Positions 1 through 64,000 of a stretch of DNA of 64,000 bases are shown here, piece after piece. Numbering within the stretch: position 1 is the first letter of the stretch; every line of letters begins with the position of its first letter. The translations under genes were made by a program, and so were the position numbers. Location of the stretch: positions 4,732 to 68,731 of the forward strand of contig DIFQ01000139.1 of NCBI GenBank assembly GCA_002419215.1. The letters are read 5' to 3'. The stretch is from Syntrophaceae bacterium UBA5744. GTDB taxonomy: Bacteria; Desulfobacterota; Syntrophia; Syntrophales; UBA2192. Under the pieces are notes generated by a model that was not told the DNA's origin, made no database searches, and saw nothing but the letters and a program-made list of their open reading frames with translations.

Positions 1-2
1 GA

Positions 3-416
3 GTCCTGGGCGATACACCCCATTACCCGCAGGAAGTGTCCCGGCTGAAATCGAGGGTTGGAAATGTGTCGCATATGCCCTCCCTTTACAAGGCCGGCAG
101 AATTCTTTGCCTCCGATCACCCCGATTGAGAAGATGGGTTCTTCTGCCCAGCGGCGATGTTCTTCTGTGCTGCATGGATTACGGAATGAAACATGTAATC
201 GGCAACCTGACCCGGCAGAGCTATCCGGCCATCGCCGCCTCCCCGGAACTCAAGCGGATCCGTCGGCGCATGAAAGATGAAAAGGCGGGAGACATCATCT
301 GCCGCCGCTGTGAAATCGCCGGCCGTCCCCTGTCCCACCTGCAAAACGTCTACAATCTTCTCCTCGCCAGAATGAGAGTCTTCCCGGCTCTCGCCGATTC
401 TTCCTCCGGGACCTGA
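3..416 (+). CDS. C-terminal fragment of a radical SAM / SPASM-like Fe-S protein (5' end outside the window)
   Basis: The frame is open from the window edge. The Cys-rich tail (LLCCMDYG ... GDIICRRCEIA) resembles the auxiliary-cluster end of radical SAM maturases. Motif resemblance only. Confidence 0.4.
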   Translation, partial: VLGDTPHYPQEVSRLKSRVGNVSHMPSLYKAGRILCLRSPRLRRWVLLPSGDVLLCCMDYGMKHVIGNLTRQSYPAIAASPELKRIRRRMKDEKAGDIICRRCEIAGRPLSHLQNVYNLLLARMRVFPALADSSSGT

Positions 417-565
417 GCGGAGTCCAGCCGGTCGCCAATTCCCGGTTGAATCTTTCGCCTTCCTGTGCTTAATAGGCAACGGCTCGTGCCGTTTCGCCGA
501 ATCGAGGCCCGACAGGCCGTGACGGCCAACGGGACGGACCCACGACCTGAAAGGAAGCCGGGATC

Positions 566-1072
566 ATGATTCGCGTCGTCTGCTGCTACTGCAAAAAACA
601 GGTGAAGACGAAGCCCTCGGAAATCGATGCCGTCTCGCACGGCATCTGCGATCAGTGCCTCCCCCTCATGGTCCGGGAGCTCGGGCAGCCGATGTCGGAG
701 TTCCTCGACGAGCTGGGCCACCCCGTGCTCGTCGTGCAGGACAACGCCCGGGTGATCGCCGCCAACGCGGCCGCCCGGAAGATGATGACCAAAGAGCAGC
801 TCGAGATCTGCGGCGAGCTGGCGGGAGAGGTCCTCGGGTGCCGGCACGCGAAGGAGCCGGGAGGGTGCGGCCAGACGATCCACTGCAAGAGCTGCACGAT
901 CCGGCAGTGCGTCACGCACACCCTGGAAACGGGAGTGCCCTGCCGCAAGACGGCCTATGCGGACATCGGCCTCGTCAGCGGCGACAGGAGGGTGCGCTTC
1001 CTGATCGAGACGGAGAAGGTGAACTCCTTCGTGCGGCTGACGATGTACGACGTGCGGGAAGCGAAAAAGTAG
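566..1072 (+). CDS. Cys-rich hypothetical protein: N-terminal CxxC...CxxC zinc-ribbon-like segment plus a PAS-like domain carrying a Cys cluster
   Basis: 168 aa. Motifs are CCYCKK ... CDQC at the N-terminus and GCRHAKEPGGCGQTIHCKSCTIRQC in the PAS-like core. The stop codon lies in the arm of a hairpin element. Confidence 0.6.
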   Translation: MIRVVCCYCKKQVKTKPSEIDAVSHGICDQCLPLMVRELGQPMSEFLDELGHPVLVVQDNARVIAANAAARKMMTKEQLEICGELAGEVLGCRHAKEPGGCGQTIHCKSCTIRQCVTHTLETGVPCRKTAYADIGLVSGDRRVRFLIETEKVNSFVRLTMYDVREAKK

Positions 1073-1190
1073 GGTATCGGGTATCGGGGTTCGGGTATCG
1101 GGTTTAGAGACAAGACGGGATAAAAAAAGGATCGGAGACATGATCGTCCCGATCCTTTATTTTTTCCTTACCCTAGACCCGATCCCCTAC
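1069..1190. repeat. Periodic-arm hairpin element (GGGTATC type) with an inner bidirectional terminator
   Basis: Arms are GTAGGGTATCGGGTATCGGGGTTCGGGTATCGGGT and ACCCTAGACCCGATCCCCTAC. The TAG stops of the two convergent genes sit in the outermost arm positions. Confidence 0.8.
1122..1165. terminator. Bidirectional intrinsic terminator between convergent genes
   Basis: A7-GGATCGG ... CCGATCC-TTTATTTTTT, i.e. an A-run upstream and a T-run downstream of a 7-bp GC-rich stem. Confidence 0.65.
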
Positions 1191-3259
1191 TTTTCAGTTA
1201 CGATTTTCGAGAAGTCCGCCACGTTGTGGAAGAGCTTCGCCACGGCCTCGAGCATCGAGAGGCGGTTGAACTTCACCTTCTCGTCCTTGGCCATGACGAG
1301 AACGGCCTCGAAGAAGGCGTCGACGGGTTTTCTCAGGCGGACCATCTCGAGGAGGGCCTCCTTGTAGTTGCCCATCTCGATGAGGGCCTCGGCCTTCTTC
1401 CGGATCTCGATGTAGGCGCTGTAGAGCGTCTGCTCGGCCTCGTTCTCGAAGAGCACGGGGTCCACGCAGCCGTCCTTGAAGTCCTTCAGGATGTTGCTGA
1501 CCCGCTTGAAGGCCACGGCGAGCGGCTCGAAGTCGGGGTCGCCCTTGGTCGCCTCGACGGCCTCGATCTTTTTGATCGCCTGCACCAGGTCCGAGATGCC
1601 CGTGGCCAGCACGGCGTCCACCACGTCATAGGGGCGTCCCTGGGAGACGAGCTGGTTCGAGAAGCGGCTCCGGAAGAACTCCAGGACGTCCTTCTTCGTT
1701 TCCTCGGGTGTGCGCTTGAACTTCTTCTTCAGGATGGCGATGCTGCGGTCCACGAGCTCCGGCAGCTCGATGGGGTAGCCCTTGTTGAGGATGATGTTGA
1801 TAATGCCCAGGGCCTGCCTGCGCAGGGCGTAGGGGTCGGCCGTCCCCGTGGGGATGACGTTGATCCCGAAAAATCCCACGATGGTGTCCGTCTTGTCGGC
1901 AATGCTCACGATGGAGCCTTCCTCGGTCCGGGGAAGATCGCCGCCGCCCGATGTGGGCAGGTAATGCTCGTAGACGGCCTTCGCGACGACGGGGTTTTCA
2001 CCCTGGATGAAGGCATACTCGCGTCCCATCGTCCCCTGGAGCTCGGGGAACTCGTAGACCATCTTCGTCTCGAGGTCGGCCTTGGCAAGCAGGGCCGTGC
2101 GGTCCACGTTGTCCTTCAGGGCCGGGTTGACCTTGTCGGCGATCCAGGCCGCCAGCTCCCGGAACTGCATGACCTTGTCGTAGGAGGTGCCGAGGGCCGA
2201 GTGGAAGACGACCTTCTTGAGCTCCTCGAAGTGGGTCATGAGGGGGATCTTCTGGTCCTCCTCGAAGAAGAACTTCGCGTCGGCAAGGCGCGCCCGGATG
2301 ACCTTCTCGTTGCCGCGGGCCACGACCGCCGGGTCCTTCGCCACGGTGTTGTTGATCGTCACGAAGTGGGCCATGAGGTTGCCGTCGGCGTCGACAACGG
2401 GGAAGTACTTCTGATGCGAGATCATCGTCGTCGTCAGGACGTCCTTGGGGAGCTTCAGGTAGTCCTTCTCGAAGTTGCCGAGCACCGCCGAGGGGTACTC
2501 GACGAGGAAAGAGACCTCTCCGATGAGATCCTCGTTTTCGAGGATCTTCCCGCCCACACGGGCTGCGGCATTCCGTGCCTCCTCGAGGAGGATGCGTCTG
2601 CGCTCCTCGGGGTCGACGAGGACGAAGCGCTTGCGGGTCTTCGCCAGGTAGTCCCGGTATCCCTTCACCTTGAAGGGCTTGGGGCTCATGAAGCGGTGCC
2701 CCCGGGACAGATCGCCCGACGTAATGTTCTCGATCTTGAAGGGGACCACCTCGCCGCCCCAGAGGGCCACGATCCAGTGGATGGGCCGGGCGAAGCGGAT
2801 CTCGAGGTTCATCCACCGCATGGACTTCTTGAAAGGGATCGAGAGGATGAACTTGGGCAGGATCGCGGGCAACAGCTTGATCGTGTCCTCGCCCTCGAGC
2901 TTCTTGCGGGCGCCGATGTACTCGCCCTTGTCGGTCGAGATGATCTCCACCTCGGAGATGTCGATGCCCAGTCCCCGGGCAAAGCCGAGGGCGGCCTTCG
3001 TGGGGTTGCCCTGCTCGTCGTAGGCGACCTTCCTGGCGGGCCCGAGTTTCTCGATGAGCTGATCCTCCTGCCTCTCGGCAACGCCGGCCACGCACAGCGC
3101 AAGCCGCCGCGGGGTGGCCACGGCCTTTACCTTGCCGTGCTTGATGCGGTGAGCGGCAAACTCCTTCTGGATCATCTCCTCCATGTCCGCGATCGCCTTC
3201 GGCAGGAAGGCCGCGGGGATCTCCTCCGTCCCAATTTCGAGAAACAACTCTTTAGCCAT
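1187..3259 (-). CDS. glyS: Glycine--tRNA ligase beta subunit
   Basis: 690 aa with the canonical N-terminus MAKELFLEIGTEEIPA. Lies directly downstream of glyQ on the same strand. Confidence 0.95.
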   Translation of the reverse strand: MAKELFLEIGTEEIPAAFLPKAIADMEEMIQKEFAAHRIKHGKVKAVATPRRLALCVAGVAERQEDQLIEKLGPARKVAYDEQGNPTKAALGFARGLGIDISEVEIISTDKGEYIGARKKLEGEDTIKLLPAILPKFILSIPFKKSMRWMNLEIRFARPIHWIVALWGGEVVPFKIENITSGDLSRGHRFMSPKPFKVKGYRDYLAKTRKRFVLVDPEERRRILLEEARNAAARVGGKILENEDLIGEVSFLVEYPSAVLGNFEKDYLKLPKDVLTTTMISHQKYFPVVDADGNLMAHFVTINNTVAKDPAVVARGNEKVIRARLADAKFFFEEDQKIPLMTHFEELKKVVFHSALGTSYDKVMQFRELAAWIADKVNPALKDNVDRTALLAKADLETKMVYEFPELQGTMGREYAFIQGENPVVAKAVYEHYLPTSGGGDLPRTEEGSIVSIADKTDTIVGFFGINVIPTGTADPYALRRQALGIINIILNKGYPIELPELVDRSIAILKKKFKRTPEETKKDVLEFFRSRFSNQLVSQGRPYDVVDAVLATGISDLVQAIKKIEAVEATKGDPDFEPLAVAFKRVSNILKDFKDGCVDPVLFENEAEQTLYSAYIEIRKKAEALIEMGNYKEALLEMVRLRKPVDAFFEAVLVMAKDEKVKFNRLSMLEAVAKLFHNVADFSKIVTEK

Positions 3260-3276
3260 CTGAAACTCCAGTGAAT

Positions 3277-3360
3277 GAGTGTCTAAGTGTCTGAGTGTCT
3301 AAGTGCTTCAATAAAAGGAACCGGTTCCGTCCCTATACCCGGGCCCCTATACCCGATACC

Positions 3361-3365
<5 letters not shown>
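3277..3365. repeat. Chimeric periodic-arm element in the glyQ-glyS gap
   Basis: The left arm is GTGTCTAA-type 8-mers. The right arm is CCCTATACCC/CCCGATACCC-type, so the arms are not complementary. The core contains the perfect palindrome GGAACCGGTTCC. Confidence 0.75.
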
Positions 3366-4239
<874 letters not shown>

Positions 4240-4377
4240 GTCCGTTACCTCCCGTCATGCGGCCCGGAGAGGCCGCCGGTTAATCAGAAAAACGCCCCGT
4301 CGCTCAAAACGCCTGTTAAAACGGGGATATGTCAAGCGCGACAAGTAGCACTAAGAGGGGGGCCTGTCAATGAAAAA

Positions 4378-4486
4378 GAGAAGGTGAGAGGGTAAGAGGG
4401 TAAGAAGTGTGGAGGGGCTGACAGCCTGACTCCGGTGCTCCGCTTCCCCAACCTTCTTACCTTCTAACCCTCTCAACCTCTTCCTC
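4378..4486. repeat. Periodic-arm hairpin element (GAGGGTAA type)
   Basis: GAGAAGGTGAGAGGGTAAGAGGGTAAGAAG ... CTTCTTACCTTCTAACCCTCTCAACCTCTTCCTC. Lies between the glyQ start and the recO stop. Confidence 0.8.
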
Positions 4487-5255
4487 ACGGCGTGTACCGT
4501 TTCCGGATTTCCGCGAGGACATTCAGGGACTTGAGTTCGCGTCCCGTGAGGTGCCGGACGAAACAGCCGAGGATCTCCCGGCTCTCGCGGGCCATGGGTC
4601 CCGAGAGGCCGACGCGGGGCATCCGCGTAAAGTCGATGTCCCGGCCCAGCAGGAGCGTCTTGAGCGTGCCGATGGAGACGGGGATGAAATCGGGGCCGTT
4701 CATGGTGCAGCGCGCGCACCGGATGCCTCCCTCCCTGCAGTCGAAGCGGGGCGACTCGATTGACTCCAGCGGGGTGCCGCAGGTCACGCAGCGGTCCAGA
4801 ACGGGCTCGAATCCCGCCGACTTCAGCAGCCTCAGCTCGAAGAACCTCTCCGCCGTCTCCGTCATCTGCCCGCACTCGATGAAACCGAGAAAGTCCGTGA
4901 GCAGATCGAAAAGGGGGAGGTTCTTCTTGCCCTCCACGGAGAAGTGCTCGGCAAGCTCCGCCACGTAGGCGGCCACCAGGGTCCCGTCGAGGTCGGCCCG
5001 GATGCCTGAGAAGTGGTTGATGACGTCGCTTGCCTCGATGAGGGCAAGCCCCCCGCGGCCCCTTCGGGAAAAGAGGATGGTGGCAAGCGAGAAGGGTTCC
5101 AGGGCGTTGGCGAAGCGCCTGCGGCTGCGCCGCGCCCCCTTGGCGATCCCCTTGAGCTTGCCGAACTCGTCGGTGAGAAAGGTGAGGATGCGGTCCGACT
5201 CGCCGTAATCGAGCGAGCGTAAAACTATGGCTCTCGTTTTCAGCGTAGATTTCAT
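4485..5255 (-). CDS. recO: DNA repair protein RecO
   Basis: Start moved to the ATG at 5255 (MKSTLKTRAIVLRSLDYGESDRIL, the typical RecO OB-fold start). C-terminal zinc motif CVTCG ... CARC. The upstream part of the 283-aa ORF reads through a repeat element. Confidence 0.85.
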   Translation of the reverse strand: MKSTLKTRAIVLRSLDYGESDRILTFLTDEFGKLKGIAKGARRSRRRFANALEPFSLATILFSRRGRGGLALIEASDVINHFSGIRADLDGTLVAAYVAELAEHFSVEGKKNLPLFDLLTDFLGFIECGQMTETAERFFELRLLKSAGFEPVLDRCVTCGTPLESIESPRFDCREGGIRCARCTMNGPDFIPVSIGTLKTLLLGRDIDFTRMPRVGLSGPMARESREILGCFVRHLTGRELKSLNVLAEIRKRYTP

Positions 5256-5278
5256 CTGAATCGCACGGGCATCAACTC

Positions 5279-5381
5279 TAGGGTCTCGGGTCTCGGGTAT
5301 AGGGTATAGGGAAGGAAGAAGATTATTTATAGACAAAATCCTATTCCATCCCGATACCCGAGTCCCGATACCCGATACCCC
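5279..5381. repeat. Periodic-arm hairpin element (GGGTMTM / CCCGAKA type)
   Basis: The left arm has GGG every 7 nt (x6) and the right arm CCC every 7 nt (x5). The core is AAGATTATTTATAGACAAAATCC. Lies between recO and pyrC. Confidence 0.85.
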
Positions 5382-5406
5382 TCTTCATCTGCCGGTACCC
5401 TTTCTT

Positions 5407-6704
5407 TCACAGTTCATTATACTTGATCTCCCCCCCCACGATCGTGAGGACCGCCTTGGCCGGGAGCTTCCAGCCGTTGAAGGGCGAGTTGCGGCTCTTC
5501 GAACGAAATGTCCCGATGTCCACCGTCCAGGACTTCCTGGGGTCGATGACGGTCACGTCGGCATCGGCGCCCTTCTTGAGCGTTCCCTTCGGGATCCGCA
5601 GAACGCGGGCGGCATTCACCGTCATCCGGGCGATCAGCTCCGACGGGGTCAGCAAACCCTCCTCGACGAGCTTCCAGCAAAGCCCGAGCGAGGTCTCAAG
5701 GCCGACCATGCCGTTTGCGGCATACTCGAACTCCACCTCCTTCTCGATGGCCGAGTGGGGCGCGTGGTCGCTGGCAATGACCTCGATCGTGCCGTCGCGG
5801 AGCCCCGCCCGGACGGCGGCCACGTCCTCGGCGCTGCGAAGCGGCGGGTTCACCTTGTAGGCAGTCTCGAAGCCCTTGAGGGCCTCGTCGTTCAGCAGCA
5901 GGTAATGGGGAGCCGTCTCGGCCGTCACCTTCACGCCGCGCTCCCGGGCCTGCCGGATGATGCGCACGGCGCCGGCGGAGCTGACGTGGCAGATGTGGAC
6001 GGAGGTGCCCACGTACTCGGCGATCAGGATGTCGCGCATCACCATGATGTCCTCGGAGATCGTGGGGATCCCGGGCATGCCCAGTTCCGTCGAGGCGAGC
6101 CCTTCGTTCATGAGGCCCCCCTTCGAGAGCTGCAGCTCCTCGCAGTGCGCGACGATGGGCAGTTCGAGGGAATGGGCGTATTCCAGGGCGCGTTTCATGA
6201 GCCCCGCGTGCATGACGGGCTTGCCGTCATCGGAGAAGCCCGCCGCGCCTGCCTCCTTGAGATCGCCGAACTCGGCGAGGTTCTTCCCCTCGGAGCCCAT
6301 GCTGACTGCGGCAATCGGGTAGACGTTGGCAAGATTGGCCTTCTGGGCCTGCCTCAGGATGAACTCCGTCACGGAGCGGTTGTCGTTCACGGGGTTGGTG
6401 TTGGGCATGCAGGCAATCGAGGTGAAGCCGCCCGCCACGGCAGCCGCGCACCCCGACTCGACGGTTTCCTTGTATTCGTAACCGGGCTCCCGCAGGTGCG
6501 TGTGGATGTCGATGAGCCCGGGGACGACGAGCTTTCCCTTGAGATCCAGGACCGTGATTCCCGGGTCCTTTTTCTTTCCCTTTCCGTCGTCGCCGAGGTT
6601 GCGGCCCACCGCGGCGATCCTGCCGCCCTCGATGAGGATGTCCAGGATGTCGTCGATCTTCTGGGAGGGGTCGATCACCCTTCCGCCTCTGAGCAGCGTT
6701 GTCA

Positions 6705-6708
<4 letters not shown>
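5407..6708 (-). CDS. pyrC: Dihydroorotase
   Basis: 433 aa with the amidohydrolase metal motif [10 protein letters not shown] and later SDHAPH. Overlaps the pyrB stop by 4 nt. Confidence 0.9.
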
Positions 6709-7625
<917 letters not shown>

Positions 7626-7736
7626 GTCAAACCCCGATGGATGAATCCATGAGAACGATCAGCTTGGAATTTCTTGCTGTTCTCCGAAGGCCGCAGGATT
7701 TCGTCTCACGGTGCGGGGTTTGATCTGTCTTTTCCA

Positions 7737-7768
7737 CCCCTGGACCCTGAACCCTTGACCCTGTACCC
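7737..7768. repeat. Solitary C-tract periodic arm (CCCTGNA type)
   Basis: CCCCTGGACCCTGAACCCTTGACCCTGTACCC in the pyrR-pyrB gap. Confidence 0.6.
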
Positions 7769-7778
7769 GGCCTGTCCG

Positions 7779-8318
7779 CTAAAAGGTTTCCTCGATGATG
7801 ACTGCGTCCGAGGTCTTGCGCTTCGAGAGCTTGACGAGGACCTCCTCCGACTGCGACGAGGGGAGATTCTTCCCGACGAAGTCGGCCCGGATCGGGATCT
7901 CGCGATGACCACGGTCGATGAGCACGGCAAGCTCGATGAGCCTGGGCCTGCCGAAGTCCATCAGCGCATCCATGGCCGCCCGGATGGTCCTTCCCGTGAA
8001 GAGAACGTCGTCGACGAGGACGACCTTCCTGCCGTTGAGCGAGAAGGGGATGTCCGTCTTGCCGAGTGCGCGCTGCTTTCCGGACCTCATGATGTCGTCC
8101 CGGTAAAGCGTGATGTCGAGCTTTCCCACGGGGATCGGGACCCCCTCGATGGCGGAGATCTTTTTGCCCAGGCGCTCTGCCAGCAGGATCCCGCCCGTCT
8201 GGATCCCGATCAGGACGAGGTCCTCGACCCCCTTGTTCTTCTCGAGGATCTGGTAGGCGACCCGCGTGAGCGAGCGCTCTATCCCCTCGGCATCCATGAC
8301 GACCTTTCGCTTTTTCAT
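7779..8318 (-). CDS. pyrR: Bifunctional pyrimidine operon regulator / uracil phosphoribosyltransferase PyrR
   Basis: Start moved to the ATG at 8318 ([17 protein letters not shown]). PRPP-binding motif [14 protein letters not shown] PyrR-type attenuator lies immediately upstream. Confidence 0.9.
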
Positions 8319-8363
8319 GCCTTTCCCCTCTCCGGTCTTAAGCCCCGCGACCGCCCGGAGGCC

Positions 8364-8396
8364 AAAAAAAAACCTTCCCGTCTCACCCGGGAAGGT
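8364..8396 (-). terminator. Intrinsic terminator of the pyr leader
   Basis: The minus strand reads ACCUUCCCG-GGUGAGA-CGGGAAGGU followed by nine U. It lies 45 nt upstream of the pyrR ATG. Confidence 0.75.
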
Positions 8397-8444
8397 CCTT
8401 CGTCTTCGGCCTGCAGGAACCAATTTTTACAGTCATGGGAGCGA

Positions 8445-8478
8445 CCTTTTTCAATCTCTCAGGATTGCTCTTAAAAGG
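8445..8478 (-). promoter_or_regulatory. PyrR-binding loop of a pyr attenuator
   Basis: The minus strand reads CCUUUUAAGAGCAAUCCUGAGAGAUUGAAAAAGG. It has a lower stem UUUU/AAAA, a purine bulge, an upper stem CAAUC/GAUUG and a CUGAGA loop, close to the ARUCCAGAGAGGYU consensus. Confidence 0.7.
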
Positions 8479-8487
8479 CGTTGAACG

Positions 8488-8517
8488 TATATAGCAGACG
8501 GGGGGCGGATGAGTCAA
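8488..8517 (-). promoter_or_regulatory. Promoter candidate for the pyr operon
   Basis: The minus strand reads TTGACT - 18 nt - TATATA. The predicted start is just upstream of the PyrR-binding loop. Confidence 0.5.
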
Positions 8518-8545
8518 GAAATCCGTAAAGACGGCCGGTGAAGAA

Positions 8546-8648
8546 GGGGGGATAGGGTCTTGGGTATAGGGTATAGGGAAGGAAGAAGATTATTTATAGA
8601 CAAAGTCCTATTCCATCCCGAGACCCGAGACCCGAGACCCGATACCCC
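8546..8648. repeat. Periodic-arm hairpin element, near-identical to the 5279-5381 copy
   Basis: About 94 nt (8561-8654) match 5294-5387 with about 4 mismatches. It is followed by a further C-tract array at 8664-8705. Confidence 0.85.
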
Positions 8649-8869
8649 TCTTCACGTGCTGAGTCCCGACACCCGAAACCCTGTCCCCTGAACCCGTTGC
8701 CCTGTGCTGCGCACGGCGCGAAAAGGGTGTTGACATCGCAGGCGATATCCATTACAGATAGGCCACTTTATATCCTTGCCGGGGCTGTTCAAAGGCGATG
8801 GATGCGACGGGTCGCTCCATCGTCTCATCGCATCTGGGGCAACAGCCCGGTCTGACCCGGAGGTCGTCA

Positions 8870-9619
8870 ATGGGTACACTCTTTGCGGTTTCCGCCGTGG
8901 ACTTCGGGGGGGAATTCCGGGGGAATCTCCTCCAGATGGTCGTCGATGCGGGACCGATGGTGCAGTTCGTCCTGCTTCTGCTGCTTGTCTTCTCCATCGT
9001 TTCCTGGGCCATCATCCTGATGAAGTACCGCCTCGTCTCGAAGACGGAGAAGGAAAACAACCTGTTCCTCGACGCCTACATGAATTCGAGCAAGCTCTCG
9101 GACGTGATGCCCGAGTCGAAGCGATACCCCAACTCCACGATCGCGGAAGTCTTCCGGGCCGGCTATCTCGAACTGGGGAAGATCAACAGGGCCCCGAAGG
9201 GGACGTCGCAGGATCTTCTGGATCCCTCGGGATCGGCAACCATCGAGATGAAAGGGCTCGACAATGTGGAGCGAGCCCTCCACCGGGCCTGCAGCACCGA
9301 GTCCTCCAAGCTGGAGAGCCTTCTCGGGTTTCTGGCCACGACGGGAAGCGCCTGCCCCTTCATCGGCCTTTTCGGCACCGTCTGGGGCATCATGAATGCC
9401 TTCCGCGGCATCGGCGCCCGCGGGTCGGCCACCCTTGCCGTGGTGGCGCCCGGCATCTCCGAGGCCCTCGTCGCCACCGCCTTCGGCCTTGCGGCGGCCA
9501 TCCCGGCAGTGGTATTCTACAATTACTACCTGAACCGCATCCGGAACATCTCCCTGGAGATGGACAATTTCGCTTCCGAGTTTCTCAACATCATCGAGAG
9601 GCATTACCTGCAGAAATAG
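8870..9619 (+). CDS. tolQ: Tol-Pal system protein TolQ (MotA/TolQ/ExbB channel)
   Basis: Start set at the ATG at 8870, preceded by GGAGG. TM segments and the conserved GLFGTVWGIMNAF motif. First gene of the tolQRA-tolB-pal-cpoB order. Confidence 0.85.
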   Translation: MGTLFAVSAVDFGGEFRGNLLQMVVDAGPMVQFVLLLLLVFSIVSWAIILMKYRLVSKTEKENNLFLDAYMNSSKLSDVMPESKRYPNSTIAEVFRAGYLELGKINRAPKGTSQDLLDPSGSATIEMKGLDNVERALHRACSTESSKLESLLGFLATTGSACPFIGLFGTVWGIMNAFRGIGARGSATLAVVAPGISEALVATAFGLAAAIPAVVFYNYYLNRIRNISLEMDNFASEFLNIIERHYLQK

Positions 9620-9622
9620 GCC

Positions 9623-10044
<422 letters not shown>

Positions 10045-10048
<4 letters not shown>

Positions 10049-10773
10049 CGGTGAAAATCCTCAGATGGAGAAGTGGCGGCGCATCCAGCCTGAACACGGC
10101 CATCCTGCTTTCGCTTCTCATTCACGCCATTGCCCTCTCCGTGCTCTTCTTTTCCCCTGCCTTTCCCTCGCGGACATGGACCTTCGGGCCGGCTTACTCC
10201 GTGGACCTGGTGAGCGCCCCGGCCAGCCTGGGCAAGAGCGCCACGACGGCCCTATCACGGGAGGTCATGAGCGCGGCTCTCAAGGAGAGCGCGAGGGACA
10301 ATGCCATCGTCCTCAAGAAGAGCATCGTCACGAAGACCCCCACGCCCCTGCTCAAGTCGGATACGCCGTCGAAGAAACAGGACGCGGCGAGGCTCAACCA
10401 GGCCATCGACGAGATGCGAAGGAAAGCCGAATCCGAGGAGGCAGGCGGCCAGCCTTTTTCCGGACAGGGCAACACGGCTTCGCTGATGAACCAGTACTAT
10501 GCCCAGATCTGGTCCAAGGTCCGGCAGAACTGGGCCCTGCCGCAGAGCATCCTGGCCGACAAGAATCTCGAGGCCGTCCTCGACGTGAGGGTCCTGCGCA
10601 ACGGCCAGGTGACCGAGATCCGCTTCGAGAAGCGCTCGGGAAACAACTATTTCGACCAGTCGGCATACCGGGCGATCCGGAAATCGGACCCTTTCCCGCC
10701 GCTGCCGTCCTGGATCCAGGATGCGAGCGTGGATCTGGGAATTCGGTTCCGCTCGGCGGATTATCGCCGCTGA
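10045..10773 (+). CDS. tolA: TolA-like protein with a TonB-C-type C-terminal domain
   Basis: The ATG at 10045 overlaps the tolR stop (ATGA). One N-terminal TM (LLSLLIHAIALSVLFF), a charged linker, and C-terminal NWALP ... VRVLRNGQVTEIRFEKRSGNNYFDQSAYRAIRKS. This is the in-frame 3' part of the 8776..10773 ORF. Confidence 0.7.
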
Positions 10774-10827
10774 TCGGTCGCTCGATCTTTTGCGGCGCTG
10801 GGCGTTCAGCATAGAGGTCACGTTTGT

Positions 10828-10923
10828 GAAGATCGGAAGATCGGAAGTTAAGAAGATCGGATTCAGATAAAGAAGTGAATATTTTCCAATCCGCTCTTCG
10901 GCTCTTCTTCACTTCCTAACTTC
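10828..10923. repeat. Periodic-arm hairpin element (GAAGNNCG / NNNNCTTC type)
   Basis: GAAGATCG GAAGATCG GAAGTTAA GAAGATCG GA ... TCCGCTCTTC GGCTCTTC TTCACTTC CTAACTTC. Lies between tolA and tolB. Confidence 0.8.
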
Positions 10924-11014
10924 GCGTTCTTTCGAGCACCGTGCTGTCGATGGAGGCAAACCATCCAGGCACGTTGCCGGTGAGATAAAGAAAATCGGGA
11001 GGTTTGAAGATACG

Positions 11015-12334
11015 ATGAGAAGAAACAGCATCGTTCTTTTTTTTGTGTTCGTCCTCTGGCTTGCTGCGATGGTGCCTGCGGCGGACGGCAAGGTCTACAT
11101 CAACATCGACTCCCCCTCGGCTCAGAAATTCCCCATCGCCATCACCCCGTTCAAGAACATGAACAACGCGAGCAGCCAGGAGAGCCTTTCGCCCTGGTTT
11201 GCCGACACGCTCGGGAAGACGCTGGAGATCACGGGGTTCTTCAACATCCTCGACCGCAAGGGCTTTCTCGTCGACCAGACCAGGCTCGGCATCTCCACGG
11301 AGAACATCCAGTTTCCGGCCTGGACGGGCATCGGCGCCGAGTCGCTCGTGACGGGCGGGTTCACCGTGAGCGGCCGCGACCTCACCCTGGAGTGCCGCCT
11401 CTTCGACGTCGTGCAGGGAAAGCTCATCGTGGGAAAGCGTTACACGGGCAAGGTGGAAGAGCGCAAGGAGATGATCGTGCGGTTTGCCCAGGAGATCCTC
11501 GTGGCCCTGACGGGCGAAAAGGGTCTCTTTGACACCAAGATCGCCTTTACCGGCAAGAGGGGCGGCTCGTCGGAGATCCATTACGTCAACTTCGACGGCA
11601 CGGAGCCGGTGAAGCTCACGAACTACCACTCCATCACGCTCTCGCCGAAGTGGTCGCCCGACGGCAAGCAGATTTCGTTTCTTTCCTACAAGGACGGCGC
11701 CCCCGACCTCCATGTCATGGATCTCAACCGCCGGACGACACGGAAGATCCTCTCCACGGGCCGTCTCAATCTTCCCGCGACCTGGTCGACAGACTCGAAA
11801 CGGATGCTCGTGACCTCGAGCAAGGACGGCAGCGAGGACATCTACATCCTCAATCTCGCCGACAGCCGTATGACGAGGCTGACCAACGACCCGGCCATTG
11901 ACGTTTCGCCCACCTGGTCCCCCGACGGCAAGCAGATCGCTTTTGTCTCGGACCGGGGAGGCACGCCACAGATCTACGTCATGGACGCAACGGGCGCCAA
12001 TGTCCGGAGGCTCACCTTCGAGGGGGGCTACAACACTTCGCCGGCCTGGCATCCCCGTTCCAATCGCATCGCCTACGAGGGCCGGGCCGGCGGGACCTTC
12101 CAGGTCATGGTCCTGGAGACCGAGGGCGGCACCCCCGTCCAGCTTACGACCAACGGCCGCTGCGAAAACCCCGCCTGGTCCCCCGACGGGCGCTACATCG
12201 CCTTTGTTTCTCGGCTGGGCGGCAAGTCCAGGGTCTGCGTCATGAACTCCAACGGCACCAACGTGCGCGTGATCCACGAGGGACTCGATGCCTACGTGTC
12301 CCCCACGTGGTCTCCCCACTTAAATTTCTATTGA
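11015..12334 (+). CDS. tolB: Tol-Pal system beta-propeller protein TolB
   Basis: 439 aa with a signal peptide and repeated SPxWSPDGKxIAF blades. Confidence 0.9.
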   Translation: MRRNSIVLFFVFVLWLAAMVPAADGKVYINIDSPSAQKFPIAITPFKNMNNASSQESLSPWFADTLGKTLEITGFFNILDRKGFLVDQTRLGISTENIQFPAWTGIGAESLVTGGFTVSGRDLTLECRLFDVVQGKLIVGKRYTGKVEERKEMIVRFAQEILVALTGEKGLFDTKIAFTGKRGGSSEIHYVNFDGTEPVKLTNYHSITLSPKWSPDGKQISFLSYKDGAPDLHVMDLNRRTTRKILSTGRLNLPATWSTDSKRMLVTSSKDGSEDIYILNLADSRMTRLTNDPAIDVSPTWSPDGKQIAFVSDRGGTPQIYVMDATGANVRRLTFEGGYNTSPAWHPRSNRIAYEGRAGGTFQVMVLETEGGTPVQLTTNGRCENPAWSPDGRYIAFVSRLGGKSRVCVMNSNGTNVRVIHEGLDAYVSPTWSPHLNFY

Positions 12335-12431
12335 CGATACCGGAGGTATGGTTTAAGACAGTCTCGTCAAAAGCAAACACCTTACGGGCACTTGCCTGAT
12401 CTTGCCCGCAGGGTTCAAAGGAGGAATGTCA

Positions 12432-13016
12432 ATGAGACGATACGGGATCCTTCTGGCGGTATTCATGGCGTTCGTGCTGGCCGTCACGCTGACAAGCGGG
12501 TGCAGCACCCCGAAGAAGGCCACGAAGGAGGATGTGACGAAATCCGGGACGAAACCGGGGCTTTCGGATGAGGAACTGGCCAAGCAGCGGGCCGAACAGG
12601 AAGCCCGTGAACGGGCCCTGCGCGAGCAGGCCATTCGGGACCAGGAGGCCCGCGACAGGGCGGCGGCAGCCGAGGCGGCCAGCCTGAAGGATCTCTCGCG
12701 GATCTATTTCGATTTCGACCGTGCGGAACTCAGCAGCGAAGCCCGAGAGATCCTGGGCAAGGTGGCCGCTCAGCTCAAGGCAAGCCCGAAGAAGGCCCTC
12801 ACGATCGAAGGCAACTGCGACGACCGAGGCACCAACGAATACAACCTCGCCCTCGGCCAGCAAAGGGCGGATGCGGCGGCCCGCTATCTCCAGAACCTCG
12901 GGATCGACCGCAAGCGGATCAAGACCATCAGCTATGGCGAGGAGCGCCCGGTCTGCTCGGAGGCGACGGAGGCCTGCTGGCACAAGAATCGCAACGCGAC
13001 CTTCGTTTACCGATAG
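12432..13016 (+). CDS. pal: Peptidoglycan-associated lipoprotein Pal (OmpA-like)
   Basis: The ATG at 12432 lies 7 nt after AAGGAGG. Lipobox LTSGC. OmpA-like core IEGNCDDRGTNEYNLALGQQRADAA. Confidence 0.9.
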   Translation: MRRYGILLAVFMAFVLAVTLTSGCSTPKKATKEDVTKSGTKPGLSDEELAKQRAEQEARERALREQAIRDQEARDRAAAAEAASLKDLSRIYFDFDRAELSSEAREILGKVAAQLKASPKKALTIEGNCDDRGTNEYNLALGQQRADAAARYLQNLGIDRKRIKTISYGEERPVCSEATEACWHKNRNATFVYR

Positions 13017-13044
13017 AAAGCAGCTCGCCATGGGAGGTCTCACC

Positions 13045-13875
13045 GTGAAAAAAACGATCATCCTTCTGATTCCGCTTTTCCTTCTCTGGATAGGCGGTTG
13101 CGCCACGACCGACGATCTGAAGAAGACGCAACGGGACTACGACAGCAAGATCACGTCCCAGCGATCGGACGTGGAAAAGCTCCAGGCCCGGCTCGATGCG
13201 CTCGAGAAGAACTACGGCGAGACGACAAAAGATTTGAGGAAGAATCAGGCCGATCTGGGCGCCGACTTCGGCAGCATCCGGGACAGCGTCCAGACCATGC
13301 GGGGCCAGGTCGAGGAGATGAACAAGGAATTCTCCGGCCTGGGAAAGGGACAGAACATCAAGAGCCGCCTGGACGACATGTCCTTCCGGATCGGCTACAT
13401 CGAGAACTTCCTCGGCATTGCGAAGAAGGAAACCCCCAACGGCGCGAAGGTCGAAGGGCAGGGCGTCGGCGCAGCCGAGGCGCCGGGGGCGCCGAAAAAC
13501 GACGTGGAGGCGGCCTACAACGCCTGCTACAAGACCTTCAAGGAAGGCCAGTACGTCAAGGCCCGGGAGGAGTTCGTAACATTCCTGAAGCAGCATCCCA
13601 AGACGGCCTATTCGGACAACGCCCAGTTCTGGGTCGGTGAGACCTGGTACGTCGAGGAGAAGTATGAAAGGGCCATCGTGGAGTACGAGAAAGTCGTGAA
13701 GGATTACCCCTCGGGCGACAAGGTCCCGTACGCGCTCCTGAAGCAGGGAATGGCTTTCCAGAAGCTCGGCGACAAGGCGAGCGCCCGGATCGTCTACAAC
13801 CAGATCATCAAGAAATACCCCAATACCAACCAGGCGCGGGTGGCCAAGGCCAAGCTTTCGGAGTTGAAAAAGTAA
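13045..13875 (+). CDS. cpoB: Tol-Pal system protein CpoB/YbgF (coiled coil plus TPR)
   Basis: The GTG at 13045 lies 7 nt after GGGAGG; an alternative ATG is at 13030. Lipobox-like WIGGC, an N-terminal coiled coil, a C-terminal TPR-like region, and the expected position after pal. Confidence 0.8.
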   Translation: MKKTIILLIPLFLLWIGGCATTDDLKKTQRDYDSKITSQRSDVEKLQARLDALEKNYGETTKDLRKNQADLGADFGSIRDSVQTMRGQVEEMNKEFSGLGKGQNIKSRLDDMSFRIGYIENFLGIAKKETPNGAKVEGQGVGAAEAPGAPKNDVEAAYNACYKTFKEGQYVKAREEFVTFLKQHPKTAYSDNAQFWVGETWYVEEKYERAIVEYEKVVKDYPSGDKVPYALLKQGMAFQKLGDKASARIVYNQIIKKYPNTNQARVAKAKLSELKK

Positions 13876-13880
13876 ACGCA

Positions 13881-13972
13881 GGGTACAGGGTATAGGGTAT
13901 AGGGGCTGAAGGCGTTAAGATTGTTTTATAAAAGGAATCTTTCGCCACCCCGATACCCGAGTCCCGATACCC
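13881..13972. repeat. Periodic-arm hairpin element (GGGTAYA type)
   Basis: GGGTACAGGGTATAGGGTATAGGGG ... CCCCGATACCCGAGTCCCGATACCC, with core GATTGTTTTATAAAAGGAATC. Lies just after cpoB. Confidence 0.8.
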
Positions 13973-14027
13973 TTCTTAACGACGGGACAGACCAACAGGG
14001 CGCCGGCCGCAAGGCTGAGCGCCCTTC

Positions 14028-14840
14028 TTAATTGGACGTCTTGGGGGTTATTCCCGGTGGGGGCTTGAGGAGGAAGAAATCCGGGTCGTCGTCCCGCGAG
14101 ACGAGTTCCATGTCCGCGTTGCGAAGGGAAAGACGGACCTTGGCCATCCCCTCCGTTTCGATCTCGATTCTGGCGGGCACGGTCAGCGAGCCCACTTCCA
14201 CGGCGTCGTGAAACAGGGCCCGGTATGCCGTGTTTCCATGACCGTCGGCGATTTCAATCTTCGCCAGGCGGCCCGTGACCGGATCGACCCACAGGGACTG
14301 GGCCCACGTGCCTTGTGCGTACACGTCGAGGCGGAAGCGGTTTCCGTCGATGGAGCCTTTCAGGCCCTTCGCGCTGAAGATCCCGGGGGGTTGGCCGTAC
14401 AGGAGGGCCACGAGGTCCAGCGGTTTCACCGCGGGTGGGAAGATGCGCCGGATCGGCTCCGATGATTCCGTCCCGACCATAAACTCCCCCGAACGGGGCA
14501 GCAACATCCGGATTTCGGACCCCTTCACCGTGAGCATGAAGTCCGGCAGCCCGATGACCGAAAGATCTTCCAGGCGCAGGCAGTCGGGACGTTTCGCCGC
14601 CGCGGCGATCTTGAAGGTGTAGCGCTCACCGGGAAGGCTTGCCACGACATGAAGGATCCCGACGAGGGTCTTGCCGGGAGCGGCATCGGCGGTGAGTCTT
14701 TCGAAGAGAACTGCCGGGGGAGGCATGTCGGCTTCGGAGACGACCATCTCCTTTTCATGGGCGCACCCGGCCAGGGCCCCGATGAGGCAGCAGGCGACGA
14801 GCGTGATGGCGGATTTTCGTATGATCATGGATTTCAGCAT
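14028..14840 (-). CDS. Lipoprotein, possibly LolB-like/DUF4292 family
   Basis: Signal peptide plus lipobox (LAGC). Size and position downstream of a TPR protein recall DUF4292 lipoproteins. The family call is from memory of gene context, not from motifs. Confidence 0.5.
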   Translation of the reverse strand: MLKSMIIRKSAITLVACCLIGALAGCAHEKEMVVSEADMPPPAVLFERLTADAAPGKTLVGILHVVASLPGERYTFKIAAAAKRPDCLRLEDLSVIGLPDFMLTVKGSEIRMLLPRSGEFMVGTESSEPIRRIFPPAVKPLDLVALLYGQPPGIFSAKGLKGSIDGNRFRLDVYAQGTWAQSLWVDPVTGRLAKIEIADGHGNTAYRALFHDAVEVGSLTVPARIEIETEGMAKVRLSLRNADMELVSRDDDPDFFLLKPPPGITPKTSN

Positions 14841-14868
14841 CAAGTGAATCTTCGGATGCAGCGTTTAC

Positions 14869-14977
14869 GAAGAGCGGAAGATCGGAAGCGAGGAAGAGCG
14901 GACGAGAAATGAAACATGAAACGACGGTGATGTTTCTTTCTTATCCGCTCTTCCGCTCTTCTTCACTTCCTAACTTC
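14869..14977. repeat. Periodic-arm hairpin element (GAAGNNCG type)
   Basis: The 34-nt right arm (14944-14977) differs by 1 nt from the right arm at 10890-10923. Confidence 0.8.
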
Positions 14978-15001
14978 TCAATCTAAGGGGCGGTGGACGC
15001 C

Positions 15002-16705
15002 TCATTTGCGGGTGCCCGTCCGGGCCTCGAGCCCCTCGATCTTCTCTTTGAGCCCCTTCATGTCGGGCTTGAGCTTCAGGGCCTTCTGATACTGTTCCAG
15101 GGCATCCTTGGGCTTTCCGGCCTTCATGTACGCATCGCCCAGGTGATCGGCGATGGCCGCATCTTCCGGCAGGATGGATGCCGCTTCCTTCAGGTACTGG
15201 ATGGCCTCGTCGATCCGGTTTTTCCGGTAGTAGACCCAGCCGAGGCTGTCGGTTATGAACCCATCGCCGGGCTTCAGGGACAGGGCCTTCTTGATCTTGG
15301 CCTCGGCCTCATCGAGCTTGATCCCGCGGTCGGCCCAGCTGTATCCGATGAAGTTGAGGGCCTCCGGGTTGTCGGGGTTCTCCTTCAGGATTTCCTCCAT
15401 CTCACGGATGCCCTCGTCGGGGCGTCCCGTCTTGTCGTAGATCATTCCGAGCCGGTAGCGCAGGTCGATGCTCTTCGGCGCCGCCGCAAGCCCCTCCTTG
15501 AGGGTTGTCTCGGACTCGGCGAGCTTGCCGTCGGCCTCATAGAGAGCGGCCAGCAGGCCATAGAGGGCTGCGTCGCTCTTCTTCGCGGCCAGGGCCTTCT
15601 TCGCCCGCTCGATGGCCTCGCCGGTCTTGCCCTGGCTCTTCAGGATGTAGCCGGCACGCATCTGGGCGCTTCCGAAAAGCGGCGAGGTGTTCGGGATACG
15701 GTCGTATTCCCGGAGTGCCTCGTCCATCATCTTCCGTTCCTCGTAGGCTCCCCCGAGAAAATAGCGCGCTTCGTGGTCGTTGGGGGCGCTCGCCAGCAGG
15801 GTGTTCAGTTCCTCGACGGCGCGCTCGGGCTTTTGGGTTTCCATGAGGGCCAGGGCCAGCGTGAGGCGCGCCTCGCGGTTGCGGCTGTCGAGCTTCAGGA
15901 CGCCCTCGAGAATCCCGATGGCCTCCTCGTACTTCTTCTCCCGGATGTCCAGTTTTGCCAGGCGCAGCCGGTATGCCATGCGCTGGGGGTGCTCATCGAT
16001 CAGCTGCCTGTAGCTCTTCCTCGCCTTCCCGGTTTCGTTCTGGATTTCGTAGAGCAGCGCGAGATCCGACAGGGCCGACTCGAAGCCCGGCTTCAGGGCG
16101 ACGGCCTTCTCCATCCAGGCCGAGGCCTCCTTGTAGAGCTTCATCTCCCCGTAGATCTTGCCGAGATAGTAGTGCCCCATGACGCTCTTGGGGTCCTGCT
16201 CGAGGAGGGTCTTCAAAATTCCGACGGCTTCTTCGTAGCGCTTCGTCTCGGCGTAGATCACGCCGAGGTAGAGGTAGACGTCGTGATTTTTCGGGTCGAG
16301 GGCGATCACGCGCTTGTAGGCCCCGATGGCCCGGTCGTAGTCCTTCTTGAAGAGGTAGATGCTCCCCATGAGAGCGTAGGTTTCCACCTTGCCGGGGTTG
16401 TGGATGAGGGACTGCTCACAGACGGTAATCGCCCTGTCGAGATCCCCCATCTTCACGTAAAGAGAGGCCAACTCCGCGGCGAGGAAGGCGGACTTCGGGT
16501 CCAGAGAGAGGGCCTTCTCATATTCCTTGGCCGCCTCGGGGAGTTTTCCGTCCAGCATGAGCTGCGTGCCGAGGGAATAGTGATAGGTGGCCTCTCCGAA
16601 GGATCCCCCGGTCCCTGCGTCCTGTGCCGCTGCCGGAACGACAGGGCCCATCACCGCGACGAGGGCGATGGCCAGCAGGGCAGCGTTGCGAATCTTTTCT
16701 TTCAT
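15002..16705 (-). CDS. Tetratricopeptide (TPR) repeat protein, secreted
   Basis: 567 aa with a signal peptide and more than 12 consecutive 34-aa TPR-like units (e.g. AxxxYxKALxLxP repeated). Confidence 0.85.
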   Translation of the reverse strand: MKEKIRNAALLAIALVAVMGPVVPAAAQDAGTGGSFGEATYHYSLGTQLMLDGKLPEAAKEYEKALSLDPKSAFLAAELASLYVKMGDLDRAITVCEQSLIHNPGKVETYALMGSIYLFKKDYDRAIGAYKRVIALDPKNHDVYLYLGVIYAETKRYEEAVGILKTLLEQDPKSVMGHYYLGKIYGEMKLYKEASAWMEKAVALKPGFESALSDLALLYEIQNETGKARKSYRQLIDEHPQRMAYRLRLAKLDIREKKYEEAIGILEGVLKLDSRNREARLTLALALMETQKPERAVEELNTLLASAPNDHEARYFLGGAYEERKMMDEALREYDRIPNTSPLFGSAQMRAGYILKSQGKTGEAIERAKKALAAKKSDAALYGLLAALYEADGKLAESETTLKEGLAAAPKSIDLRYRLGMIYDKTGRPDEGIREMEEILKENPDNPEALNFIGYSWADRGIKLDEAEAKIKKALSLKPGDGFITDSLGWVYYRKNRIDEAIQYLKEAASILPEDAAIADHLGDAYMKAGKPKDALEQYQKALKLKPDMKGLKEKIEGLEARTGTRK

Positions 16706-17652
16706 GGTGTCCTGTTCCTGTTCTGGTTTCCATCAGGCCCGCTTTTCCCCGGGCCTTGCCTGCTTTCGACCAGGGCGGAGAGGGGCACAAGCTCGATTCC
16801 CCCGGACTTGAACCGCGGAATCATTTCCTCCAGGGCTGCAACCGTTTCTGGGTAAGGGTGCCCGATCAGGAGAAGCTCGTGCCAATCGTTGCGGGTCTCG
16901 AGGAGTTTCTCCAGGTGAACCCGGGCCCATCCCCGGTCCTCGGCATCGTCGATGAAAAGGTCCCGCGGCGTAAACGGGAGGGCTTCTTCGCGGGCCAGCT
17001 CCCGGGCTGCCGAGGCCTCCGTCGTCACGCTGTCCACGAAATAGAGACCTTGTCCGGACAGCACGTCAAAAACAACCCGGAGCGGTTCGCGCTCCTCCAT
17101 GAACTTCGATCCCATGTGGTTGTTGACCCCTTCGGCATGGGGTACCGATTTCATGTCCTCTTCCACGGTCTTCCGGATCTCGCGGGCCGTCATGGAGGCG
17201 AAAAGGGCACCCCGCCCGGGATCGCGGTCCGGGTAACCGTGAGGTTCCATGGGGAGGTGGAGAAGGACCTCTTTCCCCGCGCGGTGAATCGCCTCGGCGG
17301 AAGACCTGGAGTGGGGCAGGCGCGGAAGGACGGAGAAGGCCAGGGGGGCATCAATGGCCAGAAGCCTTCTCAGTGCCCCGGGATCGTAGCCGATGTCATC
17401 GATGAGAATGGCGATCTTCTTCCTCTCGACCTTCCTCACGACGGCAGGGGGCGTGCCGGTGCGTTCCGACTCGGCGGCGTCGGGTGTTTTCTCCACCGCC
17501 GGCGGGACCCCGGGAGGCGCGGGTGCGCTGCCGCGATCGCCGCCGGGGATCAGCCAGACGGCGACGATGCCCGCGATGCAGGCGATCAGGAGAGCGAGGG
17601 CCGTCCTCGTCCCCCGCCTTCCGGAGGAGCGCCTTTTCTTCCTTCGCTTCAA
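16702..17652 (-). CDS. Divergent polysaccharide deacetylase (YibQ-like)
   Basis: 316 aa with an N-terminal TM and conserved LLHLPMEP and GVNNHMGSKF segments typical of the YibQ family. Adjacent to ctpA, as in many Proteobacteria. Confidence 0.75.
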   Translation of the reverse strand: MKRRKKRRSSGRRGTRTALALLIACIAGIVAVWLIPGGDRGSAPAPPGVPPAVEKTPDAAESERTGTPPAVVRKVERKKIAILIDDIGYDPGALRRLLAIDAPLAFSVLPRLPHSRSSAEAIHRAGKEVLLHLPMEPHGYPDRDPGRGALFASMTAREIRKTVEEDMKSVPHAEGVNNHMGSKFMEEREPLRVVFDVLSGQGLYFVDSVTTEASAARELAREEALPFTPRDLFIDDAEDRGWARVHLEKLLETRNDWHELLLIGHPYPETVAALEEMIPRFKSGGIELVPLSALVESRQGPGKSGPDGNQNRNRTP

Positions 17653-17665
17653 GGGTCGTACCGGG

Positions 17666-19015
17666 CTATCCGTTCTTGCCGATGCGCTTGAATACCTCCC
17701 AGCTCTTGAGGATGTCGACGGCGCTCTTCAGCTGGTTGTCCCGCTGGAGATCGGTTTTCTCCTTGCTCTTGTCTTTATCCTTGTCTTTGTCCTTGACTTC
17801 GGCGGGCTTCTTTTCGGGCGGCTTCTTTTCGGTTTCACGATCCCCTTTGATGTGGCCCTTGAGGTCCTTCTCTCGCAGCATCTGGGCATCGGCCGTCTCG
17901 GGGCCGTCGGCCTGGCGGATCATCTCGACGACGATGTCGGGCTTGATGCCCTCGGCCTGGATGGAGCGGCCCTTGGGGGTGAAGTACTTGGCCGTCGTCA
18001 GTTTCAGGGCAGAGCCGTCCTCGAGGGGGATCACGGTCTGCACCGAGCCTTTCCCGAAGGTCTGCATCCCCAGCACGATGGCCCGGCCGTTGTCCTGCAG
18101 GGCTCCCGCGAGAATCTCCGAGGCGCTGGCCGTGCCCTCGTTCACGAGGACCACCATGGGGACCGTGGGCTCGGTGCCGTCATCCTTTGCGACGAACTTG
18201 CTCTCGATGGCCTTCACGCGGCCTTTCGTCGAGACGATGGTACCCGATTTGAGGAACGCGTCGGAGGTCTTCACGGCCTGGTCGAGGAGCCCTCCGGGGT
18301 TGTTCCGGACGTCGACGACGATCCCCTTGAGGTCGCTGGACTTGCCGTTGACCTGCTGGAGGGCCTTCCGAAGCTCATCCAGGGTCGATTCCTGGAAGGA
18401 GGAGATACGGATGTAGCCGATGTTGCCCTCGTACATATTGTTTTTCACGCTCTTGATCTTGATCACGGCGCGGGTGATGACGTAATCCTTGGGCTCCTTC
18501 ATGTCCTTGCGCAGAATCGTCAGGGTCACCTTGGTGTTTTCGGGGCCGCGCATCTTCTTCACGGCGTCCTGGATGGTCATCCCCTTCGTGATCTGGCCGT
18601 CGATCTTCACGATCCGGTCGCCGGACTGGAGTCCTGCCTTGAAGGCGGGAGTGTCCTCGATGGGGGAGACGACGGTGAGCTGGTCGTTCTGCATGGCAAT
18701 CACGATCCCCAGCCCCCCGAAGGTCCCGCTCGTGTCCACCTGGAGCTCCTTGTACTGCTCCGGTGTCAGGAAGGAGCTGTGGGGGTCCAGAGACTTGATC
18801 ATCCCTGTTACGGCCTCGTTGATCAGTTTCTTCTGCTTGACCTCTTCGACGTAATTTTTCTCGACGATGTCGAGGACTTCGTTGAAGATCTTGAGACTCT
18901 TATACGTGGATGAGTCCACAGCCGACACCCGGCTGTCGCCATAAGGGCCGAGGACAATGAACAGCGTGAAAAGAAGGCAGAGGGTCAGGAAAAGTTTACC
19001 CTTGGCATTTTTCAT
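17666..19015 (-). CDS. ctpA: Carboxy-terminal processing protease (S41, PDZ-containing)
   Basis: Start at the ATG at 19015 (MKNAKGKLFLTL signal). PDZ segment GDRIVKIDG and the S41 serine motif GTASASEILAGALQD. Confidence 0.9.
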   Translation of the reverse strand: MKNAKGKLFLTLCLLFTLFIVLGPYGDSRVSAVDSSTYKSLKIFNEVLDIVEKNYVEEVKQKKLINEAVTGMIKSLDPHSSFLTPEQYKELQVDTSGTFGGLGIVIAMQNDQLTVVSPIEDTPAFKAGLQSGDRIVKIDGQITKGMTIQDAVKKMRGPENTKVTLTILRKDMKEPKDYVITRAVIKIKSVKNNMYEGNIGYIRISSFQESTLDELRKALQQVNGKSSDLKGIVVDVRNNPGGLLDQAVKTSDAFLKSGTIVSTKGRVKAIESKFVAKDDGTEPTVPMVVLVNEGTASASEILAGALQDNGRAIVLGMQTFGKGSVQTVIPLEDGSALKLTTAKYFTPKGRSIQAEGIKPDIVVEMIRQADGPETADAQMLREKDLKGHIKGDRETEKKPPEKKPAEVKDKDKDKDKSKEKTDLQRDNQLKSAVDILKSWEVFKRIGKNG

Positions 19016-19110
19016 CGATGAAAACCTCCATGAAACCGCGAACATATTGCGTAATAAGTAAAACTAGCACGTTTTCATGAAATGTCCATGAATATTTTGG
19101 GAACAAAAAA

Positions 19111-19231
19111 GTGTCTTAGTGAAAAAAAGTGTCTGAGTGTCTGAGTGAAGAAAAGAGATCATAACTGGGCCAGGAACTGCCGAATGTTGGTTTCTTCACT
19201 TAAACACTTAGACACTCAAGCACTTAGACAC
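19111..19231. repeat. Periodic-arm hairpin element (GTGTCTRA type)
   Basis: GTGTCTTAGTG-A7-GTGTCTGAGTGTCTGAGTGAAG ... CTTCACTTAAACACTTAGACACTCAAGCACTTAGACAC. Lies between ctpA and the MinD-like gene. Confidence 0.8.
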
Positions 19232-19251
19232 TTGCTTTCCTTTGTGGCTTG

Positions 19252-20073
19252 TCAATGCAATACGCCCCGGGGAACCTGCTCCGGTGTCGGCACGGCCAGA
19301 CCCTTGGTTAGGGGCTTTCCCCAGCGGCTTACGGCCCCGGCAATCCGGTCGAAACAGGCCACTGTTTTCGATCCGGGGTCGGCAAGGACGAGAGGCTCCT
19401 GACGGAGAATGGATCTCGGCACCGCCTCGTCCCGGCAGATGGGGCCCAGGTAATCCAGGGAAAACCCCAGGAACCGCCGTGCGATCCCGTCCACGTGGTG
19501 AAAGATCTTTTGCCCCTCGCGCTCGTCGGCCACGGCATTGGCGATGAGGCTGAAGGTGTCCCGCCCGAAGACCTGATGCAGGACCTTCATCATGGCGTAG
19601 GCATCGGTAATCGACGTGAGTTCCCGGTTGAGGACGACGATGTTGCGGGGCGCCAGCAGATTGAACTGAAGGACCGTCTCGGCGATCCCGGCTCCCGTAT
19701 CGAGCAGGATGACGTCGTAGCCCTCCTGGGAGAGGACCACGTTTTTTACGATCTGGATCTTCTCGTAGAGCAGCTGGGCCATCTCGCGCACGCCGGAGCA
19801 GGCGGGCAGAAGGTCGAACCCGCCCTTCACGGGGATGATGACGTCCTCCGCGCGTGCCTGGCCGAAGAGGACATCCTTCAGGGTCAGCTGCGGGTAGATG
19901 CCCAGCATGATGTCCACATTGGCGAGCCCCAGGTCGCAGTCCACCACGAGAACCTTCCGGCCCTGTGCGGCCAGGGTCGTGGCGAGGTTGACCGTGACGA
20001 AAGTCTTGCCGACGCCGCCTTTGCCGCTGGTGACGGTGGCGATGATCGGTGTCTTGCTTGGGGCAGGGGTCAT
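19252..20073 (-). CDS. MinD/ParA/FlhG-family P-loop ATPase
   Basis: Deviant Walker A SGKGGVGKT, followed by VVDCDLGLANVD. Confidence 0.8.
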   Translation of the reverse strand: MTPAPSKTPIIATVTSGKGGVGKTFVTVNLATTLAAQGRKVLVVDCDLGLANVDIMLGIYPQLTLKDVLFGQARAEDVIIPVKGGFDLLPACSGVREMAQLLYEKIQIVKNVVLSQEGYDVILLDTGAGIAETVLQFNLLAPRNIVVLNRELTSITDAYAMMKVLHQVFGRDTFSLIANAVADEREGQKIFHHVDGIARRFLGFSLDYLGPICRDEAVPRSILRQEPLVLADPGSKTVACFDRIAGAVSRWGKPLTKGLAVPTPEQVPRGVLH

Positions 20074-20119
20074 TTCGCTCTCACATAACCGGCACTCCGC
20101 GCGGCGCGGTATCGACGCA

Positions 20120-20221
20120 GAAGGTAAGAGGGTAAGAGGGTAAGAAGGTTGGACAAGCGGAGAACAGGCTTTCTTGCCACAGCTTCATCCAACGTTCTCA
20201 CCCTCTCACCTTCTCACCCTC
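20120..20221. repeat. Periodic-arm hairpin element (GAGGGTAA type)
   Basis: GAAGGTAAGAGGGTAAGAGGGTAAGAAGGTTGGA ... TCCAACGTTCTCACCCTCTCACCTTCTCACCCTC. The right arm overlaps the last codons of the GGDEF gene. Confidence 0.8.
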
Positions 20222-21077
20222 TGCTTGGCGAAGCCGTCTCCAGGCTGAACAGCGCCTCACGTTCGTTGCGCGCCACCGCCCCCCGCTGGCGGGCCTGCGT
20301 CGAAGCCTGTGCGGGGTGGCTGATGCGATTCTTTCCGGCCTTCTTGGCCCGATACAATTCACTATCGGCTTGTTTGAAGAATTCTTCAGCGCCGACCGGG
20401 CTGGATGGCTCGAAGGCGGCGAGGCCGAAGCTTGCCGAGACCCGCACGGCCATCTTCCAGGTGAAGTGGGCAGTGAATTCCCTGAGCCGATTCGCGATGC
20501 CGATGCCGTCCAGCAGCGACGTGGCGGGCATGATGACGGCAAACTCGTCGCCGCCGTAGCGGCAGACGAAGTCCGTGGGGCGCAGCTTTTCACGGATTAG
20601 CCCGCCCATCTGGATGAGAAACCGGTCACCCTCGTCGTGGCCGAGCCGGTCGTTGATCTCCTTGAAATTGTCGAAGTCGATGATCATCAGGCTGCAGGGC
20701 AGCCCCGTTCGCCGTGACCGCGCCATCTCGATCTCGAGCTGGATCGAGAAAAACCGCTTGTTGTACAGCCCCGTGAGGTCGTCGCTCAGGCTGAGCGACT
20801 TCAATTGCCTGTTCTCGCGCTCGAGCGCCGCGATGCGGCGCAGGAGGTCCTCGCCCGGATCGACGACCAAGTCGGCAGCGGAGGCAAGAAATTCCCGGTC
20901 CTTCGATGAAAGCCCCTCGGCCAGGATGACAAAGGCCTCCGACGGGGAACCTTTCCCGGGGCGCAACCAGGCCTTGAGCGTCCGGTTCTCCCCGAGAATC
21001 GCGTTGAGGGACCGGCGCCTTTTTGCACCGGGAGACTTTGAATTTGCTTTCTTTTTTGCTTTCGACGTCGTCGGCAT
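20214..21077 (-). CDS. Diguanylate cyclase (GGDEF domain) with an N-terminal coiled coil
   Basis: Motif RYGGDEFAVIM, with an upstream RxxD-like I-site region. The 3' end runs into a hairpin-element arm. Confidence 0.85.
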   Translation of the reverse strand: MPTTSKAKKKANSKSPGAKRRRSLNAILGENRTLKAWLRPGKGSPSEAFVILAEGLSSKDREFLASAADLVVDPGEDLLRRIAALERENRQLKSLSLSDDLTGLYNKRFFSIQLEIEMARSRRTGLPCSLMIIDFDNFKEINDRLGHDEGDRFLIQMGGLIREKLRPTDFVCRYGGDEFAVIMPATSLLDGIGIANRLREFTAHFTWKMAVRVSASFGLAAFEPSSPVGAEEFFKQADSELYRAKKAGKNRISHPAQASTQARQRGAVARNEREALFSLETASPSRG

Positions 21078-21225
21078 GGACCCTTGGGATCGTCATTGCG
21101 GGCATGGCGAGGCAATCTCTCGGATTGCATTATCGCCAATGCCCATATGCAATGACCGGTTTATGGAGCTGAAGTCTGCAAAAAAGGTGCCCGGAACCGG
21201 GCGGATGAGGGGCAAAGTCTGAATT

Positions 21226-21324
21226 GGGTCTAGGGTCTCGGGTATAGGGTCTGAAGGTACTAAAGATTGTTTATAGATGAAATCTTATACCATCCCGATA
21301 CCCGAGCCCCGATACCCGAAACCC
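21226..21324. repeat. Periodic-arm hairpin element (GGGTCTM type)
   Basis: The core GATTGTTTATAGATGAAATC resembles the cores at 5320 and 13918. Confidence 0.8.
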
Positions 21325-21330
21325 TGTCTT

Positions 21331-21723
21331 CTAAGGTGTTTTCATGTTCCGGCGCTGCATCTCCACGCGGACCTCGGCCCGTCGGTTTCGCAGTTCGTCG
21401 GATCCGCCGCCTCCGACGGGAGTCGATGTGGAGACGCCGACACCCACGCCGCCTCCGCTGCCGGAGCCCCAGCCGCCGCCCCAGCTGCCGCCGCCGATGC
21501 CGATACCGACGGACGAAGAGGGACCCGAGCGCTCCCGGCGGTCGATCTCCTCGGTAAGGCGGTAGTAGTAGAGAAGCAGCTCGTCATTGTCCATCTTTCT
21601 GAAATCCTGGGCAATGAGCGTCCCCGCTTCGCTTCCTGCCTGATTCGCGCAGCCGGTCAGGCCGAGTGAGGCCAGAAGGACAAGGAGCGCAAGAAAAGAA
21701 AACGTTATCTTCTTTGTCTGCAT
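21331..21723 (-). CDS. Small glycine-rich lipoprotein
   Basis: Start at the ATG at 21723 (MQTKKITFSFLALLVLLASLGLTGC lipobox). The middle is a Gly-rich tract (GIGIGGGSWGGGWGSGSGGGVGVGV). Confidence 0.6.
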   Translation of the reverse strand: MQTKKITFSFLALLVLLASLGLTGCANQAGSEAGTLIAQDFRKMDNDELLLYYYRLTEEIDRRERSGPSSSVGIGIGGGSWGGGWGSGSGGGVGVGVSTSTPVGGGGSDELRNRRAEVRVEMQRRNMKTP

Positions 21724-21954
21724 GGCCGTTCCTTTCACGGTGAGGGTAATGAGAGTATAGAAGGGTCTCGGGGGTGTTGTCAATTCACAACAGGAGCCAT
21801 CGCTGCCGGTCAGCGCAATGCCGATGCCGTCTGCAGGTATTTTTTGCCTTGCAGCTTGCGGCTCGTGGCTTCTCGTCACGGGGTATGCAATTTGCAATCA
21901 GAACGGCATTCCGTCTGGAAGATTCATATCGCAACCTTTTGGGGGAAATCGACG

Positions 21955-23229
21955 ATGAACCTGAGACAGCGTATTGTTGTTTGCCTGCTCGTCCTGTTGG
22001 TTGCGCCTTCCGCAGCGCCGGCGCAGGCGGAGCCGGCCAGGCTCGATGCATCCGTATACAAAGCCTGCTTTTCCTCCGGAGCGGCGAAAGCGGAAGATGT
22101 GATCGCCGCGTGCAGCGCCATCGTGGACAATAATCCCCGGGCCGCCGAGGCGTTCTACAACCGCGGCGTCGTCCGCATGGGGCTCAATCAGCTCGACGGG
22201 GCGCTGGCCGACTTCAGCAGGGCCATCGAACTCAATCCGCGGGACCCCGATGCCTGGAACAACCGCGGCCTCGTGAACGATCGGCTCGGCCGGCCGGCCG
22301 AGGCCGTATTCGATTTCTCCCGGGCCATCGAAATCGACGATGCCTACGGGAAGGGATACAACAACCGCGGCCGCGTCTATATCAGGCTGGGGCGCACTGC
22401 AGAGGCTGACCGGGATTTGAAAAAGGCGGCCGGACTGGGAGTGAAGGAGGCCGAGAGCTACCTGAAGTCCGGGGGCATCGCCTTCGCCATCCCGCACCGC
22501 TTCGAGTTGGCCTTTTCCTGGTCCCGCTATGACTACAAGGAGGATCTCATCCCTCCCCTCAAGAGCACGGAAACGGGCTGGGTCCCCCAGGTGCGGCTGG
22601 GCTACAGCTACATGGCCGACGACCGGTTCTACTTCCGGGCCTTCGGCGACGCGTCGGTGGCCGATGATGACACGGACTACGACGGCTCCACGATGGGCGG
22701 CGCACCGCTGAAGGACACCACCCGCAACGATTTCGCCCGCCTCGAAATCAACGCGGGGCATACCTTCAAGGGCAATCTCCCTGTATCCATCACCCCCTAT
22801 GCGGGAGTGGGCTGGCGCTACTGGAAGCGCGACATCGGCTACAACGAATTCTACAGCTGGTGGTACCTCCCCGTGGGGGTCAAGGTCCTCTACCCGATGG
22901 CGGAGAGATTTACAATCGGGCTCAATGCCTCCGTGAACTTCATGTTCGACGGCCGCATGACCATTTCCTACAAGGACGACACCTTTGCCAACACCACGCT
23001 GCGACTGGGAAACCGGCCGGGCGGCCTCGTGGAGCTGCCCGTGAGCTGGCGGCCCCGGGTGAACTGGGCCTTCACGGTAACGCCGTGGTACGAATACAGC
23101 GAGATTGGCGAAAGCCCCTGGGAGCGATTTTATTATGCGGATGGGACCTACACGGGCTTTGTGGTGCGTGAGCCCTCGAGCCGGACGCATCAGCACGGGG
23201 TGAGGGTCTCGACGGAGTACCTGTTTTGA
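21955..23229 (+). CDS. Secreted TPR domain fused to a C-terminal beta-barrel-like (OMP-like) domain
   Basis: Start at the ATG at 21955 (signal peptide ending APAQA). Three to four TPR units (AEAFYNRG ... AWNNRG ... GYNNRG). The C-terminal ~230 aa have alternating aromatic/hydrophilic strands and end in ...VRVSTEYLF, an OMP-type terminal Phe. Confidence 0.7.
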   Translation: MNLRQRIVVCLLVLLVAPSAAPAQAEPARLDASVYKACFSSGAAKAEDVIAACSAIVDNNPRAAEAFYNRGVVRMGLNQLDGALADFSRAIELNPRDPDAWNNRGLVNDRLGRPAEAVFDFSRAIEIDDAYGKGYNNRGRVYIRLGRTAEADRDLKKAAGLGVKEAESYLKSGGIAFAIPHRFELAFSWSRYDYKEDLIPPLKSTETGWVPQVRLGYSYMADDRFYFRAFGDASVADDDTDYDGSTMGGAPLKDTTRNDFARLEINAGHTFKGNLPVSITPYAGVGWRYWKRDIGYNEFYSWWYLPVGVKVLYPMAERFTIGLNASVNFMFDGRMTISYKDDTFANTTLRLGNRPGGLVELPVSWRPRVNWAFTVTPWYEYSEIGESPWERFYYADGTYTGFVVREPSSRTHQHGVRVSTEYLF

Positions 23230-23266
23230 AAAGGGTCCAGTGACGGAAAAGAAGTGCCTGAGTGAA

Positions 23267-23411
23267 GAATCAGGGGATTCAGGATTCAGGAATCCGGCTT
23301 CTGGATATAAGAAAAAGGGAAATCGTAGATCGCCGCGCCCTCGACAGGCTCGGCCTCGCGATGACTTTTTTGGTTGTATCTTTGTCCCGAGACCCGATTC
23401 CCGAATCCCGG
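23267..23411. repeat. Periodic-arm element (GGATTCAG / CCCGAWTC type) with a long core
   Basis: GAATCAGGGGATTCAGGATTCAGGAATCCGG ... CCCGAGACCCGATTCCCGAATCCCGG. The arms are only partly complementary. Confidence 0.6.
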
Positions 23412-23460
23412 CGCGAAGCGGTTGTGCCGAGCCTCGCGAGGTGTGGTGCGCTTGAGTAGA

Positions 23461-23503
23461 AAATCCCCCTCCGTCCCCCCGGGATGCAGGGGGATTTGTT
23501 TTG
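23461..23503 (+). terminator. Intrinsic terminator candidate
   Basis: AAATCCCCCT - 17-nt loop - AGGGGGATTT followed by GTTTTG. Lies 230 nt after the TPR/beta-barrel gene. Confidence 0.5.
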
Positions 23504-23622
23504 CACGAAGAAAACGCGAATGGTATAAGAAGAGTGGCCGGGTGTTGTCCCGGCTTTCATGTACCCGATGGAAAGTTCGAGGCTCGAGGACCGAGGCGCG
23601 AGGAAGAAGGAGGGACGAACGG

Positions 23623-24081
23623 ATGAGCACGCTGTATTTCGATGACTTCAAGGTCGGCGACCGCTTCGAGTCGCCGGGCATGACGGTGACGGAGGGCCAG
23701 ATCATCGACTTCGCCATGCATTTCGACCCGCAGGTCTTCCATGTCGATGCCGAGGCTGCGAGGGCGACCCCGTACGGGGGGCTCATCGCGAGCGGTATCC
23801 ACACCATCGCCCTCACGTTCCGCCTCTTTCTGATGACGGGCGCCCTCAACTCCGAAAACAGCCTGGGCTCACCGGGGTTCGACGATCTGAAGTGGCTCAA
23901 GCCCGTCCGCCCCGGCGACACGCTGCGAGCCGCAGGCGAAGTCCTGGAACTCAGGCCCTCGAAAGCCGGCGACCGGGGCATCGTGAGGCTCCGTTACTCC
24001 ACGTACAACCAGAAGGGCGAGACGGTCTTTACGGTGATCGGCAACCAGATCGTCCGCCGCCGGCCGCCGGGCAAGGAGTAG
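23623..24081 (+). CDS. MaoC-like (R)-hydratase / hot-dog fold dehydratase
   Basis: 152 aa. MSTLYFDDFKVGDRF ... TVTEGQIIDFA ... DPQVFHVD ... GGLIASGIHT is the typical MaoC dehydratase signature. Confidence 0.85.
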   Translation: MSTLYFDDFKVGDRFESPGMTVTEGQIIDFAMHFDPQVFHVDAEAARATPYGGLIASGIHTIALTFRLFLMTGALNSENSLGSPGFDDLKWLKPVRPGDTLRAAGEVLELRPSKAGDRGIVRLRYSTYNQKGETVFTVIGNQIVRRRPPGKE

Positions 24082-24091
24082 ACAATCCGCC

Positions 24092-25015
24092 ATGACGTTC
24101 CCGTTCCGCCCGAGGGATGTCATCCTGCTTGCCGTCGTGTTCTCGTCTATGGCGGCTGGCATCTGCTGCCCGCAGGTCTTCGCCTTCCTGCAGCCTTACC
24201 CCCTTCTCTGCCTCATGATTCTCTTCTTCATGAGCTTTCTCTCCATCCGGCTCGAGGAGGTCTGGGAGGCCCTGCGCCGGGCAAGCCTGTCGATCCTTTC
24301 CCTTGTCGTGCTGAAAATGGCGATCCTGCCCGTGATCCTTTACGGGTTGTTTCGGTTCGTCATGCCCGAGTATGCCGTTGCGGCGCTCCTGCTGACGGCC
24401 GTGTCCACGGGCGTCGTGGCGCCCTTCATGTCGAACCTCGTGGGCGGCAACAGCGCCCGGGTCCTTGTCGTCACGGTCATCACCTCGGTCCTGGTGCCTT
24501 TCAGCCTCCCGGCCGTCGTGGAACTCGTTCTCTCGCAGAGCGTGAACCTGTCCTTCTGGGACATGCTCCGGGTGCTGGCCCTGGCCATCTTCGTTCCCAT
24601 CGCCGCCGTGCAGATCCTGAGGCGGCTTGCGCCGCATCTGCTCGATGCTGCGAACCGCCGCGCCTACCCGGTGAATCTCGTCATGTTCGCACTCATCAAC
24701 CTCGGCGTCTTCTCGAAGTACGCCGAAATTTTCTACAGCGAACCCACGCTGATCGCCGAGGCTTGCCTCGTGTGCATCGTCCTGTCGGTGATATACGCCG
24801 TCGCCGGCATCCTGTTCTTTCGCCTCAGTTCCGTGGAGGATCGCCTGGCGGGCGCCGTCATGATCGCCCACATGAACAACGTGCTCATGATCGTCTTTTC
24901 GGCGCAGTTCTTCGGGCCCCGGGAGACGATGACTGCAGCCATGTACCTGTTGCCCTTCTTCGGGCTTGTCCTGCCTCTGCGGTATTACGGTGGCCGCGCA
25001 AGCGCCGACAGGTGA
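24092..25015 (+). CDS. Bile acid:sodium symporter (BASS/SBF-like) family transporter
   Basis: 307 aa, polytopic (about 9-10 TM). Size and N-terminal pattern resemble SBF-like transporters. Family-level call only. Confidence 0.65.
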   Translation: MTFPFRPRDVILLAVVFSSMAAGICCPQVFAFLQPYPLLCLMILFFMSFLSIRLEEVWEALRRASLSILSLVVLKMAILPVILYGLFRFVMPEYAVAALLLTAVSTGVVAPFMSNLVGGNSARVLVVTVITSVLVPFSLPAVVELVLSQSVNLSFWDMLRVLALAIFVPIAAVQILRRLAPHLLDAANRRAYPVNLVMFALINLGVFSKYAEIFYSEPTLIAEACLVCIVLSVIYAVAGILFFRLSSVEDRLAGAVMIAHMNNVLMIVFSAQFFGPRETMTAAMYLLPFFGLVLPLRYYGGRASADR

Positions 25016-25063
25016 GTTGCAAGGAAAGATTCGGGGGAAACGACAATCCGGGGTCGGTGTTGA

Positions 25064-25741
25064 TCAGCGGGCGGCCTTTTCCCGGAAGCCTCCCGCAAAG
25101 GTGATGGCGCAGGTGGTCCCGTACGCGGAATGGGGACCGCAGTCGACGCCCATCACGTGGAATGCCGCATTGAAGAGGTTTGTCCGGTGCCCGCGGCCGG
25201 GCACGCCGTCATCGACGATGAAGGCGGCCACCACGTCCCGCGCCGTCCGCTGCCCGTAGGCGACGTTCTCGCCGATGACGGAATCCCATTGGCCATGGCG
25301 CTCGATCCTCTCGGAGGGCGTGCTCCCGTCGGGCCCCGTGTGACCGAATCCGCCCGATGCCCCCTGGGGCGCGATAAGGTCCCGCGCGGCAAGCGACAGG
25401 CCCCGTGAAGCACCGAGGGCTCCCACGGGCCGATGCTTTTCGAGCCAGCGGATCGCCTCGTCCACGGCCGCAAGCCCCTCCTTGGTCCGGACGGTGACCT
25501 CGCCGGGCCGCCTCAGCTGTGTACCCCGGTAGTACTTCCTCTGGCCCTTCAGCCAGGAGGCGTATGCCCCGGGGTTCGTCCTCGCCAGGTTGACCTCTTC
25601 GACGATGCCTTTCTCGAGGGCCGAAAAATCCACATCCCGGGCGGCCTGCGCGGGCTCGATCCACAGAAACGCCGCGGCGGCGCCAAGGCCGAGGCCGACA
25701 AGCCCGAGGAGCGCTCTGCGCAGGGTGATTCGTTCGCGCAT
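25064..25741 (-). CDS. CAP/SCP (PR-1-like) domain secreted protein
   Basis: Signal peptide. Motifs GHTGPDGSTPSERI ... GENVAYG ... GHRTNLF are typical of bacterial CAP domains. Confidence 0.8.
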   Translation of the reverse strand: MRERITLRRALLGLVGLGLGAAAAFLWIEPAQAARDVDFSALEKGIVEEVNLARTNPGAYASWLKGQRKYYRGTQLRRPGEVTVRTKEGLAAVDEAIRWLEKHRPVGALGASRGLSLAARDLIAPQGASGGFGHTGPDGSTPSERIERHGQWDSVIGENVAYGQRTARDVVAAFIVDDGVPGRGHRTNLFNAAFHVMGVDCGPHSAYGTTCAITFAGGFREKAAR

Positions 25742-25750
25742 GCCGACCCC

Positions 25751-27061
25751 TTACCAGTCCCTGATCATCACGCCCACACCGATGCGGTTCGTGTAGTGGT
25801 TGTAGTCGACGAGGGTCTCGCCGTACCCCGTGAAGTACTGGATGTAACAATTGAGAGGCCCGATGCAGGTAAAATCGAACCCGAGCTGCAGGGTGCTGCG
25901 GTTGTCGTCGTCAAAACGCAGGTTGTTGCGGAACATGAGGCCGAAGTGGTAGTCGATCCCGCATGTCGTTCCACGGTATCCGGCCCAGAGCTCGCCGTAT
26001 CCCAGGTAGGCGTCTATGTCGGGGTTGTCGTCGTTCTCGGCGCTTTCGGGCAGCCGGTACCAGGTCTTCAGGACGACGTCGAAAGGTTCCCACTCGAAGC
26101 CGAAGTTCGCCATGAGGCGGTTCCAGCTCCGCGAAAGGGGTTCGCTCTGGCCGTTGGACTGGTGGTTCAGTCCGACCTGGATGAACTGGAGTTTAAGGGG
26201 GTCCCGGCCCAGCCGGACAAGGTCGTCGCCCATCCGGGTGTTGAACAGGACCTCGGGCTCGTAGTTGGTCTCCCGGAAGGGGGCGGAGTTGCTCCAGTTC
26301 CAGAACTGCCATTGCGACAGTTGCGTATAGGCCGCCCAGAGATCCGCCTTCTTCTTGATGAACGGGATCGGGATGTCCTCCAGGAGCTTCATTTTCAGGC
26401 TGACCTGAAACTTGGACTCGGCGTCCTGCAGCTCCGTGCCCGGGTTGACCGATTCGTAGGGCTCCTTGTCCAGGGCGCCATTGTAGGTGTAGATCAGAAA
26501 GTAATTCTCCCGGTGGGCACGGATGGCCCACCGTCCAGCCTTTTCACGGCTTTCATCGTCGAGCAGCCATGCCTTCGACATATAGCTCGACTTGCTCGGC
26601 GGCTTCGGGTTGAGGCCTGCCATTCTGTCGTACTCGTAGAGACGCTCCGAATCGTCGCAGATTTTTTTGCAGGCGTCGACGCCGTCGGCCTTTTTCGCCG
26701 GCGATTCCCCTGTTTCCCAGACACAGTCCGTCAGGCATCTCCACCAGCTGTAGTTTGCTACTTCGTCATAGCAGCGAAGCCGGTCGGCGGAATAGAAGGA
26801 ATCTTTGCATTTGGCTAGCCCCCCGGCCGCCGCCGGGGCCGCGGATTGTGCATCGGGTTTCGTGACCGGCGCCGAAACGGGGGCGGGAGAGGGGGCCGAA
26901 GCTTTTAGTCTCCGCTCGGCTATCCCGTCGTAACACTTGAGCCGGTCTTCTTGTCCGAGCTTGAAACATGCATCGTAATCTTCAATCGTATCGGCCGCAT
27001 AGCCCTGCGACCCCAGGAGGCTGACAAGCAGAAAACACGCAAGCAGCAGCGCACGCATCAT
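25751..27061 (-). CDS. pldA: Outer-membrane phospholipase A1 (OMPLA) with an N-terminal Cys-repeat extension
   Basis: Catalytic segment GLNHQSNGQSEPLSRSWNR (His-Ser) and a later Asn, with a beta-barrel pattern. The N-terminal ~130 aa carry three (D/E)RL+CYD-like Cys motifs. Confidence 0.85.
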   Translation of the reverse strand: MMRALLLACFLLVSLLGSQGYAADTIEDYDACFKLGQEDRLKCYDGIAERRLKASAPSPAPVSAPVTKPDAQSAAPAAAGGLAKCKDSFYSADRLRCYDEVANYSWWRCLTDCVWETGESPAKKADGVDACKKICDDSERLYEYDRMAGLNPKPPSKSSYMSKAWLLDDESREKAGRWAIRAHRENYFLIYTYNGALDKEPYESVNPGTELQDAESKFQVSLKMKLLEDIPIPFIKKKADLWAAYTQLSQWQFWNWSNSAPFRETNYEPEVLFNTRMGDDLVRLGRDPLKLQFIQVGLNHQSNGQSEPLSRSWNRLMANFGFEWEPFDVVLKTWYRLPESAENDDNPDIDAYLGYGELWAGYRGTTCGIDYHFGLMFRNNLRFDDDNRSTLQLGFDFTCIGPLNCYIQYFTGYGETLVDYNHYTNRIGVGVMIRDW

Positions 27062-27149
27062 GACCCTCCCCCTTTTATCCGGGTAAACGATTACCCGGAA
27101 TGCTCCTGTGCCCGATGGCCATGCTCGAGCCTGACGACGGGTTTATCCT

Positions 27150-28049
27150 TCAGGACTGCAGGTTCTTCTCGAGGAACTTCATCATCTGTCTGAAGACCCC
27201 CTCGAGGATGTCCGCCGAGATGAAGTAGTCCGGGCACTCCTGGTAGAACAGGACGTTCATGGCCTTCGCGGCCTCGTCGACGTTTCCCTTCTCCTTGAGA
27301 ATCCCCTCCATCACGGCGCGCAGTTTCTTCCCTTCGCGGAATGTCAGGTCGATGAAGCCCCGGGCGTCCTCGCCCGTGACGTAGCCGTAGTGGTCGGCGC
27401 AGAGATAGTCCACGGCGAGGGGCTTCATTCTTTCGAGGCTCTCCATGTACTGGGTGAAGTTGGTGTTCGCCGAGGCGAAGGAGCCGTCCCGGTAAGGGAT
27501 GCCGCCTCCGTCGGAGGCGAAGAGAGCCTTGCGATCGGGCTCGTAGGCCGTGATCGAGCAGTTCGTGTGCCCGGGCGTGTACAGGACGTTCAGGGTCGTT
27601 CCGCCCATATCGATCCGGTCCCCTTCGGCCACGGTTTTTCCCGTGATGTCGTCGCGCCAGGCGTAGTCGAAACCCTCGAGTGCCGCCCCGAGCCCCATCT
27701 TGTCCGCCACGATTTTGCTGAATTGATTGGCAATGTCGATGGCCTTCTGCATCTGGAGAATCCTCCAGGTCTCCGACGAGCCGCAGACCTCGATGGCCGG
27801 CCAGTTGCGCTTGAAGTGGGGGATGACCCCGATGTGGTCGAAGTGAGAGTGCAGGATCAGGATCTTCGTGATCTTTGCCGGTTCGATCCCGAATTCCTTC
27901 ATCTGCTCGAGAACGTCGGGGAGGATGTGCGCAAGCCCCCCGTTGATCAGGATCGATCCGTTTCTGCCCTCGAGGAGGTAAATCCCCGACTCCTCGCGGC
28001 CCAGGTACCACAGATTGTCCGTGATCTTTCCCGCCGTGCGATGCCTCAT
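27150..28049 (-). CDS. MBL-fold metallo-hydrolase
   Basis: HxHxDH motif (ILHSHFDHIG) and later TPGHT. Confidence 0.85.
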   Translation of the reverse strand: MRHRTAGKITDNLWYLGREESGIYLLEGRNGSILINGGLAHILPDVLEQMKEFGIEPAKITKILILHSHFDHIGVIPHFKRNWPAIEVCGSSETWRILQMQKAIDIANQFSKIVADKMGLGAALEGFDYAWRDDITGKTVAEGDRIDMGGTTLNVLYTPGHTNCSITAYEPDRKALFASDGGGIPYRDGSFASANTNFTQYMESLERMKPLAVDYLCADHYGYVTGEDARGFIDLTFREGKKLRAVMEGILKEKGNVDEAAKAMNVLFYQECPDYFISADILEGVFRQMMKFLEKNLQS

Positions 28050-28072
28050 GGATAGACCCTCCTTGAAAAGAT

Positions 28073-28112
28073 GGAAGTCAGGAAGTTAAGAAGCCAGGAA
28101 GATCGGAACCGG
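28073..28112. repeat. Solitary GAAG-type periodic arm
   Basis: GGAAGTCAGGAAGTTAAGAAGCCAGGAAGATCGGAACCGG. Confidence 0.6.
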
Positions 28113-28306
28113 CCATCGCACGCACTGTCTCGAGTGAACGAGCGGATCTTGATGACCTCGAACTCTTGACCCCTTGATGTACCACGCCCCAAACTCCTAT
28201 ATCCAACAGACAGGGGATTCGCAAGAGGAAAGGCGAACGGGTATCGACAGGTCTTCTCGTGGGGGTATCCGTTGAAATCCGGGTATCGGGAGCCCTGTTG
28301 ATTACG

Positions 28307-28398
28307 AAGGGAGGAAGTCAGGAAGAGCAGAAGAGCGGAGCAGATATCGTTCTCTCCTGTTTTATCCGCTCTTCCTCACTTCTGATCTTCCGATCTTC
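28307..28398. repeat. Periodic-arm hairpin element (GAAGNNNN type)
   Basis: GAAGGGAG GAAGTCAG GAAGAGCA GAAGAGCG GA ... TCCGCTCTTC CTCACTTC TGATCTTC CGATCTTC. Confidence 0.8.
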
Positions 28399-28461
28399 GC
28401 CGGCTTTATGGCGAAAGATGAACACAGGGCGTTCAGCGGGAAGCACTCCGGGCCGATTACG

Positions 28462-28746
28462 TCATCGTTTCCGGTCCTGGTAGTGGGTGGGGATGCTGAC
28501 TTCGTCGGGGTTGAGGTTGCCCAGCAGTTCATTGGCGATGATCTGTTCGCGCAGCGAGCGGATCTTCTGCTCGTAAAGGGGGAGGGTATTTTTTAACCGG
28601 TCCCGCTGTTCCGGCCTCAGAGCGGCCGATTTGAGGGCCTTGACGATCTGCTCCCGGGTGATGCCGAGACGCGCAAGCTCATCCTGTTTCTCCCGAAGCT
28701 CATCGGGGCTCAGGGCATATTTTGAAAAGTCGCGCTGCGTCTCCAC
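28462..28746 (-). CDS. Hypothetical small helical protein
   Basis: 94-aa ORF with a charged helical composition. No recognisable motif. Confidence 0.4.
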   Translation of the reverse strand: METQRDFSKYALSPDELREKQDELARLGITREQIVKALKSAALRPEQRDRLKNTLPLYEQKIRSLREQIIANELLGNLNPDEVSIPTHYQDRKR

Positions 28747-28957
28747 GGTGCCGCCTCCGCTCGATATGGGGACAACGATTTCACGGGATGCGGCCTGACC
28801 GGCTGCACCTTTCCTGTCTATCGGCTCAACAACCCCGACGCTTTAATGAAAAAAGCAGCCGGATCGGGGGTTTTCCGATCCGGCTGCCGGAGTGGCTCCA
28901 TTTGTCGTCACATCGGCAACGAAATCAGCGTCTCTTGGAAATTACGACCCTGATCTT

Positions 28958-28994
28958 CCTCTCCCTTGAGGGGAGAGGATTGAGGTGAGGGTGA
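28958..28994. repeat. REP-like palindrome CCTCTCCC-N4-GGGAGAGG plus a GGTGAGGGTGA tail
   Basis: CCTCTCCCTTGAGGGGAGAGGATTGAGGTGAGGGTGA. Confidence 0.7.
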
Positions 28995-29064
28995 TTGCTC
29001 CCCTTCCTCCTCGTACGTCCTCGCCCGGAAGCCTCTACTGCGAGCGGGATGCCTTACAACGAAC

Positions 29065-30330
29065 TCAGCGTTTCTTCCCCTTCTCGATGATGGAGACGGA
29101 TCCCGCCGCCGAGGAGGTCCCCGTTGCGTTAATGTCGATCGATGTCGTTCTCATGCTGGTAGTCGTATTGGGGGCCACGGTGTAGGAGACGGTCCCGCTT
29201 CCCGTCATCGAGGTGCCCGACTTGAAGCCTATCCAGTCGACGCTTTTCGTTGCCGTCCAGGCGCAACCGGTGCCCGTTGTCACGCTGATGTTCCCCTTGC
29301 CCCCCTTGTCCGTGAACGTCTTCGAGGAGGGCGTGACGGTGAACGTGCAGGACGTCGGTTGCGGAGCCGGCTCAGGAGGCGGGGGCTGGGGGGCGGCGCC
29401 GTTGTAGGCAATGGTGAACTCGCCGAAATAGACGGGGTTTCCAACCGCCGAATAGGCGATCCGGAAATATCCCGCCTCGCCCCAGCCGGTTCCCCAGCTG
29501 TTCTTCCCCTTGAAACACTGCAACGCGTCGTCGTAGCCCACGATGAGGATGGCATGCCCGCCCTGGTAGGTGCCGGAGGCGTAGGAGTAGATCCCGGCGC
29601 GGTAGCTGAAGAAATCCGCGTAGACGTCCATTGTCGTCACCAGCGGGCCGTAGGTTACCAGGGCATTCTTGAGGGCCTCCACGCTGACCGAGGTCGTCGC
29701 CACGTAGGCCCAGCTCTGGATGCGCCAGGTGTCGCTCTGGTAGGTGTAGCAGGCCGACGTGCAGAGATTGTTCGTTGCCGTGTAGGGGAAACAGCCCTCG
29801 AGCGGCAATCCATTGTCCCGGATGTAGTTGGAGGCCGATCCGATCGAGCCGCCGCCGCAGTTCCCGGCGCCGCTGCACGAGACGAGGACCTGCTCCGAGA
29901 GGTCGATGTCCTGCCCAGCGAGGTTGTTCTTGATCAGCGCGTAGGACTCGAGCGCCCCTGCCGACGCAAAAGCCCAGCAACTCCCGCAGCTTGACTGGTT
30001 GCGAACCGGCGTGACGTATTTTTTCATCGGGTCGGCCCAGTCGAAATACGTGTAGGCCGCCGCGGCGCCGCCCGAGCCGGTAGAGTCCGCGGTCAGGACC
30101 GGCTCCTTTCCCGTAAGTCTCGGTTTGACATGTCCCAGGCGGCACTTTCGCTCATGATCCGGCAGCGCGGACATCGAGGTCTCACCGGCTTCCCAGTGGG
30201 CTCCCTTTTCCTGGATAGCTGCACGAATGTGCTCGATATCATTGGCGAAAGCCGTGGAAGCGGCAAAAACGGCAGACAGCAGAATGACGAGTACGGCAAG
30301 GATTTTATTCCCAAATAGACCCTTTTTCAT
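29065..30330 (-). CDS. Secreted papain-family (C1) cysteine protease with a C-terminal all-beta (BACON/Ig-like) domain
   Basis: Start at the ATG at 30330 (MKKGLFGNKILAVLVILL signal). Catalytic Cys motif QSSCGSCWAFAS, then GGHAILIVGYD (His) and NSWG. A PPPPEPAPQP linker precedes a ~90-aa domain (SCTFTVTP ... GCAWTATKSVDWI). Confidence 0.85.
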   Translation of the reverse strand: MKKGLFGNKILAVLVILLSAVFAASTAFANDIEHIRAAIQEKGAHWEAGETSMSALPDHERKCRLGHVKPRLTGKEPVLTADSTGSGGAAAAYTYFDWADPMKKYVTPVRNQSSCGSCWAFASAGALESYALIKNNLAGQDIDLSEQVLVSCSGAGNCGGGSIGSASNYIRDNGLPLEGCFPYTATNNLCTSACYTYQSDTWRIQSWAYVATTSVSVEALKNALVTYGPLVTTMDVYADFFSYRAGIYSYASGTYQGGHAILIVGYDDALQCFKGKNSWGTGWGEAGYFRIAYSAVGNPVYFGEFTIAYNGAAPQPPPPEPAPQPTSCTFTVTPSSKTFTDKGGKGNISVTTGTGCAWTATKSVDWIGFKSGTSMTGSGTVSYTVAPNTTTSMRTTSIDINATGTSSAAGSVSIIEKGKKR

Positions 30331-30619
30331 GGCACTGTTAACCCCCGAAGACAGTATTGACGCATGGATGCAAAACATGGACCACTCCGTGGAACAGGGA
30401 GGGGCCGGGACAAACCGGTACAATCCGGTCAGGGCGGCAAGCGGGAAGGCGATATACTGTTTATCGGTCCTCCGCGGGAAAACTGGATACGCCGAATTTC
30501 GTATTTTTGCAGGGTCACTTCCCCGTAGAAAATGCACGGGCACTGTGGTAGGATTCACCCGTCCTGTCAGGGGGACCCGCCGTTTTCTTTCACCGCAACC
30601 GCACGACAAAGGAGGACCT

Positions 30620-32653
30620 ATGGAATCGATCCGATCGCTGGATGCCATCTTCAAGCCGGCAAGCGTGGCCCTCATCGGCGCCTCGAGCACGCCCGGAAAA
30701 CTCAGTTACGACATCCTCTACAACCTGATCCACGCCGGCTTCCAGGGGCCCATCTATCCCGTCAACCCCAAGGCCGACGAGATCCTGGGGCTCAAGGCCT
30801 ACCCGGCAATCGGCGCCACCCCGACGCCCGCGGACATGGCCGTCGTCGTCATCCCGGCCCGGATGGTCGTGGGGGCCATCGAGGAGTGCGGCAAGGCGGG
30901 TGTGAAGTCCGCCGTCATCATCACGGGGGGATTTGCCGAGGCGGGCGCGGATGGGGAGAAGCTCCAGGCCCAGCTGGCGAAGGCGGGCAGGGAGAACGGC
31001 GTCCGTCTCATCGGGCCCAACTGCCAGGGGGTGAACATCCCCTACAGCAGCCTCTGCGGGTCCTGGCCGCTCATCACCACGCGGGGCCGGATCGCCTTCG
31101 TCTCCCAGAGCGGCACCGTGGGGGCGGCCCTCATCGACTGGGCGAGCGTCGAGCACCTGGGTTTCAGCGGCTTTGTCAGCCTCGGCAACCGGGCCGACGT
31201 GGACGAGTCGGACTGCATCCGCTACTTCAACGACGACCCCAATACAAAGGTGATTGCCTGCTACATCGAGGGCGTGAAACGGCCCGCCGCCTTCATCGAG
31301 TCGCTTGCGCAGGCGACCAAGCCCGTCGTGATCCTCAAGGCGGGGCGCACGGCGAGAGGGCGGGTGGCGGCCGAAAGCCACACGAAGTCCCTTGCCGGAA
31401 GCGACGAGATGTACCAGGCCATCTTCAAGAAATACGGCGTCGTGCGGGCCGACAACCTGGAGGAACTCTACGACTTTGCCAAGGGCCTTGCCTACATGGA
31501 CAAGCCGAAAGGGAGGCGACTGCTCATGATCTCGAGCTCCGGCGGCGCCGCGATCCTCGGCATCGACGAGGCCGAAAAGTACGGTCTCGAGGTCCCCTTC
31601 CCGACGGAAGAGCTCAAGGCCCGCCTTCGGGCGTTCCTCCCGTCGCACTGCGGCCTCACGAACCCCATCGACCTGACGGGCGACGCCATCACGGACCCCA
31701 GCCTCTACTCGAAGACGATCGCTGAGGCGAAGTCCGACTACGACACGAGCGTCGTCATCTTTGGCGACCCCGTCCACGGCGCCTCGGACATCGTCACGGG
31801 CCGGGGCGAGCTGATCGTCTACTGCGGGGGAGCCGAGGTGGAGCGCGAGGAGGCCCTCAAGATGCACGCAAAGGGAATCCCCGTCTACCCCACCCCTGAG
31901 CGGGGCGTGCGGGCCCTGGCGCAGTTCTTTGCCTACGACGAGGTAGAGCCCGTAAAGGTCGAAGTCCACAGGAAAGACGAAACGCGTGATGAGGGGCCGA
32001 AGCTTCGGCTCATGCCCGGCCCCGCGGCGGTGCGCGTGCTGCGATCGTACCGGATCCCGGCCGTGACGTCGGCCCCCGCGAAAAACGCAGCCGAGGCGGT
32101 AAAGATCGCCAGGCGGTTCGCGCGGCCCGTGGCCCTCAAGGTCTCGTCGCCCGACATCTCCCACAAGACGGACGTGGGGGGCGTGGCGCTCGGCATCAAT
32201 CCCTCCGGGGTCCGGAAGGCCTGGGAGGCCATGATGGCGACCGTCGGCAAGAAGGCCGCTGGCGCCCGGATCGACGGGGTCACGCTCTCGCCCATGGCAA
32301 AGCCCGGCGGCGTCGAGGTCATCCTCGGCGTGATCCGCGATGAGCAGTACGGGCCTTCGATGATGTTCGGTCTCGGCGGGATCTTCACGGAGATCTACAA
32401 GGACGTGCAGTTCTGCCTGCTTCCGGCGGGACCCGGCGAATTCGAGAAGATGATCCGGGGCATCAAGGGCTACCCTCTGCTGGCCGGAGCCCGCGGAAAG
32501 GCCCCGAAGGACATCGCGGCCCTCATCGACGTGATGCAGAAGCTCTCGAAGCTCGTCGAGGACTACCCCGGGTTCGACCAGATCGATCTCAACCCGGTCA
32601 TCGTCTACGAGAAGGGAGTATCCGTCGTGGACTACAGGATCCTGCACAAGTAG
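30620..32653 (+). CDS. ADP-forming acetyl/acyl-CoA synthetase (fused alpha-beta, NDP-forming family)
   Basis: The ATG at 30620 follows AAGGAGG. CoA-binding start FKPASVALIGAS, the GPNCQG loop, and a C-terminal ATP-grasp domain. 677 aa. Confidence 0.9.
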   Translation: MESIRSLDAIFKPASVALIGASSTPGKLSYDILYNLIHAGFQGPIYPVNPKADEILGLKAYPAIGATPTPADMAVVVIPARMVVGAIEECGKAGVKSAVIITGGFAEAGADGEKLQAQLAKAGRENGVRLIGPNCQGVNIPYSSLCGSWPLITTRGRIAFVSQSGTVGAALIDWASVEHLGFSGFVSLGNRADVDESDCIRYFNDDPNTKVIACYIEGVKRPAAFIESLAQATKPVVILKAGRTARGRVAAESHTKSLAGSDEMYQAIFKKYGVVRADNLEELYDFAKGLAYMDKPKGRRLLMISSSGGAAILGIDEAEKYGLEVPFPTEELKARLRAFLPSHCGLTNPIDLTGDAITDPSLYSKTIAEAKSDYDTSVVIFGDPVHGASDIVTGRGELIVYCGGAEVEREEALKMHAKGIPVYPTPERGVRALAQFFAYDEVEPVKVEVHRKDETRDEGPKLRLMPGPAAVRVLRSYRIPAVTSAPAKNAAEAVKIARRFARPVALKVSSPDISHKTDVGGVALGINPSGVRKAWEAMMATVGKKAAGARIDGVTLSPMAKPGGVEVILGVIRDEQYGPSMMFGLGGIFTEIYKDVQFCLLPAGPGEFEKMIRGIKGYPLLAGARGKAPKDIAALIDVMQKLSKLVEDYPGFDQIDLNPVIVYEKGVSVVDYRILHK

Positions 32654-32661
32654 GGTCCGTG

Positions 32662-32847
32662 TGTCATTGCGAGTCGAGCCTCGCGAGACGTGGCAATCCA
32701 CGATTGAGAGGGTTATCGATGGAAGAAACACCCTCACCCTCTCCGCGGGAGAGGGCAGGGTGAGGGGGAAGTCCACTTCCTTTCGACGCAGAGGGCTCCT
32801 TCCACATTTCCCCTCTCCCCTTCGCGGGAGAGGGCAGGGTGAGGGGG
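32662..32847. repeat. Cluster of short palindromic repeats after the acyl-CoA synthetase gene
   Basis: CATTGCGAG ... CTCGCGAG ... GGCAATCC (32665-32700). Then two copies of CCCTCTCC-GCG-GGAGAGGGCAGGGTGAGGGGG (32729-32768 and 32810-32847). Confidence 0.7.
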
Positions 32848-32939
32848 AATAATCCCCTTCCTATGGTGTTTGTCCTGCGGTGCCCTTCCGTCGAGGGGCA
32901 CCGACTTGTTTGAACCGTAACGACAGACGGTGTGCGACC

Positions 32940-33287
32940 ATGGCGGAAACGAAAAAGAAGAAAAGGACAGCCGGCGCGGTGACAAAGGCGAAGGCCAAAC
33001 CCCGGAAGAAGGAACCGACGATCAGCCGGCAGGATGCCCTGCAGATCGCCCAGGCCTATCTGGCGGACAAGGGCGCATTCGCCGTGAGCGGCATCGTCGA
33101 TGGGATCCCGGAAGGGTTCGAGGCGTACTTCGCCGCAGACAAACAGCTTGCCGCGGCGCTGAAGGACTGCTGGATCGTCGAGTGCGGCCTGGACCCCTTC
33201 CTGGTCGTCGACGGCGGCACGATGCTCATCGGTATCTCGAAGACAACCGGCGACATCGTCTACGCCGGCATCCTGAACATGGCGTGA
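32940..33287 (+). CDS. Hypothetical protein with a Lys-rich N-terminus
   Basis: 115 aa starting from the ATG at 32940 (MAETKKKKRTAGAVTKAKAKPRKKE). No recognisable motif. Confidence 0.45.
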   Translation: MAETKKKKRTAGAVTKAKAKPRKKEPTISRQDALQIAQAYLADKGAFAVSGIVDGIPEGFEAYFAADKQLAAALKDCWIVECGLDPFLVVDGGTMLIGISKTTGDIVYAGILNMA

Positions 33288-33394
33288 GCGGTATTTGCGA
33301 ATGCGACACCCGGGGCAGCGATGACCATTGAGGTTGGACTGCGTCTTTTTGCTGTTGGTGTGGGCATTTTGAACTTTTAAAGGGTGGATCATTC

Positions 33395-34530
33395 AGGTAT
33401 AGAATAGGTATAGAATAGGGACGGGTATGAATATATTACTTTATATGGATTATACCCTGTGATAGGAAGTGCCCGATGCCACGAAGAGCCCGCATAGACG
33501 CATCCGGTGCGTTGCATCACATCATTTGCCGGGGAATCGAGCGGCGGAAGATATTTCGGGATGATGCTGATCGCGATGCGTTCATCCGGCGTCTCGGGAC
33601 TGTTCTGAAAGAGACCCAGAGCTTCTGTTACGCCTGGGCCTTGATTCCCAACCACTTTCATCTGCTGCTAAGGACCGGCAGCACGCCGATCGCAACCGTT
33701 ATGCAGCGGCTGCTCAGCGGATATGCCGGAGCATACAATCGCAGACATCGACGGATCGGTCAACTTTTTCATAACCGCTACAAGTCCATCCTCTGCCAGG
33801 AGGATCTGTACCTGCTGGAGTTGGTGCGTTATATCCATTTAAACCCGCTGCGGGCCAAGCTCGTCGAGACCCTGGATCAACTGGATTCCTACGCGTACGG
33901 CGGCCACAGTGCTCTCATGGGTAAATGCTCGAATGACTGGCAGGAGGTCGACAGGATTCTTAGCCTCTTTGGAAGGCGACTATTGGAATCACGCAAAACC
34001 TATCACGCCTTCGTTGAAAAGGGGGTTGACATGGGCAGGCGCCCGGAGCTGACCGGTGGCGGATTGATCCGTAGCATGGGCGGTTGGCGTGCGGTGACGT
34101 CGCTTCGGAAGCTCAAAGAGCACCTGAAAGGCGATGAGCGCATATTGGGGGACAGCGATTTTGTGGCAGCGGTTTTGGAAGCCCAGCATGAAAGCCTGGA
34201 GCGACGCTACCGGCTCAAGGCCAAGGGCTTTGACATCGAGAAAGTGATACAGCGGACGGCCGAGATTATCGGGCTGGATGCCGGGCAGATCCGGACACCT
34301 TGCAAAGAGCCACTGCGGGTTCAGGCCAGAAGCCTCGTCTGCTACTGGGCAGTTCGGGAATTGGGCCTGACCACGGTGGCGGTTTCAAAGGAGTTGGGCA
34401 TATGTCAGGCGGCGGTGACAAAGGCGGTTGCCCGGGGCAAAGTGTTCGCGGAGAAGCGCGGGCTCAACCTGCAGGAATAAGTGATTAATTCATACCCGTC
34501 CCTATTTATCCGGCGTCCCTATTTATCCGG
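33395..34530 (+). mobile_element. Transposase unit: tandem 11-mers, 19-bp left IR, transposase gene, 19-bp right IR, tandem 17-mers
   Basis: AGGTATAGAAT x2 (33395-33416). AATAGGGACGGGTATGAAT (33414-33432) has its exact reverse complement at 34488-34506. CGTCCCTATTTATCCGG x2 (34497-34530). Confidence 0.6.
33476..34480 (+). CDS. IS200-like / REP-associated tyrosine transposase (Y1 HUH) with a C-terminal DnaA-C-like HTH
   Basis: HUH motif PNHFHLLL and catalytic-Tyr region LFHNRYKS. The C-terminal segment LVCYWAVRELGLTTVAVSKELGICQAAVTKAV is HTH-like. The gene is flanked by 19-bp inverted repeats. Confidence 0.85.
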   Translation: MPRRARIDASGALHHIICRGIERRKIFRDDADRDAFIRRLGTVLKETQSFCYAWALIPNHFHLLLRTGSTPIATVMQRLLSGYAGAYNRRHRRIGQLFHNRYKSILCQEDLYLLELVRYIHLNPLRAKLVETLDQLDSYAYGGHSALMGKCSNDWQEVDRILSLFGRRLLESRKTYHAFVEKGVDMGRRPELTGGGLIRSMGGWRAVTSLRKLKEHLKGDERILGDSDFVAAVLEAQHESLERRYRLKAKGFDIEKVIQRTAEIIGLDAGQIRTPCKEPLRVQARSLVCYWAVRELGLTTVAVSKELGICQAAVTKAVARGKVFAEKRGLNLQE

Positions 34531-34688
34531 TTAGATTTTTACGGTCGCCCCCCGCGCGGGGGCGTGGATGGCATGTGCGAGAACAACGGATTCGTAATCA
34601 GCAGTTCTATGGCACTGTGCACTGTGTTGGTGGGGGGAAACGTTGAATCCAGGCCTGCGCGGGGATGGAAAGAGGACGTCAGGGCGGG

Positions 34689-35087
34689 TCAGGGGATGAG
34701 GCGGAAGCCCTGTTCCTTGAAATGACCGTCAAAAGTGAATGAAGAGTCGATCCCGTTGCGTCGCATGATATCGAAACTGATGCAGTCAACCAGACTTAGC
34801 CTTCGCCGGGATGCGACAAGCAGGGCGGCCATTCCCAGCCGATGGAGATCATCTGTGACGTATTCCACGTGAAGGATGGGGACAATCGCGTCCTCGAACG
34901 CCCGCACGGCTTCCAGCCCGAGGCGGCTCTGCAGGAGCGCAACCGTTTCCACGAGCACGTAGCTGCTCGTCACCGCCAACGTTCCGCCCTCCAGGATTTC
35001 GGTCCATCCATTACGCGCCCTGGCATGGTTGTCGTCGTCTCGATCGAGAAGTGCGTAAAAGGCCGACGTATCGACAAAGACCCTCAT
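34689..35087 (-). CDS. vapC: PIN-domain toxin VapC
   Basis: 132 aa. MRVFVDTSAFYAL carries the first acidic residue and other conserved Asp/Glu are present. Overlaps the upstream antitoxin gene by 4 nt. Confidence 0.85.
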   Translation of the reverse strand: MRVFVDTSAFYALLDRDDDNHARARNGWTEILEGGTLAVTSSYVLVETVALLQSRLGLEAVRAFEDAIVPILHVEYVTDDLHRLGMAALLVASRRRLSLVDCISFDIMRRNGIDSSFTFDGHFKEQGFRLIP

Positions 35088-35332
35088 CTGTCGTACGCCT
35101 CCACGAGGTAGGCATCGTGGCGCTTCGAGACGTCGCGCTTTCCGGATTTGAATTTTCCCATGACGTCCATGGCCCGTTTCTGCTTCTCGTCGATGGGCAT
35201 CATGATGCCCGAACGGATCACTCCGTCGACGGCACGCCGGATGACTTCCGCAATGGATTCTCCGCGGGCGGCTGCGATTTCCTTCAGCGCGCGGGCCTGC
35301 TCTTCCGTCAGTTGAATCTGTGTTCTGACCAT
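35084..35332 (-). CDS. vapB: Ribbon-helix-helix (CopG/VapB-like) antitoxin
   Basis: Start at the ATG at 35332 (MVRTQIQLTEEQARALKEIA is an RHH beta-strand plus helix pattern). 82 aa, coupled to vapC. Confidence 0.75.
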   Translation of the reverse strand: MVRTQIQLTEEQARALKEIAAARGESIAEVIRRAVDGVIRSGIMMPIDEKQKRAMDVMGKFKSGKRDVSKRHDAYLVEAYDR

Positions 35333-35342
35333 GTTAGCCTCT

Positions 35343-35371
35343 ATGATTACTATTATGATGTAATGATTACA
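35343..35371 (-). promoter_or_regulatory. Candidate VapB operator (repeated GTAATCAT word, one copy inside a 13-nt palindrome)
   Basis: Immediately upstream of the vapB start. On the plus strand ATGATTAC occurs at 35343-35350 and 35363-35370. TGTAATGATTACA (35359-35371) is a perfect palindrome. Confidence 0.4.
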
Positions 35372-35642
35372 CATCGGGGACCTTCCGTCAAGGCATTTTG
35401 AGGCTTTGCCGTTGCCTCCTCGCGGTCAGGCAAAGGACTGGATCCCCGCCGTCGCGAGGATGACATAGTTGAGGGCGCGGGGATGACATTAGGCCTGCTG
35501 CTCTTTGACTGAGCGACAAGATGCCCATTGAAGCTTTACAATTGAAATGAGTCGCAAGCAGGAAATTGAATTTGAGGGGATATGGAGCCTCTCATGCTTT
35601 GTCTTATTCGTCTTTAGCGAAACGGGCACCCCATGTCCTCCA

Positions 35643-36815
35643 TTACAGATAGGATAGCCACCAGTCTCGACGCCTTGCCTTTACCCCGGCAAACCATACG
35701 CAAGCGGAATATATGGCCAGAATGACCATGCCCCACACCACGTAGACACCCGCCAGTGAGAGGCCGAATTGGGCTGGATAATCGAGAAAAAATACGGCCA
35801 TGTCGCGCACACCCAGGCCTTGCCAGAGCCCGATCAAAACGGCGCCGGAGTGGATCAGGTAGATATGGACAACGTAAAAGAAAAACGAGACGTGGCCGAT
35901 CGTTACCAGTTTTTGCGCCAGACCCCCACCGACTCGCTCAAAGTATCCCAGCAGCATCAGCGCGGGCCCGAGTGTCATGAGCAAGAATTGAAGCGACACC
36001 GGGTACTTCGTCACACTCAGGAAGCTGATGAGCGTATCGACCAGATTCTGATGGAGAACCCATTTTACCGGGTCGCCATAGAGATTTGTCAGACGAAGAA
36101 CGACAAAGATGAGCGTCAGGAAAACACCGAGTTGAAGGAGGCGATGCGGCCGTTCCGGATTTTCACCGACAAAGTACGGACCCATTGCATAACCGAGCGC
36201 CATCACTCCGATCCACGGGATCAGGGGATAGATGACCAAAAAGTCCCACGTCCCAATGGTGAGACGACCCGGAATGTGAAAAAGTACCCAGAGAGGAGAA
36301 GCCTCGGACAGCAACGGCTGAATACTGTCCAGTCCATTGTGCGTCACGAGCATCAGCGCTCCGAAGGCCCCAATGGCAATTCGAGGCAACCAGACGAGAG
36401 CGGACAGCACGATCATGGACCAGCCGATTGCCCAGATGACTTGAAGAATATGCATCGTCCTCAGATTGAATGCCCAGGCAAACTGGATCACCGTCAATTC
36501 GATGAATACGAGCCATATGCCGCGACTCAACAAAAACCGGGTTATCTCGACCGTGGGCCTCTTTCGTGATGCACCGTAGAGGTACGCACTCACGCCCGCA
36601 AGCAACACGAAGGTCGGTGCACAAAGGTGCGTGACCAGGCGGGTAAAAAACAGTGCAGCTCCGGAACTTGCGAAGTCCACTGCTGCGCCATAATCCGCGC
36701 TGAGCGGACGCATAACCATATCCCTCGTATGATCGAGCGCCATGATCACCAGTACAAGACCGCGCAGCATGTCTATCGAGGTCAAACGACTTTTTTCAGC
36801 CGTTGCTGTTTCCAA
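35643..36815 (-). CDS. DUF1624 / heparan-alpha-glucosaminide N-acetyltransferase-like membrane protein
   Basis: 390 aa, polytopic. The N-terminal RLTSIDMLRGLVLVIMALDHTRD is the DUF1624 hallmark. Visibly lower GC than its surroundings. Confidence 0.75.
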   Translation of the reverse strand: METATAEKSRLTSIDMLRGLVLVIMALDHTRDMVMRPLSADYGAAVDFASSGAALFFTRLVTHLCAPTFVLLAGVSAYLYGASRKRPTVEITRFLLSRGIWLVFIELTVIQFAWAFNLRTMHILQVIWAIGWSMIVLSALVWLPRIAIGAFGALMLVTHNGLDSIQPLLSEASPLWVLFHIPGRLTIGTWDFLVIYPLIPWIGVMALGYAMGPYFVGENPERPHRLLQLGVFLTLIFVVLRLTNLYGDPVKWVLHQNLVDTLISFLSVTKYPVSLQFLLMTLGPALMLLGYFERVGGGLAQKLVTIGHVSFFFYVVHIYLIHSGAVLIGLWQGLGVRDMAVFFLDYPAQFGLSLAGVYVVWGMVILAIYSACVWFAGVKARRRDWWLSYL

Positions 36816-37019
36816 AGCCTGACCTCCCTGTCATGCACTGTTTTTCCGATTCGATCCGTGCCGGGCCACCCGGATCTTACCCCTGTTGCTTGCTCTTTGT
36901 TTTGGGAATCCGTTGCTGGTTTCAGTGTGAACGGTATCACGGACCCATGAGTCTGAGAAAAATTCGTTAGCCGTTGGAGGCACGGCCGGTTACGCGATCC
37001 ATTCAGGCATCGGATGGTG

Positions 37020-37313
37020 TTACAGGTTTTTAATCTCGGAGATCATGCGATCGAATTGTTCGACATCGACCACGGGCGACGTGGTAAAGGAAATGCCCGT
37101 AAGCATGTTCAGCGCGACGGATGCCGCCAGGGCTTTCTCGGTGGTGGGGAAATGCAGGGTAAAGACCAGATCGTGCTCACCCAGAACGGCGTACATGGAT
37201 ATGACCTTCCCGCCGTTTTGCCCGATGATTTCGACCGCCTTCCTCGTTCGTTCCGGGGACACACCTTTCAAGGAATCCGAATTGTATTTCCCGAACATCA
37301 TGAATATCGGCAT
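37020..37313 (-). CDS. GYD-domain protein
   Basis: 97 aa. MPIFMMFGKYNSDSLKG ... GGKVISMYAVLGEHDLV matches the GYD family pattern. Confidence 0.8.
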   Translation of the reverse strand: MPIFMMFGKYNSDSLKGVSPERTRKAVEIIGQNGGKVISMYAVLGEHDLVFTLHFPTTEKALAASVALNMLTGISFTTSPVVDVEQFDRMISEIKNL

Positions 37314-37485
37314 TTGGCTTCCTCCCTTCTGTAAACTGAAACAGTGATCGTTATTGACCCTCTCCCCCGGGAATTCAGGGGGTCAGCCACTTCCGACGGA
37401 AAATCATGCCCGTTTCAGACGGATCGTTTTTCATCGTCCTTTCAGGAACATTGAATGGATAGGCACGAGCCATTTTTATGATATA

Positions 37486-37514
37486 ACTATATAAAACAGG
37501 ATATTATGTGTCAA
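37486..37514 (-). promoter_or_regulatory. Sigma70-type promoter candidate for the GYD gene
   Basis: The minus strand reads TTGACA - 17 nt - TATAGT (-35 at 37509-37514, -10 at 37486-37491). This implies a ~165-nt leader before the ATG at 37313. Confidence 0.5.
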
Positions 37515-37635
37515 TGAAATAGGGACTGCAAGGCGTGAGACGTGGTGTCGGTGTTTGCCGGATGGTTATAAGGGAGGCCGGGACCTGCTTGAGAACATGC
37601 GGAGGTGCGTGATGGGTCCAGGTCCCGGCCCTGTA

Positions 37636-37676
37636 GAAGACAGAAGCGAGGAAGTTAAGAAGATAAGAAGTTAAGA
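37636..37676. repeat. Solitary GAAG-type periodic arm
   Basis: GAAGACAGAAGCGAGGAAGTTAAGAAGATAAGAAGTTAAGA. Confidence 0.55.
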
Positions 37677-37701
37677 AAAAGAACAATCTATCGGACTCGG
37701 C

Positions 37702-38115
37702 TCAAATCCCCCGCGCGGTCATGATCCCGTCCGGACTCAGCTCCTCCAGGCCCGCATAGGCGACGAGAACCCCCTCGCCCTTGAACGGGATGCCCATGGC
37801 CTTCTCGTCGTGCAACCGGGCCGACTCGGCATGACTGACCCGCAGGCCGGCGAAATAACAGTGGGCATTGTGCCGCTGCGCATGCGCCGCGCACCCCCGG
37901 ACGACATGGTCGTTCTCGACGGCCCCCCTGTTGGGGTGACGGGCCGTCCGGACGAGCACGTGGCCCAGGGTGCCGTTCTTCCGGGCTATGATCTGGGGGT
38001 TCACCTTGGGGTTGACGTTGATCGTCAGGACGATCCAGCCTTCCTGCTGCAGTTCCTCGCGGACGATGTGAACGCCCAGGCGGTGGATCTCCGCTTCCGT
38101 CATGGCTTCGCGCAT
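37702..38115 (-). CDS. Hypothetical protein
   Basis: 137-aa ORF with coding-like composition. The N-terminal half (GWIVLTINVNPKVNPQIIARKNGTLGHVLVRTA) loosely recalls a PD-(D/E)xK/YraN-type core but lacks the acidic residues. Confidence 0.45.
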   Translation of the reverse strand: MREAMTEAEIHRLGVHIVREELQQEGWIVLTINVNPKVNPQIIARKNGTLGHVLVRTARHPNRGAVENDHVVRGCAAHAQRHNAHCYFAGLRVSHAESARLHDEKAMGIPFKGEGVLVAYAGLEELSPDGIMTARGI

Positions 38116-38255
38116 CTCTTTTTCCTCTATGTCTCAGGGTTACTCTCTGTCTATCGGCCGAATGCGGGCAAAGATTTAATTAGATCCGGTTTTCCCGTGA
38201 TTTGGCGCGGGCGTTCTGCTAGATTACGGGGTAACCCAACCAGGGAAAGATCATC

Positions 38256-38576
38256 ATGACGGCAGGGTACAAGACACAGATCGCCGACATCCTGAAAGCC
38301 GCAGCCCGGATCGAGGCGAAAACGAAGGGGCTCTCCAGGGAGAATTTTATGCGCGATCGTGCCGCCGTCTCTGCCGTGGAAGAAGATCTTTCGCGGATCG
38401 GGAAGGCCGTCGGGGATCTGCCTGCAACAATCAGGCAGAGATACCCGGGGATCGACTGGGCCGCCTGGTCGGGGATCGGCAGTCCCGGGCGCGATACCCT
38501 CTGGCACCTTGCAGCGCAGAGGGTTCCGGACTTCGGGAAACAGGTGAACCGGATTCTTTTCGACATTACCGATTGA
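38256..38576 (+). CDS. HepT-like (DUF86, HEPN) protein, degenerate, with no adjacent MntA
   Basis: 106 aa. The helical N-terminus ends in IDWAAWSGIGSPGRDTLWHL, which contains an R-x4-H motif at the usual HEPN position. Confidence 0.55.
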   Translation: MTAGYKTQIADILKAAARIEAKTKGLSRENFMRDRAAVSAVEEDLSRIGKAVGDLPATIRQRYPGIDWAAWSGIGSPGRDTLWHLAAQRVPDFGKQVNRILFDITD

Positions 38577-38588
38577 CAGGAGCGTTGC

Positions 38589-39155
38589 ATGAAACCCGCC
38601 GTAGTGATCGTAGACATGCTCAAGGACACTCTCGAGGGCGCCCATCCCATGCCCATCAAGGAACTGGGCCGCGAAATCGTACCCGCCATCAACCGCCTGA
38701 CGGCTTTTGCCCGGGGCCGCTCCATCCCCGTGATTTTCTCCATGGACAGCTTCCTGCCCGGGGATTTCATCTTCCAGGGCAAGATGAAGAACCACTCCAT
38801 CCGGGGCACGAAGGGGGCCGAGGTGACGGACCTGCTCACGCAGGCCGAGACGGACATCTATTCGCCCAAGCGGCGATTCAGCGCCTTCTACAAGACGGAT
38901 ATCGACCAGACGCTGCGGCTCTACGGGGCCGACACGGTGGTGCTCTGCGGCATCGCCACCCACTGGTGCGTCCTGTCGTCCGCCTTCGACGCCCTGTCGA
39001 ACGATTTCCGCGTGGTCATCCTCGAGGACTGCTGCGCGAGCTTCAGCCGCGAGATGCATGCGAACTGCCTCGACATCTACCGCAAGAACCCCCTCGTGCC
39101 GCTGCTGCGGGTGATGACGGTGGAGACGTTCATGGCGGAGGTGGAAGGGTCGTGA
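38589..39155 (+). CDS. Isochorismatase-family cysteine hydrolase (nicotinamidase-like)
   Basis: Asp-Lys-Cys triad pattern: VVIVDM, SPKRRFSAF, VVLCGIATHWCV. Confidence 0.85.
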   Translation: MKPAVVIVDMLKDTLEGAHPMPIKELGREIVPAINRLTAFARGRSIPVIFSMDSFLPGDFIFQGKMKNHSIRGTKGAEVTDLLTQAETDIYSPKRRFSAFYKTDIDQTLRLYGADTVVLCGIATHWCVLSSAFDALSNDFRVVILEDCCASFSREMHANCLDIYRKNPLVPLLRVMTVETFMAEVEGS

Positions 39156-39529
39156 TGAAGCTGAGTGCCAGGGAGTTCGACCGGGCCGTCCAGCGGGCGA
39201 TCCGGCGCATCCCGCCTCGGATCCGAAAGCACCTCGACAACATGGTGATCTCCGTTCAGAAGTGGCCCGACCCGGAGCTTCTCGAGGAGATGGGGCTTCC
39301 GCCCGACGAGCCGCTCCTGGGCGTCTACACGGGGGCTTCGCTCATGGAGCGCTCCCACTTCGACACCCTGCAGTACCCCGATACGATCCAGATCTTCCAG
39401 GAGCCCCTGGAGGAGATGTGCGAGACCCTGGAAGAGCTCGAGGATGAGATCGAGATCACCGTGGTCCACGAGGTGGCCCACTTCATCGGGATGACGGAGG
39501 AGGAACTCGTCGAACTGGGCTATGAATAA
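39155..39529 (+). CDS. Minimal zinc metallopeptidase-like protein (DUF1025 / minigluzincin-like)
   Basis: The ATG at 39155 overlaps the preceding stop (GTGATG). 124 aa with the C-terminal motif VVHEVAHFIGMTEEEL. Confidence 0.7.
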   Translation: MKLSAREFDRAVQRAIRRIPPRIRKHLDNMVISVQKWPDPELLEEMGLPPDEPLLGVYTGASLMERSHFDTLQYPDTIQIFQEPLEEMCETLEELEDEIEITVVHEVAHFIGMTEEELVELGYE

Positions 39530-39711
39530 AGTGACCAGCGGCCGGTGACCAGTAAAAGAGGGAGCGAGGGGGGAGCCAACAGCCAACAGATTTCCCCCAT
39601 ATGCCTTTTCCTTCGACTGTCGGTTTCCGGATGCCGCTGCATCAGGCAGAAGCCTTGACAGGAGAGGCCCGTACCGATAAGGTCAGCTTACAGGTTTTGG
39701 AGTCAAACAGC

Positions 39712-40689
39712 ATGTACAGGACAGTTAAAAACGTGGCGCTCGCGGTGAGCGCCGTCATCCTCTTTTTCTTCGTCCTTTTCGTCGTCAACCAGACGGCGCA
39801 GGTGGTGGGGCTTGCCGACAGGGTGAGTCCGACCTTCGGCACGGCCGTCCTGTGGTTTCTGCTCGGGCTCTATGCTGCCCTCATCGTCGCCACGGCGGCC
39901 TTCTTCCTGCGGATGCGCAAACCGCTCGAGCCGCCCGAAAGCGAGATGGAGCCGGAGTTTTCACGGCACCTCGACGCCCTGCGGATGCGGCTGGCCGCAA
40001 ACCCCCGCCTCAAGGGGCACGACCTTTCCAGCCGTGCGGCAATCGAGAAGGCCCTGGAGGATCTCGGCCGCGAGTGCGACGTGATCATCCGCGACAGCGC
40101 CGCGGCCGTCTTCGTCAGCACGGCCATCTCCCAGAGCGGGAGGCTCGACACGGTCTTCGTGCTCACGGCCCAATTCCGCATGGTGTGGAAAATTGCCGCC
40201 ATCCACTCCCAGCGGCCGGCGCTGCGGGAGTTGATCAACCTCTTCGCCAACGTGGCTGCCACGGCTTTCGTGGCGGGCGAGCTCGACGAGGCGGAGATCA
40301 GCGAGCAGATCGAGCCGATCCTCTCGTCGGCCCTCGGCGCCGTGAGCCTTTCCGTTCCCGGCGTGCAGGCCGCCGCCTCCATCGTCGTCACCTCGATCCT
40401 CACGGGCGCCGCCAACGCCTTTCTCACGCTGCGGGTGGGGATCGTCGCGAGGCGCTGGTGCGGCAGCCTCGTCGTTGCCGATCGCCGCACGCTGCGCCGC
40501 ACGGCCACGGCCGAAGCGGCAAAACTCCTGGGGGCGATCGTCAAGAGCGGCACGGCCCGGATCTCCAGGGGGCTGTGGCATGCCTCCAGGGACAAGGTGG
40601 GAGGAGCCTTCTCGGGGCTCACGGGGCTTGCCCGCGATATCAAGGATTCCCTTTTTGCGCTGCTCAAATTGAAGAGAGGTGAAGAGTGA
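39712..40689 (+). CDS. Membrane protein, DUF697/YcjF-like
   Basis: Start at the ATG at 39712 (MYRTVKNVALAVSAVILFFFV). TM pairs and a central conserved-looking region (VFVSTAISQSGRLDTVFVL). Weak family call. Confidence 0.5.
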   Translation: MYRTVKNVALAVSAVILFFFVLFVVNQTAQVVGLADRVSPTFGTAVLWFLLGLYAALIVATAAFFLRMRKPLEPPESEMEPEFSRHLDALRMRLAANPRLKGHDLSSRAAIEKALEDLGRECDVIIRDSAAAVFVSTAISQSGRLDTVFVLTAQFRMVWKIAAIHSQRPALRELINLFANVAATAFVAGELDEAEISEQIEPILSSALGAVSLSVPGVQAAASIVVTSILTGAANAFLTLRVGIVARRWCGSLVVADRRTLRRTATAEAAKLLGAIVKSGTARISRGLWHASRDKVGGAFSGLTGLARDIKDSLFALLKLKRGEE

Positions 40690-40702
40690 GGTCGTACGCG
40701 GA

Positions 40703-41620
40703 ATGACGATGAAAAAGAGGAATTCCGCCGCGGGACCGTTTCTGGCCCTTGTCTTCATCTCCCTGATCTGGGGCTACAACTGGGTCGTCATGAAGGAGAC
40801 GCTGCGCTACGCGGGGCCTTTCGACTTCAACGCCCTGCGGATGGCGCTCGGCAGCGTCTTTCTCTTTGCCTTCATGGCCTGGAAGAGGGAACCCCTGAGG
40901 CCGCCGTTTCCCCTGTGGACGGCCATCCTCGGGTTCGTCCAGACGGCCCTGGGCACGGGGCTCATCGTGTGGGCCCTGGAAACGGGCGGCGCCGGAAAGA
41001 CCTCGATCCTTGTCTACACGATGCCTTTCTGGATCCTGCTCCTCGCCTGGCTCGTCCTGGACGAGAAGGTCCGGGGCGCCCTGTGGGTGCCCATCGTCAT
41101 GGCCTTCTGCGGCCTTGTCTTCATCCTCGAGCCCTGGGCCCTCGGGGGCACGGCGCAGAGCAAGATGCTCGCCGTGATGTCCGGCGTGTGCTGGGCCACG
41201 GGCGCCGTCATCGTGAAGCTCCTGGGCAAGGGCCGGAAGCTCGACCTCATCCGGCTTACAACGTGGCAGCTCATCTTCGGGACCCTGCCGCTCGTCCCGG
41301 TGGCCTTCCTCGTGCCTTCGCAGCCCATCGAGTGGTCCCCCTACTTCATCGGGTCGATCGTCTATAACTCCATCCTCGTCTGCGGTGTGGCCTTTCTGCT
41401 GTGGACCTTCGTGATTGACCGTCTTCCCGCCGGGGTGGCCGGCCTGGGGACACTGGCCGTGCCCGTCATCGGCATGACAGGCTCGCGGCTGCAGCTGGGC
41501 GAGCAGATCGCTTTCTGGGAGGGCTGGGGAATCGCCCTCGTTGTGGCGGCCCTGGCGCTCCTGTCGATCATGCGGCTGCGCGAGCGACGGAAGGAAGCCG
41601 TCGTCCTGGGGCAGGACTAG
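40703..41620 (+). CDS. EamA/DMT-family transporter
   Basis: About 10 TM, with two EamA-like halves (LIWGYNWVVMK ...). Confidence 0.85.
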   Translation: MTMKKRNSAAGPFLALVFISLIWGYNWVVMKETLRYAGPFDFNALRMALGSVFLFAFMAWKREPLRPPFPLWTAILGFVQTALGTGLIVWALETGGAGKTSILVYTMPFWILLLAWLVLDEKVRGALWVPIVMAFCGLVFILEPWALGGTAQSKMLAVMSGVCWATGAVIVKLLGKGRKLDLIRLTTWQLIFGTLPLVPVAFLVPSQPIEWSPYFIGSIVYNSILVCGVAFLLWTFVIDRLPAGVAGLGTLAVPVIGMTGSRLQLGEQIAFWEGWGIALVVAALALLSIMRLRERRKEAVVLGQD

Positions 41621-41632
41621 GCCGCTACGCGG

Positions 41633-41675
41633 CCGGAATCGGGCATCCGGAATCCGGATTCCGGAAACCTGAAAC
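41633..41675. repeat. Short GGAATCCGG-type palindromic element
   Basis: Contains the perfect 18-nt palindrome CCGGAATCCGGATTCCGG (41647-41664), just after the EamA gene. Confidence 0.65.
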
Positions 41676-41746
41676 TCTTTTTTGCAGCGACCTTGGCGTT
41701 AACGCTGCTGTCTGACTCGAGTGTGCAAGGGGGGAACCTCGCAGTG

Positions 41747-43420
41747 ATGACATTCATGGACCCAGCGAAAGAAAAGGCAGAGATGCGCCGGACCGTTCGG
41801 CTTGCCGCTTTCGGCCTGTCCCGAAGGGACGCGATTCTCTGCGCGGCAGCCCTCGCGTGCGCCCTGCTCCTCGGGGCCTGGGGATTGACGAACCACGCCT
41901 TCCGGGACGACGAGGCCGGCACGGCCCTCTTTGCCCGCAATCTCCTGGCCACGGGGGAACTGACCGCCTGGGACGGCGTCAACCTCATCGGCTTCCGCCA
42001 GGGGATGCAGCTCGACGAAGGGCTGCAGAACGCCTTTGCGCCGCCCCTGCAGTATTACATCGCGGCGGCGGGGTTTTTCCTCTTCGGGGAGACGACCTTC
42101 GGCGGCCGCATCCTCTTTCTCATCGCGGGGATTCTCACCCTGCCCGTGCTGATGATATGGGCCCGGCGGCACTTCGACGGGCGCGTGCCGGTCTGGCTGC
42201 CGGCCCTCATCGTCGCTTTCGCACCGGCCTGGCTGCTGTTCATCCGCCAGTGCAGCTATTTCGCGCCGGCCATGCTCTTTACGCTCTGCCTGCTGGCTGC
42301 CTGGTCCTGGACAGGCGCGACGAGGCGCTCCCGGTTGACGGTCCTGGCAGCCGGCGCGCTCTCCACGGCCGCTCTCTGGTATGCCAGCTACCTCAACGCG
42401 GCCGCCGCCCTGGCCATGCTGCCCGTTTTTCTGCTCGACGGCCGGTACCGAACCCGGCAGAAGGGGGCTTTCCTCGGCGTCGTCCTGGCCGTCTCCCTGA
42501 TCTGCGGCATCCACATCTGGCTTGCAAAGGGCCCGACGGCGGACCAGTTCTTCATCACGGGGATCGATCGCGTTGCGGCTCTTTTTGCCCGGCACATGGC
42601 TGGTCTGGGCACCTTCGAGTTTTTTCCCGTGCTCCTGGCGGTGGTCATGATGGTGCCCTTTGCCGGGCAGCGTTTCGGGCGCCTGCGCCGGTTCGCCCGC
42701 CAGGGCTGGGTTGTCTTTCTGGCCATGGTCGCGGCGATTGCGGCGACGGCCCTCTTTTCCCCCCAGCCCGTCAGCGGCGCGGCGAGTGCGGACATGCGCT
42801 ACGTGGCGCCCCTCATCGTTGTCGGCGCCGCCGTGACGTCGGTCTGTCTCGTCATCCTGTGGGATCTCTCGCGCCCCCTCGCCTGCATTGCGGCCCTGCT
42901 GGTCGTGATGACCAATGCGCTGACGCTCTCGTGGGTTGCCGTCCCGCAGATCCCGCTGCGGAGCACGCTCCTGAGCTATGTCGCGGAGGGGGCGCAGGAT
43001 TACAGGACGGGGACGGAGGCTCTCGTGGAGGCCGCGGCGGCTCTTCCCGGGGGAAGCACGGTGCTGATCTTCCCCGACCTCATGACCTACGGGCCCATGT
43101 TCTATGTGCCGGGGCAGCGATACTGCTGGCAGCTCACGGAACGGAAAATCCTGCAGCCGGGCCTGCGCGAGACCCTCCCCGACTATCTCTTCGTCGAACG
43201 GGCGCGTCCGGATTACATCCTCACCGGTCCCGTCGCGCCGGAATCGCTCATCGCCCGGTTCGAGGGAAAATTCGGCAAGGGGTCGTACCGCCTGCGGGGC
43301 TACCTCCCGGGCGATTGGCGGGACTGCAGCCGGCCGGAGATTCCCCTGCACTGCTTCGGACCGCCTCCTGCGCGGCCGGGGCAGCAGGGCATTGCCGTCA
43401 TCGAGTCGACGGGGCGCTGA
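41747..43420 (+). CDS. Polytopic glycosyltransferase, GT39/ArnT (PMT_2)-like
   Basis: About 557 aa with more than 10 TM. The first loop carries the acidic pair RDDEAG, as in ArnT/PMT enzymes. Start uncertain (41693/41747). Confidence 0.65.
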   Translation: MTFMDPAKEKAEMRRTVRLAAFGLSRRDAILCAAALACALLLGAWGLTNHAFRDDEAGTALFARNLLATGELTAWDGVNLIGFRQGMQLDEGLQNAFAPPLQYYIAAAGFFLFGETTFGGRILFLIAGILTLPVLMIWARRHFDGRVPVWLPALIVAFAPAWLLFIRQCSYFAPAMLFTLCLLAAWSWTGATRRSRLTVLAAGALSTAALWYASYLNAAAALAMLPVFLLDGRYRTRQKGAFLGVVLAVSLICGIHIWLAKGPTADQFFITGIDRVAALFARHMAGLGTFEFFPVLLAVVMMVPFAGQRFGRLRRFARQGWVVFLAMVAAIAATALFSPQPVSGAASADMRYVAPLIVVGAAVTSVCLVILWDLSRPLACIAALLVVMTNALTLSWVAVPQIPLRSTLLSYVAEGAQDYRTGTEALVEAAAALPGGSTVLIFPDLMTYGPMFYVPGQRYCWQLTERKILQPGLRETLPDYLFVERARPDYILTGPVAPESLIARFEGKFGKGSYRLRGYLPGDWRDCSRPEIPLHCFGPPPARPGQQGIAVIESTGR

Positions 43421-43460
43421 AGGCTCCACGGGCCCGTGCAAAGAGCATTCCGGTTTGCGA

Positions 43461-44561
43461 TCAGGTCTGAAAGGACAGGGAAGGGTCGAACCAGCTGAGG
43501 GCCCGGTCGTTTTTCTCCCGCGGGTAGGCGTGGTAGAGGTCGTCGACGATCTCGAGCGTCACATCGGCACCGGCGGCGGCAAGTTCCTTTTCACCCCTCT
43601 TCGCCCGCCAGGCCGGGAACATCCAGTCTTTTGCCCCGTGTACCCAGTAAATCCGTCTTCCCGTCGCGTGTCTCAGGTCGAAAGGCGCCAGGATGCCCGA
43701 AAAAACGGCAAAGTGCGTGAAAGGCGTCTCCCTGTCGAGAGAGCGCTTGAGGGCGTAGGTCGCCCCGTCGGAAAGCCCCGTGAGCAGGATGCGGCTGCGG
43801 TCGATGTTCCACCGACCGAGCGAAAACGCGAGGAGTTGCTCCAGCATCTCTCCGTCGGCGTCGGGACCCGTGATGGTCCAGGTGATGTTGAGGGACGTGG
43901 GGCAGGCCAGCGCGAAACGCCGGCTGCGCGCCTCGCGGAGCCATGTCCAGACGGTATCCCTGCCGTGACCGAAGCCGCCGTGCAGCGCAATGACGAGGGG
44001 GAGCCGCTCCGACCTGCCGCGGTCCTCGGGGATGTAGAACGAGGCGGCGCCTCTTGCGTAGGGCTCCGCAGCGGGGCCGCCATGGAAGAGGCCCTTTGCG
44101 GGATCGGCGCCGGGGTCGGGAAGGTATTCGGAAGCGCGGCTGCGGGCCTGCGGCTCGAGGAAGTAGCGGTTTACAGCAGGGCTCACCGGGCAGAGCGGAA
44201 GGAGAAGCTCCTGCGCGCGGTGGATCCTCCGGCCGGCCTTCCGGAAGTTGATCAGCGAGGGTTCGAGCCCGTCGGCCTCCGTTGCCGTCGTCAGGGCATC
44301 GAGGCACAGGGCCGAGGCCTCGAGGAGCGCCTTGCGGACCGGCTCCGCATCTGCCGGCGACGGATCGTCCACGAGGTCCTCCTGGGCCTTTGCCAGCTCA
44401 CCCCGGAAAGGGGCGAACTGCCCGCGCAGTTGCGGCACGATGCCCGGGAAATAGGCCCGCTGGGCCGACTCGAAGCTCTCCAGCGCGGCGGTGAGCCGCT
44501 CTGCAAGCGCTTCCATGTTTGTCAGGGCATCGGGAGACAAGACTTCTTCCTCCGGCTGCAA
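43461..44561 (-). CDS. Alpha/beta hydrolase (phospholipase/carboxylesterase-like) with an N-terminal helical domain
   Basis: VIALHGGFGHG oxyanion region, GLSDG nucleophile elbow, and later WVHGAKD. Confidence 0.75.
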   Translation of the reverse strand: MQPEEEVLSPDALTNMEALAERLTAALESFESAQRAYFPGIVPQLRGQFAPFRGELAKAQEDLVDDPSPADAEPVRKALLEASALCLDALTTATEADGLEPSLINFRKAGRRIHRAQELLLPLCPVSPAVNRYFLEPQARSRASEYLPDPGADPAKGLFHGGPAAEPYARGAASFYIPEDRGRSERLPLVIALHGGFGHGRDTVWTWLREARSRRFALACPTSLNITWTITGPDADGEMLEQLLAFSLGRWNIDRSRILLTGLSDGATYALKRSLDRETPFTHFAVFSGILAPFDLRHATGRRIYWVHGAKDWMFPAWRAKRGEKELAAAGADVTLEIVDDLYHAYPREKNDRALSWFDPSLSFQT

Positions 44562-44579
44562 ATCCCCCTTGCTTCTTTT

Positions 44580-44661
44580 TCACCCTCACCCTGACCCTCT
44601 CCAACAAGAGGAAGGAGAGGCATTCACCCTCACCCCGGCCCTCTCCCCTCAGGGGAGAGGG
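44580..44661. repeat. REP-like palindrome cluster (TCACCCTCACCC ... CCCTCTCCCCTCAGGGGAGAGGG)
   Basis: Same word family as 28958 and 32729. Lies between the lipoprotein and hydrolase genes. Confidence 0.7.
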
Positions 44662-44737
44662 AGATTATGGAAGCGACCTCCAGAGGGAGAGGGAAATCAA
44701 GGTAGTGGCCCTCATAGGGGGAAAGAGGGGGATTTTT

Positions 44738-46435
44738 CTACTTGTCGATGGTTGCTTCCGTCATGTCCTGTTGGGCGTCGATCTCGACCTTTACGGGAGT
44801 CACCTGCAGGGCGCCGTCCTGTCCCTTCGGGGTGAAGGTGAAGATGTGCACGATCCTCAGATCGGCCTGCTCCGCAGGGCCTTCATATTCCTTGTAGCCC
44901 CACGTCCAGCCATCGAGCCTGTACGAGGAAGGGTTTGCAAGCTGTCGCAGGGCTTCGCCGTATGTGGTCTCGTAGGGCCTGATGCGGGCTATCTTCAATG
45001 CCCCCGTGATCTCCCGCCAGACCTTGGCCGCCCTGGCGACCGACCCGTCGTTGTTCAACTGGAGCCGGATCTGTCCGCCGTCGCCGAGCACGGGAACGGA
45101 TTTTCCGTCCAGTTCGATCTGGCGCCGGAAGGTGATGAAAACGCTCTTCTGGCGCCTGATCATCTCGAATGTCCTGTTGCTCACCGGGGCCGTTTCGAGC
45201 ATCATGCGGACTCCCTCGGGCTTCGCGGCGGCCTCGGTCAGGCCCCATTCCCGCAGGAACCGGGCGGCGCGATCCAGGTACTGATCCTCTTTCAGCGCCC
45301 GATCGTCGGGATCGAACTTGATCTCCCCGTTCAGGTAGAGCGCCCCGCTGGCGGGGCGGACTCGCACGGAGAGGCCTGTGGCATTTTCCAGGTCCGAGGA
45401 GACGAGCATGCCGTCCTGCCGTTCGAAGACCAGTTTCTTCAATGTTGACGGAAGCGGCATGGGTTTGAGCCCGAAGATGGGCGCCCAGAGAGGGGAGCCT
45501 GTCTCGGCGGGCCTGCCGGGCTGGTGGGTGGAGCGGAAGGGGACGGGGTACTGCATATGGTAGTGGGATGTGCCGGAGGGATTGGGTGACGTGAAAAGCC
45601 TCTCGTCGAAAAGGGGTGTTCGCTCGACACTTGCACTTCCCAGGGTGATGCAGAGGGGAAGGGCGCCCTCGCGCTGCCGGCGAAACCCTTCGATGAAGGC
45701 GTCAGCCGGCGCCAGGCGGTTAGAGGACCGGTCATAGAGGTCCCAGACCCGGCGGGCATCGTCGGGGTGGCAGAAGGCGGCCGTCGAGAAGCCGCAGGCC
45801 ATCCGCAGTCCCGGCGCGAGCATGCCGCCCCATCGCTCGGAGACATTCCTGATATGCACCGTGTCCTGCGAGCCTTCGTAGCTCTCGGGACAGCCGAAAT
45901 CCGGAGCGCCCCCCGGGCATTGCCGCGGCCCGTGGGCGAAGACGTTCGAGGCGCACTGCCAGAAGTACCGCAGGCCGTCTCCGTCGCCCCGGCCGTTGCC
46001 GAGCCGCATTCTTCCCGGTTCCACGACATGCGTCTCCGAGGCGCTCTGGGGGCACTTTTCCGGGTCCCGGCCGTTCGGCATGACAAGCCATGTCTCCGGC
46101 GTGCCGTGCGATGCGCTGAAAAAGAGCGTTGCCGTGTCGACGCCGTTGTAAGGGGCCGTGTCGTTTCCGGCGGGATCGAGTCGCGGGTCCTGATAATAAG
46201 GCTCGGCGTAGCACAGGCCCTCGTGCATCAGGGTCTTGTCGGAAGCAGGGAAGGGGGCATACTTCAGGAACTCCCCGGCCATCTCCCGCGACCCGCCCGG
46301 TGCGCCGGGGGCTGCCCTGAGAGTGGGTTTCGAGAATTCAGAGGGGATGAGCGTGTGCCCGGGATGGCAGGATGTGATAATCACCCCTCCCATGAATGCC
46401 ACGGCCCAGGCGATCGTTCGTTTCTTCGTCGGCAT
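44738..46435 (-). CDS. Large lipoprotein of unknown function with a caspase-like His/Cys dyad pattern
   Basis: 565 aa. Signal plus lipobox (IITSC). TATLFFSASHG (His110) and LRYFWQCAS (Cys161) each follow a hydrophobic strand. Confidence 0.7.
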   Translation of the reverse strand: MPTKKRTIAWAVAFMGGVIITSCHPGHTLIPSEFSKPTLRAAPGAPGGSREMAGEFLKYAPFPASDKTLMHEGLCYAEPYYQDPRLDPAGNDTAPYNGVDTATLFFSASHGTPETWLVMPNGRDPEKCPQSASETHVVEPGRMRLGNGRGDGDGLRYFWQCASNVFAHGPRQCPGGAPDFGCPESYEGSQDTVHIRNVSERWGGMLAPGLRMACGFSTAAFCHPDDARRVWDLYDRSSNRLAPADAFIEGFRRQREGALPLCITLGSASVERTPLFDERLFTSPNPSGTSHYHMQYPVPFRSTHQPGRPAETGSPLWAPIFGLKPMPLPSTLKKLVFERQDGMLVSSDLENATGLSVRVRPASGALYLNGEIKFDPDDRALKEDQYLDRAARFLREWGLTEAAAKPEGVRMMLETAPVSNRTFEMIRRQKSVFITFRRQIELDGKSVPVLGDGGQIRLQLNNDGSVARAAKVWREITGALKIARIRPYETTYGEALRQLANPSSYRLDGWTWGYKEYEGPAEQADLRIVHIFTFTPKGQDGALQVTPVKVEIDAQQDMTEATIDK

Positions 46436-46463
46436 GAATCGATAAGGGGAGCTGCGCCGGGCG

Positions 46464-46640
46464 CTATTTTTTCTTTTCGATGGTTTTTGACTTGATCTTC
46501 TTGATCTCCTCCAGCAACTCCGCCTTCTTGATGAGGCCCTTCTTGTCCAGCAGGTTCACGAGAGCCTCCGACAGCACCACTTCGTAGACCATCATCTCTT
46601 TAATGTCCTCGAACTGTTCCGGGTCCATCTCTTTCGCCAT
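46464..46640 (-). CDS. Small ORF (58 aa) below the ORF-track cutoff
   Basis: MAKEMDPEQFEDIKEMMVYEVVLSEALVNLLDKKGLIKKAELLEEIKKIKSKTIEKKK. The ATG is preceded by GGAGGAG at about 7 nt. The stop lies 28 nt upstream of the next gene's start. Confidence 0.5.
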   Translation of the reverse strand: MAKEMDPEQFEDIKEMMVYEVVLSEALVNLLDKKGLIKKAELLEEIKKIKSKTIEKKK

Positions 46641-46789
46641 GGGATTCTCCTCCGAACGCCTGTGAAGTCTTTTCCGTCTATCCGGTCTGTCCCGTCATGC
46701 CGCCTGCGGAGGCGGTAATTGAGAATCGGGTACTGGACATTGTGAAGCCCGAAGCCCGTCTACACCTTACACCCATGTCCCTTTTTATT

Positions 46790-48307
46790 TCAAGCGATGA
46801 AGAGGTCCTTCGAGGAAAAGTTCGGGTCGCTCGTGAGGTTCACGCCGAGGCGCCTCAGGCCCGCCTCGTCGCCGGGCGTGGGGATGTGCGTCATGTGCAC
46901 CTCGCAGTTCTTCAGTTCCTTGAGTTTCTCCAGGGCCAGCTGCGCAGCCGGGTTGGTCGTCGAGCTGATGGAGAGCGCGATGAGCGTCTCCTCCATGTCG
47001 AGGCTCACGCTCTTCTCGTCGAGGATGCCCGTCTTGAGGTTCCGGACGGCTTCGGTGATGGATTCGGGCAGCAGCTTGATCTTGCCCGGGATCCCGGCCA
47101 GGTGCTTGATGGCGTGGATGACGACACTCGATGCGGCGTGCATCAGCGGAGAGTTGTTTCCCGTGACGATCGTGCCGTCCCGCAACTCGATCGCCGCCCC
47201 GCAGAAGATTCCCTCGTCGCCCTTGTCCTGGGCCTGCGCCTCGCGGGCCGCCTGGCGGGCCGGTTCGACGATCATGCGGTACTCGGGAACGAGGTGGAAG
47301 TCTTTCAGCAGAAGCTCGACACGCTGCACGGTCCCGCGGTCGGCAAACCCCATGGCGTACTCGCAGCGGTACCGGAAGTAGCGCCGGATGAGCTCCTGCC
47401 TGGCGGCCTCGCGGGTCACCTCGTCGTCGACGATGGCAAAGCCCGCGCGGTTCACGCCCATGTCCGTGGGCGACTTGTAGAAGGACTCGCCCCCCGTGAT
47501 CCGCTCCATGATGCGCCTCACCAGCGGGAAGGCGTCCACGTCGCGGTTGTAATTGACGGCCGTTTTCCCGTAGGCCTCCAGGTGGAAGGGGTCGATGATG
47601 TTGAAGTCCCGGATGTCGGCCGTGGCGGCCTCGTAGGCCACATTGACCGGGTGCTTGAGCGGGATGTTCCAGATCGGGAACGTCTCGAACTTGGCGTAGC
47701 CCGAGTGGATGCCGCGCCGGTAGTCGTGGTAGAGCTGCGAGAGGCACGTGGCGAGCTTGCCGCTCCCGGGCCCGGGGCCCGTCACGACGACGAGGGGCTT
47801 TGTCGATTCGATGTAGTCGTTGGCGCCGTAGCCCTCGTCGCTCACGATGAGGTCCACGTCGGTGGGGTAGCCCTTCGTGTAGCGGTGCGTGAAGACCCGG
47901 ATGTCGCGCCGCTCGAGCTTGTTCTTGAACTGCTTCGCCGCGGGCTGGTTCTCGAAGCGCGTGATCACGACGCCCAGCACGCTGATGCCCCGGTTGCGCA
48001 GGTCGTCGATCAGCTTCAGGGCGTCGGCGTCGTAGGTGATGCCGAAATCGGCGCGGATCTTCTTCCGCTCGATGTCGCCTGCGAAGATGCAGAGCAGCAG
48101 GTCAACCTTGTCCTTGAGGTGCTGAAGGAGCCTCAGCTTCACGTTGGGGTCGTAGCCCGGAAGCACGCGGGCCGCGTGGTAGTCGAAAAGAAGCTTCCCG
48201 CCGAACTCGAGGTAGAGGCGGTTGTTGTACTTCGCGACCCGCCCCAGGATCTCCGCCGACTGCTCCTCGATGTACTTCTCGTTGTCGAACCCCACCCTTC
48301 CGTTCAT
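46790..48307 (-). CDS. DUF1846 (UPF0371) family protein
   Basis: 505 aa. The N-terminus GFDNEKYIEEQSAEILGRV ... LYLEFGGKLLFDYHAARVLPGYDPN matches my recollection of UPF0371. Confidence 0.8.
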   Translation of the reverse strand: MNGRVGFDNEKYIEEQSAEILGRVAKYNNRLYLEFGGKLLFDYHAARVLPGYDPNVKLRLLQHLKDKVDLLLCIFAGDIERKKIRADFGITYDADALKLIDDLRNRGISVLGVVITRFENQPAAKQFKNKLERRDIRVFTHRYTKGYPTDVDLIVSDEGYGANDYIESTKPLVVVTGPGPGSGKLATCLSQLYHDYRRGIHSGYAKFETFPIWNIPLKHPVNVAYEAATADIRDFNIIDPFHLEAYGKTAVNYNRDVDAFPLVRRIMERITGGESFYKSPTDMGVNRAGFAIVDDEVTREAARQELIRRYFRYRCEYAMGFADRGTVQRVELLLKDFHLVPEYRMIVEPARQAAREAQAQDKGDEGIFCGAAIELRDGTIVTGNNSPLMHAASSVVIHAIKHLAGIPGKIKLLPESITEAVRNLKTGILDEKSVSLDMEETLIALSISSTTNPAAQLALEKLKELKNCEVHMTHIPTPGDEAGLRRLGVNLTSDPNFSSKDLFIA

Positions 48308-48397
48308 TTCCCCACCTGCCCGGTTACGAAAGTGTAACGCCTACGGGGGTGGAGGTTAACGCTTTTCGGGTGCTTTGTAAAGCCTTTTACCGCCGCA

Positions 48398-49009
48398 TCA
48401 TTTGACCGTGAACGACGACTGGATCTCGTCGGAGGTCGTGTCGGACTTGACGGTGCAGGTCACGATGTAGAGGCCCTTCTTCGCGTCGGCGGGCAGGGTC
48501 AGGGGGATGCTGGCCGTGTAGGTTCCGGCGGACCTCGTCACGCGGACTTCCGGGTTTCCCACCAGCGCCCCGTTGTGCCGGATCTCCCTCTTCTCGGTCA
48601 GCGCGAGCTGCGTGTCCGCCGAAGGGGTGAGCACGGCATAGGTCATCTTCAGGTCGACATTTCCCCCGGCGCTGACGGTCTGCGGCGCGACGGAGACATC
48701 CTCGATCTTGAGCATGGGCCCCTTCGAGGGGTCATAGTTGTACCGTTTTGCCGTATCGGTGCCCGTCCGTTTCTGGTCGTAGTAGTAGTGCCCGATGGCG
48801 CCGCCGACGAGCGCGCCGATGAGGCCGCCGATGACGGCGCTCGAGGCGTCTTTGCCCAGGACGCCTCCCAGAACGGCGCCTGCCGCCGCTCCGACGCCCG
48901 CCCCGGTCGCAGCGCCCTTGTGCTCATCCGGCACCGTCGGCACGGTCTCGCAGCTCGACACGAACACAAAGGCCACGATCACCAGCAATGCAAGAATCCT
49001 GTTTCTCAT
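48398..49009 (-). CDS. Glycine-zipper lipoprotein
   Basis: The ATG at 49009 follows AAGGAGGG. Lipobox VSSC. Glycine zipper GAATGAGVGAAAGAVLGGVLG ... GGLIGALVGGAIG. Confidence 0.7.
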   Translation of the reverse strand: MRNRILALLVIVAFVFVSSCETVPTVPDEHKGAATGAGVGAAAGAVLGGVLGKDASSAVIGGLIGALVGGAIGHYYYDQKRTGTDTAKRYNYDPSKGPMLKIEDVSVAPQTVSAGGNVDLKMTYAVLTPSADTQLALTEKREIRHNGALVGNPEVRVTRSAGTYTASIPLTLPADAKKGLYIVTCTVKSDTTSDEIQSSFTVK

Positions 49010-49180
49010 GGGATGCCCTCCTTTCGGGGTGTTGTCTTGTTGAAGCCTCGAAGCGAAGCAAGAGATGCATGATCCCGGGAACGCCACACTCTGCCTGCCT
49101 GGAAGGGATTGACTCATCGATTATTTTACAACTCCATGCATCCGTTGCAAGGAATACTTGAGCCGGCTATCAGGCGACGC

Positions 49181-49816
49181 TCAGGGCAGCAGGAGGCGGA
49201 TCAGCATCAGGATGACGCGGCGAAAGAGATCGATCAGGGGATCGAGAGCCCCGAGATACAGCAGGCCGACAATGATGAAGAAGCCATAGGGCTCGAGGCG
49301 CAGAAGCACGTATCGCAACTTCTCCGGTGCAAACCCCATGAGGATCTTCGAGCCGTCCAGGGGAGGGATCGGGATCAGGTTGAAGGCCGCCAGCATGATG
49401 TTGATCTGCGCCATGTAGTAGAGGACCGGCGCAAGGACCCCCGACGGGGAGGGCGACAGGAGATGATCGAGCAGGAAGGCCGCAAAGGCCAGGATCAGGT
49501 TCGCGACGACCCCGGCCGCGGAAACGAAGATGAACCCCCTGCGCGGGTCGCGGAGATTTTCGAAATTCACCGGCACCGGCTTTGCCCATCCGAAGCCGAA
49601 CAGGAAAAGCATGAGCGTGCCGATCGGGTCGAGATGCCTGAGCGGGTTAAGGCTGAGCCTGCCCTGCCACCTGGCCGTCTCGTCGCCCATCCGGTGGGCC
49701 ACCCAGCCGTGGGCCAGCTCGTGGATGATGACGGAATACAGAAGCGGTACGGCGACAAGGACGAAGGTGAGGGGGTCCTTGAGCAGCAGATTGAGCAGGC
49801 CCATGCGCGGGTTCAT
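49181..49816 (-). CDS. Site-2 protease family (M50) membrane metalloprotease
   Basis: HELAHGWVAH (HExxH) in a TM helix, and later NLIPIPPLDG. Confidence 0.85.
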   Translation of the reverse strand: MNPRMGLLNLLLKDPLTFVLVAVPLLYSVIIHELAHGWVAHRMGDETARWQGRLSLNPLRHLDPIGTLMLFLFGFGWAKPVPVNFENLRDPRRGFIFVSAAGVVANLILAFAAFLLDHLLSPSPSGVLAPVLYYMAQINIMLAAFNLIPIPPLDGSKILMGFAPEKLRYVLLRLEPYGFFIIVGLLYLGALDPLIDLFRRVILMLIRLLLP

Positions 49817-49978
49817 CTCCTTGCGGCGTCTTTTTCTTTTTGAGCTTGTTTCATTTTACGAAGGCACTGTCAAGGCGGAGTTGGCAGCGCCGCGCAAAAG
49901 GGGTCGCCTGTCCCGTCCGGGACCGGCGACCCCCGCTGTTTTCCGGTGTGCCAAAAAATCTGACTAAACGCCCGTCGC

Positions 49979-51766
49979 CTACTGTGCGCCGCGCATCGAC
50001 GCGGGCCTGGGGATGGGGAGCGTGACTTCCGGAATGGCGATCGTGAAGCGTGCCGGGCTTCTGTTTTCCAGGGCAAGGGCGGCGGCATTCTTTTCGCGCA
50101 GCGTGCGCGGCTCATAGCTCCAGCCCTCCTTCAGCCGTTTTTCCTCGTCCTTGAGCTTCGCCAGGGCGTAGCGGCCGAAAAGGGGCGCCAGGGCCCTCGT
50201 CTTCCAGCCAAAGGTTCCGTAAAAATCCTGCAACAGATCGTCCATTTTCCCGCGCAGCGCTTCGTTTCCCTTGTACCACTCCCGCATGGCCCAGACGGCC
50301 CCCGCGTAGGCCGATTTCAGGGGCGCGGCATCCCAGGCGAAACGGTTGCGGATGCGGGCATCGGGGTGGCCCTTGTATGCCTGCCAGCCCTTCAGCATGG
50401 TGCGGATGAGGCGGTAGAGGCTGGGGCCGTTCACCTCGAAATCCCGGCGGAAGGCGCCGATGAGAAATTCCTCCTCCCGTCCGTCCCGGATGTGCGGGTG
50501 GCGGTAGTTGAAGCGGTACTGGCCGTGGGCATCGGCCGAGGGGAACTCCGATTCGGAAAGGAGCGTCCCGTCGCTGCGGTGCCGTTCGTGCAGAGGCGTG
50601 CCCGGGTTCGGGGTGTAGAGCATGAACTGGTGGAAGTCCGTGTCGTGGCTCACGGCGTAGTCGATGATGCCGTCCATGTTTTCGGGCGTGTGGTTTTCCA
50701 GGCCGATGATGGACGAGCCCAGGACGCGGATGCCGTGCGACTGCAGGGTCTTTACGAGGCTGCGCGTGTCCACGGCTTCGAGCTTGCGGTAGCGGCTGCT
50801 CTCGCCCTCGAGGCCCATCCAGACCCAGACGACCCCCAGCCCCACGAGCTGCTCGATCGAGTAGGACTGCAGCACGCGGGCGGAGCTGAAGACGTTCAAG
50901 GCCCAGCTCTTGCCGTTTTGCTCCATCAGCTCCAGCAGGCGCAGGGCCCGCTTGCGGTGGAGAAGGAAATTCTCGTCGAGCACGAAGAAGGATCGGACGC
51001 GAAGCTTCTCCTCGATCTGGCACATGACGGAGTACAGCTCGTCGCCCGTCTCGTAGAAGTTGATGAACTTTCCCTTGCCGCCGAAGAGGGCCGACGTGGA
51101 GCAGAAGTTGCAGCCCACGGGGCACCCCACCGAGGGGATCAGGATGGCCGCCGTGCGCCCCGGCTTCTGCGGCAGGTCGACGCCCAGGACCCGGGCGCCG
51201 AACCCCGAGTAGACCATGGGGTGACGGACGGGCGCCTTCTCGTTCTCGCCGAGATAGCGCCGGAACCACGAGATCCCGTCGCCCTTCACGATGTGGTCGG
51301 CATCGATGATCCCGTCGAGACCCTCGCGGCTGGCGATGTGTCCGCCGACGACGATGGTTGCTCCGGGCCGGTGCTTGCGGATCCGCTCGCACATCTCTTT
51401 CACCTTGCCCGTGTTGGGCACGATGGAGCTGATCCCCACGATGTCGTATTCGTGGTCCCGGATCTCGAGGGTGAAGTCCTCGAGCGTCGGGTAATCGAGG
51501 ACGGTGCAGGGGGCGTCGATGTTGGCCTGCAGCATCCGCAGGGCAAACGAGGGGTGAAACATGCGAAGGGAGAAGCCTCCCTGGATGCGCGTCACCTGGT
51601 TCTGGTAGAGCTCCATGGGGTTGATCCGGCGGCTCCCGTATTCGTCGTCCTGCGCATAGGGCCCGAAGACGCTGGTCAGCAGGATACGGGCACGGCGGCC
51701 CAGGGGATGGGGGGTCTGCGATTTCGGCATGAGGTTCCTTCCATGGTTCGGATTTGCGGCAATCAT
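49979..51766 (-). CDS. B12-binding-domain radical SAM enzyme
   Basis: N-terminal cobalamin-binding-like domain (DIVGISS ... VVGGHIAS) and a radical SAM cluster motif (GCPVGCNFCS). Alternative start at 51730. Confidence 0.85.
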   Translation of the reverse strand: MIAANPNHGRNLMPKSQTPHPLGRRARILLTSVFGPYAQDDEYGSRRINPMELYQNQVTRIQGGFSLRMFHPSFALRMLQANIDAPCTVLDYPTLEDFTLEIRDHEYDIVGISSIVPNTGKVKEMCERIRKHRPGATIVVGGHIASREGLDGIIDADHIVKGDGISWFRRYLGENEKAPVRHPMVYSGFGARVLGVDLPQKPGRTAAILIPSVGCPVGCNFCSTSALFGGKGKFINFYETGDELYSVMCQIEEKLRVRSFFVLDENFLLHRKRALRLLELMEQNGKSWALNVFSSARVLQSYSIEQLVGLGVVWVWMGLEGESSRYRKLEAVDTRSLVKTLQSHGIRVLGSSIIGLENHTPENMDGIIDYAVSHDTDFHQFMLYTPNPGTPLHERHRSDGTLLSESEFPSADAHGQYRFNYRHPHIRDGREEEFLIGAFRRDFEVNGPSLYRLIRTMLKGWQAYKGHPDARIRNRFAWDAAPLKSAYAGAVWAMREWYKGNEALRGKMDDLLQDFYGTFGWKTRALAPLFGRYALAKLKDEEKRLKEGWSYEPRTLREKNAAALALENRSPARFTIAIPEVTLPIPRPASMRGAQ

Positions 51767-51922
51767 GAACCCCCGAACCCTGGAAGGGAAGCGCTGATTG
51801 GCCTTTTACAATAGTTTTACAGAGCCGGTTTTGCGGCCGAACGATTTGTCCGTTGACACGGGGGGGGCCCCATTATACGGTTCTCCTGCGCGGCAGGCTC
51901 GAGCCTCGCATGGAGAGCATCC

Positions 51923-52924
51923 GTGAACCGGTTCAAGTGGTTCTATCATCCCGTCTTCATCTTCGTCTTTTCCATCGTCGCCCTGGCGGCGTCGCTGGCC
52001 CTCTACATCTACTGGTACATCGAGGTCAGCGCGGGGCTCCGCAACGTCATCGAGAAGTACCAGCTCGACCCCTCCCAGTTCCTCGAGGTCCAGACATGGG
52101 TCGTCATCCTGGTGCTCTCCATCCTGGTGGCGATCATCCTGGCCGGGGTCTTCATCATCTTCATTTACAACCAGAAGACCTTGCAGCTCTACCGGATGCA
52201 GAGAAACTTCATCAACAGCTTCACCCACGAGCTGAAGACGCCCGTGACGTCCCTGAAGCTCTACCTGGAAACCTTTGCGAGGCACGAACTGCCCCGGGAG
52301 GACCGGCTCCGGTATGTCGGTTTCATGATCCACGACGTGGAGAGGCTCCTGGACAACATCAACCGCATCATGGACCTGGCCCGTATCGAGAGCGGCAGCT
52401 ACCGGAAGAATTTCGTCGAGACGGACCCGGTGGACGCCGTCGAGCAGTTCCGCCGCGGCAATGCGGATCTGTTCCGCAACGCGGAGATCCGGGTTCACAA
52501 CCCGGCGGGCAAACCGCTCCGGGTCTCCGTCATCCCCCCGCTCTTCGACATGTTCCTGATGAACATCCTGACCAATGCCGTGAAGTACAACAAGTCGAGC
52601 GTTCCCGCCGTGGACGTCCGCTTCGTTCCCCGGGACAAGGAGCTGCAGCTCCGGTTCGAGGACAACGGGATCGGCATCGAAAAGCCGGATCTCCGGAATA
52701 TCTTCAAGAAGTTCTACCAGGTCGGCTCGACGGACGACATGACGGCGAAAGGAAGCGGCCTGGGTCTCTATCTGGCCCAGCAGATCGCGAAAATCCACCG
52801 GGGGAAACTTGCCGCCGAGAGCAAGGGCAGGGGGAAAGGGGCCGTGTTCATCCTGACCCTGCCGCTGCTGGGCCAGGGGGATCAAGCCGCAGAGGGATCA
52901 AGCGTGAAGAGGAGCCAGTCATGA
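51923..52924 (+). CDS. Sensor histidine kinase (two TM, HisKA plus HATPase_c)
   Basis: H-box FTHELKTPVTSL, N-box LTNAVKYN, G-boxes DNGIGI and GSGLGL. Confidence 0.85.
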   Translation: MNRFKWFYHPVFIFVFSIVALAASLALYIYWYIEVSAGLRNVIEKYQLDPSQFLEVQTWVVILVLSILVAIILAGVFIIFIYNQKTLQLYRMQRNFINSFTHELKTPVTSLKLYLETFARHELPREDRLRYVGFMIHDVERLLDNINRIMDLARIESGSYRKNFVETDPVDAVEQFRRGNADLFRNAEIRVHNPAGKPLRVSVIPPLFDMFLMNILTNAVKYNKSSVPAVDVRFVPRDKELQLRFEDNGIGIEKPDLRNIFKKFYQVGSTDDMTAKGSGLGLYLAQQIAKIHRGKLAAESKGRGKGAVFILTLPLLGQGDQAAEGSSVKRSQS

Positions 52925-53655
52925 AGGACACGGGTCGTAAGCGGATTCTCATCATCGAGGATGACGCGCACATCGCGGAGGGCCTGCGGCTCAACCTCTC
53001 TCTCAAGGGCCACGATGCGGCAATCGCCCTCGACGGCCCCTCGGGCCTGAGGCAGTGGAGGGAATGGAGGCCGGACCTGATCGTGCTGGACATCATGCTG
53101 CCCGGAATCGACGGCCTGTCGATCCTTCGCAGCATCCGGCTCGAAGACGAGAGGCTCCCCATCCTGATCCTCTCGGCAAAGAGCGAGCCCGAGTACCGGG
53201 TCAAGGGGCTTGCCTACGGCGTCGACGACTACCTGTCGAAACCCTTCAACCTCGACGAGTTCCTGCTGCGCGTCGAACGGCTCCTGACGCGGGCCGCCTG
53301 GGGCGTGGAGGGCGGCGATCCTGCCCGGGGGGGCTCTGCCGCGCCGGGGCCCGTGTATGCCTTCGGCGGCAACGTGATCGATTTCGAGAAGTTCACGGCC
53401 CGATGCCGGGCGGGCGAGGTCAGCCTGACGGAGCAGGAGATCAGGCTCCTGAAGCTCTTCATCATCAACCGCGGCAAGCTGCTGTCTCGCAGGGAGCTCC
53501 TGGAGATCGGGTGGGGATACACGGGGGACACGCCGTCACGGACCGTGGACAACTTCATCGTGCGGTTTCGCAAATACTTCGAGGACGACCCCCACCGGCC
53601 GAAATACTTCCGGAGCGTCCGCTCCGTGGGGTACGTTTTCGACCACGATGCCTGA
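52921..53655 (+). CDS. OmpR-family response regulator
   Basis: The ATG at 52921 overlaps the kinase stop. Receiver motifs ILIIEDD, DLIVLDIMLPGIDG and LSAK. C-terminal winged helix (RTVDNFIVRFRKYFE). Confidence 0.9.
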   Translation: MKDTGRKRILIIEDDAHIAEGLRLNLSLKGHDAAIALDGPSGLRQWREWRPDLIVLDIMLPGIDGLSILRSIRLEDERLPILILSAKSEPEYRVKGLAYGVDDYLSKPFNLDEFLLRVERLLTRAAWGVEGGDPARGGSAAPGPVYAFGGNVIDFEKFTARCRAGEVSLTEQEIRLLKLFIINRGKLLSRRELLEIGWGYTGDTPSRTVDNFIVRFRKYFEDDPHRPKYFRSVRSVGYVFDHDA

Positions 53656-53837
53656 ACGGCCGGAGCGTCTGTCGTGACGGTCATCCCGTGATCCTGCAGC
53701 CCTTCTCATCCTTTCCCTGAGAGGGATATCAGGCTTTTCGACGGGGAAAATCCATCGATGGCCGATGGCGTTCGCATGCGCAATCGGTGCATACTGAGGC
53801 CGCAAAAGCTTTCTGAGTATCCCCTCCCCTCTCTTTT

Positions 53838-53878
53838 CTTGCCCCATCAAGGCCCCGCCTGGCACTTGATGGGGCAAG
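53838..53878. other. Isolated 14-bp perfect-stem hairpin
   Basis: CTTGCCCCATCAAG - 13-nt loop - CTTGATGGGGCAAG. There is no U-tract on either strand. Confidence 0.6.
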
Positions 53879-54003
53879 GCCGTTCTGAGGCAAGGATTCT
53901 CGCCATGACGGCGGGATGGCCGCGGTGGCAGGGCCCGGACGGTGCGACGGCGCCCTGAGCACCCGCGGGGTGCGATGACGGCAGCCTTCCGCGACAGGTT
54001 CGC

Positions 54004-54172
54004 AATAAAAACGGGGCTTGCCCGTGAAAGGCAAGCCCCGTTGTCTTCCTGGCGGGTCAGGGTGGAGTTCCTCCGGCAGGCGAACTTGTCTTGAGCTTGT
54101 CGAAGGAGGGCAGGATCACCGCAGACACTTGGATTTCCAGTTGATCACTAAAACAGGCTATTCCCCGTCATT
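54004..54172 (-). ncRNA. Candidate small RNA / repeat module A, copy 1, ending in a minus-strand intrinsic terminator
   Basis: 12-bp perfect stem (54011-54022 / 54030-54041) with a 7-nt loop. On the minus strand it is followed by TTTTTATTG. The ~130 nt upstream on the minus strand are about 70% similar, by eye, to 59651-59782. Confidence 0.3.
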
Positions 54173-54182
54173 TTATTGGACA

Positions 54183-54368
54183 GGCAACAAGATACCACAA
54201 TAGCGTCATTCCCGCGAAGGCCGTTCGACAAGCCCTTCGGCCAGCTCAGGGTCGTGAGCTTGTCGAATCGACTCACGGCCCTGAGCCTGTCGAAAGGGCG
54301 GGAATCCACAAATGACCGGATACCGGATCAAGTCCGGTATGACAGGGTTGCGATGTTCAGTTGCCGCA
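54183..54368. repeat. Repeat module B, copy 1, interrupted by a ~78-nt insertion
   Basis: GGCAACAAGATACC ... CATTCCCGCGAAGG [insertion 54221-54298] CGGGAATCCACAAATGACCGGATACCGGATCAAGTCCGGTATGACAGGGTTGCGATGTTCAGTTGCCGCA. Confidence 0.75.
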
Positions 54369-54481
54369 CTTAAACCTAAACTTTACCTGCGGAAAACGAT
54401 TGGACCAGGCTGTAGTCTGTTGAATCGATTGATTTGCTTTTATGCTTCAATCGATGATAAAAAACACAGCAGTCGTTTAAG

Positions 54482-56194
54482 GTGCAAATGATGTCTCTGC
54501 AGAATAAAGGCAAAAGCATCCCATCGGGGTCCGCGGTTCCTCAAAAACCGAACATGACCCTGAAGACCGCCGAGAAGGAGTTAATGCGGCTGGTCCAGGA
54601 ACTGCAGCGGGCAGAGGAGAAGTACCGGAATATCATTGAGAATATCGGCGTCGGGGTTGCGATGATCGACCCGGCCATGCGGATCCTTACCATGAACCGG
54701 CAGATGCGGGAGTGGTTCCCCCATGTGAACCCCTCCGCTAAGCCCTGCTGTTACAAGTCCTTCAACGACCCGCCGGCAAGAGAAATCTGTTCCTACTGTC
54801 CCACGGTACGTACACTGAGAGATGGTCGGGTCCACGAGGCGGTGACCGATACGCCATCGGGAGAAGGAGTAAAAAATTATCGGATCATCGCGACACCCAT
54901 CACGGATTCCGAGGGCCGTGTCGTGGCGGCGATTGAAATGGTCGAAGACATTACCGACCGCAAGCGCGCCGCAGAGGCTCTGCGTGTCAGCGAGCAGCGC
55001 CATCGATCCTACATTGAATTAACCGGTCAATTGGGCTGGACGACAACGGCCGATGGGTCACTTGTGGAGGACCTTCCCGCATGGAGGGCCTTTACGGGGC
55101 AGAGCGAAGAGGAAATCAAGGGTGCGGGATGGGCAAACGCCCTTCATCCGGACGATGTAGAACGCGCTCTGGAGGCATGGAACAAGGCAATCGCGACGAA
55201 AAGCGCCTATGAGGTCGAGTACCGTGTGCGCAGACATGATGGAGTTTACCGGCATTGGCTGGCCCGCGGTGTCCCTCTCTTCAGGGAAGATGGAAGCGTC
55301 CGGGAATGGATCGGCACCTCGATTGACATCACAGACATAAAACGCGCCGAGGAAGAGCTGAAGAAGTCGGAAAACATGTACCGCACCATCTTTGAAACGA
55401 CTCCTGCGGCTACCATGATCATCGAAGAGGACACGACGATATCCACGGTGAACAGGGAATTCGCGACGCAAACGGGATACGATCCGGGCGAAGTGGAGGG
55501 CAAGAAAAGCTGGACAGAGTTAATCCTGAAAGAGGATGTGGACAGGATGCTGGGGTACCATCGCCTGCGAAGGATCGATCCGGAAGCGGCACCACGAAAC
55601 TACGAGTTTCGATACCTTGACAGAAAAGGGCGGATCCGGGACGTCTACGCGACGGTCGCCATGATGCCGGGGACAAAAAAGACGGTGCTGTCCCTCCTGG
55701 ACATCACGGAACGAAAGCGGGCCGAGGAAACCCTCAGGACGATGGCCGATGACTTGAAGTCCAAAACCCATGCCCTGGAAGAGATGAATGCGGCTTTGCG
55801 GGTGCTGCTGAAACAAAGGGAGGAGGACAAGATCGATCTTGAAAAGAGGATTCTGGCAAGCGTGAGGGAGCTTGTCATCCCGCACCTGGGGGAACTGAAA
55901 AAATGCCTCTCCGGCCAAAAGGAACTCACCCATGTCCACATCCTGGAGTCCAATCTTCAGGGCATCATCTCACCCTTTGCGCAGAAGCTGTCCCTGCAAT
56001 TTTTGCATCTCACGCGGAAAGAAATCCAGATTGCCAATCTCATCAAGGAAGGCAAGACAACAAAAGAGATCGCCCGGTTCATGGATCTGTCCAAGTTCGC
56101 CATCGATACCCACCGTGCCCATCTGAGAAGAAAACTGGGCTTGACCAACAAGAAAGCCAATCTCAGGACCTGTCTTTCATCCATGACCGAGTAG
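54482..56194 (+). CDS. Triple-PAS LuxR-family transcriptional regulator
   Basis: Three PAS/PAC modules separated by DIT(D/E)RKRAEE linkers. C-terminal LuxR HTH (LTRKEIQIANLIKEGKTTKEIARFMDLSKFAIDTHRAHLRRKLG). Start is the GTG at 54482 or the ATG at 54488. Confidence 0.85.
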   Translation: MQMMSLQNKGKSIPSGSAVPQKPNMTLKTAEKELMRLVQELQRAEEKYRNIIENIGVGVAMIDPAMRILTMNRQMREWFPHVNPSAKPCCYKSFNDPPAREICSYCPTVRTLRDGRVHEAVTDTPSGEGVKNYRIIATPITDSEGRVVAAIEMVEDITDRKRAAEALRVSEQRHRSYIELTGQLGWTTTADGSLVEDLPAWRAFTGQSEEEIKGAGWANALHPDDVERALEAWNKAIATKSAYEVEYRVRRHDGVYRHWLARGVPLFREDGSVREWIGTSIDITDIKRAEEELKKSENMYRTIFETTPAATMIIEEDTTISTVNREFATQTGYDPGEVEGKKSWTELILKEDVDRMLGYHRLRRIDPEAAPRNYEFRYLDRKGRIRDVYATVAMMPGTKKTVLSLLDITERKRAEETLRTMADDLKSKTHALEEMNAALRVLLKQREEDKIDLEKRILASVRELVIPHLGELKKCLSGQKELTHVHILESNLQGIISPFAQKLSLQFLHLTRKEIQIANLIKEGKTTKEIARFMDLSKFAIDTHRAHLRRKLGLTNKKANLRTCLSSMTE

Positions 56195-56278
56195 TGTTTT
56201 TTCACACTATTCATCCGCTATTCTTTCATTATTGTTAATCAGGTAAACATTGTTTATTTTACAATTGCGAGAGAAGAG

Positions 56279-56959
56279 GTGGGTGATCAGGAGCCGCCCG
56301 GACGTCATCTAACCGCCATCGCTTCCGTTCCCCAAATCAACAGAGATCCGGCAGGAAACCAACCCTTGAACTCTGAAAGGAGTTTTTCCCCCGTGTCTCG
56401 TCAAGCCCATTCAATCAAAGCTCCCGTTCCGCCCAAAGAGGGTGCAAGCCGTATCCGAACCAAATCGGTGCGCCTTAAAAAACCCAACGGATCCGAGGGA
56501 GCGGAAACCCCGGAAATTTTCCTGTGGGCCGGATCGGAAAGCCTTTTCATTTCAGCAGACCTGCGCGGCGCGGATCCGGAAGATCTTCAGATCCGCGTGA
56601 GCGGCACACGCCTGATCTTCCACGGAACTCTCCGCCCGGGCCTAAACCCTGAAAAAGGAGGAATCCACCTGACGAAGGAAGCCCCATCGACGTTCAGCCA
56701 TGCACTGGATCTGCCCTATGAGGTCCATGCAGACGGGGCTGAAGTGCTAAACGAAAACGGGCTGATCTCGATCGTCCTGAAAAGGAAGGAGGCCAGGCAA
56801 CCAGGCGCTCGCGTCACGCAATCGTCCTTCGAGACGTCCATGCAGCGCTTTTTTGGCGAAAACGGGGTTTCTTCCAGGACCTTGAAAGACGAGATCACGA
56901 TTCTGGAGACCCTCGAGCGTTATCTCGAATATCACTTCGGGAAGGGGTTCGCCCGTTAG
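56279..56959 (+). CDS. Hsp20/alpha-crystallin-domain-like protein with N- and C-terminal extensions
   Basis: The core LFISADLRGADPEDLQIRVSGTRLIFHG ... FSHALDLPYEVHADGAEVLNENGLISIVLKRKE follows the ACD pattern. Start uncertain: the GTG at 56279, or an in-frame GTG at 56393 about 10 nt after AGGAG. Confidence 0.55.
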   Translation: MGDQEPPGRHLTAIASVPQINRDPAGNQPLNSERSFSPVSRQAHSIKAPVPPKEGASRIRTKSVRLKKPNGSEGAETPEIFLWAGSESLFISADLRGADPEDLQIRVSGTRLIFHGTLRPGLNPEKGGIHLTKEAPSTFSHALDLPYEVHADGAEVLNENGLISIVLKRKEARQPGARVTQSSFETSMQRFFGENGVSSRTLKDEITILETLERYLEYHFGKGFAR

Positions 56960-56979
56960 AAAAGAGGGGGGAAGACCCG

Positions 56980-57336
56980 ATGACACGTTCCATCCACGAG
57001 GCCTCGTGGCAAAGCAGGGAGCAGCCCGGGGAAGCGGGACGCCGGGAAACCAGGTTCGATCGTTTCCCCTGGAGCCACATCACCCAAAGCGAAAGAAAGA
57101 ACACACGGGTCACCACGTGGATCGGGTTCAGGGCCATCGTCGTTGCCCTGTCGTTTCCCGATGCCAATCCCGAAGACATCGAGATTTCCATTACGGGAAC
57201 CTGCCTTCAGATCAGGGGTGTGGCACAGAGCGATCTCGTCAGTCAGGAAATCAATCTCCCTTGCCCTGTCCAAACCCGTGCGATTCGAATCGAAGACGGC
57301 AGGGGGACGATCTATATCCTCCTGCGGAAGGAATAA
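56980..57336 (+). CDS. Second, shorter Hsp20/ACD-like protein
   Basis: ALSFPDANPEDIEISITGTCLQIRG ... INLPCPVQTRAIRIEDGRGTIYILLRKE parallels the preceding gene. Confidence 0.5.
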   Translation: MTRSIHEASWQSREQPGEAGRRETRFDRFPWSHITQSERKNTRVTTWIGFRAIVVALSFPDANPEDIEISITGTCLQIRGVAQSDLVSQEINLPCPVQTRAIRIEDGRGTIYILLRKE

Positions 57337-57579
57337 AGAACCACACGACTTTCCTGTATTCTGGAAGGAGAAGATTCGCACACCGTCCAAATGACCGTTC
57401 ATCCCGTAACCGGCTCCTGCTTCATACATGCCTGCCAGTCAATCTGATTGTTTGATTTCCGGCAGCTTCATGATCCGTTTTTTATTGATTGCGGAACAAG
57501 AAATGTCTTGCTGTCAAAGGTCTCGAGGTCAACGGGTGTTTTCTCATGGATGATTCCCCTGTGAAAAGGAGGCTGGATC

Positions 57580-58022
57580 ATGAGGATGACAGCGTCTCGG
57601 GTCGAGGAATGGCTTCGCAGGAACCGTCGAAGAATGATCCAGTGTCCCTACCAGCCGGGGAATTTAAGGATCACTCTCTGGGGCTGCAAACGGCGCAAGT
57701 CGCAGGCGAGAAGGGAGGATTTCACGGACCTGATGAAGGGGGACTACTTCGATTACGTATACAAGAACGGGCTTCTGCGGTGCCGCGATTGCAAGTTGCC
57801 GGAATGTCTCCGCACGGAATCTCGTGTTGTCGGGCCCCGCAGTGGCTCGATGATTGTCCCTGCATCGACAGGGCGCAGGAAGCGCTGAAGCGATTCGCTC
57901 CATTCGAGAGGATCGAACAAAGCATGGATCTGCATGGGCTGGCAGCGGAATGGACCGGGGCGGCCCCGCCAGAGGGTCTCCGCCCCTGGAAACAGGGCGG
58001 CTCCTCGCGTCGTGAAAAATAG
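57580..58022 (+). pseudogene. Cys-rich small gene apparently split over two frames (frameshift near 57805-57830)
   Basis: Frame 1 starts 7 nt after AGGAGG and reads protein-like up to CRDCKLPECL. An overlapping frame then reads CCRAPQWLDDCPCIDRAQEALKRFAPFERIEQSMDLHGLAAEW and stops at 58022, 10 nt before the USP start. Confidence 0.35.
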
Positions 58023-58032
58023 GAGGTGTGCC

Positions 58033-58485
58033 ATGTTCCAGCCGAAAACCATCCTGGTGCCGACCGATTTTTCCGTGTTTTCCGAAAGGGCATTCCGCAA
58101 GGCGCTCGAGATCTCGAAATCCTGTGCGGCGAAGATCCATGTCCTCCACGTCGTGAGGTTGTTGCCGTTGGCTGTGGGGGATTACTGGTTTGACGAGCCG
58201 CAGATCAGGCGGATTCAGGCGGATATCGAAAAGGCATCCCGGGACGAAATCGGGAGCTTCGTCGGCAAGTTCCCGGAAGCCGAGGGCATGCCGATCGAGG
58301 TTGACGTGCAGAGCGGCGTACCCTACGAGCAGATCGTGAAGGATGCGGCAGACAGGGGCATCGACCTCATCGTCATGGCCCCGCGCGGGAAGACGGGCAT
58401 CAAGGAGCATCTCCTGGGCGGCACGGCAGACAGGGTCATCCGTCATGCCGCCTGCGATGTGCTCATTGTCCGCGACAGGGAGTAA
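58033..58485 (+). CDS. Universal stress protein (UspA family)
   Basis: The ATG at 58033 follows AGGAGG. ILVPTDFS ... and the ATP-binding tail GKTGIKEHLLGGTADRVIRHAACDVLIV. Confidence 0.9.
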   Translation: MFQPKTILVPTDFSVFSERAFRKALEISKSCAAKIHVLHVVRLLPLAVGDYWFDEPQIRRIQADIEKASRDEIGSFVGKFPEAEGMPIEVDVQSGVPYEQIVKDAADRGIDLIVMAPRGKTGIKEHLLGGTADRVIRHAACDVLIVRDRE

Positions 58486-58593
58486 CGTTTGATTGCGGCA
58501 GACCGTTCCAGGTCTCGAGCCCAAAGGGGCCCGGGCAGGATCGACCCGCGAACGATCCGATCGCCCCGGTTTCCCTGCGACAGGAGGAAGCGC

Positions 58594-58869
58594 ATGAAAA
58601 GGGTCGAAAACAAATCGAGTCAAAGGGTCTCGTTTACCTACCACTCGCCTGACGCGGCGGAAGTCTTCATCGCCGGCACGTTTAACGACTGGGATCCACG
58701 CAAGAATCCATTCAAGAAATATTCAACGGGCTGGAAAGCCGTCAAATATCTTGCACACGGCATCTATGAATACCGATTCATCGTCGATGGGATCTGGGTG
58801 GATGACCCTGCCTGTCAGAACCGTCGGCCGAATCAATACGGGAGTGAGAATTGCGTCCTGGAGGTGTGA
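58594..58869 (+). CDS. Stand-alone CBM48 / AMPK-beta glycogen-binding-like (E-set) domain protein
   Basis: The ATG at 58594 follows AGGAGG. VSFTYHSPDAAEVFIAGTFNDWDP ... YEYRFIVDGIWVDDP is the typical CBM48 pattern. Confidence 0.75.
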   Translation: MKRVENKSSQRVSFTYHSPDAAEVFIAGTFNDWDPRKNPFKKYSTGWKAVKYLAHGIYEYRFIVDGIWVDDPACQNRRPNQYGSENCVLEV

Positions 58870-58935
58870 TTCTCCGGAAGCGAAATGTCGGCATCCTTGA
58901 TCAACCTGAATAATTCCATAAGGAGATCGTTCATT

Positions 58936-59190
58936 ATGAAAGACGCATCCAGAGAGATCTTGCGGTTCTGGAAAGTTCAATGGGAAGCGTACATGAAGTC
59001 AATGGTGGCCATGCAGGAGCAGGGGGAGACGATGCTGGAGATGATCCAGAAAAGCGGTGTCCTACAGGAAGGATCGCAAAAAATGGTCAGGGAGTGGGCG
59101 GATAAATACAAGTCAATCCAGAAGACGTATCTGGATATGGTTGAGGACCACTTCAAGAAGCTCGAGGATATTTTCGGGAGTGCCCCGTAA
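58936..59190 (+). CDS. Small helical protein, phasin-like (weak call)
   Basis: The ATG at 58936 follows AAGGAG. 84 aa, amphipathic helical, Met/Glu/Lys-rich (WKVQWEAYMKSMVAMQEQGETMLEMIQK). Confidence 0.45.
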   Translation: MKDASREILRFWKVQWEAYMKSMVAMQEQGETMLEMIQKSGVLQEGSQKMVREWADKYKSIQKTYLDMVEDHFKKLEDIFGSAP

Positions 59191-59418
59191 TGATGGACAG
59201 TCCGAAAAGCTGCAGCTCCTCCCGGGTGTTCCCTCGAAAAAGGCTGTGAACTGCTTCGTCGTTTTGCCGTGGAGCGCTCCCATGAAGTTCGGTGGGCGGC
59301 CGTGAGAAATGTGGCCACGGCCAGGATTTCCGAAAGGGTCGTCATGGCCGTATCAGGCTGCAGGGCGAGGGCGTTTTCGACCGCTGCAACATCGCGTCCG
59401 CAGAAGACTTATCAGGCA

Positions 59419-59526
59419 GGCAACAAAATATCGCAATCGCGCCATTCCCGCGAAGGCGGGAATCTACAAGTGACCGGATGCCGGATCGAGTCCGGAATGA
59501 CAGGGTTGCGATGTTTAGTTGCCGCA
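59419..59526. repeat. Repeat module B, copy 2 (uninterrupted)
   Basis: GGCAACAAAATATCGCAATCGCGCCATTCCCGCGAAGGCGGGAATCTACAAGTGACCGGATGCCGGATCGAGTCCGGAATGACAGGGTTGCGATGTTTAGTTGCCGCA. It has nested complementary segments: GGCAAC/GTTGCC, ATCGCAA/TTGCGAT, ATTCCCGC/GCGGGAAT and CCGGA/TCCGG. Confidence 0.75.
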
Positions 59527-59610
59527 ATAATGAGCCTGGCTGCACAAAAGAGGCAGTTATAGCGGGATCGGCAGGAGCAACAGCTCCATTTTACTTACGC
59601 TGAGCCCAAA

Positions 59611-59782
59611 AATGAGAAAGGGGTCGTGGCTTTCAGGGCCACGACCCCTTGATTGTCCTGGTGCGTCAGTGCGGGGTCCCTTCGACAGGCGAACGTGTCC
59701 TGAGCTTGTCGAGGGGGGGCATGCTCGCTGCCGGCACCCGGACTTTCGGCTAATCGTTGAAAACAGGCCATTCCCCATCATC
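59611..59782 (-). ncRNA. Candidate small RNA / repeat module A, copy 2
   Basis: 13-bp perfect stem (59618-59630 / 59638-59650) with a 7-nt loop and a minus-strand tail TCTCATTTTTGGG. The stem sequence differs from copy 1 but the geometry is the same. Confidence 0.3.
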
Positions 59783-60086
59783 TTCTCCTCTCACGTATTG
59801 CCCCCCTGCCTGCCTCACCTGCTGCGTTTCACATCGTGACAGCCCCTGTTCATGGCGATTGGCGGCTCAACGGGCAGGACGCGAGACCGCGCCTGGGGGC
59901 GCGACGGTGCGTGTTCCCGAAATCCCCGGGCGATTTTGCAGGGTTCCGAGCGATCCCGAAGTTACTTTTTTGTAATCATAACCCGCGTTTATTGCATCCT
60001 CAACCCTGGCGGGATCATCCTTTTCCCTTGACACAATCGCCTGCTTTCTATCTATACTCCAACTCTGCATTTTGAGGTTAGACGGC

Positions 60087-60353
60087 ATGAAATACTGGAG
60101 AAAACCCCTGGATGAAGCGGCTGCGGGGAAGAGCCGGGGCGAGATCGTTGTGATCGTGGACCGGTGCAAGGGGTGCGGCTTCTGCATCGCCTACTGTCCC
60201 CGGGGGGTGTTGCGCCTGTCCTCCGGTTTCAACAAGAAGGGCTATCACCCCCCCGAGGTCGTGAATGCACCGAAGTGCGCCGCCTGCCACTTCTGCGAGG
60301 CCCTGTGCCCGGAGTTTGCCATCTACGTCGTCGAGCCCGACACGAAAACCTGA
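60087..60353 (+). CDS. korD: 2-oxoacid:ferredoxin oxidoreductase delta subunit (2x[4Fe-4S] ferredoxin)
   Basis: CKGCGFCIAYCP and CAACHFCEALCP motifs. First gene of the delta-alpha-beta-gamma order. Confidence 0.8.
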   Translation: MKYWRKPLDEAAAGKSRGEIVVIVDRCKGCGFCIAYCPRGVLRLSSGFNKKGYHPPEVVNAPKCAACHFCEALCPEFAIYVVEPDTKT

Positions 60354-60376
60354 ATGTCCGGTTGAGGAGCGAAGAG

Positions 60377-61537
60377 TTGTCCGATAAATCGGTCCTGACG
60401 GGAACCTGGTTCATGAACGGGGATCATGCCTGCTGCGAAGGGGCCCTGGCGGCGGGGTGCCGTTTCTTTGCCGGCTATCCCATCACGCCCGCCACGGAAG
60501 TCGCCGAGCGCATGTCCCGCAGGCTCCCGGAGCTGGGCGGCATCTACATCCAGATGGAGGATGAGCTGGCCTCCATGGCGGCCATCCTCGGGGCGAGCTG
60601 GGGGGGTGTGAAGGCCATGACGAGCACCTCCGGTCCGGGCTTCTCCCTCATGATGGAAAACATCGGCCTGGGCATCTGCACGGAGACCCCCTGCGTGGTC
60701 TGCAACGTCCAGCGGGCCGGTCCCAGCACGGGCCTGCCCACGCTCGTGGCTCAGGGGGACATGATGCAGGCCCGCTGGGGATCGCACGGTCACTACGAGA
60801 TCATCGCCCTGTCGCCGTCGAGCCCGCAGGAGATGTTCGATTTCACGATCCGGGCCTTCAACCTCAGCGAGCAGTACCGGCTGCCCGTGATCATCCTGGC
60901 CGATGAGGTCGTGGGGCACATGAACGAGCGGGTCGTGATCCCTCCGGCCGGGGAGATCGAGGTGGTGAAGCGGCGCAAGCCGACGGCGCCGCCCGGGGAG
61001 TATCGGCCCTACCAGCCCGATGCCGACGGGGTGGCCCCCATGGCCGGCTGCGGGGAGGGATACCGGATCCACGTCACGGGCCTGACGCACGACGAGCGCG
61101 GATACCCGGGGATGAACGCCGCAACCCAGGAGCAGATGATGGAGCGCCTCATCCGAAAGATCCGCGCCAACCGGGATTCGATCATCCGGACGGAAAACGT
61201 GTTCCTGGACGACGCCGAAGTGGTCGTCGTGGCCTACGGGATCAGTGCGCGCTCCGCCCGGCATGCCGTCCAGGAGGCGCGGGCAAAGGGGATCCGGGCG
61301 GGACTCATCAAGCTCGAGACGGTCTGGCCGTTCCCCGAAGAGCTGATCCGGTCCGTGGCTTCCCGCGTCCGCGCCCTTGTCATGCCGGAAATCAACGCCG
61401 GCCAGATGGTGCTCGAGATGGAGCGCTGCGCGGGCGGTGCCTGCCCCGTGAGAATGGTGGCGCACCACGGGGGCGCCCTGATTCCCCCGGCAAAAGTCCT
61501 CGATGCCGTTCGGAAAGCGTTGAAGGGACGCCCATGA
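60377..61537 (+). CDS. korA: 2-oxoacid:ferredoxin oxidoreductase alpha subunit
   Basis: NGDHACCEGALAAGCRFFAGYPITPATE ... TSGPGFSLMMENIG is typical. Start uncertain: in-frame TTG at 60377 (after GGAG), TTG at 60362, or ATG at 60413. Confidence 0.9.
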   Translation: MSDKSVLTGTWFMNGDHACCEGALAAGCRFFAGYPITPATEVAERMSRRLPELGGIYIQMEDELASMAAILGASWGGVKAMTSTSGPGFSLMMENIGLGICTETPCVVCNVQRAGPSTGLPTLVAQGDMMQARWGSHGHYEIIALSPSSPQEMFDFTIRAFNLSEQYRLPVIILADEVVGHMNERVVIPPAGEIEVVKRRKPTAPPGEYRPYQPDADGVAPMAGCGEGYRIHVTGLTHDERGYPGMNAATQEQMMERLIRKIRANRDSIIRTENVFLDDAEVVVVAYGISARSARHAVQEARAKGIRAGLIKLETVWPFPEELIRSVASRVRALVMPEINAGQMVLEMERCAGGACPVRMVAHHGGALIPPAKVLDAVRKALKGRP

Positions 61538-62421
61538 AGATTCGGAAGCCCTCCAAGGAACCGCCAGTCCACCCCAAAGACTCCCTGCTGCGGGTGGAGC
61601 GGATTCCCCATATCTGGTGCCCGGGCTGCGGGATTGGCACGGTCTTCGGCGCCGTCATGGGCGCCATCCAGAAGTCCGGCTGCGATCTCGACCGGCTGGC
61701 GATGGTGTCGGGCATCGGCTGCACGGGGCGCATGGCCGGCTACATCCGGCTCGATTCCTTCCACACCACGCACGGCAGGGCCATTCCTTTCGCGACGGGG
61801 CTGAAGCTCGCCCGGCCGGAGACGAAGGTGCTCGTCGTTTCCGGCGACGGAGACCTCCTGGCCATCGGTGGAAACCATTTTATCCACGCGGCCCGGCGCA
61901 ACATCGACCTGACCGTCATCTGTGTGAACAATCTGAATTACGGCATGACGGGAGGGCAGCAGGCCCCGAGCACGCCCTTCGGGGCCAGGACCCCCACCAG
62001 TGTCGCCGGCTCGCCGGAGGAGCCCTTCAACTTCTGCCACCTCGCGGCCGCCTGCGGGGCCGTCTACGTCGCACGCTGGACCGCCCTGCACATCCGGCTG
62101 CTGACGAACGCCATTACGGAAGCGATGCAGAAGCGGGGGTTCAGCTTCCTGGAAGTCCTGACGCCATGCCCCTCTTCCTTCGGCCGCCGGAACAAGATGG
62201 GCAGCGCGCTCGACACGCTGAAGTTCTATCACGACCGCTCCGTGATCCGGAACGGCATCGACCCCAGGGATGCGCTGCTGGACTACGACAACCAGATCGT
62301 CGTGGGCCGGTTCGTGGACATCGAGCGGCCCACGTTCACGGACAACTACGAGGCGGTCAACCTGCGTCACGCCATGCCGTCGCCCGAGCCGGAGCGACCG
62401 CAAGGCCGGAGGAAGCCGTGA
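61534..62421 (+). CDS. korB: 2-oxoacid:ferredoxin oxidoreductase beta subunit (TPP-binding)
   Basis: WCPGCGIG ... SGIGC ... GDGD ... NNLNYGMTGGQ motifs. The start overlaps the korA stop. Confidence 0.9.
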   Translation: MKIRKPSKEPPVHPKDSLLRVERIPHIWCPGCGIGTVFGAVMGAIQKSGCDLDRLAMVSGIGCTGRMAGYIRLDSFHTTHGRAIPFATGLKLARPETKVLVVSGDGDLLAIGGNHFIHAARRNIDLTVICVNNLNYGMTGGQQAPSTPFGARTPTSVAGSPEEPFNFCHLAAACGAVYVARWTALHIRLLTNAITEAMQKRGFSFLEVLTPCPSSFGRRNKMGSALDTLKFYHDRSVIRNGIDPRDALLDYDNQIVVGRFVDIERPTFTDNYEAVNLRHAMPSPEPERPQGRRKP

Positions 62422-63008
62422 CGGCAAGCCCCGAAAGACAGGTTTTCATCACGGGCTTCGGCGGCCAGGGCATCGTCATGGCCGGCGACATCCTGGGCAA
62501 GGCCGCAACCCTCTACGACCGAAGGCATGCCACCATGATGCAGACCTATGGCCCGGAGGCGCGGGGCGGTTCCTGTTCCAGCCAGGTCATCATCTCAGAC
62601 CGGGAGATCCTCTTTCCCTGCATCGGGGAGCCCGAGGTGCTGATCTGCATGAGCCAGGAGGGCTATACGAAATACGTCAAGACCCTGCGCCGACGCGGAA
62701 CACTCATCTGGGATACCGATCTCGTCAAGTCCCGGAAGTCGGCTGCAGGCCTGACCACATTCAACATCCCGGCGACGCGCTTTGCCGAGGAGCTGGGCAG
62801 CACGATGATGGCCAACATCGTCATGCTCGGTTTCCTTGCCGCCGTGCAGAACGTGGTGAGCGCCGGGGCGCTGCGCGACGCCGTCGCGGATTCCGTCCCT
62901 CCGGCAACGAAGGAAAACAACATCCGGGCCTTCGACAGGGGCCGCGAGTACGGCGAGGCGATCCTGAAGGGTCGCGCAAAACAGGGGCTTGCCGGAGAAT
63001 CCGCATGA
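62418..63008 (+). CDS. korC: 2-oxoacid:ferredoxin oxidoreductase gamma subunit
   Basis: The GTG at 62418 overlaps the korB stop. ITGFGGQGIVMAGDILG ... YGPEARGG motifs. Confidence 0.85.
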   Translation: MTASPERQVFITGFGGQGIVMAGDILGKAATLYDRRHATMMQTYGPEARGGSCSSQVIISDREILFPCIGEPEVLICMSQEGYTKYVKTLRRRGTLIWDTDLVKSRKSAAGLTTFNIPATRFAEELGSTMMANIVMLGFLAAVQNVVSAGALRDAVADSVPPATKENNIRAFDRGREYGEAILKGRAKQGLAGESA

Positions 63009-64000
63009 AACGTCCATCTTCAGCCGGGACCGTGAAGAAGGCCATCCTGCTCGTCGGTTCGGGTTACGGGGCCCTGAAAGTGGCGCAGGACCTGGCCCAG
63101 TCCGGACATTTTCTCGTCTGGGTGACAAAGGCCCCCCATTTTCTCGAACTCCCCGTCGGCCGCGCCAGTTTCGTGGAGTGGCCCGAAGATCTCGAGTTCC
63201 AGTTCAGGCCCCTGTATCTGCGGGTCACCCGCCACCCGAGGGTGACGACCCTGACCCACACCCGGATCGAGTCTATCGAGCAGGGTCCCGAGGGGTATCG
63301 CGTCGTTGCCGTCCAGGATCCCCTCTTCGTGGATTACGACCTCTGCACCGGCTGCGGCCGCTGCATGGAGGTCTGTCCGATTCAGAACACGGCCAACCCA
63401 CCCCTGCGCAGAACACCGGCCTATTGCCCCTCGCGAGCCCTGGATCTGGACAAGCGCAAGCCCGGTCCCTGCCGGACGGCCTGCCCGCTGGGAGTGAACG
63501 TGCAGGCCTACATGGCCCTGACGGCAGCCTCCCGCTTCGACGAGGCCCTCGCCGTCATCCGCCGGGACAATCCCCTGCCGGGCATCTGCGGGCGGGTCTG
63601 CCACCATCCCTGCGAGCAGTCCTGCCGCCGCGCGGAGCTCGACGAGGCCGTGGCCATCTGCTCGGTGAAGCGCTTCCTGGCGGACCGGGAACTTTCGGAG
63701 AAACAGCCCCGCTTCGACGAAACCGGGAAGGACAAACGATCCGAACGAATTGCCGTCATCGGCGCCGGCCCCGCAGGGCTCACGGCCGCCCACTACCTCA
63801 ACCGGGCGGGGTTTCCCGTCACGATCTTCGAGGCCCACCACGAGGCCGGGGGGATGCTCAGGCTCGGCATCAACGCCTTCCGCCTGCCCCGGGCCGTCCT
63901 CGATGCCGAGATCGGCGCCATTGTCGAATCCGGCGTCGAGATCCGCGCGGGCACCGCGGTCCGTGCGCTTAAAGACCTGTTCGACGAAGGGTTCCGGGCA
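63005..64000 (+). CDS. GltD/NfnB-like NAD(P)H oxidoreductase with an N-terminal HdrA-like dinucleotide/ferredoxin segment (3' end outside the window)
   Basis: Not in the ORF track because it runs off the window. My own translation from the ATG at 63005 (overlapping the korC stop, ATGA) gives LLVGSGYGALKVA, CTGCGRCMEVCP, CPLGVNVQAYM ... GICGRVCHHPCEQSCRR, then IAVIGAGPAGLTAAHYL ... FEAHHEAGGMLRLGI. Confidence 0.8.
   Translation, partial: MKRPSSAGTVKKAILLVGSGYGALKVAQDLAQSGHFLVWVTKAPHFLELPVGRASFVEWPEDLEFQFRPLYLRVTRHPRVTTLTHTRIESIEQGPEGYRVVAVQDPLFVDYDLCTGCGRCMEVCPIQNTANPPLRRTPAYCPSRALDLDKRKPGPCRTACPLGVNVQAYMALTAASRFDEALAVIRRDNPLPGICGRVCHHPCEQSCRRAELDEAVAICSVKRFLADRELSEKQPRFDETGKDKRSERIAVIGAGPAGLTAAHYLNRAGFPVTIFEAHHEAGGMLRLGINAFRLPRAVLDAEIGAIVESGVEIRAGTAVRALKDLFDEGFRA

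Follow-up and report, generated by a model that had tools for sequence, protein, structure and literature searches.

RAYT-like genes with a terminal inverted repeat on either side have been described as TIRYTs/TIRtrons (Di Nocera, De Gregorio and Rocco 2013, BMC Genomics 14:522, PMC3733652). According to that report, either "some" or "the majority" of the terminal inverted repeats share the motif GGGGWSAS, and the repeats are mostly not dispersed, sometimes forming small families of dimers. Most TIRYTs were later placed in subclass 2.1 of TnpA-REP (Quentin, Siguier, Chandler and Fichant 2018, BMC Genomics 19:475, PMC6006769); that study describes a subgroup 2.1.2 with Bac_DnaA_C, HTH_23 or HTH_28 tails and an absence of REP-like sequences nearby. 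Further points of comparison are E. coli TnpAREP, whose structure has been solved (PDB 4er8; Ton-Hoang 2012, PMC3333891), the RAYT-REPIN pairs (Bertels and Rainey 2011, PMC3116915), and the IS200/IS605 insertion sequences such as IS608 and ISDra2.

The stretch of DNA analyzed here, the window, comprises 64,000 nucleotides of contig DIFQ01000139.1 from the metagenome-assembled genome (MAG) of Syntrophaceae bacterium UBA5744 (3.47 Mb, 88% complete). Positions 33395-34530 very probably constitute a single TIRtron, a 1.1-kb single-gene unit lying between its own terminal inverted repeats and bearing partly iterated tips (Table 1). We are equally confident that its TIRYT protein joins a RAYT-like Y1/HUH tyrosine nuclease to a helix-turn-helix resembling DnaA domain IV. 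The class to which the window element belongs was published in 2013 and 2018, and its classification is unchanged by the data presented here. As in the published TIRYTs/TIRtrons, a RAYT-like Y1 gene with an HUH motif and a catalytic-type tyrosine stands close to terminal inverted repeats that are not REPs, with a spacing that varies little.

Table 1. Features of the TIRtron at positions 33395-34530 of the window.
Feature	Positions	Strand	Description
Left tip, iterated	33395-33416	+	AGGTATAGAAT x2, directly abutting the AGGGACG core
Left terminal inverted repeat	33414-33441	+	exact over 19 nt (33414-33432, AATAGGGACGGGTATGAAT), 89% over 28 nt; core AGGGACGGGTATGAAT
Leader, left repeat to ATG	33442-33475	+	34 nt from the end of the left arm to ATG
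TIRYT gene, 334 aa plus stop	33476-34480	+	Y1/HUH domain at residues ~14-145
TIRYT gene, rest of protein	33476-34480	+	conserved middle region (GGGLIRSxGGW, DERILGDxDF), then helix-turn-helix at residues ~242-328
HUH motif codons H60-F61-H62	33653-33661	+	H60 and H62 invariant in 30 family members
Putative catalytic tyrosine codon Y102 (in RYK)	33779-33781	+	at least 90% conserved in family alignments
DnaA-domain-IV-like helix-turn-helix region, residues ~242-328	34199-34459	+	family profile and fold matches
Right terminal inverted repeat	34479-34506	-	exact 19 nt at 34488-34506 (reverse complement of AATAGGGACGGGTATGAAT); shares 2 nt with the stop codon
Right end, iterated	34497-34530	+	CGTCCCT plus tip ATTTATCCGG, x2, i.e. 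CGTCCCTATTTATCCGG x2

The first-pass annotation, made from the letters of the window, had described the product as a Y1/HUH enzyme with the motifs PNHFHLLL and HNRYKS and a DnaA-C-like helix-turn-helix, and Pfam, the family profile and the predicted fold all agree with that description. In the translated open reading frame the two motifs occupy residues 58-65 (H60, H62) and 99-104 (Y102). Pfam Y1_Tnp matches the protein with an E value of 9e-9, and Bac_DnaA_C gives a weak match when this sequence is searched alone (E 0.03, residues 254-317). A search of the PDB with the single window sequence gave no matches, and structural matches came from the family profile and the fold search only. With the family profile, residues 35-145 match E. 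coli TnpAREP (4er8), and residues 242-328 match structures of DnaA domain IV (2hcb/1l8q at E 7e-5, and also 1j1v). An AlphaFold model of the protein (pLDDT 77.7) searched with Foldseek likewise found TnpAREP 4er8 as its best match, followed by ISDra2, IS608 and IS200 TnpA, and its C-terminus resembles the DNA-binding domain of M. tuberculosis DnaA (3pvp; TM 0.70, rmsd 2.8 A). Y102 is the putative catalytic tyrosine, as suggested by the match to the Y1 transposase fold. The catalytic motifs are intact and the gene is under purifying selection. Function is retained, as judged from a dN/dS of 0.11-0.28 relative to close homologues, from the invariance of H60 and H62, and from the presence of Y102 in at least 90% of the 30-member family alignment. 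The protein was also considered as a DnaA and rejected: it is without the AAA+ ATPase domain III, domain IV alone of DnaA aligns with it, and the signature by which domain IV recognizes TTATNCACA boxes is absent, the "DHTTV" stretch of DnaA being replaced by CQAAVTK.

Over 30 family members, Pfam recovers Y1_Tnp in all 30, Bac_DnaA_C in 17, HTH_23 in six and HTH_28 in one. Because this profile equals exactly the description in PMC6006769, we assign the protein to subclass 2.1.2, which it also resembles in its length, in its C-terminal Bac_DnaA_C/HTH_23/HTH_28-like domain, in the absence of REP-like sequences near the gene, and in having a repeat unlike a DnaA box; judged by domain content, nothing in that text contradicts its membership. 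E. coli TnpAREP is the closest solved fold and shares the HUH motif and the tyrosine. However, the window protein is twice as long, has a helix-turn-helix tail, and scores 62.7 bits against the NCBIfam model REP_Tyr_transpos, which is below the RAYT equivalog cut-off of 80.

The exact 19-bp inverted repeats reported in the first-pass annotation were confirmed, and two matches of this kind arose in none of 100 shuffles. Beyond the repeats, the left and right tips form an imperfect inverted match, the left reading GGTATAGAAT followed by AGGGACG and the reverse complement of the right reading CCGGATAAAT followed by AGGGACG. The outer motif AGGGACGG matches the published GGGGWSAS at only six of eight positions and is the exception among the features compared with the published class, the others of which all fit. 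The terminal GGG lies 58 nt from the ATG, a spacing shared by several relatives in the clade. The arms of the repeat are not self-complementary and are not palindromic REPs, and there is no GTAG-tagged palindrome of the TnpAREP/REP kind. A scan of the window copy for promoters and terminators was not above chance and gave no convincing promoter, and a search of the element against Rfam returned no match. Two further candidates at the ends were rejected. A TATCAC...GTGATA pairing noticed in close homologues is unsupported for the window copy, and the tip TTATCCGG x2, considered as a DnaA box, is not conserved in homologues of 77-91% identity, the base-reading signature of DnaA being replaced in the protein; the TTATCC of the right tip is not conserved among homologues either.

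These ends bear on the possibility that the unit is an ordinary IS200/IS605-family insertion sequence moving by hairpin-guided peel-and-paste. The Y1_Tnp domain and the Y1 HUH catalytic fold are those of IS608 and ISDra2, and a target-site duplication is seen at no copy, as would be expected of that family. Yet the protein has 334 aa in three regions with an additional DNA-binding domain, where TnpA is a small single-domain protein of about 130-150 aa, and no tnpB partner is present. Moreover, the element has true terminal inverted repeats and not dissimilar subterminal hairpins, and DNA folds of the two ends (z -0.5 to 0.6) and of the leader are no better than those of shuffles. We give this explanation next to no credence. 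The first-pass annotation had read the inverted flanks as the signature of a REP-associated transposase and not of classical IS200/IS605; the second half of that statement stands, there being no subterminal hairpin, whereas the first gives way, as private repeats are the signature of TIRYTs/TIRtrons and the RAYT cut-off is missed.

The layout of a gene between repeats is found throughout the family. The genome contains five full-length paralogues of 30-39% identity plus one truncated copy, and each of the five is bracketed by its own exact inverted repeat of 14-29 nt. The outer ends of these repeats read GGGGTCAGG or GGGGACG; the paralogues on C24, C5 and C27 read GGGGTCAG, which matches GGGGWSAS at all eight positions. 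When the five loci in the genome were taken together with 20 copies in relatives (40 genomes surveyed), all 25 had the layout, and in named genomes, nearly all of them Thermodesulfobacteriota, it was present at 49 of 66 usable loci (inverted repeat score of at least 14, with a shuffle maximum of 9). Homologues of 77-91% identity keep the repeat as GGGGACGGGTATGAAaATATCACTT with sharp boundaries. The terminus of the window clade is consistently (G)GGGACG and differs from the published consensus in having G in place of A at position 7. The family is very large, with at least 8,000 matches, and many of those from metagenomes sit on contigs no longer than the element itself would require (1.07-1.4 kb).

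A second difference concerns the inner part of the repeat, which in relatives consists of two direct half-sites 8 nt apart, an arrangement not found in the available portions of PMC3733652 and PMC6006769. An exact direct 5-mer pair at this spacing occurs in the inner repeat of 24 of 64 loci, compared with 1.8 expected; the half-sites are clear in relative L072 (TTAACTTATTAACTT), and the window copy shows the pair weakly. Two direct half-sites at 8 nt suit a dimeric helix-turn-helix. About half of the relatives have a TTGAC box resembling a -35 element where the left repeat ends on its inner side.

Members of the window clade are mobile and multi-copy in relatives, with sharp ends. The complete genome of Desulfosarcina alkanivorans PL12 contains four copies that share exactly 1,109 bp of identical sequence between unrelated flanks, and identical tandem copies are present in two other large genomes. 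Identical multi-copy elements within one complete genome are not described in the available portions of PMC3733652 and PMC6006769. In the host genome the window copy is single and its repeat private to the element, with the proviso that unassembled copies are possible in an 88%-complete MAG. Acetyl-CoA synthetase and ORF135 are conserved in the genus, and the content after them varies. One relative (G008) lacks the window copy at the syntenic site, where ORF135 is followed by 160 bp and then vapC/vapB with no element between; two other genomes (G005 and G017) carry other cassettes at the syntenic spot. The 160-bp spacer of G008 does not align with the spacers of the window and so yielded no exact empty-site junction. 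Homologues of 77-91% identity to the window protein sit in four different gene contexts, and solo right-end relics of the window element type exist in G017. The nearest relatives within the order (40 genomes) are only 52-56% identical and belong to other families as often as to the same genus. Partial matches were found in 13 of 72,556 PLSDB plasmid records, and full-length matches in none. The window copy appears to have arrived fairly recently, at a variable site rich in toxin-antitoxin genes. Canonical RAYTs differ in that they are vertically inherited at a fixed locus, and the patchy distribution of the window gene likewise sets it apart from TnpAREP and its dispersed REPs.

The same observations weigh against a domesticated, immobile unit whose inverted repeats serve as operators, or as a device pairing the 5' and 3' ends of the mRNA, for a nuclease or DNA-binding protein retained by the host. 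Such a unit would be in keeping with a single-copy gene and a private repeat, and the TTGAC box beside the left repeat, present in about half of the relatives, would permit autoregulation; the paralogue on contig C100, discussed below, keeps its upstream neighbor in at least five genomes under strong purifying selection, with arms matched within each genome. However, the copy is missing at the syntenic site in G008 and replaced by other cassettes in two further genomes, close homologues are surrounded by unrelated genes, PL12 has several identical copies of a member of the same clade, and G017 retains relics of the right end. We consider domestication unlikely.

As the first-pass annotation had noted, the flanks of the window element carry exact tandem repeats, an 11-mer twice on the left (AGGTATAGAAT) and a 17-mer twice on the right (CGTCCCTATTTATCCGG), and repeat analysis places a second partial copy of the terminus outside the full right repeat, at 34497-34530. 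These duplicated flank sequences are iterated element tips, a feature found across the family. In PL12 the block of identity begins 8-10 nt outside GGGAC, and therefore the tips belong to the element; they are iterated differently from copy to copy, as GGGAAAGTTA x2 or as CTAAGGTTT x2-3. By analogy, the ~8-10 nt outside GGGAC in the window copy probably belong to the mobile unit as well. Its left 11-mer and right 17-mer fit an iteration of the tip, or of the tip plus the terminal 7 nt, outside a full end. In G043, three growing partial left ends lie outside the full left end. Across 64 loci, 23 of 128 flanks have an additional terminal core, oriented like the repeat, in the first 30 nt beyond it; the control counts are 2 of 128 for oppositely oriented cores and 3-4 of 128 at a distance of 150 nt (Fisher p about 1e-5). 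Iterated tips 8-10 nt outside the motif are a further feature for which the available portions of PMC3733652 and PMC6006769 have no counterpart. Two models of their origin both fit, namely self-targeted insertion followed by recombination, and abortive re-initiation.

According to the published description, repeats of TIRYTs/TIRtrons are usually private but make up small dispersed families of dimers in some genomes, and here such dimers accompany the paralogues C100 and C5. The C100 repeat occurs as gene-less inverted doublets (repeat, 16-63 nt, repeat) at three further sites, and for each of the C5 and C27 repeat types there is a single doublet along with solo copies. Genomes of the genus that have a C100-type gene contain 8-21 pattern matches, mostly doublets of their own repeat variant, whereas those without it contain 0-7 more degenerate matches (Mann-Whitney p 4e-4, not corrected for kinship). 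The C100-type gene has the same upstream neighbor in at least five genomes of the genus and a dN/dS of 0.13-0.23, and its arms are matched within each genome and diverge between genomes. The C100 paralogue and its doublets therefore resemble a RAYT-REPIN pair: the gene is single, syntenic and under purifying selection, and the inverted doublets track both its presence and its sequence variant. A co-varying set of gene-less doublets kept by one TIRYT lineage is likewise without a counterpart in the available portions of PMC3733652 and PMC6006769. It is this paralogue, and not the window gene, that shows the vertical inheritance at a fixed locus typical of canonical RAYTs. Both the locus and its sequences differ from those that had been proposed for the dispersal of the arrays considered below.

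The first-pass annotation had proposed that the window enzyme, or its paralogues, disperses at least the GGGTATA-type members of a set of periodic-arm hairpin elements; on this reading the protein would be a canonical RAYT whose motif, or those of its paralogues, seeds these elements. TnpAREP is indeed the closest solved structure, homologues are annotated as RayT by JGI, and paralogues are accompanied by dispersed doublets of their own repeats that contain no gene. Words are also shared, as array words overlap both the GGTATAG of the left tip and CCGTCCCTAT at 3327, and the occurrence of CCGTCCCTATACCC at 3327-3340 is confirmed. This sharing is literally true and yet at chance level: the shared 10-mer at 3327 was matched in 53% of simulations, random 50-mers carry 1.7 array-vocabulary matches on average, given the breadth of that vocabulary, and shared 7-mers are likewise expected.

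The remaining evidence runs against the proposal. The genome holds about 994 period-7/8 arrays, compared with 15 in a shuffle, and at least 34 recurrent unit types (34 of them in five or more arrays each) face 5-7 Y1 genes. The 19-mer is confined to the two arms of the window element, with no other occurrence in the 3.47-Mb genome when two mismatches are allowed. Among 18 genomes of the genus, matches to the GGGTATM array and matches to Y1_Tnp are uncorrelated (Spearman rho 0.05). Arrays are abundant in genomes of the genus with no Y1 gene found, with 293 matches in G015 (99% complete) and 203 in G003 (86% complete), and there are 31 in G001; G008 shows the reverse, with two Y1 genes and no arrays, and in genomes with 2-6 Y1 genes arrays are absent or very few. 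In other families of the order, genomes contain as many as six Y1 genes, and arrays are all but missing from them (one match in one genome). Together with the sub-threshold RAYT score and arms that are not palindromic REPs, these data make a canonical RAYT dispersing the hairpin elements highly improbable, and the window element is unlinked to the heptamer hairpin arrays. Two of the outcomes that the first-pass annotation had named as refuting its proposal, a 19-mer restricted to this element and abundant arrays in related genomes with no such transposase found, were observed, and the proposal is refuted. The broader idea that enzymes of this kind spread short hairpin-forming DNA survives for the C100 paralogue and the doublets of its own terminal repeat, and fails for the heptamer arrays.

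For the TIRtron itself, a route of movement can be proposed. The TIRYT protein would bind its own repeats, probably through the helix-turn-helix on their A/T-rich inner part, and the HUH/Tyr center would probably cut and rejoin single-stranded DNA near the (G)GGGACG tips; the unit, or gene-less repeat doublets, may then move without target duplication. We infer the binding, the cleavage site and the strand from IS608, ISDra2 and TnpAREP. Since local hairpins are absent from the ends, a hairpin-guided Y1 route would need pairing between the arms or a different mode of recognition.

It is possible, and we suggest it tentatively, that TIRtrons are active transposons with a distinctive end chemistry, marked by a terminal stutter, a half-site inner repeat and co-varying doublets. 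By "terminal stutter" we mean the partial copies of the tip and the repeat terminus stacked outside the element in the same orientation. If this is true, self-targeted or abortive replicative insertion would have left the stutters as its footprints, and the repeat doublets would be the natural substrates on which to study a TIRYT biochemically.

The analysis removes a tempting explanation of the roughly 1,000 heptamer and octamer arrays, which are accounted for by no HUH transposase. To the TIRYT/TIRtron class it adds a well-documented clade in the Thermodesulfobacteriota whose mobile copies are sharply defined, and the mini-repeats flanking the window element are explained as iterated tips. 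Within the genus, the presence or absence of the C100-type gene alongside many or few doublets provides a natural experiment that could guide the biochemistry of TIRYTs.

The site downstream of ORF135, the conserved gene that follows the acetyl-CoA synthetase gene, is a variable cassette site (window 33288-35400, syntenic in the congeneric genomes G005, G008 and G017). In the window it is occupied by vapBC and the TIRtron, the TIRYT gene with its terminal inverted repeats; G008 has just vapBC there, and G005 and G017 carry other small genes. PIN/RHH or VapB genes also adjoin the close TIRtron homologues L045 and L046. Immediately 3' of the acetyl-CoA synthetase gene, at window 32660-32862, lies a highly dispersed intergenic repeat with units of ~47-60 nt, which has hundreds of matches at 85-98% and is present in every genome of the genus. 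This repeat and that of the TIRtron are unrelated.

A paralogous TIRYT gene in the window's own genome, on contig C100, has a 29-nt repeat that recurs elsewhere as gene-less inverted pairs (doublets) resembling REPINs and as a solo copy (see table). Across the genus, genomes with the C100-type gene carry 8-21 repeat matches and those without it 0-7, and the number and sequence variant of the doublets follow whether the gene is present and in which variant. The gene is under purifying selection, and its neighbour upstream is the same one in at least five genomes.

Locus L134 in G017 comprises two solo right-end relics matching the final 40 nt of the window ORF together with the right repeat. 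Each relic is preceded by a right-end remnant of another paralogue type, C24, and a 1.4-kb segment containing other small genes lies between the two. On contig C27 of the own genome a truncated copy runs straight into the left end of a near-identical full copy, and tandem pairs resembling this arrangement also occur in G040, G043 and G044.

Paralogue, doublets and relics of TIRtron-type elements (C-numbers without a prefix are contigs of the own genome)
Feature	Location	Identity
Paralogous TIRYT gene	C100:6522-7577	38%
REPIN-like doublet, C100-type repeat	C100:17145-17222	
REPIN-like doublet, C100-type repeat	C17:2615-2697	
REPIN-like doublet, C100-type repeat	C93:10054-10177	
Solo copy, C100-type repeat	C18:17173	
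Solo right-end relic, L134	G017:C15:4651-4716	93-94% to window 34440-34504 (both relics)
Solo right-end relic, L134	G017:C15:6093-6150	
Truncated TIRtron copy (left end and 115 codons) abutting full copy	C27:5211-6520	

The window TIRtron lacks a TTGAC(A) -35-like box. In 12 of 64 loci (L066, L072 and L095 in relatives, among others) such a box sits on the inner margin of the left repeat, always offset by 22 nt from the terminal GGG, and TTGAC occurs anywhere in the leader in 30/64 loci versus 5/64 controls. This pattern suggests that in relatives the left repeat overlaps a promoter.

Clean evidence for recent TIRtron mobility comes from a cultured strain, Desulfosarcina alkanivorans PL12 (NZ_AP021874.1), in which four identical copies of 1,109 bp (L128-L131) lie within 40 kb (6.88-6.92 Mb) between unrelated flanks, with varying iterations of the element tips and a solo right end adjoining the fourth copy.

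Follow-up and report, generated by a model that had tools for sequence, protein, structure and literature searches.

The seven-gene block examined here, lower in GC than its flanks and bracketed by repeats, raises the question of whether its genes form a functional unit and, if so, whether that unit serves stress protection in general, coats a storage granule, or is the cargo of a mobile element. It lies in a window (the whole stretch of DNA analysed) of 64,000 nucleotides on a contig of Syntrophaceae bacterium UBA5744. All seven genes between positions 54482 and 59190 are real, and all are co-directional on the + strand, in the following order:

54482..56194, + strand, PAS-LuxR one-component regulator (three PAS domains, coiled coil, LuxR/GerE HTH)
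56393..56959, + strand, ACD1, an atypical small heat-shock protein (sHSP) of 188 aa (Pfam HSP20)
56980..57336, + strand, ACD2, a 118-aa protein whose alpha-crystallin domain is truncated
57580..57888, + strand, four-Cys basic small protein (pI 10.8), zinc-type, from a family without annotation
58033..58485, + strand, universal stress protein (USP) of 150 aa (Pfam Usp)
58594..58869, + strand, stand-alone AMPK-beta-type carbohydrate-binding module (CBM) of the CBM48 clan, 91 aa (AMPK1_CBM)
58936..59190, + strand, 84-aa amphipathic helical protein, paralogous to, but divergent from, the phasin-like proteins encoded in the order's PHA clusters

The block proves to be a genuine accessory operon of seven genes, carried by a few uncultured Syntrophaceae species. 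The initial annotation, made from the sequence of the window, had described seven co-directional genes of low GC content, and the composition bears this out: GC is 0.551 in the block, compared with 0.625 in the upstream flank, 0.659 in the downstream flank and 0.604 in the genome. The blocks of relatives show the same dip (0.57 vs. 0.62–0.66). As GC3 remains high (0.63–0.81), the dip is attributable to amino-acid composition, and the DNA is not obviously foreign. Each gene has a Shine-Dalgarno-like sequence upstream, in keeping with the AGGAGG leaders noted previously for most of them, but the tight spacing described from 56.9 kb onwards is in fact uneven, the intergenic gaps being 198, 20, 243, 144, 108, and 66 nt in order. 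All seven genes are under purifying selection, with dN/dS ranging from 0.10 to 0.47 (84-aa protein, 0.10; USP, 0.14; regulator, 0.15; ACD1, 0.29–0.37; ACD2, the fastest-evolving, 0.39–0.47).

The gene order is co-conserved as a unit, which settles a check proposed with the initial annotation. At least three further species of the genus share the identical seven-gene order, namely those of genomes G104, G139, and G117 (together with a near-identical contig of G026), as do four metagenome contigs. In these relatives, the block is located between uvrC and a VKOR-like gene, and the same site lacks the block in three others (G004, G091, and G129). In the present genome, the block occupies a different site with a repeat-rich junction, where homology to G104 extends from the start codon of the regulator to 18 nt past the last stop codon and the flanks differ. 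The block is a conserved cassette, in which the regulator is always accompanied by the same effector genes, whichever chromosomal site it occupies. Its 3′ portion is the variable part: one species, G045, carries only the first five genes, the CBM and phasin-like genes both being absent, while in the G117/G026 lineage the phasin-like gene has decayed, with two stop codons and a lost ATG. Stand-alone copies of both genes occur outside the block. These solitary copies, the sizeable intergenic gaps and the nature of the uvrC–VKOR site, a hotspot that holds different genes in different species, would all suit unrelated accessory genes that came together by chance in a variable region, without common regulation or function. 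Such an origin is very unlikely, given that order and orientation have been kept in several species at 0.6–1.0 synonymous substitutions per site and that the entire set, including the regulator, has moved together to a new site. A paralogous triad, conserved separately, argues the same way: six relatives carry a NarL-type regulator, a four-Cys paralogue and a USP, with or without OsmC, and elsewhere in the present genome four-Cys and USP paralogues again lie beside a LuxR-family regulator.

The repeats on either side of the block belong to two families, arranged in the order A-B…B-A and all in direct orientation:

54036..54174, no strand assigned, module A, left copy, a dispersed repeat present four times in the genome
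54173..54368, no strand assigned, module B, left copy, a REP-like dispersed repeat split by a 75–78 nt insert
59409..59526, no strand assigned, module B, right copy
59645..59784, no strand assigned, module A, right copy

The module A copies are 72% identical and the module B copies 84–92% identical, and module B has more than 30 copies genome-wide. These are dispersed repeat families and not the ends of an element. The block is therefore repeat-bracketed, as originally described, in the sense that direct repeats lie on both sides, but they do not delimit a discrete mobile element, since their copies are dispersed and neither module was found flanking the block in relatives. On its minus strand, module A looks like the 3′ part of tRNA-Phe with a terminator hairpin behind it, and it contains 33–37 nt that are 82–84% identical to the 3′-end of the genome's own tRNA-Phe. 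The block copy could on this basis be the cargo of a decayed integrative island, its module A copies being att-like remnants of a tRNA-Phe target. Consistent with this are the spacing of the module A copies as direct repeats 5.6 kb apart, two further copies on contig C23 that bracket another low-GC segment of 6 kb, and the difference between the block's site here and that in relatives. The window contains only decayed tRNA-Phe-like direct repeats, however, with no intact tRNA and no integrase ORF, and no integrase or transposase gene was found in or beside the block. The low identity of the module A copies, the presence of the block without these repeats in relatives, and the ends of its homology to those relatives, which coincide with the gene ends and fall hundreds of bases short of the repeats, also count against an island. 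In comparison with the closest relative, G148, the neighbours are rearranged on both sides of the block, leaving no clean empty site. Taken together, an island origin is quite improbable.

The first gene was correctly recognised as a PAS-LuxR regulator, with PAS domains and a C-terminal GerE HTH (residues 510–558; PF00196, 44.3 bits vs. a cut-off of 23.5). Its start is probably the ATG at 54488 or 54491, giving a protein of about 567 aa. Domain searches found nothing but PAS domains N-terminal of the HTH, and hence no receiver domain. In PAS1, residues C90, C103, C106, and H118 are invariant. The regulator is one of at least 10 paralogues in this genome. A palindrome overlaps its stop codon:

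56191..56210, no strand assigned, palindrome (A/G)TAGTG-N8-CACTAT, candidate operator

It is followed by approximately 45 nt of near-invariant AT-rich sequence, and the region is near-invariant across six orthologous intergenic regions, with no covariation pointing to RNA structure. The palindrome is the sole site of its kind genome-wide at up to one mismatch, and the same scan found no second copy before the later block genes. Together with the AT-rich stretch, it is a candidate for the operator and promoter from which the ACD1 transcription unit is read. From adjacency, we infer that the palindrome and the block are the target of the regulator.

Both alpha-crystallin domain assignments hold in profile searches. 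ACD1 most likely starts at the GTG at 56393, as called in relatives, and so has 188 aa rather than the 226 aa first reported; it passes the Pfam HSP20 threshold (PF00011, 26.5 bits vs. a cut-off of 20.8; residues 90–174 of the 226-aa ORF). Its N-terminal arm is basic and without aromatic residues. ACD1 also has a conserved 55-aa C-terminal extension, helical in character, which carries I-T-I (I-T-M in relatives) approximately 45 residues past the domain. ACD2, only 21–24% identical to ACD1, has a 16-residue deletion in the alpha-crystallin domain and no C-terminal tail. It matched nothing in Pfam at E-values up to 1, and among NCBIfam models an archaeal Hsp20 model at only E = 0.028, but aligns with a profile of ACD1 and Hsp20 proteins (hhalign 97%, E = 1.2e-10). 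Its AF2 model is all-beta over residues 32–117, a beta-sandwich with pLDDT 75–90, and the top Foldseek matches are sHSP alpha-crystallin domains (Sulfolobus Hsp20.1 and Mj Hsp16.5; TM 0.77). The statement that both proteins lack the usual N-terminal arm needs qualifying, as ACD2 keeps a short one with conserved aromatic residues (F26, P30, W31), while that of ACD1 has none. Three canonical Hsp20 genes are found elsewhere in this genome, so the two block genes are additional to them.

The four-Cys gene reads through without a frameshift. Its product has a conserved core (residues 1–75) with invariant C22, C36, C68, and C71 and a variable tail, and nothing matched it in Pfam, NCBIfam, PDB or fold searches. 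An Rmf/CrpP fold was considered and rejected (13.8 bits vs. a cut-off of 40; marginal matches in only 4 of 48 family members). The family is present in 43 of 401 genomes sampled from the phylum, across which its genes are not generally beside USP, Hsp20 or LuxR genes, and a NarL-type regulator is nearby in only one of 29 loci. The neighbouring protein is a USP, as annotated (PF00582, 98 bits vs. a cut-off of 24), closest to the UspF/UspG models (UspF, E = 1e-12). The ATP-binding motif of USPs is G-x2-G-x9-G-(S/T); the block protein reads G-K-T-G-I-K-E-H-L-L-G-G-T, with a spacer shorter than that of the textbook motif.

The last two genes bear on the initial proposal of a stress-induced module that acts on or coats a storage granule. 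The stand-alone CBM48 call is sound and can be narrowed to the AMPK-beta type (PF16561, 48.1 bits vs. a cut-off of 26.8), with the CBMs of AMPK beta2 and beta1 as the best solved relatives (E = 1e-9). Its FNDW and DGIW align with FNNW and DGQW of AMPK beta2, such that both sugar-stacking Trp positions are kept. In AMPK-beta CBMs, these two positions contact sugar. Stand-alone CBMs of this type are found in 26 of 151 genomes sampled from the order. The 84-aa protein (hydrophobic moment z = 3.9) was likened to phasins, but it matches no phasin model (PF09361 Phasin_2, PF09602 PhaP_Bmeg or those of NCBIfam) or any other model searched, and Phasin_2 is matched by only two of 20 members of its family, weakly (5e-4). 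It is homologous, however, to a family of the PHA clusters (hhalign 98.6%, E = 1.4e-15), whose members adjoin class III PhaE/PhaC and PhaJ both here and in all six other genomes examined from the order. In 12 of 23 short loci, an adjacent gene encodes the 527-aa alpha/beta hydrolase of the PHA cluster. The association with PHA synthase is that of the paralogous family, the 84-aa gene itself standing in a stress operon.

A link to storage polymers is suggested by these relationships, by the genome's encoding both glycogen synthase and PHA synthase, and by the finding that the sHSP IbpA binds PHA granules, whose size sHSPs influence (PMC10646324). A dedicated storage-granule module, whose products would, under stress, assemble on glycogen and/or PHA inclusions or organise them, is nevertheless unlikely. 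The polymer-related genes are the dispensable part of the block, and the phasin-like gene also stands alone, which weakens the claim of a granule coat; nor was the block ever adjacent to polymer-metabolism genes in the loci compared. It is equally doubtful that a surface layer would be built from the sHSP pair and the phasin paralogue, with the CBM anchoring it to glycogen. The fullest version, in which a stress-induced layer would comprise an sHSP heteromer tethered to glycogen through the CBM and to PHA through the phasin paralogue, with the USP and four-Cys protein as regulatory partners and the PAS-LuxR protein as a redox-sensing switch, has a similarly low probability.

We lean, with some reserve, towards an accessory, lineage-specific operon (or small regulon) that protects the cell under stress or starvation. 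The PAS-LuxR protein would sense a redox, oxygen, metal or energy signal, possibly through the invariant Cys3-His set of PAS1, and would bind the conserved palindrome just upstream of ACD1 to switch on the downstream genes. ACD1 and ACD2 may act as a two-member holdase pair, with ACD1 providing the C-terminal I-x-I-type anchoring motif missing from ACD2, and the UspFG-type USP and the basic four-Cys protein as further stress effectors. The CBM and the phasin relative would be optional additions, through which the response could be anchored on glycogen and on PHA or other hydrophobic surfaces. The present copy probably arrived by rearrangement at the repeat-rich junction. Shared gene order, exact homology ends, empty sites, dN/dS, domain calls, the unique palindrome, the parallel module, the presence of sHSP genes additional to the canonical ones, and the precedents of the DosR regulon and IbpA all favour a stress operon. 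The 108–243 nt gaps, which leave room for several promoters, the absence of a further palindrome before the later genes, the many paralogues of the regulator and the general lack of USP, Hsp20 or LuxR genes beside the four-Cys family across the phylum count against it.

Living close to the thermodynamic limit, the Syntrophaceae found in anaerobic digesters have to withstand both starvation and pulses of oxygen, and to our knowledge their stress biology is almost unstudied. The cassette offers a compact testable unit of one sensor-regulator, one candidate operator and six small effectors, and exposes two protein families without a Pfam or NCBIfam model, the four-Cys basic protein and the family, probably of phasins, that belongs to the class III PHA clusters of the order. 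If its products do act on granules, it would connect sHSPs with glycogen and PHA handling, and a surface layer in particular would tie chaperones to storage granules in syntrophic anaerobes in a way not described before; if not, it is an ordinary lineage-specific stress operon.

Several known systems resemble parts of the block. IbpA and IbpB are encoded by adjacent sHSP genes and act as a functional pair. The block likewise has two adjacent, co-directional alpha-crystallin domain genes, 20 nt apart and of unequal architecture, which suggests a division of labour between putative partners. It differs in the domain deletion and missing tail of ACD2 and in the long conserved extension and aromatic-free N-terminal arm of ACD1. 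The CBM resembles that of the AMPK beta-subunit in its score above the Pfam cut-off and in the two aligned Trp positions, but is a lone 91-aa protein without a kinase-scaffold or glycoside-hydrolase part. Like phasins, the 84-aa protein is small, amphipathic and helical, and its relatives adjoin class III PhaE/PhaC across the order; unlike them, it fits no phasin model and its gene stands in the stress operon or alone, without a PHA cluster. The regulator shares with other PAS-LuxR one-component regulators (“LuxR solos” with PAS sensors) the direct fusion of PAS sensors to a GerE/LuxR HTH, and differs in its three PAS domains, coiled coil and conserved Cys3-His set. The parallel in overall gene content is with the DosR (DevR) dormancy regulon of mycobacteria, in which a LuxR/NarL-family factor responding to redox and hypoxia signals controls the alpha-crystallin sHSP gene hspX and USPs, six of which belong to the regulon (PMC2914252). 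The likeness lies in the combination of regulator, sHSP and USP genes and implies no sequence orthology. In contrast to DosR, the block regulator is a one-component PAS-HTH protein without a receiver domain or partner kinase, and its sHSPs are atypical and paired, with a four-Cys protein, a CBM and a phasin paralogue added.

The seven forward-strand genes at 54482-59190 are best interpreted as a regulon for stress or starvation, controlled by a one-component sensor of the PAS-LuxR type. They lie on contig C138 of a metagenome-assembled genome (G000; 3.47 Mb, 154 contigs) and encode, in order, the regulator, two atypical small heat-shock proteins (sHSPs) with alpha-crystallin domains (ACD1 and ACD2), a four-Cys protein, a USP, a CBM and an 84-aa phasin-like protein. 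The gaps between them are 198, 20, 243, 144, 108 and 66 nt. The main coordinates are as follows.

54482-59190, + strand: seven ORFs, each preceded by a Shine-Dalgarno-like sequence
54488 or 54491, + strand: most likely ATG start of the regulator (product of ~567 aa)
56393, + strand: most likely GTG start of ACD1, with GAAAGGAG 10 nt upstream (188 aa called in relatives)
57489-58022, + strand: alternative-frame ORF of 177 aa, overlapping the four-Cys gene and ending 10 nt before the USP start

The lower GC content that the initial annotation described is real: the block is at 0.551, against 0.625 upstream, 0.659 downstream and 0.604 for the genome, and the blocks of relatives dip likewise, although GC3 of the block is still 0.63-0.81. 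No credible Rfam match was found in the block and its gaps, and defence-system models gave no match.

Gene order is conserved, as the initial annotation had proposed to check. The same seven genes occur in the same order in G104, G139, G117, a contig assigned to G026 and four metagenome contigs; the relatives are labelled as uncultured Syntrophaceae or Syntrophales of digester origin. The G026 contig (C62, L038) is 98.8% identical over 6.1 kb to that of G117 (C9, L039), and the two are assigned to different genera. This near-identity is probably a binning artefact or a very recent transfer, so genus g2 is not established as a carrier of the block. Homology between G000 and G104 extends from the regulator start codon through 18 nt past the last stop codon. 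In G045, the first five genes alone are found, at the uvrC site, and a solitary phasin-like gene lies 368 kb away; the phasin-like gene of the G117/G026 lineage is decayed, with two stops and a lost ATG. In pairwise comparisons with three relatives, every block gene has a dN/dS within 0.10-0.47; the phasin-like gene, the USP and the regulator have the lowest values and ACD2 has the highest.

In relatives with all seven genes, the block is located between uvrB-uvrC and a VKOR-like gene, a methyltransferase and an LTXXQ protein. Three genomes (G004, G091 and G129) have this site without the block, an MntP-like gene is found there in G004 and G045, and the G000 counterpart on contig C5 contains a lipoprotein and a PEP-CTERM gene in place of the block. 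The uvrC-VKOR interval is thus a variable hotspot that carries, by species, the seven-gene block, the five-gene block with the MntP-like gene, that gene by itself, or the lipoprotein and PEP-CTERM protein. Its loci are:

L032:4300-4480 and 9060-9300
L087 (G004:C13:40900-42500)
G000 C5:51221-53351

The block had been described as repeat-bracketed. Modules A and B are indeed direct repeats on both sides of it, but they are dispersed repeats and not the bounds of an element. Module B is REP-like and present in more than 30 copies, module A in four. On the minus strand of module A, a stretch of 33-37 nt matches the 3′-end of tRNA-Phe of this genome at 82-84% identity and is accompanied by a terminator hairpin. 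The other two copies of module A flank a 6-kb segment (C23:4404-10631; GC 0.56 vs 0.645 upstream) with genes for a MarR-like protein, a HypB/CobW-like GTPase and a His-rich Ni/Co-transporter-like protein. Neither an intact tRNA nor an integrase was found in the window, both modules fall outside the homology boundaries of the block, and the blocks of relatives lack these repeats. In G148, the closest relative, no clean empty site for the present location was found: the response regulator and the kor operon that neighbour the block in G000 each have other neighbours there, both being rearranged. The block thus occupies a rearrangement junction rich in repeats rather than a bounded element.

The regulator comprises three PAS domains and a GerE/LuxR helix-turn-helix, and no receiver domain was detected in the domain search. 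In PAS1 (54740-54850), C90, C103, C106 and H118 are invariant among five orthologues in the arrangement C-x12-C-x2-C-x11-H, and this Cys3-His set may be a site of redox sensing by a metal or Fe-S centre. Directly 3′ of the regulator stop codon, some 70 nt are nearly invariant across six orthologous loci and contain the palindrome ATAGTG-N8-CACTAT, the sole such site in the genome at up to one mismatch. No covariation for a consensus RNA structure was found in the ACD1 leader and palindrome region. Upstream of the four-Cys gene, the 243-nt gap (57337-57579) has short patches, such as GTTTCGTCCATTG and CATACATGCC, that are kept in six loci and may represent a promoter or operator; the gap has no Rfam match.

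Profile and structure searches bear out both alpha-crystallin assignments. ACD1 scores above the Pfam HSP20 threshold (26.5 vs 20.8 bits), so the domain call stands, but its initially reported length of 226 aa is likely 188 aa from the GTG at 56393. Its N-terminal arm of 45 residues is basic and has no aromatic residues, and its conserved C-terminal extension of 55 residues contains I-T-I or I-T-M. ACD2 has no Pfam match; alignment of its profile to a combined ACD1 and Hsp20 profile has a probability of 97% (E 1.2e-10) and shows a deletion of 16 residues, its AlphaFold model is an all-beta domain (pLDDT 75-90), and its top Foldseek matches are sHSP alpha-crystallin domains. Three canonical Hsp20 genes are found in tandem elsewhere in the genome (contig C40). 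The USP was likewise correctly named (98 bits; nearest models UspF and UspG).

The four-Cys protein is strongly basic (pI 10.8) and has a conserved 75-residue core and a variable tail, as compared across five orthologous loci and 18 database relatives; C22, P23, Q25, P26, G27, C36, R39, C68 and C71 are invariant in the core. A frameshift or recoding event in this gene was considered and rejected, since every relative keeps the core in the first frame, as does an 80-aa paralogue on contig C109 that stops soon after the last Cys, while the alternative frame has stops in some relatives. That frame is open in others, and a 175-aa gene is called in it on one metagenome contig (L042). It is interrupted in two lineages, and the ORF is therefore probably a high-GC artefact. 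Among 1.84 billion proteins, 147 representatives at 50% identity belong to this family. Its signature is W..NR..MI.CP.QPG.L.I(S/T)...C..R...GL..C..CPIG, and it matches no Pfam, NCBIfam, PDB or fold entry, the fold search having used a low-confidence model (pLDDT 59.7). Homology to Rmf/CrpP was rejected, as the matches were marginal and involved 4/48 members. Long family members were searched for fused domains and yielded, apart from one probable chimeric call (ABC_membrane + RsbRD_N), no further case. No core homologue was found in a plasmid collection. Block-type genes occur in six genomes of a 151-genome sample of the order, all within the taxonomic family of G000.

The C109 paralogue lies in a parallel module (C109:23021-30734; L066) with genes for a 1532-aa PAS hybrid kinase, a NarL-type regulator, an OsmC-like protein and a USP. 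Paralogues of this type are present in six relatives, and in all but one of these they adjoin a NarL-type regulator or a USP. This arrangement supports the idea that, within this family, the four-Cys protein and a USP are linked to LuxR-family control. A neighbour survey across the phylum found no shared theme around four-Cys genes and no such link at that scale.

The 91-aa CBM is, as first annotated, a carbohydrate-binding domain, and is of the AMPK-beta type (AMPK1_CBM, 48.1 bits vs a threshold of 26.8). Its nearest solved structures are the AMPK beta1 and beta2 CBMs, with which both Trp positions align. Of 151 sampled genomes of the order, 26 encode a stand-alone CBM of this kind. A second one in G000 (C131:1741-2139) is 56% identical to the block copy over 66 aligned residues and adjoins a rubrerythrin-like gene, as in three other genomes of the genus (loci L076, L078 and L080). 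Both a glycogen synthase and a class III PHA synthase are encoded in G000.

The 84-aa protein matches no model, phasin models included, and its close relatives are annotated as hypothetical or bear spurious names. Distant relatives (25-38% identity) occur in 78/151 sampled genomes of the order, mostly as tandem pairs, one of which belongs to a PHA cluster in G000.

C3:28997-37281 (L040), one strand: complete PHA cluster, with two or three genes for small, helical phasin-like proteins, then hydrolase, PhaE, PhaC and PhaJ; the set is found again in six other genomes of the order
C3:34955-35599: pair of distant relatives, the other PHA cluster genes following on the same strand
Hydrolase: 527-aa alpha/beta hydrolase with a GFCQGG box
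PhaE: PF09712, 81 bits
Class III PhaC: TIGR01836, 421 bits vs a cut-off of 365
MaoC/PhaJ hydratase: after the pair, same strand

The 527-aa hydrolase was rejected as a PhaC, since it matches no PhaC model and the actual class III PhaC gene is located 1.6 kb beyond it; hydrolases of this type adjoin phasin-like genes in 12/23 short loci from other genomes. PhaJ and class III PhaC were found within a few kb of the phasin-like pair in all six further genomes examined from the order, and PhaE in five, the sixth locus running into a contig end. The small proteins of these clusters have no Pfam or NCBIfam model and look like an undescribed phasin family. The block-type profile aligns end to end with them (98.6% probability, E 1.4e-15), and the helical hydrophobic moment of the 84-aa protein exceeds that of all 500 shuffles. 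The phasin-like label is thus supported by homology to the PHA-cluster paralogues and by their context, not by any phasin model.

The plausible polymer affinities of these last two gene products lend some support to the alternative that the block forms a granule coat, as does the finding that PHA granules can carry sHSPs (PMC10646324). However, it is the CBM and phasin-like genes that the cassette can dispense with, and no tie was found between the block and polymer-metabolism genes. A literature search recovered no paper on this gene combination or on phasins in Syntrophus. As a stress or starvation regulon, the block resembles the mycobacterial DosR sets, which include an alpha-crystallin and several USPs (PMC2914252), in combining an alpha-crystallin protein with a USP. 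It differs from them in also having paired atypical sHSPs, a four-Cys protein and two optional, predicted polymer-binding proteins.
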